A DNA stretch of 64,000 nt from Candidatus Hydrogenedentota bacterium (GTDB lineage: Bacteria > Hydrogenedentota > Hydrogenedentia > Hydrogenedentales > SLHB01), in NCBI GenBank assembly GCA_963745075.1, contig CAVUWV010000018.1:192001-256000 (forward strand), given 5' to 3'. The position numbers and the translations under genes were made by a program. Positions 1 to 64,000 of this stretch are shown piece after piece. Within the stretch, counting starts at the first letter, position 1. Each line of letters begins with the position of its first letter. Below the pieces are notes generated by a model. The model ran no database searches, was not told the DNA's origin, and was given only the letters and a program-made list of their open reading frames with translations.

Positions 1-2
1 CC

Positions 3-1193
3 GATGCATCCGGTTACGTCTTGGCCGTCGCCAACAAGCTCCTGCAAAAAGCGCAGGAGGATTACCGGGCGGATATCGCATTCGCGGTTCAATCGGGCGA
101 AATCGACGCGGAGACGGCACAGGAACACCTCGATAGAGCAAGTGCTTCCGCTGTGGAGTTTTGGGACGATGGCGAACTCCAGATTTACGCCCCGCACTTA
201 ATCGATGACACCGGCGAAAATGCGCTGGCATGGGCCTTCAAAGTGAAAGACACGGTGGGGATTATGACTCCCGTGCAGGTATTCGTCGACGCAGATAGCG
301 AGGCGTTGCTTCACCTGCATCCCCTCGCTGCGGACGCCATCAACCGCCGATTGTACGACAACAAGCTGGACGGGGACGCCGGAATCCCTTACGCAGTACT
401 CCGTCGCACCGAGAACAGCGGACCGGTAACTATCTTCCAGACGATCCATTTCGCCGACTTCAACGCCCATTGGGATATTCTGGGTTACGTGTACGACTAC
501 TTTGAAGATAATCACGGATGGGATGCCATGGATGGAGTCGGCGGGCCGATATTCTCATACATGAGGTACGACACCATATTCGATGCTTTCTACAATTCGG
601 AAGATGGTTACATGTGGTTTGGGACGAATGGGTTCGCGGTGTCAGACAACGTCGTGGGTCATGAGTATACACATGGAGTTCTCCACGAATCGGCCGGCCT
701 CATTTATGATTGGGAATCGGGAGCGATCAACGAATCTTTGGCTGATATGTGGGGCGAGTTTATCGACTGGTCTTGCCCTGTGCTCGGGAACGACGGAGCA
801 AATAAGAGATGGAAGCTTGCAGAAACGACGGGCTCGGGAGTAATCCGAAACATGAAGAACCCACCCGCAAAAGGTCAGCCAGACACGTACCAAGGGACGA
901 ACTGGTATTTCCCATTTGATGACAACGACACATTCGTTCACACGAATAGCGGCGTTGGCAATAAGCTTGCCTACCTGCTCACCGATGGTGATACGTTCAA
1001 CGGGTACACAATCAGCGGTATGGGAGAAGGCGTTGTACGAGACCTCTATTGGGAGACTGTGCAACTAATGCCACAAAGCCTTGGGTATAACGATCTCTAT
1101 CAACTGTTGTTGGACGCAGCCGACAATCTCGGGTTCACTACAGCCCAGGTGGACAACGTTCAAAATGCTTGCGAGGCTGTCGAGATCGACTGA
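3..1193 (+). CDS. M4 family (thermolysin-like) zinc metallopeptidase, 5' partial
   Basis: HEYTH zinc motif, GAINESLAD third-ligand motif, VHTNSG motif; frame is open to the window edge. Confidence 0.93.
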   Translation, partial: DASGYVLAVANKLLQKAQEDYRADIAFAVQSGEIDAETAQEHLDRASASAVEFWDDGELQIYAPHLIDDTGENALAWAFKVKDTVGIMTPVQVFVDADSEALLHLHPLAADAINRRLYDNKLDGDAGIPYAVLRRTENSGPVTIFQTIHFADFNAHWDILGYVYDYFEDNHGWDAMDGVGGPIFSYMRYDTIFDAFYNSEDGYMWFGTNGFAVSDNVVGHEYTHGVLHESAGLIYDWESGAINESLADMWGEFIDWSCPVLGNDGANKRWKLAETTGSGVIRNMKNPPAKGQPDTYQGTNWYFPFDDNDTFVHTNSGVGNKLAYLLTDGDTFNGYTISGMGEGVVRDLYWETVQLMPQSLGYNDLYQLLLDAADNLGFTTAQVDNVQNACEAVEID

Positions 1194-1279
1194 TCTACGG
1201 GAATCATCCGCCTAAAATGCGTTTACAAGAAAGTGCACCTAGGTAATTCGTCCCCAACCAACCTAGCGGAGTAGTAGCT

Positions 1280-1459
1280 ATGCGAAGAAACAAGACTATG
1301 AACCACATCTTCTTAGTAACGTTTCCCAGACCTGCTGTGTCATTCTGGCAAGGAAACGCGCTCACGCATTTCAAGGAGTGCCATTCGCATCAGAACACGG
1401 TCAGCGGCAAGAAGGAGTGTTACCAAACGTACCAGGCGGAGAAATCCGAAAAGCAGTAA
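1280..1459 (+). CDS. Small peptide A (59 aa), two-Cys precursor-like family
   Basis: Manual translation MRRNKTMNHIFLVTFPRPAVSFWQGNALTHFKECHSHQNTVSGKKECYQTYQAEKSEKQ; GGAG upstream of ATG; paralogous to the next two ORFs. Confidence 0.75.
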   Translation: MRRNKTMNHIFLVTFPRPAVSFWQGNALTHFKECHSHQNTVSGKKECYQTYQAEKSEKQ

Positions 1460-1491
1460 CAGGGATTCGTGTAATAGGTGAGGTAGGAGTT

Positions 1492-1668
1492 ATGCGCAGA
1501 ATCAAGTCTATCAGCCGCACCCCGTTTGCGAGTTCAATTCCTGCGGCAGCATTTCGGCAGCCGCAACCATGGGAATACTTGTTAGGCTGTCTAGCCAATC
1601 CAATAGTGTGGGTAATTGGAATAAAGCGATGTTACCGTTACCAGCGTGATTTACCATTGCAATACTGA
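1492..1668 (+). CDS. Small peptide B (58 aa), two-Cys precursor-like family
   Basis: MRRIKSISRTPFASSIPAAAFRQPQPWEYLLGCLANPIVWVIGIKRCYRYQRDLPLQY; strong RBS GAGGTAGGAG immediately upstream of ATG 1492. Confidence 0.8.
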   Translation: MRRIKSISRTPFASSIPAAAFRQPQPWEYLLGCLANPIVWVIGIKRCYRYQRDLPLQY

Positions 1669-1754
1669 TAAGCGCAGGGATCCAAACTGTCGGCCGATCA
1701 ATCGTACGCCGTGCGACGGATGGGGGTGCGGACAAAACGGATGAGGTATCACTG

Positions 1755-1913
1755 ATGCGTCGAATCAAACGATTAAGCCGGGTTCCCTTCGTCGATCCAT
1801 CGCTCCCGGCACCAGCGATTCAAGCGGAAACCCCGAAGGAGCGGTACAAGACCTGTGAAGACGAACAAACGTCGTTGACTGGCAAGGCCGCCTGCTACCG
1901 CACGTTCGTATAG
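1755..1913 (+). CDS. Small peptide C (52 aa), two-Cys precursor-like family
   Basis: Manual translation MRRIKRLSRVPFVDPSLPAPAIQAETPKERYKTCEDEQTSLTGKAACYRTFV; RBS GAGGT; leader resembles B, core resembles A. Confidence 0.8.
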   Translation: MRRIKRLSRVPFVDPSLPAPAIQAETPKERYKTCEDEQTSLTGKAACYRTFV

Positions 1914-1966
1914 GAGAAAAGCTGGCGGAAAAGTAGCGCGACCTCGCATTGAGAATTCTGGGGTCC

Positions 1967-4591
1967 TCACGCGGTCAGTTCGCGGGTCTTGCGGACGATG
2001 TAGCTGGACAGGGCGCGGCGGAGCCAGGCGATGCGTCCTTCGGCCAGGGCGGTGCGCATTCGTGGTTCCAGCCGATCCGATCCGGGAACCAGTCTGTTTT
2101 CGTAACGCAGTATTTGGAAATTGGCGAATGCCTGCTTCGTTATCTCCGTGATGGACTGGACAACATCGGCGGGCGGCGTTGCAGTAAACGAGTCGATGGT
2201 CACTTCCGGCGGCATGGTAAAGGACCGGAGTTCGTACGGACCGAGCGTGATTCGCCAAGTCTGCGGCGCGTCGGTATTGGCGTTCGCGGCGAAATCGTGG
2301 ACGTTTCCCGGGGGATTTCCGAAGCGAATCTCGATGTCGACCGAATAGTATTCGCGATTGATTGCGTACAGGTAGCGTTGGTTCTCGTGCATCAAGGTGC
2401 GCACGGCCACGGGGTCGGACGTTGGGCCGACGGTATCGAACTTCTTCGCGGGCAAGGCACGGTACGCGAGGGCAAACCGCTGCAAGTCCGCCGTGTGGGC
2501 CTTATCGAGGAACAGACCGCCCCGGGTGATGCGGCAGGCGTCGAGTTCGGCGACCGCGTGGGCATAGGGCTCCATGAAATGCACGCCTACCGGGAACGGC
2601 GGCGTGATGCGGGACTGGGAATCCCACCAGAATCCGTCCGCCGGATACTCGGAATTGACGCGGAGAATGCCTTCGGCGGGTTTCCCGTCCATGACCGCCA
2701 GGGCCTCGGCGTTGGAATCGCCGGGTTCGGGACGGGACCACACATGTTTCCCCCACGCTTCCACCCAGCAATTGAAGATGAACGCGCCGGGACGCGGCAA
2801 CGCGCCGGCGGCATCGAGCGTGTCCTGGTCGAGGAAGTCGAAATCGCGGAACATGCAGCCCTCTTCGACAGGCCGGTTGGCGCCACCGGTGGGATGAGGC
2901 CCATGGCCGCCGCGGTCGCGGGAATTGCCCATCCCGAGATCGATTTCCAATCCTGGCTCGTCGTTGTACAGCGCCAAGTCGATGCCGGCTTCCCGGTACA
3001 AGTCTCGGTTGCTTTCGCGGGCGGAAATCTGGTGGCCGGCCGAGGTCTGGCCGAGCACGCCGGGGATGAAGGTCTCATCCCACAACGTGACCGTCACGCG
3101 GAGATCGGAACGTGACTCGGCCAAGGTCTGACGAATCAGGCCGAAGAATTCCCGGATCTTCTTGCAGCGCCACGCGATCCACGCCGGGCCGCACACGGTC
3201 GTGAGATAGTCGTAGCGGCGGGCGAACCGGTCGGGCGCCTTCGGGTCAACGGGCACGGCGATGCTGCTTTCCTTTTCGAACAGGCCGACCGTGTAGTCGT
3301 CGTATCCCACGCGAATCGAGCCGAACCACGGCATGGCCGATGCGAACATGTTGAACGAGATGCCTTTGAATGCGGAGAACTTTCCGTAGCGCCGGCCAAT
3401 CTCGCGCATGAATCGCAGGATGACGTCCTGCACGGTGGGATGAAGCGGATTGAACATGGGCTTCATGCCGCTGGACTGACCGGGGTTTTCACCGTAGGCA
3501 AAGTTCGGCAAAGCGCCGCCATAGGGTTCGATAAAGGGTTTGTCATTCAGAATTTCGGCGAGGGTGTTGAAATTGCGCACGTTGTACAGCGGCGTCCAGT
3601 CTCCAGTACTCCCCTGGACCTGGTTGTTCCAGAGCATGTTGTTGTACGTATCCGCGCCGGCCTTGATGGCCTCGATATCAGTATTCATGTTCTGCAACAG
3701 CGTGCCCAGGCGCATCAGGGTCAAGGCGCCCTGGAACTCCAGACCTTCCTTCGTGAAACGTTCGAGCAGGTCCGCATACCAGTCCGCGGGCTGGGTCGTC
3801 CAGCGCAGGTACACCTTGCGGTCGCGTGCGATCACCAGGTCCAACCCGCCGGAGGGTTCACGCTCGGACGGGAATTGCGGACCGTGATACCACGCCATGG
3901 GATAGACGAGCAGGCCTTGTCCGCTGTGCCGGGCGTAGGTGACGATGCGGTCGATCCACTCGGCGTGGCTCATTGCGCCTTCCGCCGCTCCGGTGCCGCA
4001 GGGGTCCTCGTACTGAATGCCCAACTCGCGCCGCCCCACGGATGGGCCGGTCACGGCGACGGGTGGCAAATCGTCTAACTCGTAGATCTCGATATTGGAC
4101 ACGGCGGCGGGTTCCCCCTCGCCCCAGGTCATGAAGACGATGCTGCAATCGTTCCAGCGCGGCCAGAAGACTTGCTGGATGTCGAGCATCTCACCGGAAA
4201 GCGGCTGCGCCCAATTGGTGAAGGCGCCGGTGGTGAGGTCGTAGCTCGTGCCATCCATCATGCACATGAACCGGCGCTTGTCATCGGGAAACCGGACGAG
4301 CGCGAGGTGCGGTTTGCCCGGGTTGTCGATGGGAAACCGGTACCCAAACCGGGCCATGGGATTCGGTTCGGTTTCGCGGTAGCGTCCCGCTGCGGTTTCA
4401 ACGACGTGGGTTTCACCGAAGGCGAAGAACGTGTCGGGCGAGTAGTCCTGGGTGCAGTCGATGGTGTGCAGCAGGCGTCTTCCCGTGGCATCCGGGGCAG
4501 CCGTCTCGCCACGCGCCGCAAACAACGAGATTCCAAGGCCCGCACCGGCGGCACCCACCAGAAACGCGCGCCGTGACAAGTCGCCAGCCAT
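1967..4591 (-). CDS. Large Tat-exported protein, probably glycoside-hydrolase-like
   Basis: SRRAFL twin-arginine signal after ATG 4591 with GGGGAG RBS; FNPLHPTVQ and VGYDDYTV segments resemble GH-like TIM barrels; family not assignable. Confidence 0.6.
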   Translation of the reverse strand: MAGDLSRRAFLVGAAGAGLGISLFAARGETAAPDATGRRLLHTIDCTQDYSPDTFFAFGETHVVETAAGRYRETEPNPMARFGYRFPIDNPGKPHLALVRFPDDKRRFMCMMDGTSYDLTTGAFTNWAQPLSGEMLDIQQVFWPRWNDCSIVFMTWGEGEPAAVSNIEIYELDDLPPVAVTGPSVGRRELGIQYEDPCGTGAAEGAMSHAEWIDRIVTYARHSGQGLLVYPMAWYHGPQFPSEREPSGGLDLVIARDRKVYLRWTTQPADWYADLLERFTKEGLEFQGALTLMRLGTLLQNMNTDIEAIKAGADTYNNMLWNNQVQGSTGDWTPLYNVRNFNTLAEILNDKPFIEPYGGALPNFAYGENPGQSSGMKPMFNPLHPTVQDVILRFMREIGRRYGKFSAFKGISFNMFASAMPWFGSIRVGYDDYTVGLFEKESSIAVPVDPKAPDRFARRYDYLTTVCGPAWIAWRCKKIREFFGLIRQTLAESRSDLRVTVTLWDETFIPGVLGQTSAGHQISARESNRDLYREAGIDLALYNDEPGLEIDLGMGNSRDRGGHGPHPTGGANRPVEEGCMFRDFDFLDQDTLDAAGALPRPGAFIFNCWVEAWGKHVWSRPEPGDSNAEALAVMDGKPAEGILRVNSEYPADGFWWDSQSRITPPFPVGVHFMEPYAHAVAELDACRITRGGLFLDKAHTADLQRFALAYRALPAKKFDTVGPTSDPVAVRTLMHENQRYLYAINREYYSVDIEIRFGNPPGNVHDFAANANTDAPQTWRITLGPYELRSFTMPPEVTIDSFTATPPADVVQSITEITKQAFANFQILRYENRLVPGSDRLEPRMRTALAEGRIAWLRRALSSYIVRKTRELTA

Positions 4592-4774
4592 ATCAGTCTC
4601 CCCCATCTGCGAATACGTCCCGTGATTTGCGGCTTTACTCAATCGAAGTAAGGTGCAGCATACGACTTCATTCACCGCGCGCACAACACGACATCGAACA
4701 TCGCCGGACCCGCGTTGACCGGCGTCCGTTTCGGCAAGTACACTATACGAGGGTCACTTCAAAGGAGATGCATC

Positions 4775-5986
4775 ATGTCCACCGTATCGACGTCGCCACT
4801 TGCGCTAAAAGGGGGTCAACCCGTCCGTCCTGCCGAGAAAGCCTGGCCGTCCTGGCCGGTTTTTGACGATTTGGAGCGGAAAGCCGTAATGGAGGTGCTG
4901 GAGAGCGGGAAATGGTTCCTGAGCGAGCGTATCGCCCGGTTCGAAAAAGAGTATGCGGCGTTTCAGGATGCGAAGTTCTGCGTGGCCGTGAACAGCGGCA
5001 CGTCGGCGCTCGAGATCATGTTGCAGGCGCTGGGCGTGGGTCCCGGCGATGAAGTGATTGTGCCGCCGTATACCTTTATCGCGACGGCGAGCGCGGTCCT
5101 GCGCGTCGGCGCGGAAGTGACGTTTGTGGATGTGGACGAATCCTGGAACCTGAACCCGGATCTCATCGAAGCCGCCATTACCAAACGTACCAAAGCAATT
5201 CTCCCCGTGCACTTCGCCAGCGCGGTGGCGGACATGGATCGCATCAATGCCATCGCGGCAAAGCGCGGCATCGCCGTAATTGAAGACGCGTGCCATTCCT
5301 GGGGCTCGAAGTGGAAGGACAAGGGCACGGGCGCCCTGGGCAAAGGCGGTGCGTTCAGTTTCCAGATGTCGAAGAACATCACGGCCGGTGAAGGCGGCGT
5401 GATTACAACGGACGATGAAGACTTCGCCGATCTGTGCCGTTCGATCTCGAACTGCGGACGCCACAAGGGCGCGGCGTGGTACGAGCACACGGAAGTGGGT
5501 ACGAATGCCCGCATGGGCGAATTTGCCGCGGCCATTCTGAGCGCACAGCTCACGCGCCTGGAAGCGCAGACCTTGCTTCGCGAGAAGAACGGTGCGTTTC
5601 TAAACGAACGCCTTGGCGCGATCGACGGCATTACGCCGCAACCGGACGACGATCGCATGACGCGACGGGCGTACCACCTCTACGGCATGAAGATCGACCC
5701 CGAGAAGTTCGGGTGTTCGCGCGACCAGATCGTCGAGGCCGCGAAGGCCGAAGGGCTGCCCTGCGGCGGCGGCTATGTTCGTCCGCTGCACAAACAACCG
5801 GTCTTCCTGAACCGCAAGAGCGGGCCGGACTACAGCAAGGTGTCGTGTCCGGTCGCGGAAGACATGTGCGATCGCAGCGTGCTCTGGTTTACCCACCCGC
5901 TTCTGCTCGGCACGGAGCAGGATATGCAGGATATCGTCGACATCTTCACGAAGATCAAGGAACATGCGACGGAGTTGGCGGAGTAA
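4775..5986 (+). CDS. DegT/DnrJ/EryC1/StrS family PLP aminotransferase
   Basis: NSGTSAL, GDEVIVPPYTFIATA, EDACH, FSFQMSKNITAGEGG motifs; AAGGAG RBS. Confidence 0.95.
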   Translation: MSTVSTSPLALKGGQPVRPAEKAWPSWPVFDDLERKAVMEVLESGKWFLSERIARFEKEYAAFQDAKFCVAVNSGTSALEIMLQALGVGPGDEVIVPPYTFIATASAVLRVGAEVTFVDVDESWNLNPDLIEAAITKRTKAILPVHFASAVADMDRINAIAAKRGIAVIEDACHSWGSKWKDKGTGALGKGGAFSFQMSKNITAGEGGVITTDDEDFADLCRSISNCGRHKGAAWYEHTEVGTNARMGEFAAAILSAQLTRLEAQTLLREKNGAFLNERLGAIDGITPQPDDDRMTRRAYHLYGMKIDPEKFGCSRDQIVEAAKAEGLPCGGGYVRPLHKQPVFLNRKSGPDYSKVSCPVAEDMCDRSVLWFTHPLLLGTEQDMQDIVDIFTKIKEHATELAE

Positions 5987-5989
5987 AAT

Positions 5990-6137
5990 CCCAAATTCGA
6001 AGCACGAAATTCGAAATCCGAAACAAATTCGAATGACCAAATGTACAAAACAATAGCCTGCAGCGAATAGGTGAGTTTCGGTCATTCTGATTTCGGTCAT
6101 TCAGATTTGTTTCGGATCTCGATATTCGGATTTCGGG
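5990..6137. repeat. Intergenic imperfect inverted repeat built from ~7-nt CGAAAT(T/C)-like subunits
   Basis: Left arm CGAAATTCGAAATCCGAAACAAATTCGAATGACC vs reverse complement of right arm CGAATATCGAGATCCGAAACAAATCTGAATGACC. Confidence 0.8.
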
Positions 6138-6170
6138 TGAGGTGGAATCTCAACCTCATGAGGGGGCTTC

Positions 6171-8999
6171 ATGTCGTACATCGCAACTGTTGCGGTGGTC
6201 TCTCTGGCGATCGGCGCACAACTGCCGGAAGGTAATACCTTCACAAACTCCATCGGGATGGAGTTCGTGCGGATCGAGGCCGGGTCGTTCGACATGGGGT
6301 TCGACGGGACCTTGCCCGAAGACGTGGCGGGGCGGTCCTGGCGAACATCGGGAGACGCGGATGAGCGGCCGGTCCATCGGGTGACCGTCTCTCGACCGTT
6401 CTTCATGGGCGCTGTCGAGGTCACGAACGCACAGTACGAGGAATTTGCACCGGATCACAAGGCATTGCGCGGCAAGCTGGGATTTTCCGCGGACGACGAT
6501 GAAGCAGTCGTCTTCGTGTCTTGGCAGGAAGCGGCCGCGTTTTGCGAATGGCTTTCGAAGAAGGAGGGGCTCCCCTACCGGCTTCCGACGGAAGCGGAAT
6601 GGGAGTATGCCTGCCGGGCCGGGACGACGACGTTTTACAACACCGGCGATACGCTTCCCGCCGAGTATCTGCAAAACGCCGGCATGTCCTGGTATCCCGA
6701 TCCCGTGCGGTCAGTCGACGAGCCCAAGATCACCCTGCACGTCGGGAAAACGCCGCCTAATGCGTGGGGTCTCCACGACATGCACGGCAATGTCGAGGAG
6801 TGGTGTTTCGACTGGTACGGGCCCTACGCGGAGGGCCCGCAGACCGATCCCGTGGGCCGGGCAGAGGGTGATTTCCGCGTTGCCCGCGGGGGCAGTCATT
6901 CGACCGAACCCTACTACCTGCGGTCGGCAAACCGTAGCGGAACCTTGCCCGGGGATCGGAACTGGGTGATCGGGTTTCGCGTCGCGCTCGGAGAACTGCC
7001 CGCGACAACGCCGCTCCCGTCCGTGCCGCCCAAGCGTTGGCAAGAAGACGTAACGGCCCAGCGGTCAGCAGTCTCGACCGACCCGGACACGCCGTACTTC
7101 AGCGGCCCGCAGCAATACGTCCACATTTCGGCCGATGCGAGCGGCCCCATTTTCGCGCATCACAACCATTGTCCAGCTTTGGTGGAATGTCCGAACGGCG
7201 ACCTGCTTGCCATCTGGTACTCGTGCATAGAAGAACCGGGGCGGGAGTTGTGTATCGTGGCGAGCCGATTGCGAGCCGGGCAGGAGGAGTGGGATGAGGC
7301 GGACTTGTTTTGGGATGCACCGGATCGCAACGATCACGCGTCGGCCTTGTGGTTCGACGGGGACCAGACGCTCTATCACTTCAACGGCCTGAGCGTGGCG
7401 GCCACATGGGGCAACCTGGCAACCGTCATGCGCACTTCGACGGACAACGGCGTCACGTGGTCAAAAGCAAAACTCATCAATCCCGAACACGGATTGCGGC
7501 ACATGCCCATCGAATCGGTATTTCGCACCCAGGAAGGGGCGATTCTTCTGCCGTGCGATGCCGTAACCGGCGGCAATGGCGGGACCGCGATTCATCTCAG
7601 CTACGACAACGGCGCAACCTGGACCGATCCGGGTGGCACCATTGCGGGCATTCACGCGGGCGTGGTCCAGTTGCGTGACGGACGGCTGATGGCCCTGGGA
7701 CGTGGTGATACCATCGACGGACGCATGCCGAAAAGTATCTCGGAGGATATAGGAAAAACGTGGAAGGTCACGCCTTCGGATTTTCCACCCATCGGCGGCG
7801 GGCAACGGCTGGTCTTAACGCGCTTGCAAGAAGGTCCGCTCTTCTTTGCGTCGTTCGCGCAGGAAGTACCGTTCACCGACGCGACGGGCGCCGAGCGGAC
7901 CGGTACCGGCCTGTTCGGCGCGCTGTCTTTCGACGACGGTGAGACGTGGCCCATTCGACGCCTCATCACGAACGACGGCGCGGGCCGGCAGGTGGAAACG
8001 ACGGATGGCGCGTTGTTTCTCATGGATGGCGACCACGCAGAGCCGAGGGGCTATTTCTCGGTGTGCCAAGGCGACGACGGACGGATTCATCTCATTGGCA
8101 GCAGGCAGCATTACGTGTTTAACCTCGCCTGGCTCAAGACGCCCCCTCCCCCACCCTTTCTCGACAACGGCGTGACCGCCCATCGCGGCGATTCGCTGGC
8201 GTATCCGGAAAACACATGCCTGCCTTTGAAAGCGCTATCGCGTTGGGCGCGGACTGGATCGAATGCGATGTGTATCGGACGACCGACGGCAAGCTGGTGG
8301 TGATCCACGACGAAACGACGGGGCGCGTGGGGAACGCGGATGTCGTCGTCGCGGAGTCGACGTACGATGAGCTTCGAAAGATCGACGTGGCTGACGCGTT
8401 CCGGCACGAGCGCGGACTTTCGGAGAATGACTGTCCGCCGGTGACGATACCACTCTTATCGGACGTCATTGCTCTTGTGCGGAGACAGCACCGCACCCGA
8501 CTGTCCATCCAGCCGAAGGCGAATGTGGTGGACGAGGTGATTGCGTTGGTGAAGACCATGCATGCGGAGCCGTGGGTCGGGTTCAACGACGGCGACCTCG
8601 CAAAGATGTCGCGCGTGAAGGAACTTGCCCCCGCTATCCCCGTCTTCTGGGATCGGCCGGAGGATTTCGATGTGGCCCGGGATATCGATATCGCTAAGGA
8701 ACGCGGATTCGAGACGCTCGTCGTGCAATTCAAGGGAATCACGCCAGAAGTCGTGTCGGCCATTCGTGAAGCCGGCCTCGAAGCCGGCGCGTGGACCGTA
8801 AACGATGAGGCTGACACTCGCACACCTGAATGAACTCGGCGTGAGACGAATTTACACGGACGTTCCGGCGACGCTGTTGAAAATTGCGCGACAGCGAATA
8901 ATGAGCCGTATATCGATCATCGGGGTACCTGCCCCGACCGATCTACGATTACGATTACGATTACGATTACGATGGGAAACCGCCAAGCTACCTCGCTGA
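6171..8999 (+). CDS. Secreted fusion: FGE-sulfatase (SUMF1/EgtB-like) domain + BNR/sialidase-like propeller + glycerophosphodiester phosphodiesterase; frameshifted near 8215 and 8815
   Basis: RLPTEAEWEYACRAG, LHDMHGNVEEW; Asp-boxes STDNGVTW/SYDNGATW/SFDDGETW; AHRG...PENT continuing in another frame as IECDV...VIHD, WTVND, then IYTDVP in a third frame; 3' end uncertain. Confidence 0.8.
8944..8973. repeat. (TACGAT)5 hexamer tandem repeat
   Basis: Directly visible between convergent gene ends. Confidence 0.9.
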
Positions 9000-10105
9000 T
9001 TTCGCTCCGGTCAGTTTCCGGATCAATTCGACCTCCTTCGGGTCAAACGGTGTGCCGTCCGGCCGGAAGATGTCGTGGAACCATACCGGCGGTTCGGCCG
9101 TGTACGGTCTTCTCCCACGAATCCCAGGGATAGATCGTCTGGGTCTTGCCGGAGACCAATCCCCAGTTGCACGCGCCGATTCTGCGCTCCTTCAGGTACG
9201 GCAGGATCGCGGCAAAGGTGCTGCCGACCGGGCGGCTCATGTATTCCGTGCAGATGATGGGCCGGTCATAGGGCAGTAACGACTCCACCCGCTTTTCCAT
9301 GTCCGGCAACGGACCGTAGCAGTGAAAGCTGATGAAGTCGGAATGGTCCAGCATGAACTGGTTCAACGGCGAGAGCCTCTCCGGGTCCGGCCAGCCTCCC
9401 GTCCACACGCCGACCGTGAGCGGCTGCTCCGGGTTGGCGGTGCGAGCCCAAGGGTAGACTTCCCGGAGAAAGAGCAGCGACATCTCTTCTTTGTTCGACA
9501 GATCGAGCTTGCCGTAGCTGTTGGCGTTGGTGTTGCCGGGTTCGTTGTACAGATCCCAGCCCAATACGCGCGTGTCGGTGCCGAAGCGTTTCAACACGGC
9601 CATCACGTAGGGCTCCATCTCCTCGTAGCGGGACGGGTTCTTGAGGATTTCCACCGAAGGACTCTGGACCCACCCCGAGTTGTGCACGTGGGGTTTGGGT
9701 TCGCGTTGCTTTCCCGCCTTTGGAAGCGGGATCCCAGCATGCGTCAAAGAGGACGAAGAGCGGCGCTATCCCATGACGATCCGCAATGGAAAGGAATTGG
9801 TCGATCCGCTGCAGGAACCCTTCAGGATCTTCCTGATACGGGATGTCGTGCAGGTACACGCGAACCATGTTGAATCCGAGCCCTTCGGCGTACCCGAGTT
9901 CGCGATCGATCGTGTCGGGGTCGAAGGTGTCGGCCTGCCACATCTCCAGCTCGTTGATGGCCGTGCTGGGGATGAAATCGCATCCGACCGGCCAGGGACG
10001 ATTCACATACCACGCATTGATCCGCTCGACACTCCACCGGTCGTCCACATCGGCGGGCGGGGCAGCGGATACGACTGCCATTGCGATTACACCCATCGTG
10101 AGCAC
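8988..10105 (-). CDS. GH-A clan (cellulase/GH5-like) glycoside hydrolase; frameshifted near 9725 and 9105
   Basis: PSTAINELEMWQ, WDLYNEP acid/base, ICTEYM nucleophile, NWGLVSGKTQT, C-terminal WFHDIFRPDG in a third frame; GTG start with AAGGAG RBS. Confidence 0.8.
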
Positions 10106-10124
10106 GTTTCGGGTCTCCTTCGCA

Positions 10125-11705
10125 CTACTGCTTTTGCTGTTTCGCTTTGAGTTCGTCGTAGAGTTGGTGATATCCGGCCATGTCTTCGAGGCGCAGGAGA
10201 ATGAGGTACTCGAAGGAGAGCCGAGAAGCACCGAAGCTGATGGAACGTTTCTTGGGCGAGCGTTGGTCAGTCTTGACGAATTTCAGGGTGTGATTTCCCA
10301 CCGTGAGATCGTGGAGATCGAGGTCGTGCACGACATACTGGGATTCGGTGACCACCATGTCGATGGGAAGTCCGATAGCTTCGTCATCTAGGTAGGGCTG
10401 CCAGATCGCACCGGTCTGCGTGTCTTCGAATAACCCGCTGATACGGTATCGCCCAGCCTTTTCCACGCTGAAATCGAAGGTAATCGACCCGTCGTCGGCG
10501 TCGGTGTAGTAGGTTGTCCCAACGATGGCGGGGACCACCTTTTCGGGCGGGTCGGCGCGATGCGCGAGCGTGGACACGGGAATGATTTGATAGGGGGCGA
10601 TGCGCTTGTCCGCCGGTGGCAAGGGCGTATCGATCGTGGCCGGGGGATACTGGTACCAGAAGGCAACGGAACTGATCCAGTCCGGGCGTTCCTGGGAGCT
10701 GCCGATGCTATCGGCGTCCGGTCCCGCCGTCTCGTCGACAACGCTGCCGCGGTGCTCGATGGTGACGCGAATGGATTTGTCGAAGAGAATGGGGTCCGTG
10801 ATGTGCCAGCGGTAGGCGGTCCCGCGGTCGCTGGCAAAAACGCCTTCGTACAACGAAACGCCGTGATAGGGGGCGTTGAACTCGCGGAAGCCCCAGGCGT
10901 CATTGAAATAGTCCTCCGTGCCGGTGCCCTTGAGCCGGGGCGTCTCCTCCCCGTCGATGTAGATGAAGTCGTCCCCTTCGCCGAACCAGCCGATCTCCAC
11001 CTGCTGCACCGAGTACACCGTGCCCACGTACTGGCCGCGGCCTTTCGTATCGAGAATGGTGTAGTGTCCCGGCGGGGCCGGCATGGCCTGGTGGTATTGA
11101 GCATGAAAATACAAGGTATCCTCGGGAAGGCTCTCGCGCTTTTGCCAGTCGAGGTAGTAGTAGAAGGAAGGCACGGGATAAATGGGGGATTCGTTACTCA
11201 CCGTGACTTTGATGTGCTTTCGGAACGGCAGGTGCCAGTAACAGGTTCGCGACAACCCGGCGGATGACGCCACAACCGGGAGCGACGTAACGTTCTTCGA
11301 TACCCCGTGACCCACCGCGAAGAAATCGCCGATGGGCGATTGGACGCTGGGTTTGTCGTTGCCGTCGTAATACACGCGCAACACGACGGAGCGCCCATAA
11401 AATGGGTCGAAGGCGGCCATGGTATTCCAGAAATGCGTAATCACACCGGGTCCGTCCACGTCGAGGAGCGTAAGCGTATCGCCGGGCATGATGGAGCGCA
11501 TATCTCCGTTGCTGTTGATGTCCTCGGCGGAACTGCTGGCTCGCTCGGCGGTCCCGGGCTGAAGCCGGGTCAACGCATCGAACGTGCCCGTGGAGGCGGT
11601 CTGTGCACCTGACGCCAGCACAACCGTAAACGCGAAAAGAAATCCCGAAAGCATAGCGCATCGTGTGAATCCCCCTTTTGGTCTTGGTGAACCGTTATGG
11701 TGCAC
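10125..11705 (-). CDS. DUF2961 / GH172-like glycoside hydrolase
   Basis: GPGVITHFW, P(I)GDFF, WFGEGDD, GTGTEDYFNDAWG, YRWHITDPI, SSVAFWYQ motifs; signal peptide. Confidence 0.88.
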   Translation of the reverse strand: MHHNGSPRPKGGFTRCAMLSGFLFAFTVVLASGAQTASTGTFDALTRLQPGTAERASSSAEDINSNGDMRSIMPGDTLTLLDVDGPGVITHFWNTMAAFDPFYGRSVVLRVYYDGNDKPSVQSPIGDFFAVGHGVSKNVTSLPVVASSAGLSRTCYWHLPFRKHIKVTVSNESPIYPVPSFYYYLDWQKRESLPEDTLYFHAQYHQAMPAPPGHYTILDTKGRGQYVGTVYSVQQVEIGWFGEGDDFIYIDGEETPRLKGTGTEDYFNDAWGFREFNAPYHGVSLYEGVFASDRGTAYRWHITDPILFDKSIRVTIEHRGSVVDETAGPDADSIGSSQERPDWISSVAFWYQYPPATIDTPLPPADKRIAPYQIIPVSTLAHRADPPEKVVPAIVGTTYYTDADDGSITFDFSVEKAGRYRISGLFEDTQTGAIWQPYLDDEAIGLPIDMVVTESQYVVHDLDLHDLTVGNHTLKFVKTDQRSPKKRSISFGASRLSFEYLILLRLEDMAGYHQLYDELKAKQQKQ

Positions 11706-11790
11706 GGGTCATCCCTCGGCGTGCAAGCCTGACGAATTCTCTGTATGCTAGTGGGACTGGTGAAGCATTCGCTGCAAGGGAGCGCCGAAG

Positions 11791-12408
11791 ATGGGATTCT
11801 ACAGTACGCGGATTTGCCCCTGTATTCTCGACGTCGTCATGACGGGCAAACATTTTGCCGAGACGCGGCCGGACGTGCTCAAACATGCCCGGGGCAATGT
11901 CTTTGAAATCGGCTTCGGCTCCGGGCTCAACCTGTCGTATTACCCGGAACACGTCACAAAACTGACGACCATCGATCCGAATCCCGGATTGCATAAGATC
12001 GCGCGCAAACGGATCGCCGACTCCTCCATCGAAGTCGAATTGCACCAGCTCCGGGGCGAGGAACTGCCGATGGCGGACGCGACCTTCGACACGGTGGTCA
12101 GCACGTGGACGCTGTGCAGCATCGCGGGCGTCGAGCAGGCCTTGCGGGAACTGCGGCGGGTGCTGAAACCCGACGGGCAATTCCTCTTCGTCGAACATGG
12201 TCTTGCGGACACGCCGCGGACCCAATGGTGGCAGCACAAACTCACGCCGATTCAAAAGGTGATCGGCGACGGGTGCCATTTCGACCGGGATATCAAGGGG
12301 CTCATCGAAGGAGGCGGCTTTCAGTTCGCCGAATACGAAAATTTCTGTTTCCACGGCATCCCGAAATGGGCGGGGTATCAGTACAAGGGCATTGCGGTAA
12401 AAGGTTAA
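11791..12408 (+). CDS. Class I SAM-dependent methyltransferase
   Basis: EIGFGSGLN motif I, FDTVVSTWTLCSI, RRVLKPDG, FVEHG. Confidence 0.92.
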   Translation: MGFYSTRICPCILDVVMTGKHFAETRPDVLKHARGNVFEIGFGSGLNLSYYPEHVTKLTTIDPNPGLHKIARKRIADSSIEVELHQLRGEELPMADATFDTVVSTWTLCSIAGVEQALRELRRVLKPDGQFLFVEHGLADTPRTQWWQHKLTPIQKVIGDGCHFDRDIKGLIEGGGFQFAEYENFCFHGIPKWAGYQYKGIAVKG

Positions 12409-12492
12409 CGAGGCGTAATCTTCTCGTCCATGAACTTCTATAAGATACCGGTAATTCGATTGTAGAACAATCACAGTGAAGGCAGGTTCGGA

Positions 12493-12567
12493 ATGTAGCG
12501 CAGGCGTCTCGCCTGCAAAGTCGCTGGCTAACCCGACAAGGATGCAGGCGAGACGCCTGCGCTACAT
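12493..12567. repeat. REP-like inverted doublet (GTAG class)
   Basis: Perfect 25-bp inverted repeat ATGTAGCGCAGGCGTCTCGCCTGCA at 12493-12517 and 12543-12567; each arm is an internal palindrome. Confidence 0.85.
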
Positions 12568-12615
12568 CCGGGGTTCCCGTGAGAGATTTTACGCCATTAT
12601 TCGGGGGGGTAAAGT

Positions 12616-14106
12616 ATGATCATTAAGATCGCCATGATCGGTGCAGGAAGCATCGGATTCACACGCCGGTTGATGCAGGACATCTTGACGGTGCCGGAAC
12701 TCCGGGATACGGAGTTCGCTTTCACTGATATCGACCGGCAAAACCTGGACATGGTCGCGCAACTGGCGCGGCGGGATATCAAGGCGAACGGTCTTCCCGC
12801 CAAGATAACGGCCACGACGAATCGCCGGCGCGCGCTCGAAGGCGCCGACTACGTCTTCTGTCTGGTTCGCGTGGGCGGACTGGAGGCCTTCCAGACCGAC
12901 ATCGACATTCCGTTGAAATACGGCGTGGACCAGTGCGTAGGCGACACCATCTGCGCGGGCGGAATCATGTACGGGCAGCGCGGGATTCCGGTGTTGCTTG
13001 ATTTCTGCAAGGACATTCGCGAGGTGGCCGCGCCGGGCTGCGTGTTCATGAATTACTCGAATCCCATGGCCATGCTCACCTGGGCCTGCAATCGGTACGG
13101 CGGCGTGAAGACCATCGGCCTGTGCCACGGCGTGCACGGCTCGTGGGAACAAATCGCGAACGTACTCGGCCTGCCGATGAATGAAGTCGACGTGGTTGCC
13201 GCGGGGATCAATCATCAGACCTGGTTCATTAGGGTGACGCACAAGGGCCGGGACATGACCGGAAAACTGCTGGCGGCCTTTGAAAAGCATCCCGTGTACA
13301 GCAAGAGCGAGAAGGTGCGCATCGACATGCTGCGGCGATTCGGGTATTACACGACGGAGAGCAACGGTCATGTATCCGAGTATGTACCCTGGTATCGAAA
13401 GCGGACGAACGAAATCCGGAAATGGATCGACCTCGGCGACTGGATTAACGGAGAAACCGGCGGCTACCTCCGCGTCTGCGCGGAGGGACGAAACTGGTTC
13501 AAGACGGATTTCCCAAACTGGTTGAAGGAGCCCGCGCCGAAGTTCACGCCGGAGAATCGTTCGTCCGAGCACGGAAGCTATATCGTCGAAGCGATGGAGA
13601 CGGGCCGCATCTACCGCGGGCATTTTAATACTGTCAACAAAGGGTGCATCACGAATTTGCCGAAGGATTGTGTCATCGAAGCGCCGGGGTACGTGGACCG
13701 CACGGGCCTTAATATGACCATCGTCGGCGATCTCCCGTTGGCCTGCGCGGCCACATGCAGCGCAAGCGTCCAGGTACAGCGAATGGCCGTCGAAGCGGCG
13801 GTCCATGGCGACGTCACGTTGCTGAAACAAGCGATGCTGCACGATCCCCTTGTGGCGGCCGTGTGCAACCCGCCGGAAGTGTGGCAGATGGTGGACGAGA
13901 TGCTCGTCGCCCAGACGAAGTGGTTGCCCCAATACCGCAAAGAAATCCCGAAAGCGCGCAAACGATTGGCTCACGAACCGAAGCTGGGCATACGAAAGTC
14001 CCGCGGCGCGGCCCGGGTCAAAACCAAGTCCGTCGCCGCAATGAAACGGGACGCGAAAGCCGCGCGAAGGAATGCGGCCGCTGTTGATAAAGCCCGGCGG
14101 ACTTGA
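12616..14106 (+). CDS. melA: GH4 NAD+-dependent alpha-galactosidase/alpha-glucosidase
   Basis: IGAGSIGF, NYSNPM, GLCHG, GINHQ, TESNGHVSEYVPW motifs. Confidence 0.9.
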   Translation: MIIKIAMIGAGSIGFTRRLMQDILTVPELRDTEFAFTDIDRQNLDMVAQLARRDIKANGLPAKITATTNRRRALEGADYVFCLVRVGGLEAFQTDIDIPLKYGVDQCVGDTICAGGIMYGQRGIPVLLDFCKDIREVAAPGCVFMNYSNPMAMLTWACNRYGGVKTIGLCHGVHGSWEQIANVLGLPMNEVDVVAAGINHQTWFIRVTHKGRDMTGKLLAAFEKHPVYSKSEKVRIDMLRRFGYYTTESNGHVSEYVPWYRKRTNEIRKWIDLGDWINGETGGYLRVCAEGRNWFKTDFPNWLKEPAPKFTPENRSSEHGSYIVEAMETGRIYRGHFNTVNKGCITNLPKDCVIEAPGYVDRTGLNMTIVGDLPLACAATCSASVQVQRMAVEAAVHGDVTLLKQAMLHDPLVAAVCNPPEVWQMVDEMLVAQTKWLPQYRKEIPKARKRLAHEPKLGIRKSRGAARVKTKSVAAMKRDAKAARRNAAAVDKARRT

Positions 14107-14201
14107 TTCGCTCCGAAACGACATCTATTCTCCGTTAGGGTCATCTGCTTTGGGGGGATGCCTCGTCGTTCCGCAAACGTACCTGGAGGTCGTCAGCAAT
14201 T

Positions 14202-15809
14202 ATGCGAATCATGCCATTCGTCGCGCTCTTTCTGTGTTTTTCATTCCCAACATTTGGCGCGCGGCCGCAAACCGCAACGGGCGTTGTATTCAACGACAGC
14301 AACGGCAACGGCGTCCATGATCATGGCGAAACCGGGATTAAGTCCGTCGCCGTATCGAATGGTATCGACGTGGTGCAGACCGATCGCCATGGCAGATACG
14401 CGATTCCAGTCAGCGACGACACGATCGTTTTCGTGATTAAACCCGCAAATTGGCAGACGACGATCGACCCGGTCACGCAGATACCGCGGTTCTACTACGT
14501 GCACAAGCCGGGCGGCTCGCCGCAATCAAAGTATCCGGGGGTGGCGCCGACGGGTCCCTTGCCAAATTCCATCGATTTCCCATTGCACAAACATCGCGAG
14601 CCGCATAGATTTCGCGTGGTTTGCCTGGGCGATACGCAAACCCCCACGCAGGAAACCGTAGATTTTCTCAGCCACGATCTGATTGAAGAACTCTCGCATG
14701 TGGACACGGCGTTCGGGATCACGTTGGGCGATTTGGTGGACAACAATCTTGATATGTACGAGCCGTTGGTCCAAACGGTCGGATTGCTTCAACGGCCGTG
14801 GCGTCACGTCATCGGCAACCATGACCTGAACCAGGATTCGCCCAACAACCAATACGCCGATGAATCCTATGAGCGTGTGTTCGGACCATCGCACTACGCG
14901 TTTAACTACGGCAAAGTCCATTTCGTTGCGTTCGACGACGTGCTTTGGCAAGGCAAAGGCTATGTGGGCCGCTTCGGCGAGGAACAACTCCAGTTCCTGC
15001 GGAACGATCTCGCCCTGGTACCCGAAGACTATTTGATCGTTCCGTTGATGCACATTCCACTGAATGAGGTGGAGGACCGGGACGCGTTCTTCGCGATTCT
15101 GGACGACTTTCCCCACACGTTCTCGTTGTCGGCGCACTGGCATCGACAAGAGCACTTCTTCATGGACGCGTCCATGGGCTGGCACGGCAAGGAGCCCCAC
15201 CACCATCTCGTAAACAATACCGCCTGCGGAAGCTGGTGGAAAGGCGATTTCGACGAGGTCGGGCTGCCGCACACCACGATGGCCGATGGCGGGCCGAATG
15301 GATACAGCATCATCTCCTTCGACGGCAACGCATACTCTGTGGAGTTCAAAGCGGCGCGGAAGCCGGCGGACTATCAGATGAATATCTTCGCGCCGGAATC
15401 CGTGTTGGTTGTCGATGCGGCCGCCACGGATCTGATCGTAAACGTGTTCGCGGGCTCGGAGCGATCCACGGTGGAGTTCCGCGTTGGTGACGGCGATTGG
15501 CAGCCGATGCAGCGTCAGTCCAACGTCGATCCCTTCTATGAAGCGGCGTACAACCGGGAGTTCGCCATCCTGGACAGAGCCGCCGACTTGGCTGGATTGA
15601 TAGCCGACCCAAAGTCGGCCCGCAAGAAGATGCAGTCGGACTTCTGGCCGCTCCTCCGCACGTCCACTGCGCCGCGGGAAACGGGCCACTGCTGGCATGG
15701 GAACCTTCCGGCCAACCTCGCGCCGGGGTCCCAGTTCATCGAAGTGCGCACGACGGACATGTTCGGGCATACGTATACGGGGCGGCGCGTGTTGCGGGTG
15801 GTTGAGTAG
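14202..15809 (+). CDS. Secreted calcineurin-like metallophosphoesterase (MetallophosN/C architecture)
   Basis: GDTQ, LGDLV, GNHD, HIP, AHWH, CGSWW, DGGPNGY motifs; signal peptide. Confidence 0.9.
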   Translation: MRIMPFVALFLCFSFPTFGARPQTATGVVFNDSNGNGVHDHGETGIKSVAVSNGIDVVQTDRHGRYAIPVSDDTIVFVIKPANWQTTIDPVTQIPRFYYVHKPGGSPQSKYPGVAPTGPLPNSIDFPLHKHREPHRFRVVCLGDTQTPTQETVDFLSHDLIEELSHVDTAFGITLGDLVDNNLDMYEPLVQTVGLLQRPWRHVIGNHDLNQDSPNNQYADESYERVFGPSHYAFNYGKVHFVAFDDVLWQGKGYVGRFGEEQLQFLRNDLALVPEDYLIVPLMHIPLNEVEDRDAFFAILDDFPHTFSLSAHWHRQEHFFMDASMGWHGKEPHHHLVNNTACGSWWKGDFDEVGLPHTTMADGGPNGYSIISFDGNAYSVEFKAARKPADYQMNIFAPESVLVVDAAATDLIVNVFAGSERSTVEFRVGDGDWQPMQRQSNVDPFYEAAYNREFAILDRAADLAGLIADPKSARKKMQSDFWPLLRTSTAPRETGHCWHGNLPANLAPGSQFIEVRTTDMFGHTYTGRRVLRVVE

Positions 15810-15924
15810 AGTCAGCGAGTACATGTCCCCGCCGCGGATTAGCTGCACCGCATTGCCGATCATCCCACATACAAGGTAAAATACAGGGAGAACTTAGGCG
15901 GACACCGACAACCAGGAAACATCC

Positions 15925-16158
15925 ATGGCTAGTCAAGCGCAGGACGTATTAAAGCAGGCGCTAGAGCTTACCCCAATCGAACGAGCCGAGCTGGTAGAAC
16001 ACATCTTGTCCAGTTTCGAGTTCGCCGATCGGGAGGAAATCAGCCGGCGGTGGGCCGCGGAGGCTGAGGCGCGAGTCAAAGCGTACGATGAGGGACGGAT
16101 GGGCTCAACCCCAGCGGACCTGGTCTTTGAGGAGATCGAACGAGACAAATACCGGTGA
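15925..16158 (+). CDS. Addiction-module antitoxin component
   Basis: ALELTPIERAELVE...WAAEAEARV pattern; overlaps toxin start. Confidence 0.85.
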   Translation: MASQAQDVLKQALELTPIERAELVEHILSSFEFADREEISRRWAAEAEARVKAYDEGRMGSTPADLVFEEIERDKYR

Positions 16159-16460
16159 AGACCCGGTTCCTCGACGCTGCAAAGGCAGAATTTGCGGGTG
16201 CGGTGGAGTATTACAACCTTGAACGAGAAGGGTTGGGTTTCGAATTCGCCGCCGAAGTGAGACGTACAATTGAGCGGATCCTGCAATACCCGGAAGCGTG
16301 GCCCGCCCAATCGGAACAGACGCGGCGATGTCGCTGCAATCGATTTCCCTATGCGGTTCTCTATACGGTGCGCGATGACGACCTTGTCGTGGTCGCCGTG
16401 ATGCACATGCGTCGCGACCCAGAGGTCTGGCAGGCTCGCCTCGAAGGCAGCTGTGAATAG
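16155..16460 (+). CDS. RelE/ParE family toxin
   Basis: AKAEF...YY...GLGFEF, RFPYAVLY, VVAVMHMRRDPEVW. Confidence 0.9.
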   Translation: MKTRFLDAAKAEFAGAVEYYNLEREGLGFEFAAEVRRTIERILQYPEAWPAQSEQTRRCRCNRFPYAVLYTVRDDDLVVVAVMHMRRDPEVWQARLEGSCE

Positions 16461-16584
16461 ATGGCAACAGTCCCGCCGCCTCAGTTTTGTTTTTGCCTAT
16501 ACTCTTTTGATGAACTCGTCGCTGCAAACATCAGAATGCGAAGCATAGAGAATCGTATATACTCATAGAAATGGGGTTGCTTCC

Positions 16585-16989
16585 GTGAACGCAGTAACCA
16601 ACAAGTCAATCGTCACCCGTTACGCGGAGGCGTTCAACCGAGGCGACGTAGATGGCGTCTGTGCACTCTTTGCGCCGGACGCGCAGATCTTCGGCGTGCT
16701 GGGATGGGGCGGGCTGGATGTGGCCCGGCCGATCTGGGAACAACTCGTCCGCTGTTTTGGGATGCAGCTCAACATCGAGGCCATCATTGCGGAAGGCGAC
16801 GCGGTTGCAGTGCGCTACACCGAATCCGGAACCTTCGTGAATGCATTCCGAGACACGGCCCCGACCGGCAAGTCCTACACAATCACCGCGATGGAGTGGT
16901 TTGTCATCCGCGACGGGCTCATCGTCCAACGCTGGGGGGCACGCGATTCCGCCACCATGTTCCGGCAAATGGAGATTCCACTGGAATAG
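16585..16989 (+). CDS. SnoaL-like ester cyclase / NTF2 family protein
   Basis: NKSIVTRY, IIAEGDAVAVRY, PTGKSY, RDGLIVQRW. Confidence 0.85.
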   Translation: MNAVTNKSIVTRYAEAFNRGDVDGVCALFAPDAQIFGVLGWGGLDVARPIWEQLVRCFGMQLNIEAIIAEGDAVAVRYTESGTFVNAFRDTAPTGKSYTITAMEWFVIRDGLIVQRWGARDSATMFRQMEIPLE

Positions 16990-17087
16990 CGCCCAAAACG
17001 ACACTCCAGGACCGGTGCGTGAAGGAATTCAGGGTCCCAATGGATGTTGTTGTTGGGGCCTGGACTTCTTGCGATCGGGCTTTGTCC

Positions 17088-17116
17088 TTGCGAACTAGGA
17101 TAAGCTGGCATATAAT
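17088..17116 (+). promoter_or_regulatory. Sigma-70 promoter for the glycosyltransferase gene
   Basis: TTGCGA-N17-TATAAT. Confidence 0.6.
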
Positions 17117-17157
17117 AGCGTCATTACATGGCACTATCGAAAAGCGGACGTTTCGAG

Positions 17158-18465
17158 ATGGCCCAACTTGAGATCCAAGAGCGGACTGCGACGGCCCAGC
17201 AGATCCGACGGAAGCCGCGCATTCTCTTCATGGCGGAGGATGTATCGCTCTCCCACGTGGTGCGACCGCTGCTACTGGCGGGGGCGCTCGATCCCGATCG
17301 GTACGACATTCACTTTGCGACGGGGCGGAAGCACGAATCCTTCGTACGATCAACAGGTCTCGCGTACGCGGAAATTGAGACGGTTCCATCCGATGTCTTC
17401 ATGGACCGTGCGAAAAAAGACAAGCCCATATTCAAAGGCGATGAGCTTTGCCGATCCGTTGAGGATGATCTACGGCTTTTCAAAAACATTCGCCCGGACC
17501 TTGTGGTCTGTGATTTTCGGGCATCGGCAACCATAAGCGCCGATGTTGCCAACACACCTCTCGCATTCCTGCTGAATGCCCACTACGGCTCTTACTCGAC
17601 GCAACCGCTTCCGGTTCTGGAAACACCCCTGAGGCCAATTCTTGGGAAGACCCTCGACTCGGCGTTCTTCAAATGCGTGTTGCCTTTCGTGAAGCGAGTC
17701 CATGCGCGGCCGTTGAACGAGGCGAGACAGGCGTACGGACTCGAGCCGCTTGACAATATTCGCCAGTGGATCGACTGGCCGAAGAAGTGCAGAAGCTGGT
17801 ACTTGTACCTCGATGTGCCCGAACTCTCACCGACTGTTGATCTACCTTTTAACCATCGTTACGTCGGTCCTGATATGTGGTCACCGGACGTAGCGCTACC
17901 TCCCTGGTGGGACAACGTACCATCGGATAGGCCGATCGTGTATCTCACGCTGGGGTACTCGGGGGAATCGTCGGTTTTGCCGGCGTTGTTTGAAGTGCTC
18001 GGGGAGATGCCCGTCACCGTCATCTTTTCATCAGCAGGGAATCCGAACTGCCCGCCGCTTCCTGCGAATGCGTTTGCGACCGACTTCCTGCCCGGACATG
18101 AAGCCTGCCGGCGAGCGGACTTGACCATCTGTAACGGAGGAAAAGGAACGGTCTATCAGTCGTTGAATGCCGGAACTCCCGTACTGGGTATTCCCTCCAA
18201 CATTGACCAGTACTTCACGATGTGGCCCGTAGTGGAGCAAGGGTGCGGCCTCACGCTTCGCGCGCGGCGAATGAACCGGAAGGAGTTAGCCCGGTCAATC
18301 GGCCAATTGCTTCATCGCGACGACTTCCGGATGTCCGCGAAACGCTTGCAGCGTGTCATTTCGCAATTCGACGCCAGAAAGAATTTCCGGTCGTTTCTGG
18401 AATCCATAAGCCTTGTCAAGCCAATATGGCGCATCGCCAGCCCGCCCAATACCGTCAGGCGTTGA
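17158..18465 (+). CDS. GT1 (MGT/UDPGT-like) glycosyltransferase
   Basis: SLSHVVRP, PDLVVCDFR, YLTLGYSG, ICNGGKGTVYQSL..GTPVLGIPSNIDQ; start could be 17128. Confidence 0.88.
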   Translation: MAQLEIQERTATAQQIRRKPRILFMAEDVSLSHVVRPLLLAGALDPDRYDIHFATGRKHESFVRSTGLAYAEIETVPSDVFMDRAKKDKPIFKGDELCRSVEDDLRLFKNIRPDLVVCDFRASATISADVANTPLAFLLNAHYGSYSTQPLPVLETPLRPILGKTLDSAFFKCVLPFVKRVHARPLNEARQAYGLEPLDNIRQWIDWPKKCRSWYLYLDVPELSPTVDLPFNHRYVGPDMWSPDVALPPWWDNVPSDRPIVYLTLGYSGESSVLPALFEVLGEMPVTVIFSSAGNPNCPPLPANAFATDFLPGHEACRRADLTICNGGKGTVYQSLNAGTPVLGIPSNIDQYFTMWPVVEQGCGLTLRARRMNRKELARSIGQLLHRDDFRMSAKRLQRVISQFDARKNFRSFLESISLVKPIWRIASPPNTVRR

Positions 18466-18519
18466 GAACTATCGGTCTACCTCGTATTGAAGCCGGCCGA
18501 AACAACGTTTGCCCCCAAT

Positions 18520-20226
18520 TCAGTCGATCCGCCGGACCTCGACGTAAGAGGCGCCACGGTTCTTGCCCGGGGCGGTGACCCAGCCGCGAACGGTCGCAGG
18601 ACCATCGGGAATGTAAGCAGCCGGGAAAGTGACCGCTTGCTCGCCCTCCTGGAGCGGGTGGGTTAACCGAACACCGCCGAGGGTGAAGTGGGCTTGGCCG
18701 GGGAAGGCTTTGTCGTCGAAGCGGAGGGTAACTTCGTACTGCCCTGGCCGGTCAACCTCCACCAACCAATAGCCGCCGTACCCGTAGCCTTCGTCGTTAC
18801 CTTCGCGTTGATCCTGTATGGTGAGAATCACGGGATTCTCCTCATGGCTTCCGATAACGATCCGCGGCGGCACAGCGGCCCGTATCCCGACGACGTCCTC
18901 AAACCACTCCTCATACTGGTGCCGCATTCGCGCGACGATATCAGGGTGGTCGGCAGCGATGTTCCGCTTCTCGTACGGGTCCGCCGCAATATCGTAGAGT
19001 TCGACGCCGTTTACGAGCTTGTATTGCTGCGTGCGTACGGCGCAACCGTTGTACGGTTCCGGGGTATCGCCCCGGTGCCATTGGAAGAACAGGGGCCGAT
19101 CCGTCCACGTAACCGATTTCTCTTCGAGCAGGGGCAGAAGACTACGCCCGTCCACGCGCATGTAATCCGGCACACCGAGTCCGCAGGCGTCCAGGATCGT
19201 CGGCATGACATCGATGTGCGCGCCAATCCGATCGACGACTCGGCCGGCTTTCAAATGTTTCGGCCAACGCACGAAGAATGGCACACGAATGCCGCCTTCG
19301 TAGACGGAGCCTTTCGCGCCGCGCAAATCGGCATTCCAACGCACGCCGTCCTTTGTCCCTTGCGGCCCGTTATCGGTCAGAAAGATGACCATGGTGTTCT
19401 CTGCCAGGCCGGTGTCGTCGAGCTTTTGCAGCAGCCGCCCGACGTTTTCATCGATGTTGGTGATCATGGCATAGGCTTTTGCCGTTTCGTCGTCGAGGCC
19501 CATCGCGCGGTACGGCTCAACGAGATCGTCGTTAATCGTCAGCGGAGAGTGCGGTGCGTTGGTGGGCAGATAGACGAAGAAGGGATCGTTGCGATGCCGG
19601 TCGATGAAGTCGATGGCGGCGTTGGTGAAGATGTCCGTGCAGTACCCCTCGTACTGCTTCAATTCACCGTCGTGCAGGAGGTAGGGATTGTAGTAATCGT
19701 TTCCCGGCGGGTTGGACGGCTGTCCGATGCCACCGCCTTGATGCACCAGCGACTCCTGAAAACCCTGGTCCATGGGACGCAGTGGGTAATTATCGCCGAG
19801 ATGCCACTTGCCGAAGATGCCCGTCGCGTAACCGGCTTGCGACAGCACCTCGGCAACCGTCGTTTCGTCCGGATACATCAAGGCCCGGCCGCGGTAGGTG
19901 TCGATGGCCCCGGTACGGTAGTTGTAGCGCCCCGTCATCAGGCTGGCCCGCGTTGGCGCGCATACCGGACAGACGTAGAACTGATCGACGCGTGCGCTTT
20001 CGTCGTGAAGGCGGTCGAGATTCGGGGTGCGGATGTGAGGATTGCCGTGGCACCCCAGATCGCCGTAGCCCTGATCGTCGGTCATGATCAGAATGACGTT
20101 GGGGCGATCGGCACTCGATGCGGCGTGGGCTTTCCGGCCGGAACGAGAAACGGCGGCGGCCAGTCCGGCACTCGCCATGACTTTGCCCGCCGCCGTTAGA
20201 AACTGCCTGCGATTCGGTTTGTCCAT
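18520..20226 (-). CDS. Tat-exported arylsulfatase
   Basis: NRRQFL signal; TDDQGYGD, CAPTR formylglycine motif, GKWHLG. Confidence 0.95.
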   Translation of the reverse strand: MDKPNRRQFLTAAGKVMASAGLAAAVSRSGRKAHAASSADRPNVILIMTDDQGYGDLGCHGNPHIRTPNLDRLHDESARVDQFYVCPVCAPTRASLMTGRYNYRTGAIDTYRGRALMYPDETTVAEVLSQAGYATGIFGKWHLGDNYPLRPMDQGFQESLVHQGGGIGQPSNPPGNDYYNPYLLHDGELKQYEGYCTDIFTNAAIDFIDRHRNDPFFVYLPTNAPHSPLTINDDLVEPYRAMGLDDETAKAYAMITNIDENVGRLLQKLDDTGLAENTMVIFLTDNGPQGTKDGVRWNADLRGAKGSVYEGGIRVPFFVRWPKHLKAGRVVDRIGAHIDVMPTILDACGLGVPDYMRVDGRSLLPLLEEKSVTWTDRPLFFQWHRGDTPEPYNGCAVRTQQYKLVNGVELYDIAADPYEKRNIAADHPDIVARMRHQYEEWFEDVVGIRAAVPPRIVIGSHEENPVILTIQDQREGNDEGYGYGGYWLVEVDRPGQYEVTLRFDDKAFPGQAHFTLGGVRLTHPLQEGEQAVTFPAAYIPDGPATVRGWVTAPGKNRGASYVEVRRID

Positions 20227-20262
20227 GGGGCCCTCCGTTGTTACCGGCCGCCATGGACCGGC

Positions 20263-21363
20263 TCATCGTCTCAAGATACCACCGCGGCCCTGGCTCAAGA
20301 AAATCCCTTGCAGGTTCATCTTGAGTTCGTCCGGATTATCGCTGTTCCACTCGGCTTCTTCTTGAGATACCAGACCCTTCTTCACCAGCTCCACCAGACT
20401 CATATTGAAAGTCTGCATCCCATCTTCTTTGCCGCCGGCGATCGCATTCGGAATCTGTTTAAGATTGTTCTCTTTAATCAACGACGCAATCGCCGGACTA
20501 TTGAACAGAATCTCGACCGTGGGAACGCGCCCTTCCCCGTCTTTCGACATCAACAAACGCTGGGCCACGCAGGCGCGGAGCTGCAGCGAAAGCTGGGAGC
20601 GGACCTGGGCGTGATGGTTCGACGGGAACAGGTCGAGGATACGGTCTACCGTCAGCATCGCGTTGGTCGTGTGCAGCGTGCTGAACACCAAGTGGCCGGT
20701 TTCCGCGGCGGAGATAGCCGCCTGGAACGTTTCGGCATCGCGCATTTCGCCGATGAGAATCACGTCCGGGTCTTCGCGCATGACGGCGCGCAACGCCGTG
20801 TTGAAGTTCTGCGTATCAATCGTGACTTCGCGCTGACTGATAATGCTTTTCTTGTTGTGGTGGAGATATTCGATGGGGTCTTCCAGCGTCACGATGTGGC
20901 AGCGCCGATTCTCGTTAATCAGATCGATAATCGACGCGAGCGTCGTCGATTTGCCGCTACCGGTCGTACCCGTCACGAGCACCAGCCCGCGCGGCATTCG
21001 CGTAATCGCTTCGAGTGAGGGTGGGAGATTGAGATCGCCGAAACTCAGGATTTTGCCTTTTACGTGGCGCATGACAATACCCACGGAGCCGCGCTGCATC
21101 ATGCAATTCACACGGAAACGGCCCAACCCCGGCACGCCGAGGGCTTGGTCCGCGTCGCCCGACTCAAGAAACTTTTCCTTCTGCGCCTCGCTCATGATGT
21201 CATCCAGAAAGCGAACGGTATCCTCCGGATTCAGGGGCTCGGCTTCGCGAATAAAACGAATCACCCCGTCGATTCGCACAGCGGGGGGACTTCCGACCGT
21301 CAGATGTACGTCGGATGCACCGTTTTTGACGGCATACGTGAGTATTTTTTGGAGCGTTAGCAT
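20263..21363 (-). CDS. PilT/PilU family type IV pilus ATPase
   Basis: ASDVHL, GTTGSGKST, EDPIE, REDPDVILIGEMRD, TGHLVFSTLHT, GMQTF. Confidence 0.95.
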   Translation of the reverse strand: MLTLQKILTYAVKNGASDVHLTVGSPPAVRIDGVIRFIREAEPLNPEDTVRFLDDIMSEAQKEKFLESGDADQALGVPGLGRFRVNCMMQRGSVGIVMRHVKGKILSFGDLNLPPSLEAITRMPRGLVLVTGTTGSGKSTTLASIIDLINENRRCHIVTLEDPIEYLHHNKKSIISQREVTIDTQNFNTALRAVMREDPDVILIGEMRDAETFQAAISAAETGHLVFSTLHTTNAMLTVDRILDLFPSNHHAQVRSQLSLQLRACVAQRLLMSKDGEGRVPTVEILFNSPAIASLIKENNLKQIPNAIAGGKEDGMQTFNMSLVELVKKGLVSQEEAEWNSDNPDELKMNLQGIFLSQGRGGILRR

Positions 21364-21783
21364 GTCCTATTCCCTTATGACCCCGATACTGCAAATAACG
21401 ATGGACTATAGCAAACGTATCGTCCTGTACTCAAAAATGCGAAGCGCGCTGTCCAAGGTCCGAGCTGAATCCTGCGCTCGGATAAACGTTCGATGCCTGC
21501 CACAATTGGGGATTATCGACACCATAAGCCGCTAGGTCATTCCCTGCCTTCACGAGGTAATGGAATAAAAACTTACATCCGAAACTGGGGACGCCGTTGC
21601 ACGCGCCCGTGCCGTTCGCCGGGCTGAGCGGCTTGGGATCCTTTTGGGTCACACCGCCCGTCACACGCTCTTGACACACCGGCATCGCATTCTTTGTAAC
21701 GAATTATATACGAATATCTTATAGCCAATGTCAGGCAAATTTCGGGTATACAATCGACAACATGTTGTGGAACCTTACAAATC

Positions 21784-21812
21784 TTGCATAGATATAGTAC
21801 TTCTGCTATAAT
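21784..21812 (+). promoter_or_regulatory. Sigma-70 promoter of the 21931-30727 operon
   Basis: TTGCAT-N17-TATAAT in an AT-rich divergent intergenic region. Confidence 0.7.
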
Positions 21813-21930
21813 GCCCACGATATATTGGGGATAATGCGAGGCCATGGAAGGCAATTATCCTCCTTATTGTGGTCTATGGGGGTGTAGTGATAGACCAAGG
21901 GTTTCCGTTCTGCGACGGCAAGGAGTGGCC

Positions 21931-23628
21931 ATGAAAACTCGCAGTGTGCTTGTCTACTGCCCAGGTTATCCTATTGATATTAATTCGCTTATACCAAATC
22001 GATTCCTTGCCGAAGCGGCAGGATGCCTCCTCGATGCGGGCCACACCACTCGGATTTGGGACTACGGAACGGTAGCGACTGCCGAGCGGCTCCTAGAAGG
22101 GAAGCTCAGCGACTTGGCCCGCGCGGTTGGAGAGTCGATACTTGCTGACACGGGGCTCAACCCGTTACGAACGCTACATACGCTTTGGCAGATCCGCGCC
22201 TCCGACAAACTGTTTTCACAGAGGCTTACGCGTCTGTGTCAGGAGGTCGCGGATGAATTGGCACATATGCGAGGCCTCCACTTCGTCGGCCTCTTGCTCC
22301 GCTCTGTTGAGGACATGCGCTACGCTGCGCAGATCGCGCAGATGGTCCGTACGAACCGGCGCAAGCTCCGCATTGTAGCGTTCGGTCCGTTAGTGGATCT
22401 CTATGGCACGTCGGTTCTTCGGGGCTACCCGGCGTTCGACTGCATCTGCCTTCGCGGCATCGAGTTAAGTCTTGTAGGGCTTGCCGAAAAGATCGACACG
22501 CCGCGGTTATGGTCAACAATACCGAACATTTTGTTTCGTGACAGCTCTCGGATCCGGGAAACGGAACGCCGGGATAGTCTCAGTCTTGGAAGCCACCCGT
22601 CGCCCGCCTACGAGCCCGATACGTACCCGGCGCTGCGCGCCGAACAGAAACTCAAGCTGTTTGAACTCGAAGACAACCGGGGCAAGCGCGGTGAGGGATA
22701 CGGACATCCCGACTTGGAGCCGGAAGTTGCGGTTCGCATGAAGCCGGTCACGGCGGTGGTCAACGAAATGTGGAAGGTTGCGACGTTGTACGGCGCCCGG
22801 GCATTCAGTCTGTGCGGTTCGGCGGCGTCGGCGTCTCACATGACGGCAGTAGCCCACGAATTGCTGCGACGGAGAATGGACGTAATCTATTCGCGAAGCA
22901 GTGCTGTCCAGGGCGATGTCCCGGCGATGTTCGGCATCTTGAAGGCTTCGGGGTGCGCGTCAATGTCGTTTATTGTAGACACCGGTAGCCAACGACTCCT
23001 GGAAGATTACTATGGTCGTGCGGTGACGGTCTCCGAGGTGGAATCGATTCTCAGAGCGTGTAAAGCGTCGGGGATCTATACGATTGCGCGCTTTACCTAT
23101 CCTTGCCCTGCGGATGACTACCATACACGGGCGGAAACGGTCCGGCTCGTGGAGCGGACGCGTCCCCATGCGGCGTCGGTGGAGTTTCCCCAAGTCGTTC
23201 CGCAATCGCGGTGGTTCCGGGACGGCGCGGCATTTGGGTATCGCTTTCGGCCGGAACGTGTCCTGTCGGACGCGACAGACTGCGTACGGCGATTTCCTCT
23301 ACCGCCCAATACCTGGAGCCGCCTCCCGGTAGGCATGGACGGCCTGAGCCCGAGCCAGGCGGTCGCGGCACACGACGAATTGGTGGCGGAGTTCGAGAGC
23401 CGGGGTATCCTTGCCTCCGCACCGGCCAATCTGGTCCAGTTGGCGCGGCTGGCGGGTTACGCGAAGCGTGAGCGCGAATTTGTGTCCCGCGTTTACGAGG
23501 AGTTTCTGACCGGAGATGCAGCGGGGATCGCCACCTTGGTCGATCAGTTCAACGAGATAGCTTGTGTACCGGCTAAGGGTGTAGCATTACATCCATTCGA
23601 CTCGTCGCGCGTCGCGGTAGGGAATTAG
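21931..23628 (+). CDS. B12-binding-domain/radical SAM-fold protein lacking the CxxxCxxC motif
   Basis: Class B rSAM-like layout (PNILFR, PSPAY, R.KP..VVNEM, SGC...DTGSQRLL); DNRGKRGEGYGH at the usual SRGCxxxCxFC position; AAGGAG RBS. Confidence 0.75.
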   Translation: MKTRSVLVYCPGYPIDINSLIPNRFLAEAAGCLLDAGHTTRIWDYGTVATAERLLEGKLSDLARAVGESILADTGLNPLRTLHTLWQIRASDKLFSQRLTRLCQEVADELAHMRGLHFVGLLLRSVEDMRYAAQIAQMVRTNRRKLRIVAFGPLVDLYGTSVLRGYPAFDCICLRGIELSLVGLAEKIDTPRLWSTIPNILFRDSSRIRETERRDSLSLGSHPSPAYEPDTYPALRAEQKLKLFELEDNRGKRGEGYGHPDLEPEVAVRMKPVTAVVNEMWKVATLYGARAFSLCGSAASASHMTAVAHELLRRRMDVIYSRSSAVQGDVPAMFGILKASGCASMSFIVDTGSQRLLEDYYGRAVTVSEVESILRACKASGIYTIARFTYPCPADDYHTRAETVRLVERTRPHAASVEFPQVVPQSRWFRDGAAFGYRFRPERVLSDATDCVRRFPLPPNTWSRLPVGMDGLSPSQAVAAHDELVAEFESRGILASAPANLVQLARLAGYAKREREFVSRVYEEFLTGDAAGIATLVDQFNEIACVPAKGVALHPFDSSRVAVGN

Positions 23629-24876
23629 ATGATGCATTCACGATCGGTTGTAGTCACCGGATTCGGGATACTTGCGTGCAACGGACTTGGGCGCGAAGCC
23701 TTCTGGAATGCCCTGAAAGAAGGGCGGTCGGGGATTCGCCGCATCGAACGTTTCGATCCGACGCCGTTTCCCTGCCAGATCGCCGGTGAACTCTGGGGTT
23801 TCGACGCCGCCGACTATCTTTCGAAAGCGGACGTCAAACGCTGGCATCGATACGTACATCAAGCCGTCGCCAGCGCCAAGCTCGCGGCTGAAGACGGGGG
23901 CCTTGCGGATGCCGGCTACGATCCGGAGCGCGTTGCCGTTGGTTTTGGAACGAGCGCGGGCGCACCGGACGAGTATTACATGAAGTACCGTACGTCCTTC
24001 GAAGAGGGCGGCTGGAGCAACATCGACAAGCTTGCGTCGTCGACGTCTTCGGGCCACGCGGCGACCGCCAATGTGTCGGCCACGCTACACGCGCGCGGTC
24101 CCGCGACGACGATCGCCAGTGGTTGCGCCACGGGGCTTGACGTCATCGCGTGGGGCGCCAATCAGATTCGCCGTGGGCTTGCCGACGCGGCCATCTGCGG
24201 CGCGTCGGAAGCGCCCCTCACGGAACTGACGTTGGGCGCGACCTGTTCCCTGGGGATTCTCTCCAAACGTAACGATGAACCGACCAAGGCGATGCGCCCC
24301 TTCGACCGCGACAGCGACGGTATTGTGCTGAGCGAGGGGGCCGGCGCGGTAATCCTCGAGAGCGCGGAGAACGCGGTGGCGCGGGGTGCGCGCATTTATG
24401 CGGAACTTTGCGGGTACGGAACGGCGGCGGAAGGGCAAAACGCACTGATTCTGGATAAGGAGGGCAAGGCCCTGGCGCGGGCGATCACCATGGCATTGCG
24501 GGAAGGGGGACTCGCCCCGGAAGATGTTGACGGAGCGGCCTGTCACGGCGTATCGCTCCCGGCATACGATCGCAGCGAGACCAGCGCCTATAAAGAGGCA
24601 TTGGGACAACACGCGTACCGAATCCCCATCACGGCGTGCAAATCCATGACGGGGCAACCGTATTCGGCGGGGGGGATTCTGAACGTCGGCGCCGCACTAT
24701 TTGCGTTGTGCACCGGGATCGTGCCGCCGACGATCAATCTGGACGAACCCGATCCGGCCTGCGACCTCGATTTTGTACCTAAACAAGCGCGGTATAATGA
24801 CGTTAGAGTAATCCTCGTTACTGCGATGAGTTTTGGAGGCACCCACGGGGCGCTTGTAATGCGAAAGAGTAGCTGA
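23629..24876 (+). CDS. Beta-ketoacyl synthase (FabF/KAS II-like) with variant active site
   Basis: VVVTGFG, SGCATG (Cys), RPFDRDSDG, EGAG, HGVS, KSMTGQ (Gln for His), PPTINL, SFGG. Confidence 0.9.
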   Translation: MMHSRSVVVTGFGILACNGLGREAFWNALKEGRSGIRRIERFDPTPFPCQIAGELWGFDAADYLSKADVKRWHRYVHQAVASAKLAAEDGGLADAGYDPERVAVGFGTSAGAPDEYYMKYRTSFEEGGWSNIDKLASSTSSGHAATANVSATLHARGPATTIASGCATGLDVIAWGANQIRRGLADAAICGASEAPLTELTLGATCSLGILSKRNDEPTKAMRPFDRDSDGIVLSEGAGAVILESAENAVARGARIYAELCGYGTAAEGQNALILDKEGKALARAITMALREGGLAPEDVDGAACHGVSLPAYDRSETSAYKEALGQHAYRIPITACKSMTGQPYSAGGILNVGAALFALCTGIVPPTINLDEPDPACDLDFVPKQARYNDVRVILVTAMSFGGTHGALVMRKSS

Positions 24877-27386
24877 TGCACGACGGCGTGACATCGTTCT
24901 TTCTCTTGCTTTCCGCGGCTTCGTGTATCGCACTGGCCGCTGTCGTCCTTCTGCGCAATCCTCGCCGCACCACGAATATCGCCTTCGGGATCCTGTGCGC
25001 CAACCTCGTGCTTTGGACGATCGGGGTGTTTACGATCATCCACGTCACCCATCCCGACACCGCGGTGTTCTGCATACGCTTGACCTTTGCGGTCTCGTGT
25101 TTCCTGCCGGCAACGTTCTATCTGTTCATCGGGTTCTTCCCCCGTGGGGTGTTCGACGGGGTCAAGGGCCTGTTTGTTTTTTATTGCGTATTCGGCGTCG
25201 TTATGAGCGTCCTGGCCATTCTGCCGGGACCCTGGTATCTGAATGACGTCGCCGTATCGGACTTGGGCCAGCCGTTGCCGGATTATGGCCCGGTGTTTCA
25301 GGCCTACTTCGTTGTCTGCGCGTTCACGTTCGTCGTACTGCACGTAAACCTGATTCGGAAACTGCGCGGTTCTTCCGGTATCGCGCGCCGCCAGATCCAG
25401 CACGTCCTCCTCGGAATCTTCGCATCCACGCTGCTCGGATTTTCGACCAACATCATGGGGCCCGCGCTCGGAATCAGGTCCGGCGAAGAATACGGACCCG
25501 TTTTCGTGATGCTGATGACGGCCGCGTTCGCGTACGCGATGATCCGCTATCACCTCATGGATATCTGGGTGATTTTCTCGACGACGACGGTCTATGCGGC
25601 CGCGACGGGGGCGGTCATCCTGGTCTTCTTGAGCACGATCTCGCTCGTGCACTGGGTCTTCCGAACGCGCGGCGGCGCGAGCGAGGTGCTTTCCACGATC
25701 CTGGCCGCAGTCGTCATTGTGCTGATTCTGGAACCGCTGAAAGAACGGATGCAGTTGCTTCTCAATCGAACCGTGCTCAAGCGGCGTTACGATGTCAATC
25801 GGCTGCTCGCGCGGGCCAGTAAGCACGCCTCCGAAAGTGTGGTGCTCGACGAACTCCTCGAGACCGTTTGTGAAGACATTCAAAGAACCGTGGGCGCGAG
25901 CGTCGTGCGGGTCCTTCTGATCGACGAGCGGGATCCCAACACTCTGGTCACGGAATACTCGAGCCGGGCCCGGGAGCGCGGCAGCCGGGCGAGCGATTAT
26001 TCCCTGCTTCTGGACTACCTGCGCGATCACCGGGAACCCGTGTTGCTGGAGGCCATCGTTCATGCACGCGTGACACCCGAGCGGGCACAGCTCGCCGAAA
26101 TGCTCGCGGAACTGGACGCGTATCTGTGCCTGCCGCTGAAGCGAACGACCGGTCTCGTGGGCATCCTCACGCTGGGGCAAAAGCTTTCGCGGGATATCTA
26201 TTCGTCGGAAGACGTGGTGGCGTTTACTGCGTTGGCAACGCCACTAACCACGGCCATCGAGAATGCCCGGCTGTACGCGGAGTTGGAGCAAGCGAACCAG
26301 CACCGCGAACGACTACTCAGCAATATGCGGGGCGGTGTCGTGTCGGTGGACACGGACGGCTGCGTCACCACGGTGAACGCGGGCGCGGTGGAGATTCTAG
26401 GCCCCATCGAGCTGGGTCAACACATGCAGACGATTACGCCTCAGGTGGCGCGAATCCTGCAACGCACCCTGGAGGACCGGCGCGCCATTAGCGATTTCGA
26501 GACAGTCATCGTGCGGCCCGATTCCGAACGCATCCCCGTCGTGATGTCGTCGTCTTGCCTGGAAACGGGCGAAGGCGAAGTGACCGGGTCCATGGTGGTC
26601 CTTTACGACCTCACCCAGGTCAAGCGGCTGGAACAGAACGTCCAACGTGCGCACCGGTTGTCGTCGATCGGCACCTTGGCGGCCGGTATGGCGCACGAAA
26701 TCAAGAATCCCCTGGTATCGATCAAGACCTTCAGCCAGCTTTTGCTGGAACGCTACGACGACCCCGATTTCCGGGACACCTTCACGGATATCGTCCCGAA
26801 TGAGGTCGAGCGAATCGACTCGATCGTGACCCGATTGCTGCATTTCGCCCGGCCCCGGCCGGCGAGTTTTGCGCCACAGAACCTTCGTGCTATTATTGGG
26901 GAGGTTCTTGTGCTCGTAGAGAACCAGTTTCGGAAGGGGAATATTACCGTTGAGACGGACTTTCCTGGCGCAGATGTGGGTGTTTATGGGGATGAACAGC
27001 TTCTCCATCAGGTGTTTCTCAACCTGGTCCTCAATGCCATTGACGCCATGAAGGACGTCAGAACCGGGGCCAAATTGGCGGTTCACGTCGAATACGGCCG
27101 CATGGTTCTCCGCCGCAACGGCCACGACCCCCTCCCCGATGCGGACTGTGTGCGGGTTTCGCTCTCTGACTCGGGAATTGGGATCAGTGCGGAGAGCTTG
27201 GAACGGATTTTCACGCCGTTCTATACGACGAAAGATGAAGGCACCGGCCTGGGACTGGCCGTCGTGCACGGAATCGTAACGGAACATGGGGGTTCCATTT
27301 ACGTCGAAAGCGAGCCAGGCGAAGGCACCACCTTCGTCATCACACTGCCCTCGGCAAAAGTCATGTCGGGCGTCAAGGGCGAGTAA
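24876..27386 (+). CDS. Membrane sensor histidine kinase (multi-TM N-terminus, GAF, PAS, HisKA, HATPase)
   Basis: Many hydrophobic helices; AIENARLY; AHEIKNPL H-box; NAIDAM, DSGIGI, GTGLGL. Confidence 0.95.
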   Translation: MHDGVTSFFLLLSAASCIALAAVVLLRNPRRTTNIAFGILCANLVLWTIGVFTIIHVTHPDTAVFCIRLTFAVSCFLPATFYLFIGFFPRGVFDGVKGLFVFYCVFGVVMSVLAILPGPWYLNDVAVSDLGQPLPDYGPVFQAYFVVCAFTFVVLHVNLIRKLRGSSGIARRQIQHVLLGIFASTLLGFSTNIMGPALGIRSGEEYGPVFVMLMTAAFAYAMIRYHLMDIWVIFSTTTVYAAATGAVILVFLSTISLVHWVFRTRGGASEVLSTILAAVVIVLILEPLKERMQLLLNRTVLKRRYDVNRLLARASKHASESVVLDELLETVCEDIQRTVGASVVRVLLIDERDPNTLVTEYSSRARERGSRASDYSLLLDYLRDHREPVLLEAIVHARVTPERAQLAEMLAELDAYLCLPLKRTTGLVGILTLGQKLSRDIYSSEDVVAFTALATPLTTAIENARLYAELEQANQHRERLLSNMRGGVVSVDTDGCVTTVNAGAVEILGPIELGQHMQTITPQVARILQRTLEDRRAISDFETVIVRPDSERIPVVMSSSCLETGEGEVTGSMVVLYDLTQVKRLEQNVQRAHRLSSIGTLAAGMAHEIKNPLVSIKTFSQLLLERYDDPDFRDTFTDIVPNEVERIDSIVTRLLHFARPRPASFAPQNLRAIIGEVLVLVENQFRKGNITVETDFPGADVGVYGDEQLLHQVFLNLVLNAIDAMKDVRTGAKLAVHVEYGRMVLRRNGHDPLPDADCVRVSLSDSGIGISAESLERIFTPFYTTKDEGTGLGLAVVHGIVTEHGGSIYVESEPGEGTTFVITLPSAKVMSGVKGE

Positions 27387-27389
27387 CCT

Positions 27390-29350
27390 ATGCATGTCGT
27401 TCTAGTGATTGCGGAAGAGCGCGCGATCCGTGAAGCGATCGGCGCTTCCTTGCGCGACACCTCCCACATCGTGTTCGAGACCGACGTGGACGCGGCCCTG
27501 CGCCGGCTGATCTCGATTCATGCCGACGCGATCATTCTGGACGACACGCCTAAGTTGGGGCTTAGCGCGTTGACCCGGATCGTGAAAGCCACGATGCATC
27601 TTCCGATCATTATGCTGTCGTCCCGCGGGGATTCCGAGACCCGGGCCGGTTTCACTTTGGCCGGAGCGGCCGTTTGTCTGCCCAAACCCTTTTCGTACGA
27701 TGACCTGATTGGCGCGATTAACCATGTGATTGAACCGCCGGAATCACCGCCCGAGTCCGTGCCCGTACAGGTAAGCGAACCGTCCAATTCCACCATCGTC
27801 AGCCAGTATCAAACGGCCATGCGCTGGCTGAACCGGTTCATGTCCAGCATTGAAGACACGAACCGGCTCGAGTACGTGCTGTCGGACGCCCTCGTGGATG
27901 TGTTCGATCCGTCACGATGCGCGGTCCTACTGGATCGGGAAGGCGCGGTGCGGATTGCCGCGAGCCACGGAGTCTCCCCCAGCGTGGCGCAGACGCTCCG
28001 GCTGGAGTACGCCTCCGGTCTGATGCGTTGGTTCGAGGTCAACCCCTATTTGATCGACAAGGCGGCGACCCGGTCGCTTTCCGCGGCCAAGGAAATGCAC
28101 CTTCTGGGCGCACGGCTCGGGGTACCGCTTTTATGCCGCGGTCGCGTCACGGGGGCTCTCGTCATCGGAGACAAGTCCGCGGGCCGCGAATACGGCTCGG
28201 AAGAACGGGAACTCTTGACGACACTCGCACGCGCCGCGGGAACCGCGCTTGAAAACGCGGAACTGCACGGCGATCTGGTTGGACAGCAAGGGCATCTCAA
28301 CACGGTGCTCGAGCACCTTGCTTCGGGTGTCGTCGTGGTGGACGGCGACAAGACCATTCGTCTGCTAAACCACAGCGCGGAGCGCATCCTGCAGATCCGG
28401 GCGATCGACGTCGTGGGTCGCAGCGTACAGAAACTGGGCTCCGGCTTTGCCGATGTGGTGCTTCGCGTATTGATGCAGCGCAAGGCCTTACTCCGGCAAG
28501 AAATCCGCGACGCGGCAGTCAGCACGAAGATCGGGTTAAGCGCCGCGCCATTGGGCGACGACGGTGTCGTGGTTATCTTTTCAAAGTTGCCGAAACAGCC
28601 CCAGGCCAAGGAAGATATCGAATACAGTCCCTACTGGGAGTACTTGTCGGCGCGCGTGGCACAGGAGATCAAGAACCCGCTGGTGGCAATCAACACGTTT
28701 GCGCAACTGTTGCCGCGGAAATACGAATCCGAGGATTTTCGAAGTCAGTTCGGCTCGGTGATGCAGCGGGAAGTCGATCGGATCAATCGCGTTGTCGAGA
28801 CGTTGTTTGATTTTGCGCGCCATCCAAGGCTCGTATTGCAGCCGCTCAGTGTGAACGACGTGGTCGAGCGTGTGTTGAACACCTTTGAAGACGAAGCACG
28901 GAACCGGAGCATCATCATTCAGCGCAATCTTGACCCGGTCGTGCCCACGGCGAATCTCGATCCGCTGTTCTTCGCGCAAGCCGTGCACAATGTGGTGCAG
29001 AACGCCTTCGATGCCATGCCAAACGGCGGTGAACTCAAGGTCACGAGCCGTCCCCGCGATGAAGGCAGCGAAATACTGATTGCGGACACGGGTTCCGGGA
29101 TTCCCGAGCAGGTGGCGCCATTGGTATTTCTGCCGTTTTTCGGAACGCGTGAAAACGGCATGGGGCTTGGCCTTACGGTCGCGAGACGAATCGCGAAACA
29201 GCATCATGGGGAACTGAAACTGCTCGCAAGCGAATCGGGCAGCGCGTTTGCATTTCGAATTCCGAACGCAAATGCGGTACGGGATCCGGTGGAGTCTTTC
29301 GAGCGAACCAAACACGACCAGGACATTCCCCTGGCATCGGGCATTGTCTA

Positions 29351-29351
<1 letters not shown>
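27390..29351 (+). CDS. Hybrid REC-GAF-PAS-histidine-kinase-like protein lacking the phosphoacceptor His
   Basis: N-terminal receiver (AIILDD, LPKPF); AQEIKNPL in place of AHEIKNPL; NAFDAM, DTGSGI, GMGLGL intact. Confidence 0.88.
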
Positions 29352-30727
<1,376 letters not shown>

Positions 30728-30868
30728 GTTAAGGGTTTTTGACCGCGAACGGCAGCGCCCGGTATGCTTCCGGGAACCGAAAACAAATCCAGCCGGCTTT
30801 GGCATGTCTGTTCCAAATCCATCTATTGTTTCAATGAATTGCGTCATTTCAGGAAGGAGATTGTCTTT

Positions 30869-31764
30869 ATGCAGGTGACCGTGGTGGGCTCCATTGCCCT
30901 GGATACCGTCGAAACCCCCTCGGGCTTGAACGAGGAAGGCCTGGGCGGCGCGGCGACGTTTTTCTCATTGGCGGCCGCCAACTACGCCCCGGTGCATCTG
31001 GTTGGCGTCGTCGGCGAGGATTTTCCAGAGGAACACGTTCAGTTGCTTCGCTCCAAGAACATCAATCTGGACGGCTTGGAACGAGCCGGGGGAAAACGTT
31101 TCGGTGGTCCGGGAAATACCACGACGACGTCAACAACCGGGACACGCTGGAAACGCAACTGAATGTGTTCGAGCATTTTCACCCCAAACTGCCGGCGGCC
31201 GCCTGCGAGGCGCCCTATCTCTTTCTCGGCAACATTCACCCCAGTTTGCAGATGGAAGTGTTGGAGCAGGCGAAGCCGAAGTTCGTGGGCCTAGATACCA
31301 TGAACCTGTGGATCAACATTGCACAGGACGAGTTGCGCGAGGTGCTGAAGCGGGTCGATGTCATCATCATCAACGATTCTGAAGTTCGGGACTTAACCGG
31401 CGAATCGAATCTGGTCAAGGGCGCCAAGGCGGTCAAAGCGCTGGGTCCGCGGATTGTGGTCATCAAGAAGGGCGAGCACGGGTGTTTGCTCTACAGCAAT
31501 GAAGACGTTTTTTCGGCCCCGGCGTACCCTATCGAGGAAGTGGTCGATCCGACCGGCGCTGGCGATACGTTTGCCGGCGGGTTTCTTGGGCATCTCGCGG
31601 GTCTCGAGAAAACCGACCCGGCGAGTCTGCGTCAAGCCGTGATTCATGGCAGCGTGGTTGCCTCATTTACGTGTGAGAAGTTCGGTCCTGCGCGGCTTGC
31701 GGAGATTGGCCCCGACGACATCAAGGCGCGGTTCGAGGAGTTTCGGAAACTGGCGGCGTTCTGA
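30869..31764 (+). CDS. PfkB family sugar/nucleoside kinase; frameshift near 31095
   Basis: VGSIALDTVETP, GGAATFF; DPTGAGDTFAGG; adding one A to the AAAA run restores GKTFRWSGKY. Confidence 0.9.
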
Positions 31765-31788
31765 TAGGACGCGGACGTGAGGAACGGC

Positions 31789-33657
31789 TTACTTCTCCGG
31801 GTCCATGTAGAACTGCTCGATGCCGATGTAGCCGGGTGACATGAGCCGGTAGTTGTGGATGATCGAGTCGGGCACATTGTGGAAGTGGTTCGACACGATC
31901 GTCAATGCCTCCTGGCTGACGATTCCGATGGTGTAGCTTTCTTCGGCCCACTGGCGCAGGATCTTATGGGCGAGTTCGGTCTTGCGCTGCTCGTCCTGGC
32001 CGGCGTCCACAAGCTGGAGATACCAATCGAGTAGCCGCTGATACTCCGGCGGCGGTTTCACGCCGGTCTTGCCGCCAGACGCCCGGTACTGGCCGAAGAG
32101 GGGCGCAAAGTAGCTGGTGTTTTGCCAGGGCACGTACCACTGGGGATCGACGACCCAGTGCATGGCGCCGGTGGCGTAGGCCCAGAAGTCGCTGTTGCCG
32201 TTCCGGACCTGCATCTGGCTGAGGGCCGGCGCGTCCGTCTTCACAGCAAATTGCAGGCCCACCTCCCGCCAGTAGTCGGCCACGAGCTGCCACAAGTCCA
32301 AGCCGGTGCCGGTTTCCGAGGGATAGACGTTCAGAATCTGCACGAAGGGTTTTCCGTCCGGCATTCGGCGCATGCCGTTGGGGCCTTTCTTCAAACCCGC
32401 TTCGTCCAACAGGCGATTGGCACGGTCGGGATCGTACTCCAGGTATTTCTCGTCGAACTCCGGGAGATAATACGGGTCAGCCGGGGTGGAGACGCCCCGG
32501 CTGGGAACGGCCATTCCCGAGTAGATGATGTCGATGATTTCGGGACGATTGATGGCCACCGAAAGCGCAATCCGGAACCGGCGGTCTTGCAGAATCGGCC
32601 GCAACGCCGGATCTCGGCTGTACTGATTCACATAGATCACGGTCGGTGTCGGGTTGATGTCCCGCATCACGTGATAGCCGCCCTTCTCGCGGTTCTCCAT
32701 AAACAACGTGAAATTGGCGGCGTCGATATTGCGCTCCTGGAAATCCACGTCGCCGGTCATGGCTTTGAAATTGAGGATCTCGGCGCTCTGCACTTCGGTG
32801 TTGGCGATCTCGTCGATGTAGGGGAGTTGGTTTCCGTTCGGATCGACCTTCCAGTAGTAGGGATTGCGTTCCGCGACCATGCGCGTGGCGGGCGGCGGAA
32901 TCTTCAGCACGAAGGGTCGAATCGATGGCAGGTCGGGGTTCGAGTTGAAATCGATCTTCGCGGCAAACATCTGCACCCAGTGTTCGCGCCCTTCGGCCTT
33001 GGCCATCCGGTCGAGTTCTTCTTCCGGCGTATATTTGGGATGAAACTGTTTCAGATAATGCTTTGGCAAGATGATCTCATTGCTTCGGTACGCCATCAGT
33101 TTGAGAAAGATCCCGTGCGGACGCGGAAAGCGAAACACGACCGTGTTAGAATCGGGCGCCTGCACCGCCGCGCGCACACCGTCCAACGTCAACCAGGCGG
33201 GAAAAATCGGACTGACTTCGGAATTTCCGTAGTAGTCGTTTACGGTAAACACGATATCATCCGCCGTGAAGGGCGCGCCATCCGACCAGCGCATGCCCTT
33301 GCGAAGGTGAAAGACAAAGGTCCGGCCGCCGTCGAGCACGTCCCAGCTTTTGGCCGCGCCCGGCACGACGCGGGTCCCGGAACGATCCCACCGCACGATC
33401 GGTTCGTACCCCAGGCGATCCCGAAGACTGAGATCCGTGATGGCCACGATGACGCGACGCCAAGTGCCACCATAAGTACCAATCCGCTTCACGGGTTCCA
33501 CCACGGCCGGTACGTCAGGCAGGCGGTCTGCTATGGGCGGTAGTTCACCCGCTGCGACGCGTTTCGCCAGCATGGGGGCTTCCAGGTACTGCGCAAAGGC
33601 GGGAAGGGCAAGGCATACTAAGGCCGTTGAAATCGTGCGTCGGCTGCCACCCATCAC
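31789..33657 (-). CDS. ABC transporter substrate-binding protein (family 5)
   Basis: EAPMLA...GELPP..RLP, GTYGGTW, LRKGMRWSDGAPFTADD, RNPYYWKVD..GNQLPYID. Confidence 0.92.
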   Translation of the reverse strand: MMGGSRRTISTALVCLALPAFAQYLEAPMLAKRVAAGELPPIADRLPDVPAVVEPVKRIGTYGGTWRRVIVAITDLSLRDRLGYEPIVRWDRSGTRVVPGAAKSWDVLDGGRTFVFHLRKGMRWSDGAPFTADDIVFTVNDYYGNSEVSPIFPAWLTLDGVRAAVQAPDSNTVVFRFPRPHGIFLKLMAYRSNEIILPKHYLKQFHPKYTPEEELDRMAKAEGREHWVQMFAAKIDFNSNPDLPSIRPFVLKIPPPATRMVAERNPYYWKVDPNGNQLPYIDEIANTEVQSAEILNFKAMTGDVDFQERNIDAANFTLFMENREKGGYHVMRDINPTPTVIYVNQYSRDPALRPILQDRRFRIALSVAINRPEIIDIIYSGMAVPSRGVSTPADPYYLPEFDEKYLEYDPDRANRLLDEAGLKKGPNGMRRMPDGKPFVQILNVYPSETGTGLDLWQLVADYWREVGLQFAVKTDAPALSQMQVRNGNSDFWAYATGAMHWVVDPQWYVPWQNTSYFAPLFGQYRASGGKTGVKPPPEYQRLLDWYLQLVDAGQDEQRKTELAHKILRQWAEESYTIGIVSQEALTIVSNHFHNVPDSIIHNYRLMSPGYIGIEQFYMDPEK

Positions 33658-33660
33658 GGG

Positions 33661-35412
33661 TCAGTACCCAATCGCGCAACCGTCTTTCCGGGGGTCGGAA
33701 CCGCCGAACCAGCGTAGGGGGTCATCGAGCCGCCAGATACCCTGGTATCCGCCGTGGTCGGAATGACCGCCCTGGATGGTATGTCCCATCTCCTCCATCT
33801 TTTGAATGACCGTGTCGGGGATGTGCCGTTCGAAGGACACCACTCCCCCATCTTTCATCTTCGACCCGGTAGGTTCGGAACTGCCGCTGTGACAGACACG
33901 CGGCTGATCGCCGGCCTGCTGGACCGACAAGCCGAAATCGATCAGGTTCATCAGGACCTGCGCGTGACCCTGCGGCTGGAAATCACCGCCCATAACGCCG
34001 AAGGAAAACACCGGGTCGCCGTTCTTCGTCACGAATGCGGGAATGATCGTGTGGAAGGGCCGCTTGTGTGGCTCCAGACGGTTGCGATGTTTGGGATCGA
34101 GCGCGAACAGTTCTCCACGGTTTTGGATGGCGAATCCCAGCGAGGGCACGGCCATGTGGGAGCCCCATCCGTAGAACGTGCTCTGAATCAGCGACACCAT
34201 GTTGCCGTATTTGTCTGCGGCGGTGAGGTAGATCGTGTCTTTCGATCCATCCCACACGCCGGGACCTACGCTGGTCGCCGCGCGTTTCGGATCGATCAGC
34301 TTCGCGCGTTCCCTGCCGTATTCTTTTGAAATGAGCCAATCCAGGGGCACGTCGGCTTTGTCCATATCGGCGTAGTAAACCGCGCGATCCTCGAACGCGA
34401 GTTTCTTGGCTTCGACAAAAAGATGAAGTTGCTCCGCCGAGTTGGGTTCGAGTGCGCCAATATCGAAGTGTTCGAGCATGTTGAGGATTTGCAGCGCGGC
34501 CGCACCTTGCCCGTTGGGCGGCAATTCCCAAACGTCGTAGCCACGGTAACTGGTGGTGATGGGATCGACCCAGTTTGCCTCGTGGTCCTCGAAGTCGCGT
34601 TTGGTGAACTTGCCGCCTACCTTCTGCGAGTAGGCCACGAATTGGTCGGCGATATCGCCCTTGTAGAAGGCGTCGGCGCCACCCTGCGCGATGGTCTCCA
34701 AGGTGTTGGCAAGGGGCTCGCATTTGAAGATATCGCCGTACTTGGGCGCTTCGCCACCGGGCATGTAGAGTGCGGCCAGATCCGGGAATTCGTTTGCCTT
34801 GAAGGGCCAGGACTCGGCGATCAACGGCGAAACGGGATATCCGTTACGCGCGTAATCGATGGCGGCCGCCAACACGTCTGCGAACGGCTTTGCGCCGAAG
34901 CGGTCAAGCAGCGCGCCCCACCCGCTCACACAGCCCGGCACGCTCCAGGCCAAGGGTTCCATGGGGGGAATCGCGGTCAGCCCCATGGACTGCGCGGCTT
35001 CGAGCGACCACGCATAGGGCGACCGGCCGCTCGCGTTGAGCCCGAACAGCTTTCGGTCCTTCTCCGACCATACGATGGCGAAGAGGTCGCCGCCGGGTCC
35101 GCAGAACATAGGTTCCACGATGCTGAGCGCCGCGTTCGCCGCGACGGCCGCATCGATGGCGTTGCCCCCGGCCTTCAAGATATCGATACCGGCCATGCTC
35201 GCGAGGGGCTGGCTGGAGCATACCATGCCGTTTTGGCTTACGACCGTAGAACGGTTTTGATTCCGCCCCTGCAAGTATTTCGCGGTTCAGCGGTGTGTAG
35301 TCCATGCCGTTCCCTTCCATATCCTCAGCGAATCGCAATGGTGTCTTGCCGGTCCAAGCAAAACCCCGGCCGAAGCCGTTCCGGTTACTTGCAGAAATGT
35401 GCGTCGCTTCAT
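33661..35412 (-). CDS. ggt: Gamma-glutamyltransferase with Tat-like signal; compensating frameshifts near 35280-35345
   Basis: GGNAIDAAVA, GPGGDLF, DTIYL autoprocessing Thr, KRPFHTIIP, GVMGG..QPQGH, SDPRKDG; MKRRTFL leader at 35412. Confidence 0.9.
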
Positions 35413-35574
35413 CTGGCTTCCTCCGATTAGATTCAGATTGAACCAGTATCTCTGTTCGGGCCCATCCAACGCAAACGCAATCAGAATCCGCGCATCGATC
35501 CTCGACGGGCATTCTTGTTAGGATCAGTACCATCATCCTTGGAAGCACTCATCCAACCATCGTGAGGTGCGCGC

Positions 35575-36564
35575 ATGCGATACACGTATTTTGGAAGGAC
35601 CGGCGTCCAGGTTTCGGAAGTCTGCCTGGGCACGATGACCTTTGGGAAAGAGGCCGACGAGAAGACTTCGGTGGCGATCATGGACCGGGCGATCGATGCG
35701 GGGGTGAACTTCTTTGACACCGCCAACATCTACAACAAGGGAGTCACGGAAGAAATCATCGGACGTTGGATACGGCCGCATCGCGACCGCATCGTGCTCG
35801 CGTCGAAGGTGCATTTTCCTACGGGGCCCGGCCCGAACGAGCGCGGCAGTTCGCGACGCCACATCGTACGGGCGGTGGAAGATAGCCTCGCGCGGCTCCA
35901 GACAGATTGGTTGGACCTGTTGTATCTGCACCATTGGGACGATAACACCGCGTTGGAGGAGACGTTGTCGGCACTGACGACGCTGGTGGAGCAGGGGAAG
36001 ATCCTGTATTGCGGCGTGTCGAACTTTTCCGCGTGGCAAACCATGAAAGCGGTCGCCATGGCGCAAGCGAACGGGTACGCGCCGGTGACCTGCATTCAGC
36101 CCATGTACAACCTCGTGAAGCGGCAGGCGGAGGTGGAGATCTTGCCCATGGCCTTGTCGGAAGGGTTGGCCGTCTGCCCGTACAGCCCCATCGCAGCCGG
36201 ACTTCTTACCGGCAAATACCAACGCGGCGAGGCCGGACGCATCAAGGAAAACGCCATGTATGCGGAACGGTACCGCAATCCCGTCTACATGGAAACCGCC
36301 GCCGATTTCGTCGCCTACGCGGGAACCAAGGGCCTCTCCCCCGCCGCCCTCGCGAACGCGTGGGTTATCAGTCATCCGGCCGTAACCGCCGCCATCATCG
36401 GCGCCCGAAACCTCGACCAGCTCAACGACGCCCTCGGCTGCGTGGAGATCGACCTAACGCCGGACCAGCGCGCAGAGATCACCGCCCTGTCCATCGACCC
36501 GCCCCTGGCCACGGACCGGGAAGACCCGAAGATCGCGCTGGATATGCTTGGGAAGAAGGGGTGA
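35575..36564 (+). CDS. Aldo/keto reductase
   Basis: LGTMTFG, FDTANIY, SLARLQTDWLDLLYLH, GVSN, YSPIAAGLLTGKY. Confidence 0.95.
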   Translation: MRYTYFGRTGVQVSEVCLGTMTFGKEADEKTSVAIMDRAIDAGVNFFDTANIYNKGVTEEIIGRWIRPHRDRIVLASKVHFPTGPGPNERGSSRRHIVRAVEDSLARLQTDWLDLLYLHHWDDNTALEETLSALTTLVEQGKILYCGVSNFSAWQTMKAVAMAQANGYAPVTCIQPMYNLVKRQAEVEILPMALSEGLAVCPYSPIAAGLLTGKYQRGEAGRIKENAMYAERYRNPVYMETAADFVAYAGTKGLSPAALANAWVISHPAVTAAIIGARNLDQLNDALGCVEIDLTPDQRAEITALSIDPPLATDREDPKIALDMLGKKG

Positions 36565-36607
36565 CGGGTTCTGGTGAAGGACTTAAGTCGGTGAGGTCAT
36601 GACAGGT

Positions 36608-36871
36608 TCACGCGAAGTATCGCTCGTACTCGTCGTGCCCGCCGATCCAGAACCACGTAACAGAATCGCCGTCCAACACGCCAACCGCGCGGTAGCCCCG
36701 TGTTACCCGAATCGACCAAATCGCCTCTTCAGCATTGATACACTTGAAGCGCAGTGAAGGGTGGAAAGGGTTTTCGGCCCACAGACGGTAGGCCTTCTGT
36801 GCGCGTCGCTGGATTGATTCGTCCAAATCGCGATACGCATCCCAAAAAGACGGTAAGGTGCGAGAGGTCAT
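36608..36871 (-). CDS. ParE/RelE-like toxin
   Basis: FW..Y..L...IQ..A.KAY.LW..NPFHPSL.FK, YRAVG, WFWIG.H.EY. Confidence 0.85.
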   Translation of the reverse strand: MTSRTLPSFWDAYRDLDESIQRRAQKAYRLWAENPFHPSLRFKCINAEEAIWSIRVTRGYRAVGVLDGDSVTWFWIGGHDEYERYFA

Positions 36872-37098
36872 AACGCGTCGGTATCGAGTGGTGTACTCTT
36901 CCCCTCCGCGATCTCCGTCCTCGCTCGCCGGGCTGCGGCCGCCAACTGGGGCTGGGTTCTCCCAATAGTCTCGTCCCAGCGCAGTTCGTCTGCGCTATCC
37001 TCAAGATACTCGCGGAGGTGCTCTACTACTTGTTCCTGGGCGGACTCCGGCAATTCCTCCATCATCTTGATCACGGTGGCGATTGCTGTCGACAGCAT
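36868..37098 (-). CDS. Putative antitoxin
   Basis: 76 aa acidic protein overlapping the toxin start; RWDE...ARRARTEIAEG. Confidence 0.75.
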   Translation of the reverse strand: MLSTAIATVIKMMEELPESAQEQVVEHLREYLEDSADELRWDETIGRTQPQLAAAARRARTEIAEGKSTPLDTDAL

Positions 37099-37308
37099 TG
37101 GACCATATCCTCTAATTTCACGCGATAACCTCGATGGAACTACCACCAAGATTGTACCAGAACTGCTGCTATGATCTTACCCAATAGTTTCCTGCGATAC
37201 TTTAGCCCATTCTCCTGCTTTGAAACTTGGCGGTCGCTCGCCCTTTCGGAACGCAATGACGCGGAGACGCGAAGTGACTGTAGTGAGACGCGGAATTGAC
37301 AGGATAGG

Positions 37309-37629
37309 CTACAGCACTTTCCGGAGGTCGGCGCTGGTGCCGCCGAAGCGGAAGATGCGGTCGTAGAAGGCTTGGCTGATGGTGACCTCAACGACTTTGG
37401 CATTGTCGCCGGGGTGGGCTTTGTCGAGGGAAGCGGCCAAGCTGGTCTTGTAGAGATGGTTGGCGGCGTGGGCTTTGCCGGCGTTGGAACCGTGCCGCCC
37501 TTTGAGCGACCGGCGATAAACGATAACCCCTTTGGTAGCCTGACGGCGCGGGCACCCGAAAAACGGCAGGAAACTTACCGCGGCGGCGAAGCCCATGAAT
37601 GCACGGCGTGTCAACGTACGCTTGGCCAT
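37309..37629 (-). CDS. Small basic protein with Tat/lipoprotein-like signal
   Basis: MAKRTLTRRAFMGFAAAVSFLPFFGC; GAGG RBS. Confidence 0.65.
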   Translation of the reverse strand: MAKRTLTRRAFMGFAAAVSFLPFFGCPRRQATKGVIVYRRSLKGRHGSNAGKAHAANHLYKTSLAASLDKAHPGDNAKVVEVTISQAFYDRIFRFGGTSADLRKVL

Positions 37630-37872
37630 ATTGGACAAACCTCGATATGAGGGCACCTTGCAATAAAGAGGCGGAGGAGCCCAGGCTTGCTCCCGTCGGT
37701 TCGTCACCTACCGTGACGGCCCGTACCCTGAGGACGACATATTGCCCGGAGTTCAGCGTTCCCTATTCGTTCTCTACGATGAGTCTCGACCTAACGCGAG
37801 TTCTTACGCTATCCCCGTCTCACTTCCTCAGACCGCAATATCCTTATAACATTAGTAACGAAATTGCGCAAG

Positions 37873-39891
37873 TTATTTCTTATATTGATAGACATACAGA
37901 GCGGAACTCTTTGGTTCGGCTAGGTTTACCGCGATCCCGTCACTCATCAATTCAGCGCCGGTGGCAGTGCGTGCCTCTCCGGAATCGAGATTGGCGATCG
38001 CATACGACGCATCGGCATCGAGGCCCAAAGGCTTTACCGTCAGGTTCGCGTCCGGGCACTCGGCGCGCCGGAACGCCTGGACCATGCCCCCACCCAGGTC
38101 CGGCCGGTCGTATTGCCACGCCATCCAAGTCTTCTCGCTCGCATCGTAGGGGGTTAAGGGGTAGAAATCGCCGTAGAAATACGGACGGACCCGCTTGTAC
38201 TCGGGAATCCGTTCCGCAAGTCCGGCCCAAAACGGGGCGTCCGGGGAGTAGTAATCGAAAGCGTACGAGGCGCAGGCACCCATGCCGCTCCGAAAATCGT
38301 AGGGGTCGACCGACACCGCGCCGAGCCCATGGTCCGGTAGCCAGAAGGAGAGTCCGTAGCTGATATTTTGCGCCCCCAAGGGGTCCCAGCAATAGTCGGT
38401 ACGCCACAGGGGTACGCAGCGCCGCATCATCTCAAAGTCCAGGCGACGTCCCCCACTCGCGCAATTGTCGATTAGAAGGCCGGGGTGCCGCTGCAACAAG
38501 GTGTCGAGGTAGGTATACAACCCTTCGATGTAGCGGATCTCGCGCATGCCTTGCCGGTCCTCGGGCTCGTCCGTGCGCCAGTAGTACAAGGGGTGCATGT
38601 TAAAATCCTGGCGGTAGATGTCGATGCCCCAGGAATCGATGTATCCGGAGAATGTATCCACCGCCCAGTCGCGTGCGTCCGGATTGCCGAGGTCGAGCAA
38701 ACGCCAATTCTTCTGGTACGCCACGGGATCGGGGAGGTTTGACGGCGTCAACAACCATTCCGGGTGCTGCATGCGTAACCAGGACCCGGGCATGACCCGC
38801 TCCGGCTCGAACCACACGAGGAACCGCAGGCCCGCCGCGTGTGCGGCCTCGGAAACCGGAGCCAAACCGTCGGGGAATCGGGCAGGGTCGGGGTCCCAAG
38901 TCCCCATGCCTTCGGGAAAGCCGCCTACCGACCAGCCGGCGTCTATCCACCAGGTATCGACCGGTAGCCCTTTGGAGTGAATCGTTTCGATGGCTTGGAT
39001 TTGATTGGCCGCGGAAACGTTGTTGAATCCGATAGTCGCGCCGGATGCCGCAACGGGCAGTTCGGCGGGACGGCCGAAGGGCGTCGGCATATAGTGGCGC
39101 AGCATGAGTTGGCGCCACTGATTCTGCCCGTGGAGGCGGTCTCCGGCATAATGCATCATCAGAATCGAGGGAGTCCGGATCTCCTCGCCGGGGTGAAGGC
39201 GTAGATGTGTCCGTTCCATCCCCGCCTGAACGTGCACATTGCCGTTCGCATCGGTCGCAAAGTTGGCGGTCCATTGCCCCGTCCAGCCGATGGCAAGAAC
39301 GACGCCGCTTTCATCTGACTGGGCCAGCGTGAAGTATGGCAAAACGCCGTCGGATGAGCGACCTCCCTGCGGCGTAAATGTGTGGTCCGTGTTCGACGGC
39401 AGTGATGTCTCTCGCGGCTGAAAGTCCGTGGGCTGCGACTGGCTCCCGTCGGCATAGTAGAGAACAGGCGCTGCATCTCCGGCGCGGGGAAGCGCGAAAT
39501 CCGCAGGCCAGATGTCCGAGAGGATGGGACTGTCCCGGTCGCCTTGATTGAAAACATACAGCACCCACTCGACGGCCGGGAAGTCGTTGTACACGGTGGT
39601 CTCGCAGGTGACAACCAATCCTGTCGATGGGTCGTTAAGGCGTATTACCTTTTGGTCGCGCTGCGCGTCGAGTGCATGCCCGGTCCGGGTCACTTCCCAG
39701 GTTCCCACGACCTCCTTCATGGAAACGCCGCCGGCTTTCCACGAGAATGGAAGTACACCGGCGTCCTCTCCAAAAACCGTCGAGCACCACGCGGCGGCGT
39801 CTTGCAGCTCTTGGTCGGACGCCGTCGCCCCGAGAGAAAGGGGCGCGAGAATCAACATGACAACGCAAAGGACAGTGACCTGCCGTTTCAT
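37873..39891 (-). CDS. Alpha-galactosidase (GH36-like), secreted
   Basis: WIDAGW, RFPDGL, WFEPE, DFN, DNCASGGRRLD, WRTD motifs. Confidence 0.9.
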   Translation of the reverse strand: MKRQVTVLCVVMLILAPLSLGATASDQELQDAAAWCSTVFGEDAGVLPFSWKAGGVSMKEVVGTWEVTRTGHALDAQRDQKVIRLNDPSTGLVVTCETTVYNDFPAVEWVLYVFNQGDRDSPILSDIWPADFALPRAGDAAPVLYYADGSQSQPTDFQPRETSLPSNTDHTFTPQGGRSSDGVLPYFTLAQSDESGVVLAIGWTGQWTANFATDANGNVHVQAGMERTHLRLHPGEEIRTPSILMMHYAGDRLHGQNQWRQLMLRHYMPTPFGRPAELPVAASGATIGFNNVSAANQIQAIETIHSKGLPVDTWWIDAGWSVGGFPEGMGTWDPDPARFPDGLAPVSEAAHAAGLRFLVWFEPERVMPGSWLRMQHPEWLLTPSNLPDPVAYQKNWRLLDLGNPDARDWAVDTFSGYIDSWGIDIYRQDFNMHPLYYWRTDEPEDRQGMREIRYIEGLYTYLDTLLQRHPGLLIDNCASGGRRLDFEMMRRCVPLWRTDYCWDPLGAQNISYGLSFWLPDHGLGAVSVDPYDFRSGMGACASYAFDYYSPDAPFWAGLAERIPEYKRVRPYFYGDFYPLTPYDASEKTWMAWQYDRPDLGGGMVQAFRRAECPDANLTVKPLGLDADASYAIANLDSGEARTATGAELMSDGIAVNLAEPKSSALYVYQYKK

Positions 39892-39975
39892 CGATTTCGC
39901 CCCCACGTTCTTCGGTACCGTTCAAGACATCAAACCCTGCTCGTATATCGGATGGTCCTTAATCTACCGGCTGTA

Positions 39976-41094
39976 TCAGAGCTTGATGATATATCCTTGG
40001 TTGTGCAGTTTCTTCGCCGCGGCCCAACAGAACCAGTAGAAGACACAGAATCCCAAAATGGCCCAACCGTAATCCGCGAAAGTGGCGGCATCCGGCTTCG
40101 TCCTCTCGAATTCTCTGCTGAAGAAGTACGACCCGCTCATTGCCAGTAGCGCATATTGCAGGATGTAGATGATCAAAGGGTTTTCCCCGAGAACAGTCAA
40201 CGTCGGAAACTTGAAGTTCCCGAGGTCGCAGCACACGTAGAAAATCAGGAAGGCAAGGAATGCCAGCCCTGTGTGCAGCAATTGAGAGGGCGCCGCGGCC
40301 CAGCGGTGCGCGTAGGACCACCATTTGCCCAGATTCGCGTAGGGCGCGTAGTCGGCGGGAGTCAGCAGGAAGGCGACCCAGCTTGCCGCGCAAAGTCCCA
40401 CCGCACATATGACGGACCACATCAGAATCTTCTTTGTGTCGCGCGTCGCCAGTAGGTCGTAGGCGATGGTCCCGAAGAGCAGGATGAAGGCGTGGCTGAA
40501 CGGCCCAAGGGGACCGCCGTTCATGCTCTTGTGCCGAAGCCAATCGCCGTACCCCGCGTATTCCTGGCCGTCGAAGGTGAAATGGGAACCCGGGCCCGTG
40601 TAGTGCAGGAAAAACGTGAATATCCCGAGATAGACAAAGGCCATGATCGCCCGGGTCGAGACCTTCTTGTCAATGAACGGAAGTGCAAGGATGCCCGCCA
40701 ACGCGATGTCGACGAGCGCGTCCCACCAATCGATTCGCATGTTGGGTCCGTAGACGGCGATACCGACGATGAACAACGTAATGTAACGTTTGAGCGCGTC
40801 CCACCGCGCGGCGCCCAAACCTTTTCGCTCGATTCGCCGTTGAAGCGAAAGACGAAACCCCATACCGACCACAAACATGAAGAGGGGCGCGATGGTATCC
40901 GCATACGACGCCCGGTCGTGGTGGTGATGCAGGATTGCCGGCATGAAATCGAATTCGCCGAGGTAATTCACCAAGATCATGCCGAATATGGCGTATCCTC
41001 GGAGCTGGTCCATGGACGCGATACGTGCCCCGGCGGACAAGATCCCGGTTGTTGGGGCCAGTGGCTCGTTTGCGCTCGCTTGTGATGCAGACAT
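39976..41094 (-). CDS. HGSNAT/DUF5009-like membrane acyltransferase
   Basis: RIASMDQLRG..IFGMILVN, AD.IAPLFMFVVG, LGENPLIIY; multiple TM helices. Confidence 0.8.
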   Translation of the reverse strand: MSASQASANEPLAPTTGILSAGARIASMDQLRGYAIFGMILVNYLGEFDFMPAILHHHHDRASYADTIAPLFMFVVGMGFRLSLQRRIERKGLGAARWDALKRYITLFIVGIAVYGPNMRIDWWDALVDIALAGILALPFIDKKVSTRAIMAFVYLGIFTFFLHYTGPGSHFTFDGQEYAGYGDWLRHKSMNGGPLGPFSHAFILLFGTIAYDLLATRDTKKILMWSVICAVGLCAASWVAFLLTPADYAPYANLGKWWSYAHRWAAAPSQLLHTGLAFLAFLIFYVCCDLGNFKFPTLTVLGENPLIIYILQYALLAMSGSYFFSREFERTKPDAATFADYGWAILGFCVFYWFCWAAAKKLHNQGYIIKL

Positions 41095-41291
41095 ATTCCC
41101 TCCTTCATATGAATCCAGGGGATAGGACGAACGCGTTCCCGTTTGTAGGCACCCCGGCGTCCGTCAGATTCGATAGGCTGATAATGGTCCCACGATCGGG
41201 GGGGAGATTTCCACCAGACCGTTCCCTCTTTCATAGGATTGTGACCATCTATGGATCGGCCGCCGAAATTCGCATCTTCAATCGAGCCAGT

Positions 41292-41888
41292 TTACTCAAC
41301 GTCTTCGGTTTCCCGGAGTTGGTCTTGCAGGTCGACGGTGCTCTTCCCCGGTTTGCGCCGAATGGGCGTTTGGAAGAACGTATTGTTGGGAATTTGAATC
41401 AGACTGCCATCGTCGTCACGCAAGATGGTGAAGAGCAGATTGAAATTCACGACCTTACCTTGAAGACTTTGGGCGGGGAGTTCGACGACATCCCCCGCTT
41501 CAAACGGCCGGGAAACCATGAGCATCAGCGAGCATAGGAAATTGCTGAGCACGCTCCAGACCGCGACAAAGCCGACCGCGACCAGCCCTAGTGTGGTTGC
41601 GAGGAGGGTGCGGACGTTCTCCAGGACACCGAAGGCATGGAGGACGGCAATGATGGATGCCGCGACGGCGATCCATCGCATTACACGCACGCAAACCAGG
41701 GTTAGGTACTCGGAGAGAGTACCTTTCTTTTCCAGACGTTTGACAAGCCGCACGCCGGACCAATAAACGATGAGCACCAGAATGGTCCAGAGCACCGCGT
41801 ACCCCAGATCGGCCAAGGCCGTCTGCAAGATTGTCTCGACGACGTCCAAATGGACCGCCTCAGCGGCTGACGAAATTTGTGTTTCCAT
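41292..41888 (-). CDS. Small MscS-family mechanosensitive channel
   Basis: 3 TM helices; LSNF, RPFEAGDVV, G.V..NLLFT.L, IPNN. Confidence 0.85.
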   Translation of the reverse strand: METQISSAAEAVHLDVVETILQTALADLGYAVLWTILVLIVYWSGVRLVKRLEKKGTLSEYLTLVCVRVMRWIAVAASIIAVLHAFGVLENVRTLLATTLGLVAVGFVAVWSVLSNFLCSLMLMVSRPFEAGDVVELPAQSLQGKVVNFNLLFTILRDDDGSLIQIPNNTFFQTPIRRKPGKSTVDLQDQLRETEDVE

Positions 41889-42162
41889 AATTGGGGCCCT
41901 TTCGAGCTATGGCAGGAACGCGGGAGAGGCATCCAGCGCAGGTTCAGGTGTGCTTTCCATTGTATAAGTACGTCGTGGGCGCATCAAACGGGCGACACGG
42001 GGAACGCCAAGCTGGAGCCCTGCGCTCCCCGTGTCTCCGTTACATAATTATCCTCGGAAAAAGGACGCGATGTTCGAACCTGTGCCGCCAGACTATGATA
42101 ATTTTGAGAAGTTAGTTGGCGCGATTGCCCTGACAGCGATTTTGGGAAACACCATCGATGGT

Positions 42163-42687
42163 TCAATCGGCAAACGTCGGCGTTGTCAGCGATTGAAGGA
42201 ATTGCGATACATCGGAGGGTCGCGTCAACCGGATTGCTGTTTGCGTTCGATCCAATGCAGAAAGTGCACTTTCAATCCTGGGACGTTCATTTCGGGGAAA
42301 AGCCCAGACGTACATGAGAAACTCCCAATCGAATTGTTCGGGGCAGTTATCGGCCAGATCGGGCCGGGTTTTGCCGTAAGTCAAAACGATGCGTTTCAGA
42401 ATGCGGTACAGTGCAATTCTTCGCGGGAAGTCCAGGTAAATGACGGTATCCGCGCGGGGCAAACGGACGTGCAGGGTTGAAGAGTAGCTACCATCGACGA
42501 TCCACCGGTCGCCGTTCACAAGTTCCTGGACACGATTGCGCCACCATTCCGGGTCCGGAGTATTCCACCCCGGCTGCCAGAATTCCTGGTCCAGGTGTAC
42601 GAGAGGAAGACCAAGCCGCGATGCCAACTCGCGCGCAAGCGTGGATTTCCCCGCGCCACAGATACCGACAATCAGAATGCGTTGCAT
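42163..42687 (-). CDS. P-loop adenylate-kinase-related / FlaR-like topology modulation protein
   Basis: GICGAGKST, HLD..FW.PGW, WIVDGSY, ADTVIYLD, CPE. Confidence 0.85.
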   Translation of the reverse strand: MQRILIVGICGAGKSTLARELASRLGLPLVHLDQEFWQPGWNTPDPEWWRNRVQELVNGDRWIVDGSYSSTLHVRLPRADTVIYLDFPRRIALYRILKRIVLTYGKTRPDLADNCPEQFDWEFLMYVWAFPRNERPRIESALSALDRTQTAIRLTRPSDVSQFLQSLTTPTFAD

Positions 42688-42712
42688 GGGCGATATCATA
42701 GCAGAGTGGATC

Positions 42713-42801
42713 GTAGACGCGGCTTCCAGCCGCGTTGATTCTTTAGCGCTACGGATGGGTCTCAGATCTGATGATCTAACGCGGCTGGAAGCCGCGTCTA
42801 C
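42713..42801. repeat. REP-like inverted doublet (second GTAG class)
   Basis: Perfect 24-bp inverted repeat GTAGACGCGGCTTCCAGCCGCGTT at 42713-42736 and 42778-42801. Confidence 0.85.
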
Positions 42802-42871
42802 ACTAAGCTTCGGTCTTCGGCTGTTTTCCGGTAGTATGGGCGTCCAGCCACGCGCGAGGAGGGAGCCCGAT

Positions 42872-43642
42872 TTGGTTATCGATTGCCACATGCACGTCCG
42901 CATGGGTGCGGACGGAAATCTCGACGAGCAATACTGCGACTGGACCATCGAGGCGGGCGACTTGCTCGGGATTGACGTGTTTTGCGTGTCGGATCTGCAA
43001 CTGACGGGCGACTTGCGTTACGAAGATTTTCACGGGGCCAATGACCGGGTCGCCGCAGCGGTGGCGCGCCATCCGGATCGGTATCGGGGGTATTGTTACG
43101 TCAACCCCGGTGATCCACGGGCGGTCGAAGAAGTGAAGCAGCGCGTGCGGGATGAAGGGTTTGTTGGGGTCAAGTTGTACAACCAGTACTTCATCGACGA
43201 CCCCGTGGTAGAGCCCATTCTGAGACTCGCGAGCGAGTGGCAAATCCCCGTGTTGGCGCATGCGGGATACCTGACCGATGCCGCCAGCAAAGCGCGTCAA
43301 CCGTATACGAGCCATTCGGGTCACTTTGCCAACGCGGCGAAACGGTTTCCGGAAGCGATGCTGATCGAAGGCCATATCGGCGGCGGGGGCGACTGGGAGT
43401 GGGCACTGAAGCATCTGCGGGAAGCGCCGTCCGTCTACCTCGACACGTCGGGCAGCGGGATCGACGAATGGATGATCGACCGGTGCGTCGAGGAGATAGG
43501 CGTCGAACGGCTGCTCTTTGCGACGGACATGACCATGGAAGGCTCGGTCGGCAAAGTGCTCGACGCGGATCTCACTAATGCGCAGCGAAAGAGAATTCTC
43601 GGCGAGAATTTTCAGGCGATACTCGATCGGAGGGCGGTCTGA
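42872..43642 (+). CDS. Amidohydrolase_2 family protein
   Basis: IDCHMH, GVKLY, VLAHAG, GHIGGG, YLDTSG, LFATD; TTG start with GAGGAGG RBS. Confidence 0.88.
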   Translation: MVIDCHMHVRMGADGNLDEQYCDWTIEAGDLLGIDVFCVSDLQLTGDLRYEDFHGANDRVAAAVARHPDRYRGYCYVNPGDPRAVEEVKQRVRDEGFVGVKLYNQYFIDDPVVEPILRLASEWQIPVLAHAGYLTDAASKARQPYTSHSGHFANAAKRFPEAMLIEGHIGGGGDWEWALKHLREAPSVYLDTSGSGIDEWMIDRCVEEIGVERLLFATDMTMEGSVGKVLDADLTNAQRKRILGENFQAILDRRAV

Positions 43643-44463
43643 TGCCGGATTATCGCCCTCTGTTCGGCAACGGCATTATCGACTGCAACACGTATCTCGG
43701 CAACTGGGCGTTCCGCCGGTTGCGCCGCAACGACGCGGCAAGCCTTATCGCGATGATGGACACGTTCGGCATCTGGCGCGCCTGCGTAGCCTCGGCTGAC
43801 GCAATTCTCTACCGGGACCCCCAGCCCGGCAACGTGAAACTGCGTGAAGACGCCGACGAATTGCGGGACCGATTGTGGCTGTACGCGACAATCAACCCCA
43901 CGTATGCGGGGTGGGAGCGGGACTTGCGCCAATGTGTGGATTGGGGTTTCAGCGCGGTGCGCCTCTATCCCATCTACCATAACTACGGGCTCGACAGTGC
44001 CGAGTGCGCACGTGCCGTCGATGCGGCGCGCGAAGCAGGGCTTCCCGTCTCTATCCCATGCCGCGTGGAGGACGTGCGGCAACGCCACTGGATGGACCGC
44101 TTTGAGGACGTGGATCCCACGGACGCGCTGCGCCTGGCGGAAGCGAACTCGGAGACGGATTTCATCCTGGCGGAAAGCCTGCTGAGTTGGCCTGCGGACA
44201 GCGACCTGTGGAAGCGCATGCGCGACACACGGATTCATGTCGAACTGAGCCGCATGACCGCCCTCATGGAACGCCCACTTCAGATCGCCGTGAACGCTCT
44301 CGACGCAGATCGTGTGCTGTTCGGCACAGGCTTCCCCTTCAAAACCCCCTCCCCCGCTTTCCTGAAGCTGCAAGTGCTGGAGGCGGACGAAAACGAGAAG
44401 GCGGCTATCGCGGGGGGAAATGCCGTCCGCTTGCTGGAAGCGCGGGAACCGACCGTCGGGTGA
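43642..44463 (+). CDS. Amidohydrolase_2-like protein with degenerate metal ligands
   Basis: IDCNTYLG in place of DxHxH, VRLYP.YH, VLFGTGFP; coupled to upstream paralog. Confidence 0.8.
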   Translation: MPDYRPLFGNGIIDCNTYLGNWAFRRLRRNDAASLIAMMDTFGIWRACVASADAILYRDPQPGNVKLREDADELRDRLWLYATINPTYAGWERDLRQCVDWGFSAVRLYPIYHNYGLDSAECARAVDAAREAGLPVSIPCRVEDVRQRHWMDRFEDVDPTDALRLAEANSETDFILAESLLSWPADSDLWKRMRDTRIHVELSRMTALMERPLQIAVNALDADRVLFGTGFPFKTPSPAFLKLQVLEADENEKAAIAGGNAVRLLEAREPTVG

Positions 44464-44530
44464 CCCGAATGGGTGGTCACCTTTTGCCCCGTCAATGCCT
44501 CTATCTAACAAAGACGGGGAGGCACAAGCG

Positions 44531-47500
44531 ATGTGGTGGATATCGAAAACCAAGAGCGATAACGAGATTGTCCGGCGCGTGTTGCAGGGACGGCGCGACG
44601 AGTTTGGGTTGCTGGTCGAGCGATACTTGCCTTCGATCCGCGCCGTGGCCTACGCGCGTACCGGCAACTTTGCCGACGCCCAGGACATCGCGCAAGAGAC
44701 CTTTATCAAGGCCTACGAGCGCCTGAACACGCTCCGGGACGTGGCCTGCCTGGGCGCGTGGCTGGCGACCATGGCGCGGAATGAGGCGTCACGGCTCACC
44801 CGGCAGGCCAGCCATCGGGACGATCTCCTTCGGCGCAACGCCGCATCGCAAGAGGCCGTCATTCCCGAAGTCGAGCGCCGGGAACTCCGGGATCTCTTGC
44901 ACAGCCAAATCCAGAGCCTGCCGGAAGATCATCGGGAGGTGCTGCTCCTCCATTACTTCGCCGGGAAACGGGCCCGCGAAATCGCCGCAGTGCAGGGGAT
45001 ATCGACGGACGCCGTCAAGAAGCGGCTCCAACGTGCACGTGAAGCATTGAGCAAATCAATGACGGCACAGTTGCCGGACCTTTTGGAGACGGGGGACGCC
45101 CGAAAGCGGTCGGCGGCGAAGGTCATGGGCCTCATCGCGCTGGCCAGCCCCCCGTGGCAAGCGGCGAGTGCCACGGCCACGGGTGCGGCTGCAACGGCAG
45201 GTGGCACACTGCTAGCCATTAAGGCATCGCTAATTGCCCTGGCGATTGCCGGCATTGCCGGTCCGCTGCTGTGGTACCAGCTTGCGCCGGAATCCCCGGC
45301 ACCGACCGGGAATGCAGTCACGACGGAGGCTCTGCCCGCGACTACCCCCGTCGCGCAAACTGTGCAAGCTTCGGCCACGGAGGCCGGCTCCGATGAGCAA
45401 TCGTCCACAGCGGTGGGCAGCACGAGGACAGCCATCGGGGCGGTCGCGGTGCCCGGGACCTCGGGCGGCAGCATAACCGGTCGCGTATTCGATCGCGACA
45501 CGGACGCGGGCATCGCCGGAGTTCATGTCTGGGCAACACCGGTCGCTGATGACGGTGCCGTGGCTGGCCCGGCGGGTGGTATAAAAGCCTTGACTGGTGC
45601 CGACGGCCGCTACGTGTTGGAGGGCTTCGCGGAAGGCACGTATCGCGTCGCACGTTCGGATCCGGATGGGTACCGTTCCGAGCTGGGACGGGACGAGCAG
45701 GACCTTCTCATGGGTCCCGGAGAGATGAAAGAAGGTATCGACTTTGCCCTTGTTCGGGGCTACTCCGTTTCGGGAACAGTTGTGGACCAACACGGTAAAC
45801 CGGTCTCCAAAGCGGAACTCTACGTACAAGCGGGTGACCGGCCCATATCGATTGGGGCGAAGTCGAACAAGGACGGGAAATTCGTGGTGAAGAATCTGCC
45901 ACCGACCCACACGTTGCGCCTCCAAGCCCACACGGCAAAAGACGCCCCGGACATGCCCTTTCAGAGCGAGGTCATGGGGCCGCTGGAAATCCTAGACGCC
46001 GACTTGGAGGGGCTCGTGGTCGAGCTGAGGCAACCTTGCGACCGGCGCATTACCGGAATCGTCGTCTCTGAGGATGGCGCTCCCCTGGTAAGCATCCGCG
46101 TTTACGCGATGCCCGGGGACTATCGCTCGTTTCCATCCGGCGGTGAATCGGATCAAAACGGGCGTTTCGAAATAGAGGCTCTCGCCGCCGGCCGCTACAA
46201 ACTGGCCTTGCAACGTGCGGGGACCTCCACTTGGTCCGTCTCACCGGACACGCCGTCCTATGAGGTGCATCCCGACGCCGATCTCGAAGACGTGCGCCTC
46301 GTCCTGGATACGCAGGATCGGCTGAGTATATCCGGTCGGGTCGTGGATGCCTCGGGTAATCCGGCAACCGGTGCAGATGTTATGGTGCGGGCGCGACACC
46401 TATCCAAAAGCCAGAGGCTTGAAACCGAAAACGACGGAAGGTATTCCATCGCGGGTCTGGCAGAAGGCACCTACGAAGTCAGCGTAACCCATGAGAAACT
46501 CACTGGTCAGGAACGACAGGGCGTGCCGGCGGGAAGCACTGGCGTGGACTTCATCCTTCAGGAGCGCGGCGCAATCGCGGGCCATGTGGTTGATGCGGAC
46601 ACGGGAAAACCCATCGAGGCCTTCTCCATCAACCCGACGACGGTCATGGAATCGGCGTTTCCGGGTGGCGGTACGTCGAGCCGGTACTCCTCACCCGGGT
46701 TTCTGGAGGTCCGCAGCAAGAACGGCGAGTTCCTGCTGTTCGGCCGCGAGGCGCGCAAGACCATCGTGACCGCGCAGGCGCCGGGCTACTCGCCCGAAAA
46801 GGTCGAGGTCGTGGTTGTTCCGGGGAAAACCACTTCCGGAATATCGATTGCCCTGGAACGGGGTCAACCCTTGTCGGGCCGTGTCGTCAATGAGGCGGGG
46901 ATGCCCGTCCCCGGCGCGCTCCTGTACTGGAATAGCGTCCCCCACGATCCAGAGCGCAATGCCGCCGCTCGGACGGACAGGGATGGCCAATTCATCGTAG
47001 AGGTGCTGGCTCCGGATGTGAGGCGGATCCTGGCGTACCACCCGGACTATGCCATCGCCATAGAGGATTTCCCCGCGCACGAAGTCCGGCCGTTGGAGAT
47101 TGTGCTGCAAAGCGGCGCCACGGTTCAGGGATTCGTGCGCCTCGATGGCGAAGGGGTCGCCAATGCGCGCCTCTCCCTGACCTATTGGAGGATCGGTGGT
47201 TTCCTCAGCGACCTCACGACGCAATCCGGGCCTGATGGAAGCTACGCGTTTACCCACGTCAACGAGACAGACGTTCGCGTCACCGCCAGCATCCCGGTTA
47301 CAGGAGGCCAAGGCGCGCAAAGGTCGTTCTTCCGCGAGGCCGTCGCCAATCCCGAAGCGCCGGTTATCTTGGACTTCGATTTTGGAGCGCTGACCGCGAG
47401 TCTGGAGGGAACGGTCACCTTGCACGGTACGGTGCCGATAAAGACTTGGATATCCCTGGCCATGCATGATGACGGCGCGAAAGAGTATTTTCGAACGAGC

Positions 47501-47956
47501 GCGGATGCCGCAGGGTACTATGTGATTGAGAATATCCCTTCGGGTCCCGGGGAACTAGAAGTGTGGGCCGAAGACGGCGATCTGCGCAGCCGCAAGATCG
47601 TGCCGGTCATCGTCCCGTCCGGCCAATCGTCGCGGTTGGATGTTGATCTGGCCGGAAGCGCATCGCTCCTGATCAACATGTTGAGTGCCAACACGGGAGC
47701 CTCGCCCACGATCTATCTGTTACCTTACGAAACGCAGCTTCCCCCCGATCCCATCTCGCCGAACATCATGCAGAACTGGGATGCCGTAGCCACCAGCGTC
47801 TGGGAAGCGGGCGACGCGCGCACGATTCGCATCGACCGGCTGGAACGCGGCACCTACACAGCGGTGGCCGTCTGGGACCTCAGCGCCGACACCATGCTCG
47901 CAAGCGCCGCGACCGTGACCTTGGAGGACGGCGAGTCCCAAGAGATAGATCTTTAA
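44531..47956 (+). CDS. ECF sigma factor fused to TM helix and multiple carboxypeptidase-regulatory-like beta-sandwich repeats
   Basis: DAQDIAQETF, WL, IAA..GI...VKKRLQRAR; TM ~aa 225-250; repeated (I/V)SG.VVD..G.P...A motifs. Confidence 0.88.
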   Translation: MWWISKTKSDNEIVRRVLQGRRDEFGLLVERYLPSIRAVAYARTGNFADAQDIAQETFIKAYERLNTLRDVACLGAWLATMARNEASRLTRQASHRDDLLRRNAASQEAVIPEVERRELRDLLHSQIQSLPEDHREVLLLHYFAGKRAREIAAVQGISTDAVKKRLQRAREALSKSMTAQLPDLLETGDARKRSAAKVMGLIALASPPWQAASATATGAAATAGGTLLAIKASLIALAIAGIAGPLLWYQLAPESPAPTGNAVTTEALPATTPVAQTVQASATEAGSDEQSSTAVGSTRTAIGAVAVPGTSGGSITGRVFDRDTDAGIAGVHVWATPVADDGAVAGPAGGIKALTGADGRYVLEGFAEGTYRVARSDPDGYRSELGRDEQDLLMGPGEMKEGIDFALVRGYSVSGTVVDQHGKPVSKAELYVQAGDRPISIGAKSNKDGKFVVKNLPPTHTLRLQAHTAKDAPDMPFQSEVMGPLEILDADLEGLVVELRQPCDRRITGIVVSEDGAPLVSIRVYAMPGDYRSFPSGGESDQNGRFEIEALAAGRYKLALQRAGTSTWSVSPDTPSYEVHPDADLEDVRLVLDTQDRLSISGRVVDASGNPATGADVMVRARHLSKSQRLETENDGRYSIAGLAEGTYEVSVTHEKLTGQERQGVPAGSTGVDFILQERGAIAGHVVDADTGKPIEAFSINPTTVMESAFPGGGTSSRYSSPGFLEVRSKNGEFLLFGREARKTIVTAQAPGYSPEKVEVVVVPGKTTSGISIALERGQPLSGRVVNEAGMPVPGALLYWNSVPHDPERNAAARTDRDGQFIVEVLAPDVRRILAYHPDYAIAIEDFPAHEVRPLEIVLQSGATVQGFVRLDGEGVANARLSLTYWRIGGFLSDLTTQSGPDGSYAFTHVNETDVRVTASIPVTGGQGAQRSFFREAVANPEAPVILDFDFGALTASLEGTVTLHGTVPIKTWISLAMHDDGAKEYFRTSADAAGYYVIENIPSGPGELEVWAEDGDLRSRKIVPVIVPSGQSSRLDVDLAGSASLLINMLSANTGASPTIYLLPYETQLPPDPISPNIMQNWDAVATSVWEAGDARTIRIDRLERGTYTAVAVWDLSADTMLASAATVTLEDGESQEIDL

Positions 47957-47964
47957 CTCACAAT

Positions 47965-48000
47965 GTGAAGCGCCGGGCTCCGAAGAACCCGGCGCTTCGC
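47965..48000. terminator. Hairpin between convergent genes, likely terminator
   Basis: GAAGCGCCGGG ... CCCGGCGCTTC stem. Confidence 0.6.
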
Positions 48001-48021
48001 GCGTGCAAGGGCGTCCGGCAA

Positions 48022-48802
48022 CTACGCCATGGTCGAGTCCGTCTGCGCCGTCCCCGTCTCCGTCGTGGCTTTCCCAGTCATCCGCGGGACGAACATCGGC
48101 GTCCGCTTCCGCCACTGCATGTAGGACCGGCCGTGCTCGTTCATGAGGTCGCGCTCTTCGAATTGGATGGCGACCAGGATGTACGCGGTGGTCATGACGG
48201 CGAACACAAAGTGGGCCGCGGTCATGGTCGGCGTGCCCCAGAAGGCGCAGAACCAACCCACGTACAACGGATGCCGAATGTACTTGTAGAAGAACGGCGT
48301 CCGAAACTTTCAACGGGGTGTACTCTTTGCCACGCAGGTGCAACCACACCTGACGCATGCCGAAGAGATCGAAATGGTTGATCATAAAGGTCGATGCCAA
48401 CACCATCAGCCATCCCAACGCGAACACGCCGTACATCAAGACCTTGCCAACGGGATGTTCGATGTGCCACACGGTGCCGCCCATGGGCTGCCACTGCCAG
48501 AACATCAAGGCCAACGCGGCATTCGTGAAGAGCACGTAGGTGCTCCGCTCGGCGGGTTTCGGAACGATCCGGGTCCACATCCGCTTGAATGCGGGCCGGG
48601 CCATGACGCTGTGTTGCAGCGCAAACACCGTCAGCAGTCCGACATTGACCGCCAGGGCCGCCCAGAACGTCATGCGCGGTTCCGCGTCGAGCGAATTCGA
48701 CACGATGGTGTTGCCGATGAATCCGACCGCGTACACAAACACGACCAGAAACATGACGTAACAGAACGTGCCATACAGAAAAACCATGATCCTACCTGAC
48801 AT
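48022..48802 (-). CDS. mddA: Methanethiol S-methyltransferase; frameshift near 48309
   Basis: FALQHSVMARPAFK, ERSTYVL, STFMINHFDLFG.RQ, then YKYIRHPLYVG, FW.TPTMT, EERDL in the next frame. Confidence 0.88.
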
Positions 48803-49016
48803 TGTTCTCGTGCCTCCCTCTCTTGGTGAAGGCCATCCAGAGCAACCGGTCCAGCAACCGCTGGGCCCGAACCAAGGCTTCCGGCGAACCGTCGCCGTTC
48901 CCTGAAGTTTCGATCTGCCCCTTCACCGGCACATCCCTTCCGATGATCGGGTCGAACACTTGCTCCTTCTGGGCCTTCGCATTCACCTTGCTTGAATTGT
49001 CTCTGTTCAATTTCAT
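48792..49016 (-). CDS. Small hypothetical protein (74 aa) upstream of mddA
   Basis: MKLNRDNSS...; GAAGGGG RBS; lies between sigma-54 promoter and mddA, overlapping mddA start. Confidence 0.45.
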   Translation of the reverse strand: MKLNRDNSSKVNAKAQKEQVFDPIIGRDVPVKGQIETSGNGDGSPEALVRAQRLLDRLLWMAFTKRGRHENNVR

Positions 49017-49079
49017 GTCCCCTTCGATACTGCTGTCGGGCCCCACGTGCCCGCGACTGGCGAGCACGTATGGAAGAAA

Positions 49080-49094
49080 ACAAGTGGCGTGCCA
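49080..49094 (-). promoter_or_regulatory. Sigma-54 (-24/-12) promoter for mddA unit
   Basis: Minus strand TGGCACGCCACTTGT vs consensus TGGCACGNNNNTTGC. Confidence 0.75.
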
Positions 49095-49177
49095 AGAAAA
49101 CGATCAACGACTATCATGCTGGGAGACAGAGATTTACAGAGACAACAGAGACAACCGGGACAGCAATAACAGATGGG

Positions 49178-49207
49178 GAGATTTCGCGACTTATGAGATC
49201 TCGCGAC
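49178..49207. promoter_or_regulatory. Candidate upstream activator sequences
   Basis: Direct repeat GAGATTTCGCGAC / GAGATCTCGCGAC, 17-bp period, about 85-115 bp upstream of the sigma-54 site. Confidence 0.5.
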
Positions 49208-49222
49208 GGGCAGTCGAACGAT

Positions 49223-49247
49223 TGCAGGCGAGACACCTGCGCTACAT
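49223..49247. repeat. Single REP-like copy of the 12493 family
   Basis: TGCAGGCGAGACACCTGCGCTACAT, one mismatch to 12543-12567. Confidence 0.8.
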
Positions 49248-49275
49248 AAGCGCGTCCGTGCAGGTCCGTGTTCTT

Positions 49276-51209
49276 CTACGACACCCGTGGCCGCTGGATC
49301 CCCAGGGCTTTCATTCGTGAACTCAGCGTCGACGGATTCATTCCGAGCAGGCGTGCCGCGCCATTGTCTCCTGAGACGCGCCAGTCGACCGCGTCAAGCG
49401 CCCGGATAATGTTGGCCCGTTCGAGTTCCTGGAGTTCGGCGACAGTTTTGATCGAACCGTTGTCGGCGGAATTTATCGTGGTCGGCGTTATGACCTCACC
49501 AACGCCATCCGGCAGGGCGCGGGAAAGGTTTAACCTGCCGTCGCGCGCCGTGATAACCGCGCGCTCAATGACGTTCTGCAATTCGCGCACGTTGCCCGGC
49601 CACGAATAGGCTTTTAACCGACGTGCTTCTTCCGTCGTCAGCGGCTCGACGGTACGGCCGATTTCCTTGCCGTATTTCTCTGCGAAGGTCTTGGCGAGTA
49701 AGACGACATCATCGCCGCGGTCACGGAGCGGCGGGATTTCGAGGGGGAATACGTTCAGCCGATAGTACAAATCTTCGCGGAAAGTACCTTCGTCAATCGC
49801 CTGTTGCAGGCCCCGGTTCGTGGCGGCGATGACACGCACGTCAACTTTCCGGGTGTGGGCACTGCCGACCGGCTCGAATTCGCCTTCCTGCAACACGCGA
49901 AGCAATTTGGACTGCAAGTCGATGGGCAACTCCCCCACTTCGTCCAGGAAAATGGTTCCACCATCGGCGAGGGCGAACCGGCCATCGCGTTTCTGGGTCG
50001 CGCCCGTGAACGCACCTTTTTCGTGACCGAAGAATTCGCTTTCTATCAAGGTTGCCGGAATCGCGGCGCAGTTGACACGAATCAGCGGTTTGTCTTGCGC
50101 TTGCTGCGGCCGTGGATGGCACGCGCGATCAATTCCTTGCCCGTGCCCGTCTCGCCGAGAATCAGGACGGTAGCGTCGGTCCCCGCGACCTGCTCGATAT
50201 CCTGCGTGACGCGAAGGACCGGGTCGCTGTTGCCTATAATCTCGCCGAAATTGTGGAGCGCGCGAATTTCTTCACGGAGATATTCGGTCTGATTCGTGAG
50301 AACCTGGATACGGCGCTCGGCTTCGAGGCGGTCGTTGACATTGCGCAGAATGAGGGTATGGAAGGCTGCACCATGCATTTCGTAGCGCGACAACGTGGCT
50401 TCCGCTGCGAAGGATTCGCCCTGCACGTTGCGCGCGTCCAGTCCGCCTGCGATCCAAAGAAAGCGCTGGCCGTGGGGCCGCGCATCGAGTTCCTCGACTA
50501 ACGCACACAGCTTGTCTTTGCACTCGGTGGTAAGGAAACGCGCGAAGTTACTCCCTACCACATCATCGGAAGGCGCACCAAGGATCTTCTCAGCGGCCGG
50601 ATTCATCATGGTGATGGTGCAGTCGGCGTCGAGGTCGATGATGGCGTCCAGGGCGCTGTCGACGAGGCGGCCCAGCTTCTCCTCGCGCTCGCGCAAGTCG
50701 GCCTCGGCGCGCAACCGGCGGAGTTCCGCCCCCGCCCGGGCTGCAAAGATGCGGAAGAGCGCCTGAGCCTTCGGTTCCTTCGGCATGGGCCGGATGTCCA
50801 TGACGGCAACGTGCCCTAAGACCTTGCCGTCGATATCCAATAACGGCGCACCCATGTAACTGACGGCGCCGATCTTCTTCACGTCGGGATCGTCCGGGTA
50901 GAGTTCGAGAACATTCTCCTCGTAATGGACCAGCCGCGCTTCTTCGACGACCACCGCGCAGGGCGTGCCGTCGATCTTGTGCTCGTAGCCGTCGAGCCAT
51001 TCGCCGTTCATCCAGAAGGCCAGCGCGCGCAATTTACGGGACTCTTCGAGATATTCGGTGACCCATGCGCCGTACGTGTTCAATGCCTTGGCGAGATTCT
51101 CGACGAGCGCCGCGAAGAATCGGTCCCCGGTGGCAGTCGCCGTGCCTTCGAGGATCGTCTTCAGCGCTTCGTGTTCGTCGAGACCATGCAGGGGCGGCTG
51201 TTCAATCAT
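49276..51209 (-). CDS. GAF-PAS sigma-54 enhancer-binding protein (Fis family); frameshift near 50095
   Basis: [60 protein letters not shown]. Confidence 0.92.
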
Positions 51210-51396
51210 AAGCCGGACACTCCACCTTGTCCTCTCACCAGTGAGGACACCACACGGGACAGACCCTTATGATACACCACAGAAGCGACAATATCGCAAC
51301 CGGTTGTACTGACCCTGACCCACGCTCTTCGGGGCTCATTTCGCTATACTCAAAATGCAAGGCGTTTGGCTGAAGGCGGAGGAGGACATCGTTTCC

Positions 51397-52749
51397 ATGG
51401 ACACTATCCGGGGGAGAATCATCATAGTCGGCGCCGGACTCGCCGGCCTAACCGCTGCGCGCGAACTCGTTCGACGCGGGGTCGACGTGCGGGTTGTCGA
51501 AGCCAGGGATCGGGTTGGGGGACGCACGCTTGCGCAGCAGACGTTTATGGGCGACGCGCTGGACCTGGGCGGCCAATGGATCGGGCCGACGCAGGACAAG
51601 ATGGCCGCATTGATCGACGAGTTTGGGCTAAGGTCGTATCGGCAGTACAACCAGGGCATCAAGTTATTGCGGGTGTGCGGGCGTAATCGTCAGTACAAGG
51701 GATCGATTCCGTCCATGCCGTTGCTGAGTCTGGTCGACTTCCAACTCCTGCTGAATCGTTTGGACGCATTGAGCAATACAATACCGTTGGACGCTCCGCA
51801 CACGGCCCCCCGCGCCCGGGAATGGGACGCGATGACGGTCGAGACTTGGAAGCAACGTCAGGTGAAGACGGCTGGCGTACGCGCGGCGTTCGACACGGCC
51901 GTGGCCGCCATTTTCGGGGTGGACCCACCGGACCTGTCTTTTCTTTACTTTCTCTTCTACTTGCGGTCCGGCGGCGGGTTTCTCCGTCTGGCGGAGGTGG
52001 ACAACGGCGCGCAGGAAACGCGGGTACACGGTGGGATGCAAGCCGTTTCGGAACATCTTGCCGCGGGGTTGGGCGATCGCGTGCGACTGGAATTGCCGGT
52101 CCGCGCCATCGTGCAGTCCGAGTCCGGCGTAACCGTGGTGACGGAAAAAGAAACGCTCGAGGGCGACCGTGTCATCGTCGCGATCCCGCCGACGCTGGCA
52201 GGCCACATCGACTATTCACCGGAATTGCCGCCGCAGCGCGTCCAACTGATGCAACGTATGCCCATGGGATCGGTCATCAAGTGCATCGCGATATACGACA
52301 CTCCCTTCTGGCGCGACGCCGGGTTGTCCGGTGAAGTCGTAACGGACGTAGGACCGGTCAAGTTCACGTTCGACGATACGCCCGAAGGCAGTACGCGCGG
52401 CGCCATCATCGGGTTCATCTCGGGCGCGGACGCGCGGATGTGGGCCGAGCGCGACGAGGCTGAACGGCGCGTCGCCGTATTAAACCAGTTCAAGGATTTC
52501 TTTGGCGCGTACGCGGTGCCCCCTATCGAGTACATCGACAAGGTCTGGGCAGCCGAACGCTGGTCCGGGGGATGCTACGTGGGACTCATGCCGCCGGGGG
52601 TCATAACGACCTTGGGGACAGCGCTGCGCGAACCCGTCGGGCGCATCCATTGGGCCGGGACCGAAACTGCGACTGAGTGGAACGGCTACATGGAAGGCGC
52701 CGTGCGTTCCGGAGAACGCACGGCCGCGGAAGTGTTAGAACGGTTATAG
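51397..52749 (+). CDS. Flavin-dependent monoamine oxidase family protein
   Basis: GAGLAGL, EARDRVGGR, DLGGQW, WSGGCY, HWAGTETA..W.GYMEGAVRSG. Confidence 0.93.
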   Translation: MDTIRGRIIIVGAGLAGLTAARELVRRGVDVRVVEARDRVGGRTLAQQTFMGDALDLGGQWIGPTQDKMAALIDEFGLRSYRQYNQGIKLLRVCGRNRQYKGSIPSMPLLSLVDFQLLLNRLDALSNTIPLDAPHTAPRAREWDAMTVETWKQRQVKTAGVRAAFDTAVAAIFGVDPPDLSFLYFLFYLRSGGGFLRLAEVDNGAQETRVHGGMQAVSEHLAAGLGDRVRLELPVRAIVQSESGVTVVTEKETLEGDRVIVAIPPTLAGHIDYSPELPPQRVQLMQRMPMGSVIKCIAIYDTPFWRDAGLSGEVVTDVGPVKFTFDDTPEGSTRGAIIGFISGADARMWAERDEAERRVAVLNQFKDFFGAYAVPPIEYIDKVWAAERWSGGCYVGLMPPGVITTLGTALREPVGRIHWAGTETATEWNGYMEGAVRSGERTAAEVLERL

Positions 52750-52756
52750 CAGGAAG

Positions 52757-52783
52757 CACGGACCTGCACGGACGCACACGGAC
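52757..52783 (+). repeat. CACGGAC-N3 decamer x3
   Basis: Copies at 52757, 52767, 52777; reverse-orientation arrays at 54062-54088 and 49254-49270. Confidence 0.75.
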
Positions 52784-52824
52784 TAGCGCAATTTACAATC
52801 CAATCTGCAATCCGCGCCTCCAGC

Positions 52825-53931
52825 CTACTTCTGCTGATTCTTCGGCCAGAGGGAGTCCAGGATGGCCGCCTCATCAAACGAAATGTGCAGGATGGTCGTG
52901 CGATGGTTCGTGGTGCACACGATGTGGATCTTGCCGTCTTTCGTCTGGATGGCGTAGGGATACGCGTATGAATTCTCCCCGCCCATGATGTCCCGGCAAT
53001 GCGGATAGGTCTTGTCGTCATCCGTTGAAACCGCCACCGTCAGGGGCGTGCGCTCGTTCATGTCGTCGTTGTAAATCAACATCAAGTGCCCGTTCTGTAG
53101 ACGAAGAAACGCGACGGCGGAATTGGGGTTCGGGAATTGCGTATCAACCGCGTCCGACCACGTGTTCCCGCCGTCGTTCGATTCCGCACGCAGCAAATAC
53201 CCGGTCGTGGTGGGCTCGAAACTACCGCCGCGCCGGATATAGGCCACGAGATGCGTGTCGGATAACTGGGCCGGTTCGGCTTGCAGATTGCCCGTGGGCG
53301 AGTGGATTGTGTTCGTCTTGGTCCATGTCTTTTCCGTGGGGTTATACCGCATGAAGAAGGAGCCGGTGTCTTCCGCCGTGCGCTCGGTGTCTTCCCCGCG
53401 CTCCATGTACATGGGAACCAGATAGTCGCCGTTGTTCAGGACGATGGGTTTGCCGCGCGCCATGGATCCCTCTTCCATGAGGAACATGAACGAATCCGAC
53501 CACGTTTTGGCGCCGTCTTTCGAGATCTTCGCCTTCACGCGGGCGTTGGACCACGTGTCGCCGTAACGGTTCACGTAGAAAAGCCACACGATGCCGTCAG
53601 GCGCCTGCCAGACGACCGGATTCCCTTCGCCGCGGTCCGGCGTATCGGCAATGACTTCCGGGAAAGTCCAGTGCGTGTCACCCTTCACCAAACGCGAACC
53701 GTAAACGGCTGTATCGGCTTCGTATTCGCCGGACCCGCCATAGTAGGCGATGTAGAGGTCGCCGTTGTCCAATTCGGTGATTGACGCCGGGTGTTTATAC
53801 GGTCCCGGATGCTCGGGACCAAACACGCGCTCGCAGGTGATGCTCACTTTTAAGCGTTCCGCAATAGTCGGGTCTGCGTGAGCCGCGCACGCAACCAATA
53901 CACTCAAGACGAATACTGACACGGTCTTCAT
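52825..53931 (-). CDS. Sialidase/BNR-repeat family protein, secreted
   Basis: Asp-boxes SKDGAKTW, SNDGGNTW, STDDDKTY; PNPNS, RTPL, YAYP. Confidence 0.88.
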   Translation of the reverse strand: MKTVSVFVLSVLVACAAHADPTIAERLKVSITCERVFGPEHPGPYKHPASITELDNGDLYIAYYGGSGEYEADTAVYGSRLVKGDTHWTFPEVIADTPDRGEGNPVVWQAPDGIVWLFYVNRYGDTWSNARVKAKISKDGAKTWSDSFMFLMEEGSMARGKPIVLNNGDYLVPMYMERGEDTERTAEDTGSFFMRYNPTEKTWTKTNTIHSPTGNLQAEPAQLSDTHLVAYIRRGGSFEPTTTGYLLRAESNDGGNTWSDAVDTQFPNPNSAVAFLRLQNGHLMLIYNDDMNERTPLTVAVSTDDDKTYPHCRDIMGGENSYAYPYAIQTKDGKIHIVCTTNHRTTILHISFDEAAILDSLWPKNQQK

Positions 53932-54078
53932 TCGGTGACTCCTTTAGAGGTTTTCAATTTAATGAATGCATCCGTAAAGCATAGCGAGTTTCGGGTGCAA
54001 CGAGCAAGCCGAAAGCAGGCTGGAGACGGGAGATCGGAGGCTGGAGCAACGGAAATCCAACGTCCGTGTATGTCCGTG

Positions 54079-55617
54079 TCAGTCCGTGGCTACTATCGAT
54101 CGGCCTGGCTCCGCAATCGGCTCGGGCTCGGGATCCTGCCACGGTTCATCCGCATCGAGCCGCCATGCGGCCAGCGCGTCGCACCAATGACGCCAGCGAC
54201 CGGCGAGATTCGCCTGCGTTTCCGCGTAGCGCAGTTCGCCCGCGTGATTGCGGTCTTCAAGCGGGTTCTCGGCCAAGTCATAGAGTTCAGCATACCGCGG
54301 CTGCGGATCCACGTACCGGATATACTTCCACCGTTCCGTGCGAATGCCGTCGCTCGCGGGAATGACGGGTTCGCGCACGACGCCGAAATGATGTTCGAAG
54401 AAGCACTCCTGGCGCCAACGCGGATTGTGGCCATGCACCCACGGAGACAGGTCCCGGCCCTGGATGGCATTCGGGGTCGAAACCCCGGCCAACGTCAGCA
54501 TCGTCGGCGACATATCAATGTTGAGCGACATAGCGTCGCAGCGGCGTCCTTTCTTCCGGCTCGATACGCGCGGATCGCGGACGATGAGCGGCGCGCGGAT
54601 GGACTCTTCGTGTAATAGCCACTTTCCGGCCAAACCGCGTTCACCGTTGAAGACGCCCTGGTCGGAGGTAAAAATGACTATTGTGTTGTCGTCCACCCCC
54701 TTCTCGGCGAGGGTGTCCATAATGCGGCCCACTTCGCGGTCCACTCCGGAGATGAGGCGATAGTACCCCTTGACGGATCGTTGGTACGCTTCCGGCGTGG
54801 CAAATCGCATGTGCCAGCGGCGGCGTCCCTCCGAATCGCGGATGAATGCGGGGAAACGATTGTAGTAATAGGGCGCGTCCTTCGGCGGCGGTGGAATCTC
54901 GTCGTCGCGGTACATGGCATCCAACGCGGGATCGTACAGATACTGCCGAGGGTCCTGGTCCTGCACGTGGGACGCCTTGAAACTGACGGAGAGGCAGAAG
55001 GGCCCGTCTCCCGAGGATTGGATGAAATCCAGGGCCTTCCCGCCGAGCTTGGCGGTCAGGTGGGGGCTGCCATCCTCGCCATGGGCGTATTCGCCGGTCG
55101 CGTCCTTCTGAAAGTAGAATCCTTGCCCGGTAAACCCATCGAAGAAATCGAATTTGTCGACGGGAAGATCGCCCCCCAGTCCCCATTTCCCAATAAAGGC
55201 GGTGCGATATCCCGACTGCCGAAGCATGGCGGGATAGGTGATCCGGAAGAGATCGTCGGAGAGTGGCGTGGCGAAATCTTCGAGCCCATGACAGCGCGTG
55301 TGCAAGCCGGTAAAGATGCTGGCGCGGCTGGCGTAGCAAATCGGCGTCGTTGCGAAGTGGTTCATAAACAACGTGCCTTCGGCGGCGAGTATGTCCAGAT
55401 TCGGCGTCTGGATGATGGGATTGCCCATGCAGCCCAAGGCGTCCCAGCGCTGGTCGTCGGTCAGGAGGAACACGATGTTTGGACGTTTGTCCCCGGACCC
55501 AGCCATGCGTTGGGGCATCCCGGCACAGCCGAGTCCCATCGCGGCGGCGCCAAGCGCGGCGCTCTTGAGCACGTCGCGCCTTGTAATCTCCCCAGTTTTG
55601 CAATTCTTCTCCGCCAT
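54079..55617 (-). CDS. Tat-exported sulfatase
   Basis: TRRDVL signal; TDDQR, CYASR, GKW, SDQG, EESIRAP. Confidence 0.93.
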   Translation of the reverse strand: MAEKNCKTGEITRRDVLKSAALGAAAMGLGCAGMPQRMAGSGDKRPNIVFLLTDDQRWDALGCMGNPIIQTPNLDILAAEGTLFMNHFATTPICYASRASIFTGLHTRCHGLEDFATPLSDDLFRITYPAMLRQSGYRTAFIGKWGLGGDLPVDKFDFFDGFTGQGFYFQKDATGEYAHGEDGSPHLTAKLGGKALDFIQSSGDGPFCLSVSFKASHVQDQDPRQYLYDPALDAMYRDDEIPPPPKDAPYYYNRFPAFIRDSEGRRRWHMRFATPEAYQRSVKGYYRLISGVDREVGRIMDTLAEKGVDDNTIVIFTSDQGVFNGERGLAGKWLLHEESIRAPLIVRDPRVSSRKKGRRCDAMSLNIDMSPTMLTLAGVSTPNAIQGRDLSPWVHGHNPRWRQECFFEHHFGVVREPVIPASDGIRTERWKYIRYVDPQPRYAELYDLAENPLEDRNHAGELRYAETQANLAGRWRHWCDALAAWRLDADEPWQDPEPEPIAEPGRSIVATD

Positions 55618-55631
55618 GCGTCTCCCCCTTC

Positions 55632-56219
55632 TTACTTCAGTTCGTTGAGTTCGCGCTCGTAGTCCTCGGGGGTATCCATATCTCGAAGCACTCCCGGCAA
55701 TTCCACCGGCAACCGGTGCACGCGCTCCGGGTGGCCGTAGATAAGCCCACGTAATCCTGTGTCGTCGAAATTCGTCAAGACTTCATCGCGATATGCCGTC
55801 GAGATCACAATCGGATGCCCGGTGTCGTCGTCGTAGAGCGGGACGACGATGCCCTTCTCGACCGCCCGGAAACCATCGATCAAGTGATTGACGAGCGCAC
55901 TGCTAATCGAAGGCTGATCGCCGAGCACCACCATGAAGCCTTTCGCTTCGGCCGGCACGGACTGCAACCCGGCACGTATCGACGTCAGCATGCCATCCTT
56001 ATATTGCCTATTCTCCACCAAGGTCACCGGTTTGCCCAGCACCGCGGCCTCCACAGCCTGTACGTCGTGGCCGGTGACGACAATCGTCTGGGCCACTTCG
56101 CTCGCAAGCACTTCGCTCACGATGCGATCGATGACCGTCGTGTCGCCGTAGGGTAACAGAAGCTTTTGACGGCCCATGCGGCGTGATTCACCGGCAGCCA
56201 AGACAATCGCGGATATCAT
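55632..56219 (-). CDS. mocA: Molybdenum cofactor cytidylyltransferase-like NTP transferase
   Basis: LAAGESRRMG..KLLL, LGDQP, GHP, DMDTPEDY; next to xdhC. Confidence 0.85.
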   Translation of the reverse strand: MISAIVLAAGESRRMGRQKLLLPYGDTTVIDRIVSEVLASEVAQTIVVTGHDVQAVEAAVLGKPVTLVENRQYKDGMLTSIRAGLQSVPAEAKGFMVVLGDQPSISSALVNHLIDGFRAVEKGIVVPLYDDDTGHPIVISTAYRDEVLTNFDDTGLRGLIYGHPERVHRLPVELPGVLRDMDTPEDYERELNELK

Positions 56220-57271
56220 GACGGCACAAACTCCGCCATGGGTTTGACCGGACCGGATTTCTTCCGCCGGACCGCAACGAGTTCCGCCGCGATGCTCACC
56301 GCGATCTCTTCGACAGACAAGGCGCCGATATTGAGTCCCACCGGTGCATGCACCCGCTCGAAATCTGCCACCGTGGCGATTCCGTCATCGATGAATCCTT
56401 TGCGGATGACGTGCACTTTCCGGCGGCTGCCGATCATGCCGATGTAGGCCGCTGGGGAATGAATGCATTCCTTCAAGACAACGCCATCGTGCCGGTGTCC
56501 GCGCGTGACAATAAGGATATAGGTCATCGAATTGATGGGGAACGCGGCAACTTCTTTAGGGATGTCGCCGCAGACGGTGCGCACCCCGTCGGGATAGAGC
56601 AACGCCTGAGTAAACGCGGGCCGGTCATCCACAACGACCACCTCGAAGCCCAGCCACGACGCAAGCCGCGCGGTTGCCTGTCCCACGTGGCCGCCACCCG
56701 CAATGAGCAGGGTTGGCGTTCGCTCGATGGGTTCGAGATAGTAGGAGTGATCGTCGACTGCAACAAGCTGGGGACGGCCCTTGTCCAGGCACGCCTGCAC
56801 TTGATCCGCGCTGAGGCCAATCTCGCCCGGGACGGCAGCGCCCTCTTCCCAGCATCGCGCGATTCCGAGGTTTTCGGCCGGCCCCTGCGCGAGAATGATA
56901 AGCACGCCGCGTCGGCTTTCGTTAATGAGCGAGGCTGCTTGCCCGAACGCCTCCCGGTTCTTCGCGGGTGCGGGATCGATGAAGACTTGGACATTGCCGC
57001 CGCAAATGAGGCCGTCATCCCAGCCGTAATCGTCGTCGAGTCGCAAGTCGAAGAGGAGCGGTAGAGCGCTGTCCAACGCATCCAGCGCCCGCTTGCGCGA
57101 CTCGGCCTCGAGGCAGCCGCCGCCCAGCGTTCCGTGAATCGCACCGGTCGGCTCGAAGATCGCCTTTGCGCCGGCCTTCTGCGGCGTCGACCCCGTGGCG
57201 GTGACCACGGCGGCAAATGCGAAGGGGGCGTCGGCGTGGATGAGGGTGGTTAGTTTTGAATAGAAGTTCAT
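56216..57271 (-). CDS. xdhC: XdhC/CoxI molybdoenzyme maturation factor
   Basis: GSTP, GTLGGGCLE, CGG, GGGHVG, DDR, TRGH..D, YIGMIGSRRK, PVGL.IGA...EEIAVSI.AE. Confidence 0.93.
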   Translation of the reverse strand: MNFYSKLTTLIHADAPFAFAAVVTATGSTPQKAGAKAIFEPTGAIHGTLGGGCLEAESRKRALDALDSALPLLFDLRLDDDYGWDDGLICGGNVQVFIDPAPAKNREAFGQAASLINESRRGVLIILAQGPAENLGIARCWEEGAAVPGEIGLSADQVQACLDKGRPQLVAVDDHSYYLEPIERTPTLLIAGGGHVGQATARLASWLGFEVVVVDDRPAFTQALLYPDGVRTVCGDIPKEVAAFPINSMTYILIVTRGHRHDGVVLKECIHSPAAYIGMIGSRRKVHVIRKGFIDDGIATVADFERVHAPVGLNIGALSVEEIAVSIAAELVAVRRKKSGPVKPMAEFVPS

Positions 57272-57338
57272 GTATGGGCCTGTTTGTTTACGCGATCATC
57301 AGTCTACGGGCGATTGGGCGCGGTATCAAGGGGGATTG

Positions 57339-57409
57339 ATGGACTATTGGACTATATGGACTATATGGACTATATGGACTATATGGACAGTATGGACGGA
57401 ATGGACAAG
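57339..57409 (+). repeat. 9-bp tandem repeat ATGGACNNN (~8 units)
   Basis: ATGGACTAT x3 perfect plus variants; reverse-complement array at 57944-58003. Confidence 0.9.
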
Positions 57410-57487
57410 GTAAGGCTGAGGCAGCAACTACTGGAAAACCGCAATGGTTTGGCATTTTGTGCTAGACTTGGGCGGAAGGGTGAGAAT

Positions 57488-58163
57488 ATGCACAGGGACG
57501 AACCGCTGATTCCCAAACATGGCGGCTACCGGAAGCTCAAGAGTTTTCAGGTTGCTCAGTTGGTTTACGACGTGACGGTACGCTTTTGCGATCGGTACGT
57601 GGATGGCCGAAGCCGAACGCGGGATCAGATGACACAGGCGGCACGATCGGGTGTGCAGAACATCGCGGAGGGATCGCAGGCGTCCGGGACTTCCAAGAAG
57701 ACCGAACTGAAGCTCACGGGCGTGGCTAGGGCAAGCTTGGAGGAGTTGAGGCTAGATTATGAGGACTTCTTGCGGCAGCGAGGACTGCCGTTGTGGCTAG
57801 AAGACGACCCACGACGTTCGATCCCTTGTAGACGAGCGATGCGCGTCGGCGGATGAAGTGGCCGAGTGGGTAAAGCAAGTACACCACGGCACACTGCCAG
57901 GACCAAGTGTGGACCTCACGCAATCCACTGCAACCCGCCAAGAGTCTATGTCGTCCAGATCGTCCATTCCGTCCATATCGTCTATACCGTCCATCAAGTC
58001 CACCTACCCCGAAATCGCTGCCAACGCCACACTTATCCTCATCGGCGTTGCGTGCAGTCTGCTGGACCGCCAACTACAGGCTCAAGGCGACGCCTTCAAG
58101 ACCCAGGGCGGCTTCACCGAGCACCTCTATCGCACCCGAAAACGCGCGAAAGACGACGATTAA
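57488..58163 (+). CDS. Four helix bundle protein with suffix domain; frameshift near 57824
   Basis: HGGYRKL.SFQ, RTRDQM.QAARSG.QNIAEGS, VARASLEEL..DYEDFLRQR; PEIAAN...LLDRQL...F...GGFTE.LYR.R. Confidence 0.88.
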
Positions 58164-58315
58164 TCCCAGTTGCAGAAACCCGTGCCGGATGCTAAGGTGA
58201 ATGGCGCAGTCAGGGTCTAGCGGTAGGTGCTATAGGGTGCGCAGTTCTTCCGAAGTGCGTATCCCCATTCTTTTGACCGCTGTACCCACAATTCGCAACG
58301 CTGGAGGGTTTTCGT

Positions 58316-58945
58316 ATGCCGACTCATGACAAGCCGGAGGGGCGGTCGGGATTGTCCCGGCGCGGATTCCTCAAGACGGTCGGAGCCGGTACGGTCGCCG
58401 GCGGCCTGGTCCGTGAACAGGCCGGTCCCGCTACCGTGGCCGCACAGGGTCCCGAGGTCGCCGGACCCGGAGCCGTCTCGATCAAACTCACCATCAATGG
58501 AAAGGTCCAATCGCTGAAGGTGGAACCGCGCGTGACGCTTTTGGATGCGCTCCGGAACCACCTGGACCTTACGGGCAGCAAGAAAGTCTGCGACCGCGGC
58601 ACCTGTGGCGCGTGCACGGTGTTACTCGACGGCAAGCCGGTGTACGCCTGTACACTGTTGGCCGTCGAAGCGGTGGGACACCAGATCACGACCATCGAAG
58701 GGTTGGGCACGCCGGAAGCGTTGAGTCCTTTGCAGAGCGCGTTCGTGGAGCACGATGCCCAACAGTGCGGGTTCTGCACGCCCGGCTTCGTCGTAGCGTG
58801 CACGGCCTTTGTCCAAGACCATCCGAATGCGACGCTGGACGAAGTCCGCCAGGGGCTCGGCGGCAATCTGTGCCGGTGTGGGACGTACCACGGCATCACC
58901 GAAGCCGTGCTGGAAGTCGCCAAGGGCGCGAAAGGAGGTGCGTGA
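58316..58945 (+). CDS. 2Fe-2S subunit of Xdh/PaoA-like oxidoreductase with Tat signal
   Basis: SRRGFLK; CDRGTCGACTV, C, QCGFC, NLCRC. Confidence 0.95.
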   Translation: MPTHDKPEGRSGLSRRGFLKTVGAGTVAGGLVREQAGPATVAAQGPEVAGPGAVSIKLTINGKVQSLKVEPRVTLLDALRNHLDLTGSKKVCDRGTCGACTVLLDGKPVYACTLLAVEAVGHQITTIEGLGTPEALSPLQSAFVEHDAQQCGFCTPGFVVACTAFVQDHPNATLDEVRQGLGGNLCRCGTYHGITEAVLEVAKGAKGGA

Positions 58946-61083
58946 TGGCAAAGAACGCATGGCCTCCAGCGGATAGGCGCGAACTCATCGGGGATCGGAT
59001 CAGCCGCCTCGACGGTCCCGCCAAAGCTACTGGACACGCCAAATACGCGTACGACATGAATCGTCCGGGAATACTCTACGTGCGGCTCGTTTGGGCTCCC
59101 TACGGCGCGGCCACGATCCAATCCATCGACAGCAACGCGGCAAAAGCGATACCCGGTGTCGTGGGCATTTGGAATGAGATGAATGAGGGCGACGAGATCA
59201 AGTACGCGGGCCAGATCATCGCTTCAGTCGCCGCAACGTCCGAAGAAGTCGCACACGAGGCCGCCCGCGCCGTCAAGATCGCCTACGACGTGCAGCAGCC
59301 GCAGATGGACGACACAAAACTCGCCAACGCCGAAGATAAAGAGCAACGGGACGAGATCCCGGACGCGGCAACGGTCGATAAAGCGTATGCGGACGCCGAG
59401 GTGAAGAGCGAGGGCCATTACGGTCTCGCGCCCATCACCCATTGCTGCATGGAATCACACGGTCAAACCGCCGAGATGAAAGATGGCGACATGAATGTCT
59501 GGCCGTCGACGCAGAACGTGTCCTCCTATGCCGCGGGGATCACGGACGCAGCCGGCTTGCCCGCCAGCCAGATCCATGTGGACTGCCAATACATGGGCGG
59601 CGGATTCGGTTCCAAGTTTTCGTCGGACCAGTGGGGCAGCATCTGCTCGCGCATCACGAAGGAGACCGGCAAGGCCGTCAAGCTGATGCTCGAACGCGAC
59701 CAGGATCTGATGGTCGCGGGCGCACGCCCGTCGGCCTTCGCGAATGTGAAAGCCGGTGCGTCGAAAGACGGAAAGATTACCGTTTTCGATGCGACCTCGT
59801 GGGGTTCCGGCGGTATGGGAACATCGCGCGGACTCGGTATCCCGTACGTTTTCGAGAATGTGCCGAACATTCGCCGGGTGGCGCGCAGCGTGCGCACCAA
59901 TCGCGGTTCCCAGCGTGCCTGGCGCGCTCCGGGTCATCCCCAGGCCTGCCTCGTTACGATGGCGGCGCTGGACGATCTGGCCGCGGCCGCGGGAGTGGAC
60001 GCGCTCGAATTCTTCCTGAAGAATCTCGATCTCACGGACCAGCCCAATGTCTACCGTGAGGAGCTGCAGATTGCCGCGGACACGATCGACTACAAGAACA
60101 AGGCGCATATGCGCGGCGACCCCACCCCCGGACCGCTCAAGCGCGGGCTGGGCATTTCGATGCACAAATGGGGCGGCGGCGGGCACAAGTCCGAGTGCAA
60201 CTGCGCGATCAATCCCGACGGTTCGGTCTCCGTTTCGCTAGGTACGCAGGATCTCGGTACCGGAACGCGCACCGTCGTGGGAATCGTCACGGCCGAAACG
60301 CTAGGCCTTCCGCTGGAACGGATTCAGGTCAATATCGGCCGGAATGCGTATCCCCCATCCGGCGCTTCGGGCGGCAGTACGACCGTGGGCGGCGTGTCGT
60401 CGTCATCGCGGGATGCAGCCACTAACGCTTTGAATATGCTGTTGGAGAAGGCGGCGCCGGTGCTCGGCGTATCGGTCGGCGAACTCGAAGCGCGGGACGG
60501 CAAGATTCAGGTTATCGCCGACCCGAGCAAATCCATGACCTGGGAGAAAGCGTGCAGTCTGCTCGGGCAGATTCCGATTACCGGCAAGGGCAGCAAGCCC
60601 ACGTCGGACGGTACGCAGTTGGACAACAGCGGCGTCGGCGGTGTGCAGATGGCAGATGTGACGGTGGACACGGAAACGGGCCGCGTCACCATGAACGAAT
60701 TCGTCGCGGTGCAGGATTGCGGTCTGATCATCGACCTCAAGACCGCCGAGAGCCAGGTCTACGGGGCCATGATCATGGGCGTCACGTATGCGCTTCACGA
60801 AGAGTGCATCTACGACCCGGTGACGGGACGCATGCTCAATCCGGACATGGAATTCTACAAGCTGGCCGGCCTGGCTGACGTGGGCACGTTGAAGGTCCAT
60901 ATGATGACCGGACCCGGCTACGACGAGCGCGGCGTGATTGGGTTGGGCGAACCGCCGGTGATTTCGCCCGGTGCGGCGATTTCCAATGCGGTCGCGAACG
61001 CGTGCGGTGTGCGCGTATCGACACTCCCGTTGACGCCGGACAAGGTCATCGCCGCCCTGGAGCAAGGAGGTAAACTCGCATGA
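58945..61083 (+). CDS. Molybdopterin-binding subunit (Xdh/PaoC-like)
   Basis: KATG.A.Y, GGGFGSK, WRAPG, QDLGTG, GGS, GLGEPP; AGGAGG RBS. Confidence 0.95.
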   Translation: MAKNAWPPADRRELIGDRISRLDGPAKATGHAKYAYDMNRPGILYVRLVWAPYGAATIQSIDSNAAKAIPGVVGIWNEMNEGDEIKYAGQIIASVAATSEEVAHEAARAVKIAYDVQQPQMDDTKLANAEDKEQRDEIPDAATVDKAYADAEVKSEGHYGLAPITHCCMESHGQTAEMKDGDMNVWPSTQNVSSYAAGITDAAGLPASQIHVDCQYMGGGFGSKFSSDQWGSICSRITKETGKAVKLMLERDQDLMVAGARPSAFANVKAGASKDGKITVFDATSWGSGGMGTSRGLGIPYVFENVPNIRRVARSVRTNRGSQRAWRAPGHPQACLVTMAALDDLAAAAGVDALEFFLKNLDLTDQPNVYREELQIAADTIDYKNKAHMRGDPTPGPLKRGLGISMHKWGGGGHKSECNCAINPDGSVSVSLGTQDLGTGTRTVVGIVTAETLGLPLERIQVNIGRNAYPPSGASGGSTTVGGVSSSSRDAATNALNMLLEKAAPVLGVSVGELEARDGKIQVIADPSKSMTWEKACSLLGQIPITGKGSKPTSDGTQLDNSGVGGVQMADVTVDTETGRVTMNEFVAVQDCGLIIDLKTAESQVYGAMIMGVTYALHEECIYDPVTGRMLNPDMEFYKLAGLADVGTLKVHMMTGPGYDERGVIGLGEPPVISPGAAISNAVANACGVRVSTLPLTPDKVIAALEQGGKLA

Positions 61084-62057
61084 AATCCTTTGAATATGCG
61101 ACCCCGGAACGTCTGGACGACGCGCTGACCCTGCTCTCCTCCGGTTCGGAAAAGGCCGTCGTGCTTGCGGGCGGTACGGATCTCGTCACGTCCATGAAGC
61201 AGGGCATCATGGCACCGACCCGCGTAGTCAGTCTTAAGGCCATCAACGAACTACAAGGTATCGAGAAGAACGGCGACACCGTCAAAGTCGGCGCGATGAC
61301 GTTGCTGGCGGATTTGGCGTCCGACGACACCGTCGCAAAACTCTACCCGGCGCTGGTGACGGCGGTGAAGAAGATCGGCAGCCACCAGATCATAAACATG
61401 GGCACGGTCGGCGGCGATTTGTGCCAGTATCCGCGTTGCTGGTACTACCGCAACGGTTTCGGGCTGTTCGGCATGGAGAACGGCCAGGAACTGATTCCCG
61501 GCGGCGAGAACAAGTATCACGCCATCTTCGGGAACGACGGACCGGCAAAGTATGTCAGCGCGTCGAGTCTTGGCCCGGTATTGGTGGCACTTGGCGCGAC
61601 TGTAACCGTCCGGGGGGCCGATAACCAGTCCCGCGACATCCCTGCCAACGAGTTCTTCAAAACACCAAAGGCGGTCGAAGATGGAATCACGGCAGCCAGA
61701 CCCACCGAAATCGTGACGCATATCAACTTCCCGGAAAAAGCGACCAGCAACGCCACTTACGAGGTCCGCGAACGGGAAGGGCTGGATTGGCCATTGGTGA
61801 CCGCCACAGTCGTCTATACGGACGACGGTGGAAAGGCATCGGATACGCGCGTGGTGCTGGGTCATGTCGCGCCGGTTCCGTGGATCGCCACCGGTGCGGC
61901 ACAGGCGCTGGAAGGGAACGCGGTGGACGAGTCTACCGCTGCTGCTGCGGGTGCTGCGGCGACACAAGGCGCCACACCGTTGAGCAAGAACGGATACAAA
62001 GTCCAACTCGTGAAAGTTGCCGTGAAGCGTGCCGCGCTGGCGGCGGCAAACGCCTGA
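61080..62057 (+). CDS. FAD-binding subunit (PaoB/CoxM-like)
   Basis: LAGGTDL, GTVGGDLCQ.PRCWYYR, LG.VAP.PW, PLSKNGYK. Confidence 0.93.
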   Translation: MKSFEYATPERLDDALTLLSSGSEKAVVLAGGTDLVTSMKQGIMAPTRVVSLKAINELQGIEKNGDTVKVGAMTLLADLASDDTVAKLYPALVTAVKKIGSHQIINMGTVGGDLCQYPRCWYYRNGFGLFGMENGQELIPGGENKYHAIFGNDGPAKYVSASSLGPVLVALGATVTVRGADNQSRDIPANEFFKTPKAVEDGITAARPTEIVTHINFPEKATSNATYEVREREGLDWPLVTATVVYTDDGGKASDTRVVLGHVAPVPWIATGAAQALEGNAVDESTAAAAGAAATQGATPLSKNGYKVQLVKVAVKRAALAAANA

Positions 62058-62082
62058 CCGGGCAATTCGGGAGGTACCCACG

Positions 62083-62286
62083 ATGTCGAACGCAGGGCCG
62101 GGAAATCAATTCCCCTGTAAACATATACGCTCCAAAGAGATGTACTATCAGGCCGACCAGACTGATGGAGATCAGTACTCCGGCGGAATCTACTGGTGCG
62201 CAAAGAGCCATGAGACCTTCGGGCCGGACGGTGAGCCGGTGGACCGGTCGGAATGTACGCCAAGCCGCGCGTGTTTCGAGGAGTAG
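62083..62286 (+). CDS. Small four-Cys protein (67 aa)
   Basis: GGAGG RBS; C..RSKEMY...YWC...FGPDG...C...RAC. Confidence 0.75.
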   Translation: MSNAGPGNQFPCKHIRSKEMYYQADQTDGDQYSGGIYWCAKSHETFGPDGEPVDRSECTPSRACFEE

Positions 62287-62349
62287 CTGCAAGTGTAACC
62301 GCGCACGCCGCGCGGGGGTATGCGTACTCACCGAAATGGAGGCTCTGTC

Positions 62350-63030
62350 ATGAAATTCACGGCAATCGTTGCCGCTTTGGCTTTGGTGCTGTTCACCAGT
62401 GTAACGCTGGACACCACCGGTGACGATGCGGTCCAGGGAAAATATGTCGAGACCCGCTCGTGCGACGTGTACACGGGGCCGTGCTTCGCGAACGGCGAAG
62501 TGGGCGTTACGGGAACGGAAGCGATCCTGACGTGGTCGGTCGATCGCGGGAAATGGGACGGCGTTTCGTTGGATGGATTGAACGTAATCGCTGTTATTCA
62601 TTCGACCAACACGCTGGGCAATCCGTATCAAACGCCGCTGCCCGCGAAGTCGGTGCTGATCGTCGATTCTCACGCGACCAAGACACAGCGGGAAGCCTTG
62701 ACGGACATGGCCAAGGATCTCAGCGGCAATCTGACCGAAGACGTTGTCGAGGTAAAGATCGCTCCGATCACGACGAGCATCGGTACCTGCGATAAGTCCG
62801 GTTGTGCGCGCGTTAAAGCGGATGGACTGGTCGAAGTTGCGACGCGCTGCCTCGCCAGCAAGGACGAGATCTGTGGCAATGAGAACACGTTCTATCCTCC
62901 GTTGACCGCGGTAGACCATGCGATGCCCGCGTACACGAACGTGGCCAGCTACGAGGGTAACGGGCTGGGCATCACGTTCAAGAACCTGGATCGGCGCAGC
63001 GCATTCCTTGCCACGTTCTCGCACTCGTAA
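62350..63030 (+). CDS. DUF1326-like secreted Cys-containing protein
   Basis: Signal peptide; G.YVETRSCDVYTGPCFANGE, CGNE..FYPPL; GGAGG RBS. Confidence 0.7.
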   Translation: MKFTAIVAALALVLFTSVTLDTTGDDAVQGKYVETRSCDVYTGPCFANGEVGVTGTEAILTWSVDRGKWDGVSLDGLNVIAVIHSTNTLGNPYQTPLPAKSVLIVDSHATKTQREALTDMAKDLSGNLTEDVVEVKIAPITTSIGTCDKSGCARVKADGLVEVATRCLASKDEICGNENTFYPPLTAVDHAMPAYTNVASYEGNGLGITFKNLDRRSAFLATFSHS

Positions 63031-63061
63031 TCGACGGATTGAGCCTGTATTCTGGGAGTTT

Positions 63062-63093
63062 GGAGGCCCGCAGGGGCGCCGGGCTCCTTTTTT
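63062..63093 (+). terminator. Rho-independent terminator
   Basis: GGAGGCCCG...CGGGCTCC imperfect stem followed by T7. Confidence 0.65.
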
Positions 63094-63150
63094 GTCCGGA
63101 ACACCCTTGAATGGACAACGCAGAACGCAGTGACGAAAGGAGATAGTGTA

Positions 63151-63843
63151 GTGAAGCGGAGAGGATTTCTTGGTGCGGTATTCGGCCTGTGTGTTGCGGC
63201 AGCCCTGTCGATACCGGCGGCCGGTCAAGAACTCGCGCTGAAACAAGCCCAAGTCGATCCCCCGGACACGGTCGCCGCGGAGATGCGCGGTTTGCTCGAT
63301 ACGAACGCCGTTCAGCTCCTGGACGGAGACAAGCCCGTTTTCGAATTCTGGTTCCGGAAAGACGTGCCGCTGTCCGGGAAACCTGGCGACGGCACATCCG
63401 CCCTGTCCCTGCTGAAAGAAGTCACCTATATCGGCGTCGTGAATGTGCACGAGCGGCGCAAGGACTTCCGCAACGACGACGTCGAGCCCGGTGTGTACAC
63501 GATGCGTTTGGGCATTCTGCCAACGGACGGCAACCATCTTGGCGTAGCGCCCTTTCCCTACATGGCGATTCTGGTACCGGCCAAGTACGACAAAGGGCTC
63601 GACGCCATTCCCGACCACGATACCCTCGCGGATTTGAGCGGACAGGACACCTACGCCGAACACCCCAGCACGCTGAGTCTCCAACCGCTCGGCGATGACG
63701 AGGCCAAAGGCGATTTTCCACGAACCGGCGAAGGCGGGGACGACTGGAAGTTTCTCTTCGTAAAACTCTCCGCAAAAGTCAACGGCGACGGCGCAGCCGA
63801 ACTGCCGTTCAAAATGGTCTACGAGGGCCACGGGCAAATCTGA
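63151..63843 (+). CDS. Exported hypothetical protein
   Basis: RRGFLG signal; DFR...PGVYTMR...P.DGNHLG; AAGGAG RBS. Confidence 0.7.
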   Translation: MKRRGFLGAVFGLCVAAALSIPAAGQELALKQAQVDPPDTVAAEMRGLLDTNAVQLLDGDKPVFEFWFRKDVPLSGKPGDGTSALSLLKEVTYIGVVNVHERRKDFRNDDVEPGVYTMRLGILPTDGNHLGVAPFPYMAILVPAKYDKGLDAIPDHDTLADLSGQDTYAEHPSTLSLQPLGDDEAKGDFPRTGEGGDDWKFLFVKLSAKVNGDGAAELPFKMVYEGHGQI

Positions 63844-63900
63844 CGACACACCAGATTCCAGGGTTCCGGCGCGATCGTGCGGGCCGATTCCGCAGACGAC

Positions 63901-63930
63901 ATCCCCCTTGATCCCCCTTCAAAGGGGGAA
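63901..63930. repeat. Short palindromic REP-like element
   Basis: ATCCCCCTT direct repeat plus TCCCCCTTCAAAGGGGGA hairpin. Confidence 0.5.
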
Positions 63931-64000
63931 ATGCGCACCCCTCATTCGTGGTGGTAGATATTGTCACTCGCGTTGATACGAAGTCGTCGTTTGCCCCAAA

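Follow-up and report, generated by a model that had tools for sequence, protein, structure and literature searches.

The window, by which we mean the whole stretch of DNA analysed here, comprises 64,000 nt of Candidatus Hydrogenedentota bacterium (GCA_963745075.1, contig CAVUWV010000018.1, positions 192,001-256,000 of the forward strand); the genome that holds it is designated G000, and other G numbers denote further genomes of the phylum. Close to its 5' end three genes for small peptides (A, B and C) follow a protease gene, and the region contains the following features, in window coordinates:

1-1193, + strand, 3' part of an M4 (thermolysin-family) preproprotease gene (Pfam Peptidase_M4, M4_C and FTP over cut-off)
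1268-1271, + strand, Shine-Dalgarno-like GGAG, 8 bases 5' of the start of A (sequence)
1280-1459, + strand, peptide A, 59 aa; leader 1280-1342, Cys codons 1379-1381 and 1418-1420 (ORF, family alignment)
1480-1489, + strand, Shine-Dalgarno-like GAGGT/AGGAG before B (sequence)
1492-1668, + strand, peptide B, 58 aa; leader 1492-1551, Cys codons 1588-1590 and 1630-1632 (ORF, family alignment)
1743-1747, + strand, Shine-Dalgarno-like GAGGT before C (sequence)
1755-1913, + strand, peptide C, 52 aa; leader 1755-1817, Cys codons 1854-1856 and 1893-1895 (ORF, family alignment)
1967-4684, - strand, convergent flanking gene, 905 aa, with a TAT-like signal and a weak GHL10-like match below cut-off (ORF, Pfam)

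The protease gene starts about 600 bases upstream of the window and codes for a protein of approximately 595 aa with a signal-like hydrophobic N-terminal stretch, an FTP propeptide and a catalytic domain; it is of the short type, that is, without a C-terminal extension. The features of M4 membership are all present, namely HExxH (660-674), the third zinc ligand (Glu of GAINE) and the catalytic His (of HTNSG), which align with a thermolysin-type neutral protease, and the FTP propeptide. From its stop at 1193 to the start of A there is a gap of 86 bases. The convergent gene at 1967-4684 marks the end of the module and lies outside it, since the neighbours differ at other arrays. The GC content of the array is 0.516, as compared with about 0.59 for the G000 genome, and a scan of window positions 1000-2100 for promoters and terminators returned 0 and 0. 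No modifying enzyme or transporter adjoins the array; this had been claimed in the first-pass annotation for the window and also holds for the genes upstream of the M4 gene, the frames of which were read.

That annotation had described three co-oriented ORFs of 59, 58 and 52 aa, each with its own ribosome-binding site and the second contained in a longer GTG-started ORF. All of this is borne out, the GTG ORF running from 1378 to 1668 and GGAG, GAGGT or AGGAG motifs preceding all three starts. The MRRxK starts, the leaders of 21, 20 and 21 residues ending in PAVS, PAAA and PAPA, and the position of the first Cys (13th residue after the junction) and of the second (within G-x3-C-Y-[QR]) were likewise confirmed. 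The distance between the two Cys, given as 12-13 residues, is correct as the number of residues in between; the second Cys sits 13, 14 and 13 positions on. We conclude that A, B and C are coding genes under purifying selection, which form an operon-like row downstream of the gene for a short secreted M4 protease.

The three peptides represent different subtypes. Peptide A has an A-type core, which is present in three other species and is 84% identical to the copy in G003 (pN 0.07 vs. pS 0.81); its leader is atypical, with an internal N-H-I motif from an ATG at 1298. Peptide B has a hydrophobic B-type core with a PWEY motif, also found on contig C9 of the same genome, in G003 and among metagenome proteins. 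The C-type core of peptide C ends at an in-frame TAG (1911-1913) and is 7 residues shorter than that of its C9 paralogue; this paralogue and the orthologues run approximately 7 residues past the TAG.

A profile built from A, B and C, as the first-pass annotation had recommended, was run against 142,608 frames of G000 and recovered five more copies, all on contig C9 (E 1e-13 to 1e-26; next match E 0.18). Further matches occurred in four of the five congeners (9, 12, 1 and 10, respectively), the fifth (81% complete) having none. In total, the two-Cys family has 40 matches in five of the six genomes of the genus, of which 38 were aligned; the other two are a copy truncated at the edge of a contig and one that lacks a start codon. 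The 38-row profile gave strong matches across 135 phylum genomes in this genus only, with three matches outside it at E of at least 0.002. Protein collections hold metagenome members of the same subtypes, unnamed or labelled 'hypothetical', and family members occur on metagenome contigs of 98, 44 and 34 kb. In a search with family representatives 19 of 20 matches were family members of 43-97 aa; the top match, P0001 (1181 aa), was dropped as a low-complexity repeat. The best Pfam match to family peptides has an E-value of at least 0.09 and NCBIfam gave none, with no Pfam or NCBIfam match over cut-off for any of the eight G000 peptides. Searches of open-access titles and abstracts returned no description of the family, although catalogue papers (e.g., PMC13219616) could list such loci in their supplements. 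A, B and C are genuine genes, and the two-Cys family to which they belong has no name and is restricted to a single genus of Hydrogenedentota. The earlier proposal of an undescribed family of processed, probably disulfide-stapled peptides stands as regards real paralogous genes without a Pfam or NCBIfam match, the disulfide itself being plausible.

The arrays are found at five different chromosomal sites with differing neighbours and, wherever the upstream DNA is assembled, always behind a short M4 gene or its remnant. The C9 array follows a second short M4 gene (68% identical), and an M4 3' remnant lies behind its third peptide gene. There is a full M4 gene with 12 peptides in G003, a full M4 gene with 8 in G005 and two M4 remnants with 9 in G002; two further arrays end at contig ends. 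M4 matches are present in 89 of the 135 genomes, with the short-M4 clade (>1200 bits) occurring at arrays only and the other matches in the phylum scoring at most 315 bits. G001 has neither the short M4 nor the peptides. The remnants inside arrays are:

L001:9381-9701, strand not given, M4 3' remnant (sequence comparison)
L024:5476-5772, strand not given, M4 3' remnant (sequence comparison)
L024:6839-7139, strand not given, M4 3' remnant (sequence comparison)

In one G002 remnant the gene start adjoins the 3' end, as after an internal deletion. The possibility that the 3' remnants form a conserved mini-gene was rejected as they do not group together. Since they are independent truncations, the duplicating unit is the protease plus the peptides; M4 and peptides duplicate and move together.

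Met1 and both Cys are invariant in all 38 aligned copies, and the Pro of PxxA is conserved in at least 90%. Counted from PxxA, the first Cys occupies residue 13 in 35 of 38 copies (15, 16 and 17 in the remaining three), and the Cys-Cys spacing is 13 in 34 copies and 14 in four. The offset of the first Cys thus hardly changes, while the Pro moves between positions 11 and 21, which means that PxxA, rather than the start, sets the register of the core. The first-pass annotation had seen a conserved leader with a variable core, which is true among paralogues only. The dN/dS comparison which it had suggested revealed coding-type purifying selection, with the leader changing faster than the core across species: dN/dS was 0.405 for the leader and 0.148 for the core across 15 reciprocal pairs from different species (core identity 60% or more), values to be read with the partial saturation of synonymous sites and with a choice of pairs by core identity that favours a low core value. 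The cores are subtypes common to several species, several with starred support, and one C-type core carries different leaders in different species. Since the cores are conserved across species and the leaders swapped, we regard the family as a conserved product set with exchangeable leaders and not as a hypervariable library.

The structure prediction called for at the outset was also undertaken. In the AlphaFold model of peptide C the first 26 residues are unstructured and helices are predicted at 27-37 and 41-51 (pLDDT 83-91 over the core); the predicted family fold is a helix-loop-helix (27-37 and 41-51/57) with one Cys on each helix. A fold search of 48,161 chains gave a best Z of 3.7, a tie among generic or unrelated hairpins; Foldseek returned no match at E <=0.001 and the ESM Atlas no usable match. 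Histone-fold chains of NF-YB, which appeared in a PDB sequence search (E 0.12-0.55), were taken as chance matches. The 13-residue spacing of the two Cys presumably resembles that of the inner disulfide of plant alpha-hairpinins. These are described as helix-loop-helix peptides too, a likeness that rests here on a predicted fold with the tied best Z, but they are eukaryotic and possess four Cys in two CX3C motifs, against the two invariant Cys of the present family (PMC11591084, PMC7191063).

How might such peptides leave the cell? With a 9-residue hydropathy window none of the 38 leaders reaches 1.8, as against the signal-like 2.1-2.5 of the four short M4 proteins, and the hydrophobic signal peptide of the Sec type, as in EntV and PapR, is thus absent from the leaders. 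Nor do they resemble those of double-glycine bacteriocins: they end in PxxA, and the sole C39 match is a partial one in a 257-aa frame on another contig. We found instead that approximately 20 small ORFs scattered over G000 begin with M-K-H-[IVL] and continue, further on, with P-A-x-A. A model of this tag was built from 15 of the scattered peptides, no array members being included, and placed seven of the eight array peptides at ranks 20-119 of 216,404 small ORFs; C ranked 20, B 40 and A 44,869. Among the 38 family leaders 28 fall in the top 0.1% of the background and 10, A included, outside it, although the test is not fully independent because the training peptides were chosen with patterns informed by the array leader. 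B and C fit the pattern M-x-[HR]-[IVL]-x-x-[IVL]-[ST]...P-A-x-A, whereas the first residues of A do not. An internal N-H motif is common to the four A-like leaders, three of which show a weak tag fit beginning at residue 7 (a post hoc observation). As compared with the scattered peptides and those heading the cassette described below, most array leaders show Arg at the His3 position, and their spacer is longer. Judged by its sequence, the array leader is probably a variant of the genome-wide M-K-H-I-K...PAxA tag. The initial remark that no named leader family was recognised is incomplete, in that the leader matches a tag which is tied to a remote processing and export cassette.

A leader-only profile run over the 135 genomes gave mostly noise outside the genus and was convincing at one of 29 inspected loci. 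At this locus, L030 (G110:C228), three tagged peptides with Cys-bearing, unrelated cores lie in a row, with no protease within the 3 kb fetched. A metagenome scan for H-type peptides returned nothing.

The cassette in question is located on another contig of G000:

G000:C20:133684-140571, strand not given, tagged-peptide/export cassette (profile matches)

It comprises two tagged peptides, three GNATs, an Rce1-like (CAAX) protease, an ABC ATPase, a weakly matching ABC-2 permease (below cut-off) and a CteB-like protein. The last, which we refer to as the scaffold, aligns at its N-terminus to CteB (PDB 5WGG), lacks CxxxCxxC and scores 77.7 bits against a cut-off of 425 for the TIGR03974-type family. 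It is present in 123 of 135 phylum genomes, including all six of the genus, and tagged peptides head the cassette in all three other genomes for which upstream DNA was fetched. A complex prediction for the cassette N-terminal domain with peptide C gave a score of 0.02 (mark 0.32). We take the scattered tag to resemble the start of SCIFF precursors. The SCIFF/ranthipeptide system CteA-CteB (PDB 5WGG; TIGR03973/TIGR03974) is similar in that the scaffold is a CteB homologue with an N-terminal leader-binding region, but differs in its six-Cys precursors, as opposed to two Cys here, and in that the scaffold has no radical-SAM Cys motif and misses the family cut-off by a wide margin. G000 has no match over cut-off to the six-Cys precursor TIGR03973. 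With two Cys, no such match and no radical-SAM Cys motif, thioether formation is not expected. No confirmation of a role for His3 in CteA binding was obtained from PMC8172795.

The association of tagged peptides with short M4 proteases extends beyond the genus. Outside it we examined 36 of 113 M4 matches, shortest frames first, and dropped seven with less than 1 kb downstream, which left seven short (C-terminal extension of up to 142 residues) and 22 long proteases. Canonical tagged peptides lie downstream of three of the seven short ones and of none of the 22 long ones, one of the latter having a match that is not leader-like; one further short M4 has a weak, distant tag match downstream. These loci, from genomes of three other families (f3, f10 and f7, respectively), are L112 (G071:C18), L113 (G043:C132) and L123 (G030:C99), with seven, five and one peptides, the cores of which are unrelated to the window peptides and to each other. 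By way of background, 9 of 2643 long frames in G000 have a tagged-peptide neighbour. Fisher's test for short versus long gives p = 0.007-0.03, depending on the counting rule, which overstates the independence because the split was post hoc, 36 of 113 matches were examined and a topology that unites all peptide-linked M4s could not be rejected (p-AU 0.37). Metagenome scans added three other M4 loci, and a genome-contig scan one long M4, all without peptides. The G071 peptides are Cys-rich and internally duplicated, and are followed by a 362-aa frame that, by eye, resembles an M4 propeptide without the catalytic domain.

The reading we prefer, tentatively and at slightly less than even confidence, is that the peptides are helical hairpins exported by the cassette and trimmed or turned over by the co-encoded M4 protease. 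A, B and C would be ribosomal precursors of secreted mini-proteins, with a basic, non-hydrophobic variant of the tag as the leader, which the C20 cassette would read in trans. The RRE domain of the catalytically dead CteB-like protein would bind the tag, the CAAX/Rce1-type membrane protease would cut at or near PAxA, the GNATs could possibly acylate the product and the ABC-2 transporter would export it. That the leader is a variant of a phylum tag, recognized, cleaved and exported through this cassette, appears quite likely from the matches described. The released core of 31-40 residues would form a helix-loop-helix closed by one Cys-Cys bond made outside the cell, which we hold to be fairly probable; against it, DsbA, Thioredoxin_4, VKOR and DsbB were not detected in the 90%-complete G000.

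Finally, the M4 protease, itself exported by a Sec-type route, would trim the peptides to their active form or turn them over, for which the chances seem about even by analogy with GelE/EntV and NprB/PapR. Enterocin O16 (EntV) of Enterococcus faecalis is reported to require GelE cleavage and a disulfide for activity, and so offers the likeness of a secreted one-disulfide peptide made active by an M4 protease, an action which here would be analogous; it differs in being specified by one gene as a Sec-exported 136-residue propeptide oxidised by DsbA (PMC6606811), as compared with arrays of 3-12 paralogues with a tag-type leader, no Sec signal and no DsbA found. In the Bacillus cereus group NprB, encoded near papR, processes PapR (PMC10017872, citing Pomerantsev 2009). 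There, too, as described, a neutral metalloprotease gene is linked to a small peptide gene, the product is matured extracellularly, and in some strains the protease gene is a remnant while the peptide stays; PapR, however, is one Cys-free signal that is exported by Sec and has a regulator encoded next to it (PMC10017872), whereas no regulator adjoins the window array. Two-step leader removal also has a precedent (PMC10885120). The most likely products are secreted signals or antagonists that form a multi-component set.

In a broader and more speculative form, which we judge somewhat unlikely, the phylum would possess a general tag-directed secretion pathway with plug-in accessory enzymes at distant loci. 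The M4-plus-array module would be one of these. In it, a secreted protease whose cleft changes fast would interact with a shuffled library of helical hairpins, each closed by a disulfide, by activation or as protease-versus-inhibitor immunity, and the module would have been rebuilt with unrelated cores in at least four families.

The cores might, on the other hand, inhibit or tune the M4 protease, as an expanding library which shields the envelope from the cell's own or its neighbours' proteases in the manner of emfourin. Their tight co-location and co-duplication with the protease would agree with this, and so would the pattern of variation in the latter: among the four short M4s the segments lining the cleft are 33-38% identical and the scaffold 81-82%, the reverse of the long paralogues (cleft 59-73%, scaffold 58-60%). 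Positive selection in the short-M4 cleft is unsupported, however, since pN is below pS in the variable segments, which counts against inhibition; between G003 and G005 pS rises from 5' to 3' in short and long M4 genes alike. An M4 gene with a co-transcribed inhibitor is known from the protealysin-emfourin operon of Serratia proteamaculans, where the M4 gene is likewise followed by a co-oriented small gene, but that system is described as having one inhibitor and an intracellular protease (PMC9505478). The present peptides have no sequence match to a known inhibitor family in Pfam or NCBIfam (best PDB E 0.12). In G002, where both copies of the short M4 are remnants, eight of the nine peptides are intact and a long M4 is kept, which is in keeping with inhibition. 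The protease already has its own propeptide, though, and the unrelated cores in G071, G043 and G030 fit varied substrates of a broad protease better than the repeated invention of an inhibitor. We regard this reading as unlikely, but as the strongest of the alternatives.

Also rather unlikely is that protease and peptides are parts of a co-regulated secreted arsenal without mutual action, the cassette alone maturing the peptides. G002 speaks for it, since intact peptides beside M4 remnants show that, in recent times at least, their retention has not depended on the short protease; the peptide duplicates of this genome have pN 0.124 vs. pS 0.349, over a span that overlaps the time of a still-conserved protease. 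The tagged peptides at many protease-free sites, and the five different sites and lower GC of the arrays, like those of cargo islands, are in keeping with it as well. The pairing with short M4s in four families is, however, more specific than co-regulation alone requires.

A further alternative makes the M4 protease the leader peptidase, whole precursors being exported and cut at PxxA before a hydrophobic residue. Thermolysin prefers hydrophobic residues at P1', and in 30 of the 38 copies, which are related and not independent, PxxA is followed by F, V, I, L, Y or M. In the M4-linked arrays of G071, G043 and G030, by contrast, the residue at this place is hydrophobic in only one of 12 peptides with a readable motif (by eye), and the cassette has a membrane protease of its own, which makes this quite improbable. 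Least probable are uncleaved cytoplasmic mini-proteins, binding, for example, metal or acting in redox through the Cys pair, with an ancestral or incidental likeness to the tag: the want of a hydrophobic signal and of a detected disulfide catalyst and the deviating A-type leaders would suit them, but the N-terminal part is predicted to be unstructured, varies in length, evolves faster and is swapped between cores, and most copies match the tag strongly.

The array would represent a variant of leader-directed peptide secretion, and what is new here is the link of the family leader to the tag and cassette, together with the recurrence of M4-plus-array loci with other cores. Should the preferred reading, with cassette export and M4 action, be true, an unannotated peptide family would be tied to a near-universal, unstudied processing and export cassette of an uncultured phylum, with a secreted M4 plus peptide array as a recurring accessory module. 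Standard RiPP mining overlooks such a module, as its precursor, machinery and protease occupy separate loci. With cores of a length accessible to synthesis and a protease that is a tractable relative of thermolysin, the question of substrate versus inhibitor can be answered directly. Either outcome would be new, be it helical-hairpin peptides of bacteria matured by an M4 protease or a novel class of inhibitors of such proteases.

Several other tagged peptides of G000 deserve mention. At G000:C10:373502-374559 (L081:3502-4559) a 51-aa peptide with repeated TTxxxxEE (tag-model rank 21) precedes a gene resembling ATP-grasp peptide maturases (TIGR04187, E 8.5e-16, below cut-off); from its sequence this pair may be graspetide-like and share the export tag. 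On C17 (G000:C17:124428-125250; L077) a sigma factor/anti-sigma-like gene pair is followed by three unannotated tagged peptides, and further pairs of unannotated tagged peptides were found in G000 at C36:103583-103998 and C24:235451-236973. Upstream of the window, G000:C18:183532-189785 holds, as judged by reading the frames, a bacterial microcompartment-like cluster with shell proteins, an aldehyde dehydrogenase and a class II aldolase, in which a CAAX-protease gene (187489-188284) is seemingly split across two frames.
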